From: an uncultured virus (IMG/VR IMGVR_UViG_3300021138_000020)
Taxonomy: Duplodnaviria; Heunggongvirae; Uroviricota; Caudoviricetes
Length of the DNA: 20,000 nucleotides
Virus record (IMG/VR): IMGVR_UViG_3300021138_000020
Strand: one strand, 5' to 3'
Shown piece after piece: positions 1 to 20,000 of this stretch (the first letter of the stretch is position 1; the number at the start of each line of letters is the position of its first letter). The notes beneath the pieces were generated by a model. That model was not told where the DNA came from. It did not search any database and saw only the letters and a program-made list of their open reading frames with translations. Both the position numbers and the translations under genes were made by a program.

Positions 1-1
1 G

Positions 2-937
2 ATAACAAATGCCGCTACAGGAGCAGCAGGAGGTAAGGGTGCAGGTGTACCCGGTCTAGGAGCCGCACAAACTGCTGCAGGTAAAGTTGGTGGTATAGGA
101 TCATCACTAGCCGGGGTAGGTAAAGGTATAGGCGATGCTATCAAAGGTGTGCTAAAAGGCCTTGCATCTGGGTTAAGTGCACTGGGCAATCCTAGAGTAT
201 TATTAGGTGGAGTTACGCTAGGTCTATTAGCAGGTACTATCTTTATTGCTGCCAAAGGATTCCAAGAATTTGCCAAGGTAAGCTGGGCAGAAATGGGCAA
301 GGGATTTGTTACACTATTAGGTTTAGGAGCGGTAGCAGCGGTATTAAGTTTTGCTAGTCCCTTGATTTTAACCGGCGCTCTAGCCATAGGTGCACTAGGT
401 CTAGCAATGGTTCCGTTCGGAGTATCAGTTGCACTAGCTGGCCCGCAAATGCAAAACTTAGCCAAAGGGCTAATAATGCTAAGTGATGTTAGTGCCCTTG
501 ATTTATTAAAACTAACAGGTCCTATTGCTGGATTAGGAGTTTCGTTATTGTCTTTAGGTACTGGCATTAAAATGTCAGAATCTGGAATTAAGAGCGTATC
601 AACACTAGGTCCTGCGCTAAACACCTATGCTCAAGGTATTACAGCATTTGGCAAAGCAGTCAATTCAGTAGATCTCATCAAAGCAGAAAAACTAAAATCT
701 GTGTTAAAAGGTCCTACTGCAGCAGAAGCACTATCTAATGCTGGGGCACAAATGATTCAAGCAGTTACTAAGATTGCCACCGGCGGAAAGTCAACAGAAG
801 AAAAAACCGCAGCACAGCTAGAATCATTAAATAGTACAATGAAAGAGTTAGTTAAGTATATGAAGGATACTGCCGAAAATACCGACAAAACTCACAGAGC
901 TGCCAAGTCCTTAAATGGAAATTTATGGGCAGCTTAA
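2..937 (+). CDS. Tape-measure-like tail protein, C-terminal part (runs off the left edge)
   Basis: The frame of ORF 149..937 is open back to position 2 (ITNAATGAAGGKGAGVPGLG...), so the listed GTG start is internal. The protein is Ala/Gly/Leu-rich and helical, with hydrophobic stretches (FVTLLGLGAVAAVLSFASPLILTGALAIGALGLAM) and a coiled-coil-like C-terminus (QLESLNSTMKELVKYMKDTAENT). The function is inferred from composition. Confidence 0.6.
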   Translation: MTNAATGAAGGKGAGVPGLGAAQTAAGKVGGIGSSLAGVGKGIGDAIKGVLKGLASGLSALGNPRVLLGGVTLGLLAGTIFIAAKGFQEFAKVSWAEMGKGFVTLLGLGAVAAVLSFASPLILTGALAIGALGLAMVPFGVSVALAGPQMQNLAKGLIMLSDVSALDLLKLTGPIAGLGVSLLSLGTGIKMSESGIKSVSTLGPALNTYAQGITAFGKAVNSVDLIKAEKLKSVLKGPTAAEALSNAGAQMIQAVTKIATGGKSTEEKTAAQLESLNSTMKELVKYMKDTAENTDKTHRAAKSLNGNLWAA

Positions 938-954
938 ATTAAAGGAATGATCTA

Positions 955-2703
955 ATGTCCGGATGGAAAAAGTATTTTACACCCATTAACGTATCGGGTA
1001 AATTAAGCCCGATTAGCGGTAGTACCAGTATGGGTAGCAATCCTAGCCGCACTAATTATTCCAGCTATTTGCCTGATGTCTATGCTGGCCATCCTAATCG
1101 TTTAGAGCGTTATGGTCAGTATGACACTATGGACAGCGACAGTGAAGTTAATGCTGCCTTTGATATTTTAGCAGAGTTTTGTACGCAATTAAACGAAGAA
1201 AACGGCACACCTTTTCAAATCAAATTCAAGGAACAAGCTACTACAACTGAAATTAAGATCATTAAAAAGTACCTACAACAATGGTGCAAGATCAATAAAT
1301 TCCCAGTTCGTATGTTTAAAATCGTACGAAATGCATTTAAGTTTGGTGATAGTTTCTTTGTTCGCGATCCTGAAAATCAAAAGTGGATGTATGTAGATCC
1401 TGCTAAAGTTGACAAGATTATTGTCAATGAATCAGAAGGTAAGAAGCCTGAACAATATTTCATTCGTGATTTTAATCCCAACTTTGAAACACTAGCTACA
1501 ACTGCTATTCAACCTAGCAATCAAAACGGCGGTGGCAATCAATTTGGCGGAAGCTATGGTTCGGGCGGCGGAGGTGCTGGTGGTTCGAGAGGTATGACTG
1601 GCTCGTTCCCTACAACTGCCAACGGTAGCAGATTCTCCGAAAATCAAAACCAATACGCTATCGATGCTCGTCACGTTATTCACATCTCAATGAGTGAAGG
1701 GTTAGACAACAACTTCCCATTTGGTAATAGTTTAATGGAAAGTATCTTTAAGGTATTCAAACAAAAAGAACTACTTGAAGATGCCATCTTAATCTATCGT
1801 ATACAGCGTGCTCCTGAACGCCGTGTGTTCTATATTGACGTAGGTAATATGCCTAGCCACTTGGCTATGAGCTTTGTTGAGCGTGTTAAGAACGAAGTAA
1901 ATCAACGCCGTATTCCTAGTGTTACAGGTGGTGGACAAAGTGTTATAGATGCAAGTTATAATCCATTGAGCATTAACGAAGATTACTTCTTCCCACAAAC
2001 CGCTGAAGGTAGAGGAAGTAAAGTTGAAATTCTACAAGGCGGGCAGAATCTAGGAGAAATTGATGACCTACGCTACTTTACTAATAAACTGTTTAGAGCT
2101 CTGCGTATCCCTAGTTCTTATCTACCTACTGGTTCGGACGACGGAGGAAGCAGCTTCAATGACGGACGAGTTGGGACAGCCTATATACAAGAATTGCGAT
2201 TCAACAAATACTGCGAACGATTACAAAGCCTAATTACAGAGCCGTTTGATCTTGAGTTTAAACAATACTTGAGTAGTTCTGGTATCAATGTTGACAGCAA
2301 TATTTTCGATCTTAAATTTAATCCACCACAAAACTTTGCTAGCTACAGACAAGCTGAAATGGATACTGCTCGTGTTAACACCTTTAACACCATGGTTGCT
2401 GTGCCCTTTATCAGCAAACGCTTTGCACTAGAACGCTTCCTAGGATTGACCAAAGAAGAAATTGCACAGAACGAAACACAGTGGAAAGAAGAAAATGTTG
2501 ACGAAGATCAATTCTTAAGTGCTAGCAGCGAACTTCGTAGTGCCGGTATCACAGCTGGCGGTATGAGCGGCGATATTGGGGATTTAAGTTCTCCTACACC
2601 TGATGCAGGTATGGAAGATGATGCTGCAGGCGCACCTGCAGGTCAAGCTCCAGGCGGAGATGCTGGCACAGGCGCTCCTGCTACAGGTGGTGCTGAAGCA
2701 TAA
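955..2703 (+). CDS. gp20: Portal vertex protein, T4 gp20-like
   Basis: gp20-family motifs LEDAILIYRIQRAPERRVFYIDVGNMP, EDYFFPQTAEGRGSKVEILQGGQNLGEIDD and LFRALRIPSSYL. AAGGA lies upstream, and the gene precedes the protease, scaffold and capsid genes. Confidence 0.96.
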   Translation: MSGWKKYFTPINVSGKLSPISGSTSMGSNPSRTNYSSYLPDVYAGHPNRLERYGQYDTMDSDSEVNAAFDILAEFCTQLNEENGTPFQIKFKEQATTTEIKIIKKYLQQWCKINKFPVRMFKIVRNAFKFGDSFFVRDPENQKWMYVDPAKVDKIIVNESEGKKPEQYFIRDFNPNFETLATTAIQPSNQNGGGNQFGGSYGSGGGGAGGSRGMTGSFPTTANGSRFSENQNQYAIDARHVIHISMSEGLDNNFPFGNSLMESIFKVFKQKELLEDAILIYRIQRAPERRVFYIDVGNMPSHLAMSFVERVKNEVNQRRIPSVTGGGQSVIDASYNPLSINEDYFFPQTAEGRGSKVEILQGGQNLGEIDDLRYFTNKLFRALRIPSSYLPTGSDDGGSSFNDGRVGTAYIQELRFNKYCERLQSLITEPFDLEFKQYLSSSGINVDSNIFDLKFNPPQNFASYRQAEMDTARVNTFNTMVAVPFISKRFALERFLGLTKEEIAQNETQWKEENVDEDQFLSASSELRSAGITAGGMSGDIGDLSSPTPDAGMEDDAAGAPAGQAPGGDAGTGAPATGGAEA

Positions 2704-2706
2704 ATA
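2701..2706 (+). promoter_or_regulatory. TAAATA late-promoter-like motif
   Basis: CATAAATA resembles the T4 late consensus TATAAATA. It overlaps the portal stop codon and lies 5 nt before ATG 2712. Confidence 0.6.
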
Positions 2707-2711
2707 CTACT

Positions 2712-2960
2712 ATGATTTTAAGAGAGTTTATCTATTTTGACCGTGAACATGCTGATCCTCAGGATGACAGCAGGTATCTCAGCCAGAATGATACTACCAA
2801 TGTTCTGAAGCAAAAAGACCTTCGCAAGACTCGTTTAACATTGAGAATGATCAATGATATACGCAAAGCCAGCGAATCTCATGACAAAGAACATCGTAAA
2901 GAACTAGGGTTAGTGAGAAAAATGTACGCTGCTCCTCCGCCAGAAGCGGCAGCACAATAA
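2712..2960 (+). CDS. Small hypothetical protein in the head cluster (possible prohead core or internal protein, gp67/gp68 position)
   Basis: 82 aa, lying between portal and protease. The N-terminal MILRE matches the I/L-x-E processing motif of the T4 gp21 protease. Confidence 0.7.
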   Translation: MILREFIYFDREHADPQDDSRYLSQNDTTNVLKQKDLRKTRLTLRMINDIRKASESHDKEHRKELGLVRKMYAAPPPEAAAQ

Positions 2961-3095
2961 GTACAAAGATAACTGTGCGGTCTAAAAACTAAATATTTTA
3001 GACAGAAAAATTCAAAAACCAGAAGTAATTCTGCGTCATCAAGGTCAAAACGGCTCGTTTTAGGCCTATTTCGTATATAAATTTCCGCGGTATAG

Positions 3096-3101
3096 TAAAT
3101 A
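3096..3101 (+). promoter_or_regulatory. TAAATA late-promoter-like motif for the core-protease-scaffold-capsid operon
   Basis: GTAAATA is intergenic and is followed by AGGAG (3128-3132) and ATG 3144. Confidence 0.6.
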
Positions 3102-3143
3102 CCATACAGCCTTGCCGCTACCCTAATAGGAGAAATTTATAAC

Positions 3144-4166
3144 ATGTCTACAAAATTTGAACAATTATTAGACTTACTTGTAAACGAAGACATGGAAGGT
3201 GCTAACGCTCTATTCCACGAAATCGTTGTTGAGAAGTCACGTACAATCTACGAAAACCTTATCGCTGAAGAAGAAGATGAGGAAATGGAAGAGTCTGCAG
3301 AAGACGAAGAAATGGATGAAGCCAAAGACGAAGAAGACGAAGATAAAGTCGACGAGTCCATGGACGAAGAAGAAATGGATGAATCCGAAGAAGAATTAGA
3401 AGATTCTTACATGATGGACGGTGCCGACGGTTTCGAAGGCGGCGAAGAAGGTGATGCTGCTGACGAGTTTGGTGGTGAAATCGGCGCTAACGGTCCAGAA
3501 GATGACGAACACGGTCATGAAGGTCAAGAAGATTCTGCTATCTATGATATCAAGAACGCTATTGCTGAACTAGAAGCTGCTTTCGCAGAACTAGAACGTG
3601 CTCAAGGCGGCGAAGAAGCCGAAATGGGTATGGACAACGAGTTTGGTGATGAAGAAGGCGAAGACGAAATGATGGGTCAACCAGCATTCGAAGGGCGTCG
3701 TATGACACGCGAATACGTTGAAAAAGTTGGTCACAACTACGGTGGCAACACACAAAAACAACAAGGCGACTACGCCGGTGCTGCTAGCGGTGAAACACAA
3801 AGCCGTCCAGTAGAAGGTCGTAGCCCAGTAAGTTCTGGTAAAGGCAAACCTAACACAGGTGCTAATGCCAGCAACATCCTAGGCGATATGAGCACTACAG
3901 AAGGCCATACCACAGGTACTACACCTAACAAAGTAAACAAAGGTATTGCTAAAGACAGCGGCGAACAGTTTACTGGTAAAGATTGGGAAACCAACAGCGC
4001 CCCAGGCGGTAAAGCTGGTGTTAAAAACTTGAAGAAACAAGGTTCTGGATATCCAGGAAACAACAAGACCCCAGGTCCAGTTGGTTCCGGTAAAGGTGAC
4101 AAAGCGGGTCAAACTAGCGATGCTAATGGATCCAAAGGTCAATTCCTTCCACAACATACAAAATAA
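3144..4166 (+). CDS. Highly acidic putative prohead core or scaffold-associated protein
   Basis: 340 aa with an AGGAG RBS. The N-terminal half is D/E-rich with repeats EEMEES, EEMDEA, KVDES, EEMDES. The C-terminal half is G/K/S/T-rich and probably disordered. It lies immediately upstream of the protease. Confidence 0.7.
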   Translation: MSTKFEQLLDLLVNEDMEGANALFHEIVVEKSRTIYENLIAEEEDEEMEESAEDEEMDEAKDEEDEDKVDESMDEEEMDESEEELEDSYMMDGADGFEGGEEGDAADEFGGEIGANGPEDDEHGHEGQEDSAIYDIKNAIAELEAAFAELERAQGGEEAEMGMDNEFGDEEGEDEMMGQPAFEGRRMTREYVEKVGHNYGGNTQKQQGDYAGAASGETQSRPVEGRSPVSSGKGKPNTGANASNILGDMSTTEGHTTGTTPNKVNKGIAKDSGEQFTGKDWETNSAPGGKAGVKNLKKQGSGYPGNNKTPGPVGSGKGDKAGQTSDANGSKGQFLPQHTK

Positions 4167-4179
4167 TTAGAGAACACGG

Positions 4180-4812
4180 ATGAGCAAATTCTCCTACTTA
4201 CGTGAACATCTAAGCTTCGACCAGGCTTCCATTGTTATGGAGTCTGACGACAAGGATGGCAAAAGTCTTTACCTAAAAGGTATTGCCATTCAAGGTGGTA
4301 TCCGTAATGCCAATCAACGAGTCTATCCTGTAGATGAAATTGAACGTGCAGTTAATGCATTAAATGACCAAATTAAAAATGGTTATTCAGTGCTAGGAGA
4401 AGTTGATCATCCTGATGATCTAAAAGTAAATTTAGACCGTGTATCCCATATGATCACTCAAATGTGGATGGAAGGTCCAAATGGTTATGGTAAGATGAAA
4501 ATTTTACCTACACCAATGGGAAACTTAGTACGTACTATGCTTGAAGCAGGTGTAAAACTTGGCGTAAGTTCTCGTGGTAGCGGCAATGTCAACGACATGA
4601 ACGGCCATGTATCCGACTTCGAGATTATCACAGTAGACGTAGTTGCCCAACCAAGTGCTCCTGGAGCGTACCCTACACCAGTTTACGAACATTTAATGAA
4701 TGCTCGTGGTGGTGCAAGAGCATTCCGTGTAGCACAAGAAGTAAAAGAAGATCCAAAGGCCCAGAAATATCTTCAAGAATCGCTCTTGAATATTATTAAA
4801 GGTCTAAAATAA
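4180..4812 (+). CDS. gp21: Prohead core protease, T4 gp21-like
   Basis: Motifs RNANQRVYP, LGEVDHP (catalytic His), LGVSSRGSG (catalytic Ser) and DVVAQPSAPGAY. Confidence 0.96.
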   Translation: MSKFSYLREHLSFDQASIVMESDDKDGKSLYLKGIAIQGGIRNANQRVYPVDEIERAVNALNDQIKNGYSVLGEVDHPDDLKVNLDRVSHMITQMWMEGPNGYGKMKILPTPMGNLVRTMLEAGVKLGVSSRGSGNVNDMNGHVSDFEIITVDVVAQPSAPGAYPTPVYEHLMNARGGARAFRVAQEVKEDPKAQKYLQESLLNIIKGLK

Positions 4813-4828
4813 GCCCGAGGAGAAATAA

Positions 4829-5923
4829 ATGTTGGACGCATTCAAACAATTAGTAGAGTCAGGTGTAATGACAGTAGAGACACAACAAGTTGTCGAAACT
4901 GCCCTTGCAACTAAACTACAAGAAACACGCGACCAAGTGACTGCTGAACTTCGTGAAGAGTTTGCACAAAAGTATACACATGACAAACAAGTTATGGTAG
5001 AAGCAATCGACAAGATGTTAAGCGATCGCCTAACCGCTGAGATGTCTGAATTGCATGAAGACAAAAAGGCCCTAGCTGAAGCAAAAGCTGCATACCGTAC
5101 TAAGGTTGCAGAAGATGCTAAAAAACTAGAAGGTTTTGTAATCAAGCAACTTGGAAAAGAATTGGTTGAGTTCCAAGGAGACCGTAAAAAAGTTTCTGAG
5201 AACTTTAACAAGTTAGAGCAATTCGTAGTTCACGCTCTATCTAAAGAAATCAATGAATTTGCCGCTGATAAGAAGGACCTAGCTGAAACTAAAGTCAAGC
5301 TAGTTCGTGAAGCAAAAAGCAAGTTTAGTGAAATTAAGCAAGACTTCATTCAACGCTCTGCCAAGGTCGTTGAAGCCACTGTTACTCGTAAGTTAACATC
5401 TGAAATCAAGCAATTGAAAGAAGACATTGACTCTGCTCGTAACAATGACTTTGGTCGTAAGATCTATGAAGCATTTGCACAAGAGTTTGCTGGTTCCTTC
5501 CTTAACGAAAAATCTGAAACAAGTAAATTGTTAAAGATCATCGAAAAGAAAGAACAAGAACTAGCAGAAGCAAAACAAGCCGTTGAAGAAAAAGCGCATC
5601 TAGTAGAATCCACACAACGCGACCTTCGTGTTACAAAAGATTTGATGGAACGCAAAGCTGCATTAGGCGAGTTGTTGGCTCCGTTAGGTGCCGATAAGAG
5701 AGAGATCATGAAGGAATTGTTGGAATCTGTTCCAACTAAGAAACTAAATGAATCTTTTGACAAATACCTACCAGCAGTGATGGAAGGACAATCACGTAAA
5801 GTAGCTCCTAAGAAAGCTATGTTAAGTGAAAGTGCTGAAGTAACTGGAAATCGTGAAATGAAAGCCGAGGTAGGCTTAGACAATATTTTGGACATCCGCA
5901 AGTTGGCGGGCCTATCCAAATAA
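4829..5923 (+). CDS. gp22: Prohead core scaffolding protein, T4 gp22-like
   Basis: 364 aa, E/K-rich coiled coil containing FGRKIYEAFAQEF. It has a GAGGAG RBS and lies between the protease and the major capsid gene. Confidence 0.85.
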   Translation: MLDAFKQLVESGVMTVETQQVVETALATKLQETRDQVTAELREEFAQKYTHDKQVMVEAIDKMLSDRLTAEMSELHEDKKALAEAKAAYRTKVAEDAKKLEGFVIKQLGKELVEFQGDRKKVSENFNKLEQFVVHALSKEINEFAADKKDLAETKVKLVREAKSKFSEIKQDFIQRSAKVVEATVTRKLTSEIKQLKEDIDSARNNDFGRKIYEAFAQEFAGSFLNEKSETSKLLKIIEKKEQELAEAKQAVEEKAHLVESTQRDLRVTKDLMERKAALGELLAPLGADKREIMKELLESVPTKKLNESFDKYLPAVMEGQSRKVAPKKAMLSESAEVTGNREMKAEVGLDNILDIRKLAGLSK

Positions 5924-5948
5924 TTTATAATTCAAGGAGACAAATAAA

Positions 5949-7136
5949 ATGTCACAACTATTAAACGAAAGATGGTCAGAGACCAAAGACGCTCTGCTTG
6001 AAGGCCTATCTGGTACACGTCGTTCTTCTATGCAAGTTTGCTTAGAAAACACACGTAAGTATTTGGCTGAAAGCGCAACTGCTGGTGCAACAAGTGCTGG
6101 TAACGTAGCAACACTAAACCGTGTTATTCTACCTGTTATCCGTCGTGTTATGCCTACAGTTATTGCCAACGAAATCATCGGTGTTCAACCAATGACTGGT
6201 CCAGTTGGTCAAATCCACACACTACGTGTTCGTTATGCTGATTCTAGCAACGAAGTAGTAGCTGGTGAAGAAGCATTAAGCCCATTCAAGATCGCTCAAG
6301 CCTATTCTGGTAACAACAACAGCACCACACCAGGCGCTGCTGCTACTAGCACACTTGAAGGTCAACCAGGTAACCGCATGAGCATTCAAATCTTGAAAGC
6401 CAGCGTTGAAGCCAAATCACGCAAACTAAGCGCACGTTGGACCTTCGAAGCTGCTCAAGATGCACAAGCTCAACAAGGTATCGATATCGAAGCTGAAATC
6501 ATGGCTGCTCTAGCTCAAGAAATCACAGCTGAAATCGATCAAGAAATCCTAGCTAGCCTACGTGGCTTGGCTACAGTTGAACAGACTTATGACCAATCGT
6601 TGGTTTCTGGTACAGCTACATTCGTTGGTGATGAACACGCCGCTTTGGCCATCATGATCAACCGTGCTGCTAACTTGATCGCTCAACGTACACGTCGTGG
6701 TGCTGCTAACTGGGCTGTTATTTCTAACCAAGCTCTTACAATTCTACAATCTGCTACTACCAGTGCTTTCGCTCGTACTACAGAAGGTACATTCGAAGCT
6801 CCTACAAACACCAAGTTTGTTGGTACATTGAATGGTTCTATGCGTGTTTATGTTGACGCTTATCTACAAGATAGCGGTTCACAAAGCATTCAAGACAACC
6901 AAGTATTGTTAGGCTACAAAGGCGCTTCAGAAGCTGACGCTGCTGCGTTCTATTGCCCTTACATTCCTCTAATGAGCTCTGGTGTTGTTCTAGATCCAGC
7001 TACTTTCGAACCAGTAGTTGGCTTCTTGACTCGCTATGGGTACGTAGAATTGAATAACACGGCCTCGAGCCTAGGAAATGCAGCTGACTACCTAGCTAAA
7101 GTTTCTATCAACTCTAGCACAGTTAGCTTCCAATAA
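5949..7136 (+). CDS. gp23: Major capsid protein, T4 gp23-like
   Basis: Motifs IRRVMPTVIANEIIGVQPMTGPVGQIHTLRVRY, VEAKSRKLSARWTFEAAQD, EITAEIDQEI, FYCPYIPL and DPATFEPVVGFLTRYG. It has an AAGGAG RBS and strongly biased codon usage. Confidence 0.97.
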   Translation: MSQLLNERWSETKDALLEGLSGTRRSSMQVCLENTRKYLAESATAGATSAGNVATLNRVILPVIRRVMPTVIANEIIGVQPMTGPVGQIHTLRVRYADSSNEVVAGEEALSPFKIAQAYSGNNNSTTPGAAATSTLEGQPGNRMSIQILKASVEAKSRKLSARWTFEAAQDAQAQQGIDIEAEIMAALAQEITAEIDQEILASLRGLATVEQTYDQSLVSGTATFVGDEHAALAIMINRAANLIAQRTRRGAANWAVISNQALTILQSATTSAFARTTEGTFEAPTNTKFVGTLNGSMRVYVDAYLQDSGSQSIQDNQVLLGYKGASEADAAAFYCPYIPLMSSGVVLDPATFEPVVGFLTRYGYVELNNTASSLGNAADYLAKVSINSSTVSFQ

Positions 7137-7156
7137 TCCATTTACCTGGATTTCTA

Positions 7157-7183
7157 AAAACCCGCTTCGGCGGGTTTTCTTTT
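7157..7183 (+). terminator. Intrinsic terminator after the major capsid gene
   Basis: AAAACCCGC-TTCG-GCGGGTTTT stem with a cUUCGg tetraloop, followed by CTTTT. Confidence 0.9.
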
Positions 7184-7210
7184 GACTGTTTGTTTTGTAT
7201 CTATTATAAT
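7182..7210 (+). promoter_or_regulatory. Sigma70-like promoter upstream of the endonuclease
   Basis: TTGACT (7182-7187), a 17-nt spacer, then TATAAT (7205-7210). Confidence 0.65.
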
Positions 7211-7231
7211 ATGTAATGCAGCAGACTATAC

Positions 7232-7237
7232 TAAATA
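7232..7237 (+). promoter_or_regulatory. TAAATA late-promoter-like motif
   Basis: CTAAATA lies 5 nt before ATG 7243. Confidence 0.6.
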
Positions 7238-7242
7238 ATAGT

Positions 7243-8037
7243 ATGAAACATTTCATATATAAAACATCCCATCCTAATGGAAAATACTATATTGGTAGAC
7301 ATAGTACTGATAATGAAAACGACGGATATATTGGTTCAGGACGCTGGCCGAGTTCTATAAAAGATAAATCCATTCTTACCAGAGAAATATTGGAATATTT
7401 TTCAGATCAACAGTCTTTAATAGAGGCTGAAGATAGGTATCTTGCAGAACATTTCGGAAAACTAAATTGTATGAATATGAGTAATAGAGGTACTGGTGCC
7501 CCCGTTGGCGATTCAAATCCTATGAAACGATCCGAAGTTAAGGAAAAGTTTAAAGGTGATAATCATTGGACTCATACACAACCAGAAAAACGTGAACAGA
7601 TCAGAGATCTACAAATAGAAAAATATAAAAAAGGTATTCATGTATGGTCTAAAGATCATCCAAATAAAGGCGGATCAGTATCGCGAAATACTGTTAAACA
7701 AGGAAGAAATATCTTTCAAACTAATAATCCTAGTATATGGCGCAGCGAACAAGGTATACACCATTGGCAAGATGGAAAAAGTCCAAACGCTGATGGAAAA
7801 TTAAATAAGAAATTAGTTGAAGAAGGTCGACATAACTTTCTAGGTGCTGAACTTAATAATAAACGTATTGCAGAAGGTACACATAATTTTGTAGGTAGTG
7901 AAAGCAATCTTAAAAGATTAGCCGAAGGACGACATCCAAGTCAACAAAAGAAAATATGTGAGCATTGCGGTAAAGAATCTAGTATAGGTATGTACGTAAG
8001 ATGGCATGGTGATAAATGTAAAGGAAAAACAAAATGA
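7243..8037 (+). CDS. Free-standing GIY-YIG (Seg-like) homing endonuclease
   Basis: N-terminal FIYK...YYIGRH...GYIGSG...EAE...N pattern of GIY-YIG nucleases, G-x-H-x-F/W repeats, and a C-terminal CEHC...H...C zinc-finger-like motif. It is more A-rich than its neighbours. The probable start is 7243 (MKHFIYKT), with an alternative in-frame ATG at 7216. Confidence 0.85.
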   Translation: MKHFIYKTSHPNGKYYIGRHSTDNENDGYIGSGRWPSSIKDKSILTREILEYFSDQQSLIEAEDRYLAEHFGKLNCMNMSNRGTGAPVGDSNPMKRSEVKEKFKGDNHWTHTQPEKREQIRDLQIEKYKKGIHVWSKDHPNKGGSVSRNTVKQGRNIFQTNNPSIWRSEQGIHHWQDGKSPNADGKLNKKLVEEGRHNFLGAELNNKRIAEGTHNFVGSESNLKRLAEGRHPSQQKKICEHCGKESSIGMYVRWHGDKCKGKTK

Positions 8038-8219
8038 ACTCAAGGCAATATGAAAAAATGATGAGAGATGTATTAAATGAAGCTTTGGAACAAGCAGGTA
8101 TTAGCATTGCAGATTGTAATGGTATTAGTTTAAGTGCAGATAGAACGGAATATGAACTTAACTTAAAAGACGGTTCGACTACAATAATACCTAGCGGATT
8201 GCCCTATCTTGAGGATTGA
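8034..8219 (+). CDS. Small hypothetical protein (61 aa)
   Basis: ATGA start/stop overlap with the endonuclease and AAGGA upstream. It fills the gap up to the next promoter motif. Confidence 0.6.
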   Translation: MNSRQYEKMMRDVLNEALEQAGISIADCNGISLSADRTEYELNLKDGSTTIIPSGLPYLED

Positions 8220-8220
8220 C

Positions 8221-8226
8221 TAAATA
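8221..8226 (+). promoter_or_regulatory. TAAATA late-promoter-like motif
   Basis: CTAAATA at the start of the intergenic region before 8313. Confidence 0.6.
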
Positions 8227-8228
8227 AC

Positions 8229-8288
8229 ACTGTTCGCTCTTAACGGAGAGTTTATGCAGAAATCCAACTGCGTAGATCATAGAACGGT
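8229..8288 (+). ncRNA. Candidate structured cis-regulatory RNA (three-way junction) in the 5' leader of 8313..9212
   Basis: P1 is ACUGUUC (8229-8235) with GAACGGU (8282-8288). P2 is CUCUU (8237-8241) with GAGAG (8246-8250). P3 is UUUAUGCAG (8251-8259) with CUGCGUAGA (8268-8276). Four of the pairs are G-U. Confidence 0.6.
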
Positions 8289-8312
8289 CTTAAACATTAA
8301 GGAGAAAACAAA

Positions 8313-9212
8313 ATGGGACGTCCTCTAAAAGCAAGATATTTCGTAAAAAGCGGTGCTAAAGACACTAGCTATGCAGTAAAATATGAAGGTGTTACAATTG
8401 CGGTATCAAACACAGGTTCGCACTATTCACAAGCTGCTACTATTGTAATTTCTGGTCCAGACGCATCTGGTGATAGTGTAAATGCCACAGCTTCTATTAC
8501 TATTGCTTCGCCTACTGCCAACGGCGGCATTACTGGTGCTACAATCACTAATCCAGGTGCTGGTTATTCTAGCAATCCTACAGTTAGTATTATTAAACCT
8601 GCTACTGTAAACTTTGCCGGAGCTACCTCTGGTGTCAATACAAGAAATACATTTACTGTATCAACAACTGCCGGACTTAGTGTAGGTATGTTGATTTCTG
8701 GTGCTGCAACTGGTATCAGCGGTTATATTACTGCTATCAACGGCAACATCATTTCTTCTACACAAAACAACAACGGTTCTTGGTCTAGTGCAACTAACCT
8801 AGTATTCAGCGATGCTGGTACTGGTGCAGTATTCGCAACTGGTCTAACACACTTAGAAACTGATGTTGGAACAATTGCTGCTACAGCTTATTTGTCAACA
8901 GGCAGCAGCGCAACGGCATCTGCTATCCTTAAACAACACGGTGCTCGTAGCTATCTAGTAGAAAGCGATCAAGGTCGCGGTGTTGTTAAATTAACTACTT
9001 CTACAGTCGTAGCTGGCACAATGCAAATTGTTGCCAAAGATGGCAATGGTAATAGCTATACAGTTCAAAAGCTAACAGGCAAAAAAGCCAGCCTATGGCG
9101 CAAAACACAAAACGGTGCTAACGCTTGGTTATTTGCCAATGACTCAGTTGCTGGTTGGGTTCTAGGATGGGCTAATGCTACCTCTACCAAAGTTGGTATT
9201 CAATCTAATTAA
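8313..9212 (+). CDS. Putative virion structural protein (possible head decoration or appendage)
   Basis: 299 aa, S/T/G/A-rich and beta-type, with TGSHY...ITNPGAGYSSNPTVSI motifs of the kind seen in T4-like virion proteins. It has an AAGGAG RBS and its own promoter motif and terminator. Confidence 0.65.
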   Translation: MGRPLKARYFVKSGAKDTSYAVKYEGVTIAVSNTGSHYSQAATIVISGPDASGDSVNATASITIASPTANGGITGATITNPGAGYSSNPTVSIIKPATVNFAGATSGVNTRNTFTVSTTAGLSVGMLISGAATGISGYITAINGNIISSTQNNNGSWSSATNLVFSDAGTGAVFATGLTHLETDVGTIAATAYLSTGSSATASAILKQHGARSYLVESDQGRGVVKLTTSTVVAGTMQIVAKDGNGNSYTVQKLTGKKASLWRKTQNGANAWLFANDSVAGWVLGWANATSTKVGIQSN

Positions 9213-9233
9213 TTAGATTTTACTGCTAATTAG

Positions 9234-9258
9234 AAAGGACTCTTCGGAGTCCTTTTTT
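9234..9258 (+). terminator. Intrinsic terminator
   Basis: AAAGGACTC-TTCG-GAGTCCTTT stem with a UUCG loop, ending in a run of six Ts. Confidence 0.9.
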
Positions 9259-9285
9259 GTTTTATCTACATATAAAAAATTATGG

Positions 9286-9291
9286 TAAATA
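9286..9291 (+). promoter_or_regulatory. TAAATA late-promoter-like motif
   Basis: GTAAATA lies 4 nt before ATG 9296, directly downstream of a terminator. Confidence 0.6.
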
Positions 9292-9295
9292 TAGG

Positions 9296-9799
9296 ATGAC
9301 CACTCCTACCATTGTATCTCAATATGCAGAAGATTCGTCTCACATTGAGTGGAATAACAATATAACTGATTTAAAATATAGTGCAGGTGTTATAGGAGTT
9401 AGCACCGTTAAGCCTTTATTGCATATTAGTCGCCAACCAAGAAATGACATTACCATGCAGACTTGGTATATAAAGGCCACAGGATTTAATTTTACCAATC
9501 TCCCTCAACAAATTTCCGGCATCACTGTAACCATTGCCATGGAAAGACATGGTAGAGTCACAGATGATACTGTTCAATTGTGTTATCAGGATGAACCCAT
9601 TGGCGAGAATCTTGCATTTTTAACTTGGGATCCTACTACAGTTTATGGCGGAGTTACTAATACCTGGAAGGTTAAGAACCTATCTGCAGCAATGGTTCAA
9701 GATTCTAGCTTTGGTTTACTGTTAAGATATCAAAGCCATCCTCGTTGGCCGCACAGCACTGTTCCTATCATTAGGTCGATTGATATGCAGGTAAGCTGA
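9296..9799 (+). CDS. Hypothetical protein (beta-rich, possibly structural)
   Basis: The ORF-track start at 9257 is a TTG inside the terminator T-tract. ATG 9296 (MTTPTIVSQY) after TAAATA is more plausible, giving 167 aa. Confidence 0.65.
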   Translation: MTTPTIVSQYAEDSSHIEWNNNITDLKYSAGVIGVSTVKPLLHISRQPRNDITMQTWYIKATGFNFTNLPQQISGITVTIAMERHGRVTDDTVQLCYQDEPIGENLAFLTWDPTTVYGGVTNTWKVKNLSAAMVQDSSFGLLLRYQSHPRWPHSTVPIIRSIDMQVS

Positions 9800-9804
9800 A
9801 CCAA

Positions 9805-9810
9805 TAAATA
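9805..9810 (+). promoter_or_regulatory. TAAATA late-promoter-like motif for the fibre operon
   Basis: AATAAATA is followed by AAGGA and ATG 9830. Confidence 0.6.
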
Positions 9811-9829
9811 CTCTAAAGGAATGTAATAA

Positions 9830-12800
9830 ATGTCAGGAACACGGGTATCAGGCACAAGAATAATCCCCCCAAGTGCACAGAATGGACAAGGATCTAGCAA
9901 TCAGTCTATTCAGTCGCCTTACGGAAATATTCAACTAGTTACTAGTGCAACTGGTCATTTAGTAGTCAGTAATTCATTCACCACTGTAGGTACCACAGGT
10001 AATACAAATCCCAATGTTGGTAGTTCTTGCAGTCCACAGGGTCAAGACCCTATGGGTATTGATCAAGGAACTTACTACAGTACCACCGCTCAACGTCAAA
10101 TGGCGCAGGCCTATTTTGGCGGCGGAGTTGGTGTTGAAAAAGATCTAGCTGTAGGTGGATACATCTACGGACGTCTTGCTCGTGCTACCAACGGTGGTAT
10201 TAGTACTGCTACTGATTCTATATTTGTTTACTCTACAAGTAGCAATCAAGACTACTATATTTCATTCACTGATAGTTTAAACAGTGATGCTTATCTTTGG
10301 GGTAATGCTGCATTAACTTATAATGCAGCTACAGGCAGATTAACTGCATCGAAAGTTTTAATATCATCAACTACTGCTACGACTAGCACAGACAGTGGTG
10401 CACTAGTAGTAGATGGCGGTGTTGGCATAGGCGGAGATATTACTCTAGGCGGTGTATTGTATGCAGGGGAAACTTTTGCCGATGATTATCTAACCACAGT
10501 CTATGAAAACTTCTTAAAACTACCTGCTAGCTCGGGCAATGTAGCCATAGGTGCAGGCACAACTGATGTATTCGGTGACCTTCGTGTTCGTGGTAAGAAT
10601 CCAATTGGTACTGCACCGGTTGTAACTAATATCTTATACGTTACCATGGACGGTGATGATACCAACGATGGGCGTGCACAAGATCCTAGTCGTGCTTGCC
10701 GCACTATCAGTGGCGCTATTCGCAGTCCGTTCTATCAATCAGGTACACAGATTAAAGTTAGTCCTGGAAAATATCTAGAAAATAATCCTATTCTATTAAA
10801 GCCCTATACCAGTGTAGTAGGTAGCGACTTAAGAACAACCAGCATTGAGCCAATTAATAAGACACAGGATTTATTCCATTTAACATCTGGCTGCTATCTC
10901 AGCAACATGCAGTTCTTAAATGGCCGCAGTGGCCTACTACCGGGTCGCTATGACACTGGTTATAACCGTGGTGCGTATGCAACGGCATTTCCTATCAGCA
11001 TCAGTACTGATACCAGTACATTAATTGACATTTATCACAGTCCCTACATACAAAACTGTACCAACCTAACTGGACCTTGGTTAAAAGATGGTACATTGTT
11101 TGTACCTAATCAAACAGTTCAACTACCACTGGCCGTAGGAACAGGTACATGGATTGCAAATACCAGTAGCATTGTAATTACAACTTCTTCTGGTCAACTC
11201 ACAGTGGGCATGACCATTAACCAAGGACAGCAAAATCCCGGATTCTTTAATGCTCGTACATTGTTATTGGCCAATAAAAAGTTCCTACAAGAACAAATTA
11301 TTGCTTGGATCAGCACTACCTATCCTAGTTTTGTTTATAACACTGCCTACTGCTATAGAGATGTTGGCATTATTGTAGAAAATGTTGCCTATGATGCTGC
11401 CTTCGGTGGCAATGCAAATAGTGTTGCTTCCGGACTGGCCTACTGGCGCGGTACTACCAGTGTAATTCAAGGTGAAACTACACAAACTGTTGCAGCAATA
11501 AATCAACTGCTAACATGGTGTTTAGACATTATTGCAAATACATCTACAGGATTATCTGCAATAACCGCTGCACAGGTTATTAACACAGCATTAACTGGAG
11601 GCGGTGTTGCTACTAGCTCAATAACTGCTTTGTTTGGTATCATTACCAGCATCATTACCACAGGCCCTAGTGCTGCTCCTGATGTTTATAATGGCGCTGG
11701 GCCCGATGCTGCCTATGTTAGTGCAGAAGTTTTACTACAATCTAATCGTAGTTTTATTCAAGATCAGGTTGTTAGTTATATTAACAACAAGTATCCTACA
11801 TTTACCTACAACACCACTGCTTGTTTTAGAGATGTTGGATTAATTGTTGACGCCGTTAGTCAAGATATACTACTAGGTGGCAATCGACGTAGTGTTGAAG
11901 CAGGTCTAGCTTATTGGAACTACGGTGTTAATGCTGTGGCTACCGAAATAACAACTACTACTGACGCTATTTCTTACGCTAGAGATATTTCTTTAGAAAT
12001 TATTGGTAATGTCGAAGCTTCCTTAGCTCCCGGATCTACTAGTTCTCAGGTACTTAACACATTCTATCAGTACGGAAGTGCTTATATTCCTAGACAAGCA
12101 GTTGCTCGCAATTACGATATTATCACCTCTATTATAAACAACGGTCCTAGTGCCGCTCCTATAGTATATGAAGGTAGTAGTTTGTTTGCTGCCACAGGTG
12201 TTAATGCTGCTGATACTAGAGTTGCGACTACAGTTACTAGTGTTACTACACAAAGCTCGGGCGTTTACAGAATTGGCTTGAGCACTCCTACAATAGGTTC
12301 AGGAACAAATGCAACTTTGTATTTTGGCAATACCTATGGATGGCCTTTACAAGACAGCGATATGGATGCTCTTAGCTATTCTGTAACTGGAAATACCAGC
12401 ACATGGGCAAGCCGCAAGGTAGATCCAATTGGTGGTATGGGCGGAAGTCTAGTTGACGGTGCACAGGTTAGTGCCCGCAGTCCTGTACAATCTTTTGTTT
12501 ATGATGCATTTACACAATTATCACAAGGCGGCATCGGTGTTCGTGTTACTAACAATGGATATGCACAATTAGTTTCTGTGTTTACCATCTTCTGCGATAC
12601 TGCTGTACAGGTAGACAACGGTGGTATTGTTAGTATTACAAATAGTAATAGTAATTTTGGTAGATTAGCGCTGGTCGCTAACGGATATGGACCACGTAAG
12701 TTTAGTGGAACTGTTTATAATCCTGCTAATCGTGCATATCCTTTTAGTCCCGGATTGTTGGATCCGTATTATCCTAATGGCTTTTGGCCGTCGAAGGGTA

Positions 12801-14155
12801 GTCTAGTAGAAATTTTTACACCAGATTTAATCAATAGGCCACATATAAGTTTGATCATGGAGATTGTTCCTCCTACAACCTACATCAATAAAGCAGGATT
12901 ACCGGGATTTTTAAATGCACAACCTAGCACAAGTACATTTACTACGGGTACTGTTACTATTACCGGCCTAAGTACAAACGGTGTCTATGTAGGAAACAGC
13001 GTTTATATTACTGACGGTTTAGGTTCTCAAACAGACAGCAATGGCGTATTATATGCTGCAACTGGTACTACTGTAATCGATGTACAATATAATTCAATTA
13101 CATTAAATCAAGCGTTAACCAGCGGTGGGTCTTCTAATGACCCTACATATTTTACCATGTATGTAAGCGGTAATGCCTATTATACTGTACTGACCAGTGA
13201 AGTTGCAGCACAGCCGTATGCACCTGGTACTAATATCTTGGCAGCAAATACAGATCCTAACTTCCAAGGACCTTCAGTAAGCCAAATTGCTGCACATTTA
13301 GATGTACTGACCTACATGAACACACTAGTATCGGCTGTAGTTTCTAACACTACATTTACTACTAGTGCTGGAACAACCTCAACACAGGTTAAAGATACTA
13401 ATCGTACCCACGGTTCATCTGCAACAACTTTTATTAGCAACGAGTTTACTACAATAAAAAATATTGTAGGGGCAGCTAATTTAACAGCAGCACAAGCTGT
13501 AGTACCGCAAGCATCTATTACTACTAGTGGTCCTGATGTGCCCGGGGCTGGAGATGCAATTGTATTAATAGAAAAAAATATTAATTTTATAAGTGATGAA
13601 ATTTATCATTACATTTTAGATACTTCGGCAGATAACACAGCATTAAATGCCAGCACCAGTAGCTATCAGTATAATAAATGTGCTCGTGATGTTGCACTGA
13701 TTCTGCAACAGCTTATCTATGATTTACAGTCTGGCGGAAATTATAATGCTGTCTATTCGGGATTGAGCTATTGGAGTCGTCCTGGCACATATCATATTGT
13801 AGAATTAGAAGAATATGTAACAGACAACAACCTATTCCCCGATGGCGCAACAGTAAACTTCTATCAACGTAGTTACATTAGTGCCAGCGGATACTTGTTT
13901 GAATATGTCGGAGCAGGCAGCAACTACGGTGCACTACCTCAGAACGGTGTTGCTGATCCTATACAAGCACAAGAAACTGTTGCACTCAACGGCGGCAAAG
14001 TATTCTTTACATCAACAGACCAAAACGGTGACTTCCGCATTGGTCCTGAATTAGTTATCAGTCAAGCCAACGGTGTGATATCTGGTAGAGCATTTACACA
14101 ATCATTGTTTGCAAACATGACACCGTTTATTCTAGCCATCGAAGGCGGATCTTAA
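9830..14155 (+). CDS. Large virion structural or tailspike-like protein with a probable beta-helix (pectin-lyase-like) region
   Basis: 1441 aa. It has a beta-helix cap-like motif ILYVTMDGDDTNDG...CRTISGAI...IKVSPGKYLENNP and SPYIQNCT. There are three helical CxRDV...D...GGN...GLxYW repeats and a C-terminal VFFTSTDQNGDFRIG...GRAFTQSLFANMTPFILAIE. Confidence 0.75.
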   Translation: MSGTRVSGTRIIPPSAQNGQGSSNQSIQSPYGNIQLVTSATGHLVVSNSFTTVGTTGNTNPNVGSSCSPQGQDPMGIDQGTYYSTTAQRQMAQAYFGGGVGVEKDLAVGGYIYGRLARATNGGISTATDSIFVYSTSSNQDYYISFTDSLNSDAYLWGNAALTYNAATGRLTASKVLISSTTATTSTDSGALVVDGGVGIGGDITLGGVLYAGETFADDYLTTVYENFLKLPASSGNVAIGAGTTDVFGDLRVRGKNPIGTAPVVTNILYVTMDGDDTNDGRAQDPSRACRTISGAIRSPFYQSGTQIKVSPGKYLENNPILLKPYTSVVGSDLRTTSIEPINKTQDLFHLTSGCYLSNMQFLNGRSGLLPGRYDTGYNRGAYATAFPISISTDTSTLIDIYHSPYIQNCTNLTGPWLKDGTLFVPNQTVQLPLAVGTGTWIANTSSIVITTSSGQLTVGMTINQGQQNPGFFNARTLLLANKKFLQEQIIAWISTTYPSFVYNTAYCYRDVGIIVENVAYDAAFGGNANSVASGLAYWRGTTSVIQGETTQTVAAINQLLTWCLDIIANTSTGLSAITAAQVINTALTGGGVATSSITALFGIITSIITTGPSAAPDVYNGAGPDAAYVSAEVLLQSNRSFIQDQVVSYINNKYPTFTYNTTACFRDVGLIVDAVSQDILLGGNRRSVEAGLAYWNYGVNAVATEITTTTDAISYARDISLEIIGNVEASLAPGSTSSQVLNTFYQYGSAYIPRQAVARNYDIITSIINNGPSAAPIVYEGSSLFAATGVNAADTRVATTVTSVTTQSSGVYRIGLSTPTIGSGTNATLYFGNTYGWPLQDSDMDALSYSVTGNTSTWASRKVDPIGGMGGSLVDGAQVSARSPVQSFVYDAFTQLSQGGIGVRVTNNGYAQLVSVFTIFCDTAVQVDNGGIVSITNSNSNFGRLALVANGYGPRKFSGTVYNPANRAYPFSPGLLDPYYPNGFWPSKGSLVEIFTPDLINRPHISLIMEIVPPTTYINKAGLPGFLNAQPSTSTFTTGTVTITGLSTNGVYVGNSVYITDGLGSQTDSNGVLYAATGTTVIDVQYNSITLNQALTSGGSSNDPTYFTMYVSGNAYYTVLTSEVAAQPYAPGTNILAANTDPNFQGPSVSQIAAHLDVLTYMNTLVSAVVSNTTFTTSAGTTSTQVKDTNRTHGSSATTFISNEFTTIKNIVGAANLTAAQAVVPQASITTSGPDVPGAGDAIVLIEKNINFISDEIYHYILDTSADNTALNASTSSYQYNKCARDVALILQQLIYDLQSGGNYNAVYSGLSYWSRPGTYHIVELEEYVTDNNLFPDGATVNFYQRSYISASGYLFEYVGAGSNYGALPQNGVADPIQAQETVALNGGKVFFTSTDQNGDFRIGPELVISQANGVISGRAFTQSLFANMTPFILAIEGGS

Positions 14156-14164
14156 GGACATAAC

Positions 14165-14548
14165 ATGGCATCACTACCATTAAATACATTCAAAACTAAA
14201 ACTGCAATGTTGACAACAACAACTACAGCTACAGTTTATACTGCGCCGATTGGTGTTACTTCAATTATTCTCATGGCCCAGGTTGCAAATTTAGACACAG
14301 CAACTCACTATGTTACCTTTGTTCATCATAGAAATTTACCAGTTCTACCAGATGCTCAAGGTAATGGCTCGCAACAGGGAAATACTGATAGTGTATTAGT
14401 CAAGCACTATGGAGTTCCTAGCAACGATGCTGGCATTCCTATATCGGGAAAGTTAATTGTAGAAAGTTTAGATAGTATTAGAGCCTATGCAGACTCAACA
14501 GGCACCATGCAATTAGTGTTAAGTATTTTAGAAACTGCAAATTCATAA
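14165..14548 (+). CDS. Small virion-associated protein (possible partner or chaperone of the preceding protein)
   Basis: 127 aa, beta-rich (NTFKT...VYTAP...IILMAQVAN...GKLIVE...LSILET). It has an AAGGA RBS and starts 9 nt after the previous stop. Confidence 0.7.
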   Translation: MASLPLNTFKTKTAMLTTTTTATVYTAPIGVTSIILMAQVANLDTATHYVTFVHHRNLPVLPDAQGNGSQQGNTDSVLVKHYGVPSNDAGIPISGKLIVESLDSIRAYADSTGTMQLVLSILETANS

Positions 14549-14560
14549 TAGGAAACGGGA

Positions 14561-17380
14561 ATGCCAAAGTTATTAAGCGGATCAGTATTAAAGAAAGGAA
14601 CCACAGGTACCTATATTAATCTGCCGGAGGCAATGTTTCAAATTCCGCCGTCTCCTACTGTCGACACAGGCTATACTTTAATAGTTGATTCCACATTAAC
14701 ATCGCATTGGGAATCGAGCCTAGGTAATATTCAAGTTAGTTCTGGTACGCTTTATAGTTATACTCCTGATCAAAGCATTCGTTTAGTGGGAACAGGTACT
14801 GGCACTATTATTGTTATAGGTAGCAATCAATCTACTGGTACTAATACAGGAGCATTAGTAGTCAGTGGTGGTGTTGGAATCAGCGGATGCTTAAATGTTG
14901 GCGGTAAAGCTGGCATCGGAGATAGTTTAAATGTAGTAGGAACATCTACATTTATTAGTTCTTCTCAAAGTACATCAACTAATACTGGTGCTGTAACCGT
15001 TACTGGCGGTGTTGGTATTGGCGGTAATTTAAACCTCGGTGGAACATTATCTCTTCATAGTACAGCCAATAGTTTTTCAACAACTACAGGTGCATTGGTT
15101 ATAGCAGGTGGTGCAGGTATTGGTCTGTGTGTTAATATTGGTGGTGCTGTGTTCATTGGAACAAATAGCTATATCAATAATTCCCTTATTATAACTGCAG
15201 TAACAACTTCTACGCTAGCAATTAATAATACTACAACTAGTATTGATACTGCTTCCGGCGCTTTGAAAGTAGCCGGCGGCGTTGGTATCGGCGGTTGTTT
15301 AAATGTCGGAGGTGCTGCATTTCTAGGCACCGATAGTTTTGTATTTGGAAACATTATTGTCACGGCTCCCTTTGGCAGAGTCTTTACAGTAACCAATACC
15401 ACCCAATCTATATCAACTGATACTGGAGCCATTGTTGTCCGTGGCGGCGTCGGTATTGGTAAAAATATAAATGTTGGTGGTAGCGGAAAAATTTTAAGTA
15501 CAGCATCTAGTACATCGACTAACACCGGAGCATTAGTAGTCGGCGGAGGTCTTGGACTAGGTGAAAATTTATATATCGGCGGACTTGCTCAAATTTTTAG
15601 CACTGCCTCTAGCACATCGACTAACACTGGCGCACTAGTAGTCGGTGGGGGCGCTGGCGTTGGAGGAAGCATCTGGGCTGCACAAGATATACATGTTAAT
15701 TGTATAACTATTGGCCGCGGCACAGGCACACAAAATATTATTATTGCTGGCACTTCAACAGTTGGCGGCGTTCCGGGACCTACAGATAGCAACATTAAGA
15801 TTGGCCTAGGTGCTAGTTTCGATGTAGGGGCAAATAATACTAATACTATTGCAATAGGAAATAATGCTCTAGGTGTTGCTACTTGTATTGGAAATACTGT
15901 TGCTATTGGTAATTGCTCTCTAACAGCTCTAAGCCCGAATACTCAAGGCAATGTGGCAATAGGTTATCGTGCTGGTAAGTCTTTGCTTTGCGGTACTGGC
16001 AATGTGCTGTTAGGAAATAATGCTGCGCCAACTTTACAAAACGGAAATTATAATTTCATATTTGGCCCGTGTGCTACACAATCGTTCACTCACGGTGATA
16101 ATAATATTTCCATCAACGGTGACACGCTGCAAGATGGGCAGAGTAATCAAATAAGTTTAGGTGCTGTATTTTATTACAATGGCCAAGGCGAAACATTTAT
16201 TAATTCTAATGTTCAAATGGGGCAGGTGGGCACTCCGGCTAATCCCTGCGGAGCATGTTGTGCTGCTGCATTGTTAGTTGTCGGCGGCGCAGTTGTAAGC
16301 GGTAATTTATTTGTTGGCAATGTTTTGTGTGGATTGTCTGCTAACTTAACTGTTCAATGTAATACTGCCATTGGTAAAGGATTAACAGTTGGCAATAATA
16401 TATCTGTTGCAGGGTGCGGAAATAATGCTTTTGCAGGGTCAATAACTGTTTGCGGCGGATTATGCGTTAAAGGCCTTAGCAATTTTGGTAATTCACTAAT
16501 ACCAACAACTACCGGACTTACATTAGGCAATGCTTGCCATGCCTTTGGAGCATTATATCTTTCGGGACAAACTTTGTATCTAGGTACAGTATCAATAGGA
16601 TCACCTGATGCAAATAATATAACCATTACCAGTCCTGCTGGATTTGTAACGGCTACTATGGGATCATTAATTCTCAATTCAGGAATCCATGCTCTTGGTG
16701 GCTGTACTGGTGCATTACAGATCGTAGGTGGCGGCGGCGCATGTATTAGCGGCGATTTGTATGTTTGCGGCCATATCTACGGTGCTGCTGACAAAGCTAC
16801 GCATGTTGCTGGAGGTACTGCAGGCTCGCTATTATTACAAGCAGCAGCGTGTAATACAACATTCCTAGCACCGGGTAATTTAAACACAGTATTGATTAGT
16901 AATGGGTGTGAACCGTTCTGGGGTTCTTTGCAAACAGTTGTGTCTGGTTATAGTGTCAGTGCAGCTAATAGTGCCACATTCTCGATCACAGCAACCAATG
17001 CATTAAATTCTTATGTTTATCCTAGATGTGGTGATGCAACATTATATGTTCCATTAGTTAATGTTATCAATGGAATAAGTCCAGAAATTGGTGATCCAAA
17101 CTTAACCTATGTAGTAACTACAGGTACAAGTTCGGGAGCAGTAATTTGGAACTCAGGTACATCTATGTTGAATGTACCAGGCAGCATCTATAGCAACGAA
17201 GGTAATAGTCAAGAAAATAATTTATTATACACACCTCGAGTTCTAGTAGGCGACTATACAGTGTTAGATGGTGTCACTCCTAGAGTTGGCGATTTCTGGG
17301 CCGACCAAGGTAGTAGTGCGCTATATCAATATATCAATGATGCAGGCAATGCTTATTGGTTGCAAATAACAGTTTTATAA
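14561..17380 (+). CDS. Tail-fibre or adhesin-like protein with Gly-rich repeats and YadA-head-like repeats, Cys-rich
   Basis: 939 aa with seven clear STxTxTGALVVxGGxGIGxxLNVGG repeats. It also has NTIAIGNNAL/NTVAIGNCSL/NVAIGYRAG/NVLLGNNAA repeats and a C-terminal PRVGDFW...LYQY...W module. Confidence 0.75.
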   Translation: MPKLLSGSVLKKGTTGTYINLPEAMFQIPPSPTVDTGYTLIVDSTLTSHWESSLGNIQVSSGTLYSYTPDQSIRLVGTGTGTIIVIGSNQSTGTNTGALVVSGGVGISGCLNVGGKAGIGDSLNVVGTSTFISSSQSTSTNTGAVTVTGGVGIGGNLNLGGTLSLHSTANSFSTTTGALVIAGGAGIGLCVNIGGAVFIGTNSYINNSLIITAVTTSTLAINNTTTSIDTASGALKVAGGVGIGGCLNVGGAAFLGTDSFVFGNIIVTAPFGRVFTVTNTTQSISTDTGAIVVRGGVGIGKNINVGGSGKILSTASSTSTNTGALVVGGGLGLGENLYIGGLAQIFSTASSTSTNTGALVVGGGAGVGGSIWAAQDIHVNCITIGRGTGTQNIIIAGTSTVGGVPGPTDSNIKIGLGASFDVGANNTNTIAIGNNALGVATCIGNTVAIGNCSLTALSPNTQGNVAIGYRAGKSLLCGTGNVLLGNNAAPTLQNGNYNFIFGPCATQSFTHGDNNISINGDTLQDGQSNQISLGAVFYYNGQGETFINSNVQMGQVGTPANPCGACCAAALLVVGGAVVSGNLFVGNVLCGLSANLTVQCNTAIGKGLTVGNNISVAGCGNNAFAGSITVCGGLCVKGLSNFGNSLIPTTTGLTLGNACHAFGALYLSGQTLYLGTVSIGSPDANNITITSPAGFVTATMGSLILNSGIHALGGCTGALQIVGGGGACISGDLYVCGHIYGAADKATHVAGGTAGSLLLQAAACNTTFLAPGNLNTVLISNGCEPFWGSLQTVVSGYSVSAANSATFSITATNALNSYVYPRCGDATLYVPLVNVINGISPEIGDPNLTYVVTTGTSSGAVIWNSGTSMLNVPGSIYSNEGNSQENNLLYTPRVLVGDYTVLDGVTPRVGDFWADQGSSALYQYINDAGNAYWLQITVL
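15491..15648 (+). repeat. Intragenic direct repeat with a 102-nt (34-codon) period
   Basis: attttaagtacagcatctagtacatcgactaacaccggagcattagtagtcggcgg (from 15491) versus atttttagcactgcctctagcacatcgactaacactggcgcactagtagtcggtgg (from 15593). Both encode I(L/F)STASSTSTNTGALVVGG. Confidence 0.85.
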
Positions 17381-17389
17381 GAGATTAAT

Positions 17390-19270
17390 ATGGCAGGATT
17401 AGGCTTTCCAATCAACCCCACAGTAGGTCAAACATATCAAACAGCAAATAGAACCTATGTATGGAACGGACACGGCTGGGCCATTCAACCAGCACCGGCT
17501 GCCCAAACTTTTTCGGATGTTACTGCTACTAGTATTCAAACTCAAAGTTTAAATGTAGTAGGCACAGCAACAGTTAACGGTGCTGTAATTTTAACCACAG
17601 CTACAATTACTGGAGAAGAAATACCGTTAGGAATACCCGCCGACGGGTCGTTAACAAATAATAATCCTGCGATTGCAACTTGGTTAACAACTACCTATGT
17701 TACTGATGCCATCGACCAATTGAATCAATTGTTAGGCAAATTAATTCCTCCGCAACCTCCGGCATTCCCCAATGGAGTTAGTTTATCTATCAACGGGCTT
17801 GCTCCGGCAGGCACTTTGCGTATGACAGGATTTACACAAATTGATAATACGCCCAGTGGAGGTAATCAAGTTTCGTCTGGTACCAGTGTGTCGAACTATC
17901 TAAGATCGGCATCATTCAGTACTAATTCTATTCCTAATGTTGGGCCCGGTGATACAGGAACTGTAGCCGTTTTGGTTAATAATACCGCTACCGGCAGCAA
18001 CGGAATACAGTTAGCTAGTACCTCGACAAATCAGGGAACATTTGGCAATTTAATCATCAGTAATTATGTCGATTACGGCACAATCGACGGCAAAACTTTA
18101 GGTTTCTGGTGGTGTTTTACCGCCGCAGCATCGGGCACTGTGTCTAGTGGTTGGAACAATATTTCTATGACAGATTCTGCAGCCGGACATACAAATACTT
18201 CAACTTGGTACTATGATGCAAGTAATCCAGGAACTCCTGTGATATCGCAAACTAGCTTCACAACTTCTACCGTTGCTGTTGCTTATAGTTCAGGAGTCCC
18301 TCACTATACTAGCAGCGCTGTTTGGACTATGGTAGGTACTGTTAATAAATTGAGCGGTGATATGTATCCTAACTCGGATACATTCCTAACAGGATCTAGT
18401 GGAGGAGTATTTGCTAGTCCTGCTAGTGTAAATTATTCAGCAGCAGGAGTGTCTACACCTCTAGCTAGAAATTTATATGTCAGTTCTGGTCAAGCAACAT
18501 TTACAACCACAGTGTCTATATCTAATGTAACTGCTTCTAGTTCCTCTGGGCCCAGTGTCAGAGCAAGCAATGGGTATAATAGCGGCTCTTTATCTTTTAG
18601 TCCCAGCGGTACGGTGCTGTCAATTAATCCCACGGATACCAGTGTGCCTAACGAAAACAACATTATTGTCGGCAGCTTTGGTGCAGGGGGAAGTTCGTAT
18701 GCTGTTCGTGTTGGGGGTCTATCTGGCAGCTCAGTAACTCCAGTAACTAATGCTATTGCTGCGTGGACTAGCAATGCCAGTATTCAAGCCACTGATGCTA
18801 CTGTTGTTGCTGGTGTTATTAAGTTTGATCAAACAAATTATTCTACAGGATATTTCCCTGCAGGCCCTAATCTTACTAATCAAAACGCTACACAATACAT
18901 AACATTTAGAATACAACGTGCAGGTGTTAGTAAGTTTAATATTTCTTTTACTGGTAAAATTGCAGACTGCTGGGTGTCGATGCCAGGTACTAGCCTTGAT
19001 ACAACTGCAGCATCTACGCATGGATGGATTACTCCTACCATTGCCTATACAGGTGCAGGTGTGCCCGGAGACGGAACTGGCGGCAATGGATCTCTAGGAT
19101 GTTCGCTAGCAGGCACTATGGTAAAGAACAGTTCAGGCTCACAAAACATTACAGTGACGTTTGGTACAGAATCTAGCTCTAATAGCACCAACAATTACAT
19201 ATATGTTCGATTCCAAATGACCAGCGGATGCAGTATAACAGCATTAAGTTTCCCTAATCCAACTAACTAA
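17390..19270 (+). CDS. Putative virion structural or fibre-associated protein
   Basis: 626 aa, S/T/G-rich. It has an N-terminal FPINPTVGQTY...YVWNGHGW module and a short helical segment VTDAIDQLNQLLGKL, followed by beta-rich domains. Confidence 0.7.
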   Translation: MAGLGFPINPTVGQTYQTANRTYVWNGHGWAIQPAPAAQTFSDVTATSIQTQSLNVVGTATVNGAVILTTATITGEEIPLGIPADGSLTNNNPAIATWLTTTYVTDAIDQLNQLLGKLIPPQPPAFPNGVSLSINGLAPAGTLRMTGFTQIDNTPSGGNQVSSGTSVSNYLRSASFSTNSIPNVGPGDTGTVAVLVNNTATGSNGIQLASTSTNQGTFGNLIISNYVDYGTIDGKTLGFWWCFTAAASGTVSSGWNNISMTDSAAGHTNTSTWYYDASNPGTPVISQTSFTTSTVAVAYSSGVPHYTSSAVWTMVGTVNKLSGDMYPNSDTFLTGSSGGVFASPASVNYSAAGVSTPLARNLYVSSGQATFTTTVSISNVTASSSSGPSVRASNGYNSGSLSFSPSGTVLSINPTDTSVPNENNIIVGSFGAGGSSYAVRVGGLSGSSVTPVTNAIAAWTSNASIQATDATVVAGVIKFDQTNYSTGYFPAGPNLTNQNATQYITFRIQRAGVSKFNISFTGKIADCWVSMPGTSLDTTAASTHGWITPTIAYTGAGVPGDGTGGNGSLGCSLAGTMVKNSSGSQNITVTFGTESSSNSTNNYIYVRFQMTSGCSITALSFPNPTN

Positions 19271-19287
19271 TATAGAGACAGAATAAA

Positions 19288-20000
19288 ATGGCTATTTCGA
19301 TTAATCAACAAGTTGACATATTGTATAAGAAGTTAATCTACGGAGTAACTACTACCAATTGTGCGGCTAACAAAAGCCCTAGTAACGAAGCTATTAATAG
19401 TCCCTTATTAATTCGCGGAGACTTAGTTTGGGCACAGGCAGCCGAACTACCTGCGGTGGCCCCTGTCACATCGAGTAGTCTTGTAATGGTCTATAACGAT
19501 GCTAGTTCTACTACTGTTAAAGCTACAGAGGATCCTACTTCTACTCTAAATAGAGCCTGGATCACAGGAGTTAAAAACTGGATTCCTCCGCAATTTGGTG
19601 CTAGCTATGCTATTAAAGTCTATGCTGCTTCTACTAGTACAACAACTCCGCAGACATCGGGAACACTATTGCCTACCGACGGTTCGGGCAACAGCGACTC
19701 CTACGAATTTGATTATCAAGCAGGTGTTCTATATTTTGCTGATACTAATATTCCTACTGCGTTATCAGCGGGCAAGGCTATTTTTATTGCAGGGTATAGC
19801 TATGCGGGCACACTGGGAATTAGTACCAGCACTGGCAATTTAAATGTCAGTAATCAATTAAATGCTTCTAGTACAGCTAGTTCTACTGGTACAAGTTCAG
19901 GTGCTTTAGTAGTTGCGGGCGGAATGGGAGTAGGTGGAAATGTCTACGTAGGTGGTACAATGACCAGCTACTATGCTGTGATCAACGGCAATCAAAATTC
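19288..20000 (+). CDS. Putative virion structural or fibre protein, N-terminal part (runs off the right edge; missing from the ORF track)
   Basis: ATG 19288 opens a frame with no stop to the end of the window: MAISINQQVDILYKKLIYG...NWIPPQFGASYAIKVY...YEFDYQAGVLYF...GYSYAGTLG...SSGALVVAGGMGVGGNVYVGG. It carries the same repeat as 14561..17380. Confidence 0.85.
   Translation, partial: MAISINQQVDILYKKLIYGVTTTNCAANKSPSNEAINSPLLIRGDLVWAQAAELPAVAPVTSSSLVMVYNDASSTTVKATEDPTSTLNRAWITGVKNWIPPQFGASYAIKVYAASTSTTTPQTSGTLLPTDGSGNSDSYEFDYQAGVLYFADTNIPTALSAGKAIFIAGYSYAGTLGISTSTGNLNVSNQLNASSTASSTGTSSGALVVAGGMGVGGNVYVGGTMTSYYAVINGNQN

Follow-up and report, generated by a model that had tools for sequence, protein, structure and literature searches.

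A freshwater-2 leader RNA on a late message of a giant T4-like freshwater phage and the possible pairing of its loop with the start codon

The + strand segment 8235-8315 of a 20,000-nucleotide stretch of phage DNA (the window) is a freshwater-2 RNA (RF02980), a membership that leaves hardly any room for doubt. The source is an uncultured giant T4-like freshwater phage. The element is already catalogued (Rfam, type Cis-reg), so the window copy is not an element of a new kind; the comparison adds context and a testable mechanism to an orphan RNA family catalogued with unknown function. Freshwater-2 is placed at the head of late messages in uncultured giant T4-like freshwater phages, where it accompanies a single family of unnamed proteins that are probably virion-associated. 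As far as can be seen, the putative late promoter, the one-gene unit by the capsid gene, the MGRP protein family and the proposed pairing of a loop with the start codon go beyond the Rfam entry. Taken as a whole, a freshwater-2 late leader with a start-codon pseudoknot is the explanation that we favor and consider reasonably likely. The features that this explanation draws on are as follows.

7157-7178, + strand: terminator-like hairpin of 9 pairs with a T run, downstream of the major capsid gene (5949-7136)
7216-8219, + strand: cassette inserted between capsid gene and leader, outside the RNA
8221-8226, + strand: TAAATA, core of a putative T4-type late promoter, predicted +1 at about G8232
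8232-8235, + strand: GUUC at the predicted 5' end, complementary to GAAC 8282-8285, core of the earlier P1
8235-8250, + strand: hairpin 1 (earlier P2), Rfam register C8235-U8240 with G8245-G8250
8253-8274, + strand: hairpin 2 (earlier P3), stem U8253-G8259 with C8268-A8274, loop AAAUCCAA 8260-8267
8263-8266, + strand: putative pseudoknot 5' strand UCCA in the hairpin 2 loop, proposed partner UGGG 8314-8317
8275-8289, + strand: hairpin 3, GAUC 8275-8278 with GGUC 8286-8289, loop AUAGAAC 8279-8285
8299-8304, + strand: Shine-Dalgarno sequence AAGGAG, within the conserved 3' region of the Rfam model
8313-9212, + strand: led gene (ORF, AUG at 8313) for a 299-aa protein starting MGRPLK, no named family
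8314-8317, + strand: putative pseudoknot 3' strand UGGG, last two start-codon bases and first two bases of codon 2
9232-9257, + strand: terminator-like hairpin closing the one-gene unit

Membership in the freshwater-2 family and conserved structure

The original prediction had presented the leader as a candidate for an undescribed system and was prepared to give up its novelty for a clear match to a described Rfam family. An Rfam scan returned freshwater-2 with 61.0 bits, above the curated gathering score of 49.9, for 8235-8315 (+). The match spans model positions 1-84 of 84 and is not truncated (E 2.4e-7 over the window), and the same match was recovered from the whole virus record. Alignment to the Rfam consensus verified that UUAUGC...GCGUAG, UAGAAC and AAGGAGAAAAcAAAUG are present, with one non-standard pair, which lies in hairpin 1. 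The leader contains the three consecutive hairpins of the model, its UUAUGC.G / C.GCGUAG stem and, in the third hairpin, the UAGAAC loop that is written in upper case in the Rfam consensus. The Shine-Dalgarno sequence and the AUG lie inside the model, and the leader is found directly upstream of a protein-coding gene. The invariant UUAUGC/GCGUAG and UAGAAC, the Shine-Dalgarno-to-AUG tail and a freshwater metagenomic origin are common to the family and the window leader, and no feature sets the latter apart. These data support a structured, strand-specific, cis-acting leader of a phage late gene, as had been proposed. A free or virion-associated small RNA, also suggested earlier, is unlikely, since conservation extends across the Shine-Dalgarno sequence and the AUG and the ORF is not preceded by a terminator. 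The family is presumably a product of the comparative screen of 224 motifs by Weinberg et al. 2017. The main text of PMC5737381 makes no mention of 'freshwater', and literature searches by family name and Rfam accession returned nothing on freshwater-2 RNA.

Judged from the aligned leaders, the family consensus is three separate hairpins with no closing P1, and comparison of 150 of these sequences shows hairpins 2 and 3. Hairpin 2 is paired in 98.7% of cells, its inner pair occurring as GC (73), AU (50) and UA (26), while hairpin 3 is paired in 96.2% and carries both-side changes in three of its four pairs. At 94.0% pairing, the whole family structure stands above its shuffles (80.1%; none of 500 as high) and above slid partners (22-44%). 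The invariant stem sequences keep G.U, one pair being UG in 140 leaders and CG in 9. Hairpin 1 is optional in the family and is missing in leaders such as L004, L012, L022 and L023; in the window it can also adopt an alternative register, CUCUU 8237-8241 with GAGAG 8246-8250. The linker 3' of the hairpins is A/U-rich and variable in sequence and length, and is accompanied by an invariant strong Shine-Dalgarno sequence. A subset of relatives carries an extension, CAU.GG.CUUCU, between hairpin 3 and the Shine-Dalgarno sequence; pairing with the latter and acting as a loop decoy were considered as possible roles, and the window leader is without this extension.

The search patterns used to collect relatives demanded GCGTAG and TAGAAC, and the sample of leaders is biased in this respect. 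In the first pattern scan, all 117 unique leaders preceded an ORF starting MG.. or MA.., and a scan for leaders with a fourth base other than G yielded three loci, none of them a family member. The motif always has one orientation between promoter and ORF, and five genome records of 186-374 kb each contain a single copy. No match was obtained among cultured phages by blastn of 3 kb around the element or by tblastn of the 299-aa protein, and blastn of two leaders against the same phages returned ribosome-binding-site-like pieces only. Vibrio phage 2.275.O and Sinorhizobium phage Phosso, which are among the closest capsid relatives, gave no freshwater-2 match over the cut-off. Prokaryote genomes contained 11 pattern matches, six of which were real leaders, but as all lie on metagenome-bin contigs they do not provide a reliable host. 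Owing to its strong sequence conservation, the motif is a handy metagenome marker for this group of giant T4-like freshwater phages.

Putative late promoter, led gene and genomic neighborhood

The T4 late promoter element is TATAAATA. The promoter-like sequence of the leader, cTAAATAa, agrees with it at 6 of 8 positions, and TAAATA is found within 70 nt upstream of hairpin 2 in 163 of 169 related leaders. Within the window, TAAATA occurs 11 times on the + strand and not at all on the - strand, against 25.9 expected. Applying the T4 rule to this sequence, transcription would start near G8232, in line with the +1 of about 8232 predicted earlier. The statement that other leaders in the window are short was found to be true for the late-promoter-like sites examined: the gap between TAAATA and ATG is 5, 4, 19 and 42 nt at 2701, 9286, 9805 and 3096, compared to 86 nt for the leader.

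The leader lies downstream of portal, protease and capsid genes, and the capsid protein is approximately 70% identical to giant myovirus capsid proteins. The hairpin at 7157-7178 marks the end of this upstream unit, and the next TAAATA after the one-gene unit is that at 9286. The inserted cassette carries a homing-endonuclease-like gene (7216-8037; phrog_314, E 2.5e-21) and, as its second gene, a 61-aa ORF (8034-8219). In a related contig, 713 other letters replace 7186-8219 and the likeness resumes at 8220. A second or orphaned copy of the leader near the endonuclease gene was searched for in 7100-8260 and none was detected (E up to 10).

The led 299-aa protein gave nothing in a Pfam search and weak repeat-type matches only in PHROGs. 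Among 19 related downstream proteins, 16 are without a PHROG and three have weak matches, and all 34 homologs are unnamed. Foldseek against the PDB returned no match at E <= 0.001, and the best VIA-align result (Z 8.6) covers residues 97-168 only. The protein contains small beta-barrel domains of the kind seen as decorations on phage tail and capsid proteins; in fold comparisons it matched virion decoration-type barrels and, weakly, Tudor/KOW-like folds. It is probably part of the virion.

Co-variation of the hairpin 2 loop with the second codon

Comparison of 169 leaders shows that the hairpin 2 loop co-varies with the second codon, CCC loops accompanying AUGGG and GCC loops accompanying AUGGC. 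The exchange is tolerated by the protein, as the natural Gly2 and Ala2 variants show. Among the 113 AUGGG leaders, a loop 4-mer pairs with UGGG only in 90, with UGGC only in none and with neither in 23, many of the latter having CCA (3 bp) or a shifted register. The 56 AUGGC leaders are less uniform (UGGC only in 34, UGGG only in 10, both in 2, neither in 10), and 22 of them are without a matching GCC-type loop. Two further divergent AUGGC leaders, L272 and L278, were filtered out, and their loops (CGACCA and CACCA) also mismatch. The association between loop and start type has a Fisher value of 3e-23, which is not corrected for kinship. In alignment A1, the pair formed by columns 16 and 83 is CG in 101 leaders, GC in 13, UG in 1 and another combination in 31; pairing is seen in 83.9% of cells versus 8-55% for slid partners, and 13 double-change cells were counted versus 3.3 +/- 1.5 in shuffles (0/500). 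The co-variation concerns one pair position, and no co-variation between the base before CCC and the third base of codon 2 was apparent by eye among the listed leaders.

The start type changed 12 times on a protein tree. When all branches were used, 10-12 independent pairs could be compared, in which the loop followed the start type in 5-7, went the opposite way in none and showed no difference in 3-6. Well-supported branches alone provide three independent pairs (2-3 the same way, none opposite), a number that cannot reach significance. The clearest pair contrasts L204 (MARPLKIAKAQAV, loop UAAGCCA, AUGGCA) with L020 and L034 (MGRPLKIAKAQAV, loop UAACCCA, AUGGGA).

This co-variation supports a pseudoknot between loop and start codon, and with it translational control. 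The hallmark of start-codon-masking leaders, a pairing of loop and initiation region that is kept by compensatory change, is observed at one pair, with significance at the sequence level. Such a pseudoknot is probably real, and in the window it would be weak, with four base pairs including a G.U at one end and a duplex estimate of -3.1 kcal/mol compared to -5.5 for the common UACCCA loop.

The element would be read as a 5' leader of about 81 nt that heads the one-gene late message of a giant T4-like freshwater phage. The message would start near G8232, just past the late-promoter-like TAAATA, and its RNA would form the three hairpins (8235-8250, 8253-8274 and 8275-8289), followed by an A-rich linker bearing the strong Shine-Dalgarno sequence and the AUG of the MGRP protein. 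Pairing of UCCA 8263-8266 with UGGG 8314-8317 would then hide the start codon, so that the most likely role of the leader is to set or gate the initiation of translation. That the pseudoknot acts on translation appears slightly better than an even proposition. A response of the leader to a factor falls somewhat short of that; free copies of the MGRP protein are a first guess for the trigger, modeled on phage structural and nucleic-acid-binding proteins that regulate themselves, and the alternative is that the leader is a fixed tuner. A true sensor, in which a factor reading the UUAUGC/GCGUAG stem and the UAGAAC loop opens or locks the pseudoknot, is rather unlikely. The factor could be an unassembled virion protein, giving assembly-coupled feedback, or a small molecule, and GUUC would serve as a switching strand that pairs with GAAC in place of hairpin 3. 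If the pseudoknot holds, freshwater-2 would join a small number of structured elements known to control translation of a phage structural gene; if the sensor reading is true, it would define a new class of translational switch for such genes.

A constitutive leader that senses nothing is the strongest rival to a freshwater-2 leader with a start-codon pseudoknot, although we regard it as unlikely. Its 5' hairpins would shield the message from 5'-end-dependent decay and leave the Shine-Dalgarno sequence open in the A-rich linker, so that an abundant virion protein is made at a fixed, tuned and high level. Stabilizing 5' hairpins are established in bacteria, the ompA leader being an example. Hairpin 1 begins 3 nt from the predicted 5' end, but this hairpin closest to the 5' end is the dispensable one. 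The variable A/U-rich linker with its strong invariant Shine-Dalgarno sequence and the one-gene late unit adjoining the capsid gene fit high constant expression, whereas a mere stabilizer needs neither invariant stems with conserved G.U nor an invariant UAGAAC loop. The co-variation between loop and start codon points to an interaction at the initiation site, with which a fixed attenuator is also consistent.

Two groups of known elements provide points of comparison for the start-codon pseudoknot. The SAM-II/SAM-V and preQ1-II translational riboswitches hide the ribosome-binding site in a pseudoknot. They are likewise small leaders in which a hairpin loop pairs with the downstream initiation region; however, the window leader matches none of these Rfam families, its start codon rather than its Shine-Dalgarno sequence would be paired, and its gene is structural rather than metabolic. 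Self-regulated phage messages include the T4 gene 32 leader with its pseudoknot, the MS2 coat-protein operator hairpin at the replicase start and the feedback by the P22 scaffolding protein. In these, too, RNA structure is found at the initiation site of a phage gene or close to it, and freshwater-2 always travels with one protein family, which is the usual look of protein-responsive leaders, but they have no sequence or family relation to freshwater-2. By analogy with these systems, the MGRP protein might conceivably bind the leader.

The three-way junction and the GUUC segment

The original prediction described a three-way junction composed of P1 (A8229-C8235 with G8282-U8288, 7 bp with one G.U), P2 (C8237-U8241 with G8246-G8250, loop AACG), P3 (U8251-G8259 with C8268-A8276, loop as in hairpin 2) and a 3' junction UCAUA at 8277-8281. 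All listed pairings are present in the sequence, including the four G.U pairs of this fold, TAAATA and AAGGAG lie where they had been placed, and nearly the whole leader folds. The junction is the minimum-energy fold of 8221-8315 in ViennaRNA at -20.8 kcal/mol, versus -11.6 +/- 2.6 kcal/mol for shuffles (z -3.55; 0 of 200 as stable as the real leader), and no such stability is seen for the opposite strand (z -0.56; 54 of 200 as stable). P2 and P3 correspond to hairpins 1 and 2 of the family. The junction itself is retained as the minimum-energy fold of the window sequence, whereas the family consensus has three separate hairpins; likewise, the pairs of P1 exist but are not part of the family structure, as its 3' half, GGU 8286-8288, belongs to the 3' strand of the co-varying hairpin 3. 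With a start near G8232, the outer P1 pairs at 8229-8231 would fall outside the RNA and only GUUC:GAAC would be left of P1. For RNA from +1 the two alternatives tie, at -14.4 for the junction and -14.3 for the three hairpins of the family, and the single-sequence ensemble of the window assigns GUUC:GAAC a probability of 0.57 versus 0.16 for hairpin 3.

The junction is central to the improbable reading that the leader is an aptamer closed by GUUC 8232-8235 and GAAC 8282-8285 that senses a small molecule, e.g. glutamine, and switches translation. Besides its place as the minimum-energy fold, RNAalifold predicts the junction for the 33 GUUC-type leaders too; in these, the four GUUC:GAAC pairs never vary, so that covariation neither confirms nor refutes them. 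Covariation among the homologous leaders was found for hairpins 2 and 3 and not for the core of P1. GTTC stands at a fixed place, 4-6 nt past TAAATA, in 60 of 163 leaders and is missing at the other 10 TAAATA sites of the window, but it is not so placed in 103 of 163. Of the 163 5' segments, 102 contain words complementary to CUAGAAC, compared to 36-45 for control word sets, and the leaders' own 5' end fits the hairpin 3 region slightly better than swapped ends (-4.0 vs -3.72 +/- 0.09; 2 of 2000 permutations as low). Nevertheless, just 20 of the 163 minimum-energy folds show GAAC paired to the 5' segment. By geometric reasoning, the closing stem and hairpin 3 are mutually exclusive, because no spacer separates GAAC from the 3' strand of hairpin 3, and it is hairpin 3 that co-varies.

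The likeness to glutamine riboswitches, proposed on account of GUUC...GAAC, did not hold up. The glnA RNA and the Downstream-peptide motif (RF01739 and RF01704) share with the leader a similar small size, an occurrence in aquatic metagenomes and phages and, in the earlier fold, a P1-like GUUC...GAAC, but the freshwater-2 consensus is without a closing P1. Neither these nor any other riboswitch family matched at E up to 10, and cmscan of 8100-8450 yielded only freshwater-2 and a chance snoRNA match. The led gene is of structural and not of metabolic type, which also argues against the aptamer.

Conservation at the DNA level, with the motif being a homing-endonuclease target or a recombination site by the variable cassette and the RNA fold incidental, would accord with the endonuclease-like gene directly upstream and the swapped cassette between the capsid terminator and 8220, but is very improbable: it is largely refuted by the compensatory changes that preserve pairs of hairpins 2 and 3, both the G.U pairs and the stability of the fold are confined to the + strand, the motif is found in a single orientation with the promoter on one side and the ORF on the other, and the variable cassette stops before the promoter and not within the motif.

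A catalogued RNA family and its fold

When the whole window was compared with Rfam 15, only RF02980 (freshwater-2, type Cis-reg) scored above its curated threshold, with one match on the + strand at 8235-8315. This match scored 61 bits (gathering score 49.9 bits) and covered model positions 1-84 of 84. The leader is a real, strand-specific and conserved RNA of an already catalogued family without assigned function. The original prediction had proposed an undescribed system and had itself named a clear match to a described Rfam family as removing that novelty, which is what was found. Its likeness to glutamine riboswitches gained no support, since neither these nor any other riboswitch family matched around the leader in Rfam at E values up to 10. 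The freshwater-2 motif reportedly originates from a published comparative motif study. Searches by motif name and accession retrieved no literature beyond the Rfam entry, and the main text of PMC5737381, the presumed source, does not mention the motif. Alignment to the RF02980 model places the following elements:

8235-8250, + strand, hairpin 1
8253-8274, + strand, hairpin 2 with the conserved UUAUGC.G / C.GCGUAG stem
8275-8289, + strand, hairpin 3 with loop AUAGAAC
+ strand, conserved tail AAGGAGAAAAcAAAUG

The original prediction had described 8221-8315 as a three-way junction. All of its listed base pairings are present, and exactly this junction is the minimum-energy structure in ViennaRNA (-20.8 kcal/mol, z -3.55, 0 of 200 shuffles equally stable), while the opposite strand folds ordinarily (z -0.56). 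The description was accurate, but the junction model is unsupported: the family structure consists of three hairpins. The predicted P2 and P3 correspond to hairpins 1 and 2, whereas the sequence assigned to the 3' side of P1 forms the loop and 3' strand of hairpin 3, which keeps its pairs by changes on both sides.

Relatives were gathered from IMG/VR by sequence pattern, and their numbers are lower bounds; one pattern search was complete and gave 76 loci. At least 169 distinct leaders were parsed among the matches listed and 15 rows were set aside, of which 13 look like chance matches and two (L272 and L278) like divergent members. Of the 159 distinct cores among the matches listed, 150 were aligned and their pairs counted. 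In these 150 leaders 98.7% of hairpin-2 cells are paired; the variable pair of this hairpin is GC in 73, AU in 50 and UA in 26, and one conserved G.U stem pair is UG in 140 and CG in 9. For hairpin 3 the figure is 96.2%, with both-side changes in three of its four pairs. Across the whole three-hairpin structure pairing amounts to 94.0%, compared with 80.1% in shuffles (0 of 500 as high) and 22-44% for slid partners. Hairpin 1, an optional element, is missing from several of the leaders listed.

The outer three pairs of the predicted P1 are window-specific and would fall upstream of the predicted transcript start. Its core, GUUC:GAAC, recurs more widely: among the matches listed, GTTC follows TAAATA by 4-6 nt in 60 of 163 leaders, and it is found at none of the other ten TAAATA sites of the window. 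RNAalifold predicted the junction for 33 of the 40 listed leaders with GUUC at the predicted 5' end (seven long, extension-type leaders were omitted), and folding of the window's leader from the predicted start gave equal energies for the junction (-14.4) and the three hairpins (-14.3). In the leaders listed, 5' ends fit the hairpin-3 region of their own leader slightly better than swapped ones do (-4.0 versus -3.72 +/- 0.09; 2 of 2000 permutations as low, kinship ignored), which is a weak hint toward the pairing. Because all four core pairs are invariant across these 33 leaders and the geometry, as we read it, makes the stem and hairpin 3 mutually exclusive, the GUUC:GAAC junction is retained only as a candidate alternative conformer. 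In seven leaders (L088, L209, L215, L262, L286, L311 and L319) hairpin 1 itself reads GUUC-NNNN-GAAC, giving the 5' GUUC a local GAAC partner besides that in loop 3.

Co-variation of the hairpin-2 loop with the second codon

Among the leaders listed, the hairpin-2 loop nearly always contains CCC(A/G) and the reading frame nearly always starts with AUGGG; leaders starting with AUGGC (Ala at position 2) mostly have GCC(A/G) in the loop. With Watson-Crick and G.U pairs allowed, the loop 4-mer of the 113 AUGGG leaders listed could pair with UGGG only in 90, UGGC only in 0 and neither in 23. For the 56 AUGGC leaders listed the numbers are UGGC only 34, UGGG only 10, both 2 and neither 10. Loop type and start type are associated across the 169 leaders listed (Fisher 3e-23, kinship ignored). 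In A1, the alignment of such leaders, 83.9% of cells at the four proposed pairs are paired, compared with 8-55% for slid partners. The key pair is CG in 101, GC in 13, UG in 1 and other in 31, and its 13 double-change cells compare with 3.3 +/- 1.5 in shuffles (0 of 500 reach 13).

Kinship was checked on a tree of proteins encoded downstream of the leaders listed (165 proteins, residues 3-92), on which the start type switches 12 times. Well-supported branches provide only three independent pairs, too few for significance, with two to three changing the same way and none opposite. Over all branches, and with our own choice of pairs, the loop follows the start in 5-7 of 10-12 pairs, never opposes it and shows no difference in 3-6; a 6-to-0 split corresponds to p 0.03, from a weakly supported tree. 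The clearest contrast is between L204 (MARPLKIAKAQAV, loop UAAGCCA, AUGGCA) and its neighbours L020 and L034 (MGRPLKIAKAQAV, loop UAACCCA, AUGGGA).

Against a pairing of loop and start codon stand the 22 of 56 AUGGC leaders listed without a matching loop, to which L272 and L278 would add two, and the proposed helix of only 4 bp. In the window it would join UCCA (8263-8266) to UGGG (8314-8317) with a terminal G.U pair, at an estimated -3.1 kcal/mol compared with -5.5 for the common loop.

Transcription unit, led protein and phage genome

The leader heads a predicted one-gene unit, judging from the order of these features:

7157-7178, + strand, terminator after the capsid gene
7182-7210, sigma-70-like promoter (TTGACT-17-TATAAT, 11/12)
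7216-8037, + strand, homing-endonuclease-like gene (phrog_314), then a 61-aa ORF
8221, + strand, TAAATA, then the leader
8313-9212, + strand, 299-aa gene
9232-9257, + strand, terminator

TAAATA occurs at 11 sites in the window, all on the + strand, compared with 25.9 +/- 5.0 expected, and is avoided except where a promoter role is possible. TAAATA precedes hairpin 2 by at most 70 nt in 163 of the 169 relatives among the matches listed, a distribution that fits a T4-type late promoter. By the spacing rule of T4 late promoters, transcription would start near 8232. Other TAAATA sites lie 4-5 nt (2701-2714 and 9286-9298) or 19 nt (9805-9832) upstream of an ATG, so several late genes would have almost no or very short leaders; ATG 9296 is the probable start of the ORF listed from TTG 9257. 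Both 6971-7185 and 8220-8964 are matched by a contig of another freshwater sample, which has 713 letters of its own where the window has 7186-8219. The slot at 7182-8219, which separates the capsid terminator from the leader's promoter, therefore contains a variable endonuclease cassette, and similarity returns exactly at this late promoter.

All leaders among the matches listed precede proteins of 116-468 aa starting with MGRP or MA.., many with a motif like GYIVKQKGSKKF. The 299-aa protein has no Pfam match and its 34 homologues are all without a name; of 19 related downstream proteins compared with PHROG, 16 gave no match and three weak repeat-type matches. Its AlphaFold model is all-beta (pLDDT 84.6). 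Residues 97-168 resemble small barrels decorating phage tail-tube, sheath and capsid proteins (best match 9n71_B, with Z 8.6 and rmsd 2.3 across 71 residues). For the C-terminal part there are only weak Tudor/KOW-like matches, and the closest predicted viral structures are uncharacterised proteins. Gene position and modelled fold make it likely that the protein is virion-associated.

The window belongs to a 69.6-kb virus record that is 19% complete by CheckV, so the full genome should measure about 360 kb. Upstream of the leader are a T4-type portal, a prohead protease, a scaffold-like protein and a gp23-type major capsid protein, the last about 70% identical to those of the giant myoviruses Vibrio phage 2.275.O, Sinorhizobium phage Phosso, GAP32, CBB and PA5oct. 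No freshwater-2 match above the cut-off was found in the genomes of 2.275.O and Phosso. Five records of 186-374 kb have a single copy each, and some smaller contigs among the matches listed have two, each before paralogous genes. Six true freshwater-2 leaders (L330-L332 and L335-L337) are on contigs of metagenome bins assigned to Rhizobium, Crocinitomicaceae, Vampirovibrionales, Legionellales, Rickettsiales and Haliscomenobacter; as these are probably phage contigs swept into the bins, they are not taken as host evidence. The 1441-aa tail-fibre-like protein (9830-14155) has a borderline Pfam Phycobilisome match (E 1.1e-4, 22.6 bits, cut-off 22.2), which a helical repeat probably produced by chance.

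Possible regulation by the leader

Family membership, hairpins 2 and 3 and the co-variation of loop and codon are established for this leader and its relatives. The proposed loop-2 pseudoknot would hide the start codon and thereby limit or gate initiation on a message that bears a very strong Shine-Dalgarno sequence. That the stem, with its conserved G.U pairs, and the UAGAAC loop are invariant suggests that a partner recognises them. T4 gp32, MS2 coat protein and P22 scaffolding protein are known for such feedback, and by analogy our first guess is that unassembled copies of the encoded protein could act back on the leader. It is nearly as likely that the leader serves as a fixed tuner and stabiliser; with a structural gene downstream and no riboswitch family matched, a small-molecule switch is less likely. 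Pairing of loop 2 with the start codon would provide a testable mechanism for the orphan family freshwater-2.

A subset of leaders (L005, L016, L017, L024, L026, L038, L187, L283, L304 and others), to which the window does not belong, has an extra conserved stretch CAU(C/U/A/G)GG(A/G)CU(U/C/A)CU between hairpin 3 and the Shine-Dalgarno sequence. Its CUUCU/CUCCU portion could pair with AGGAG as an anti-Shine-Dalgarno, and its UGGG(A/C) portion is similar to the start region and a potential competitor for pairing with the hairpin-2 loop.
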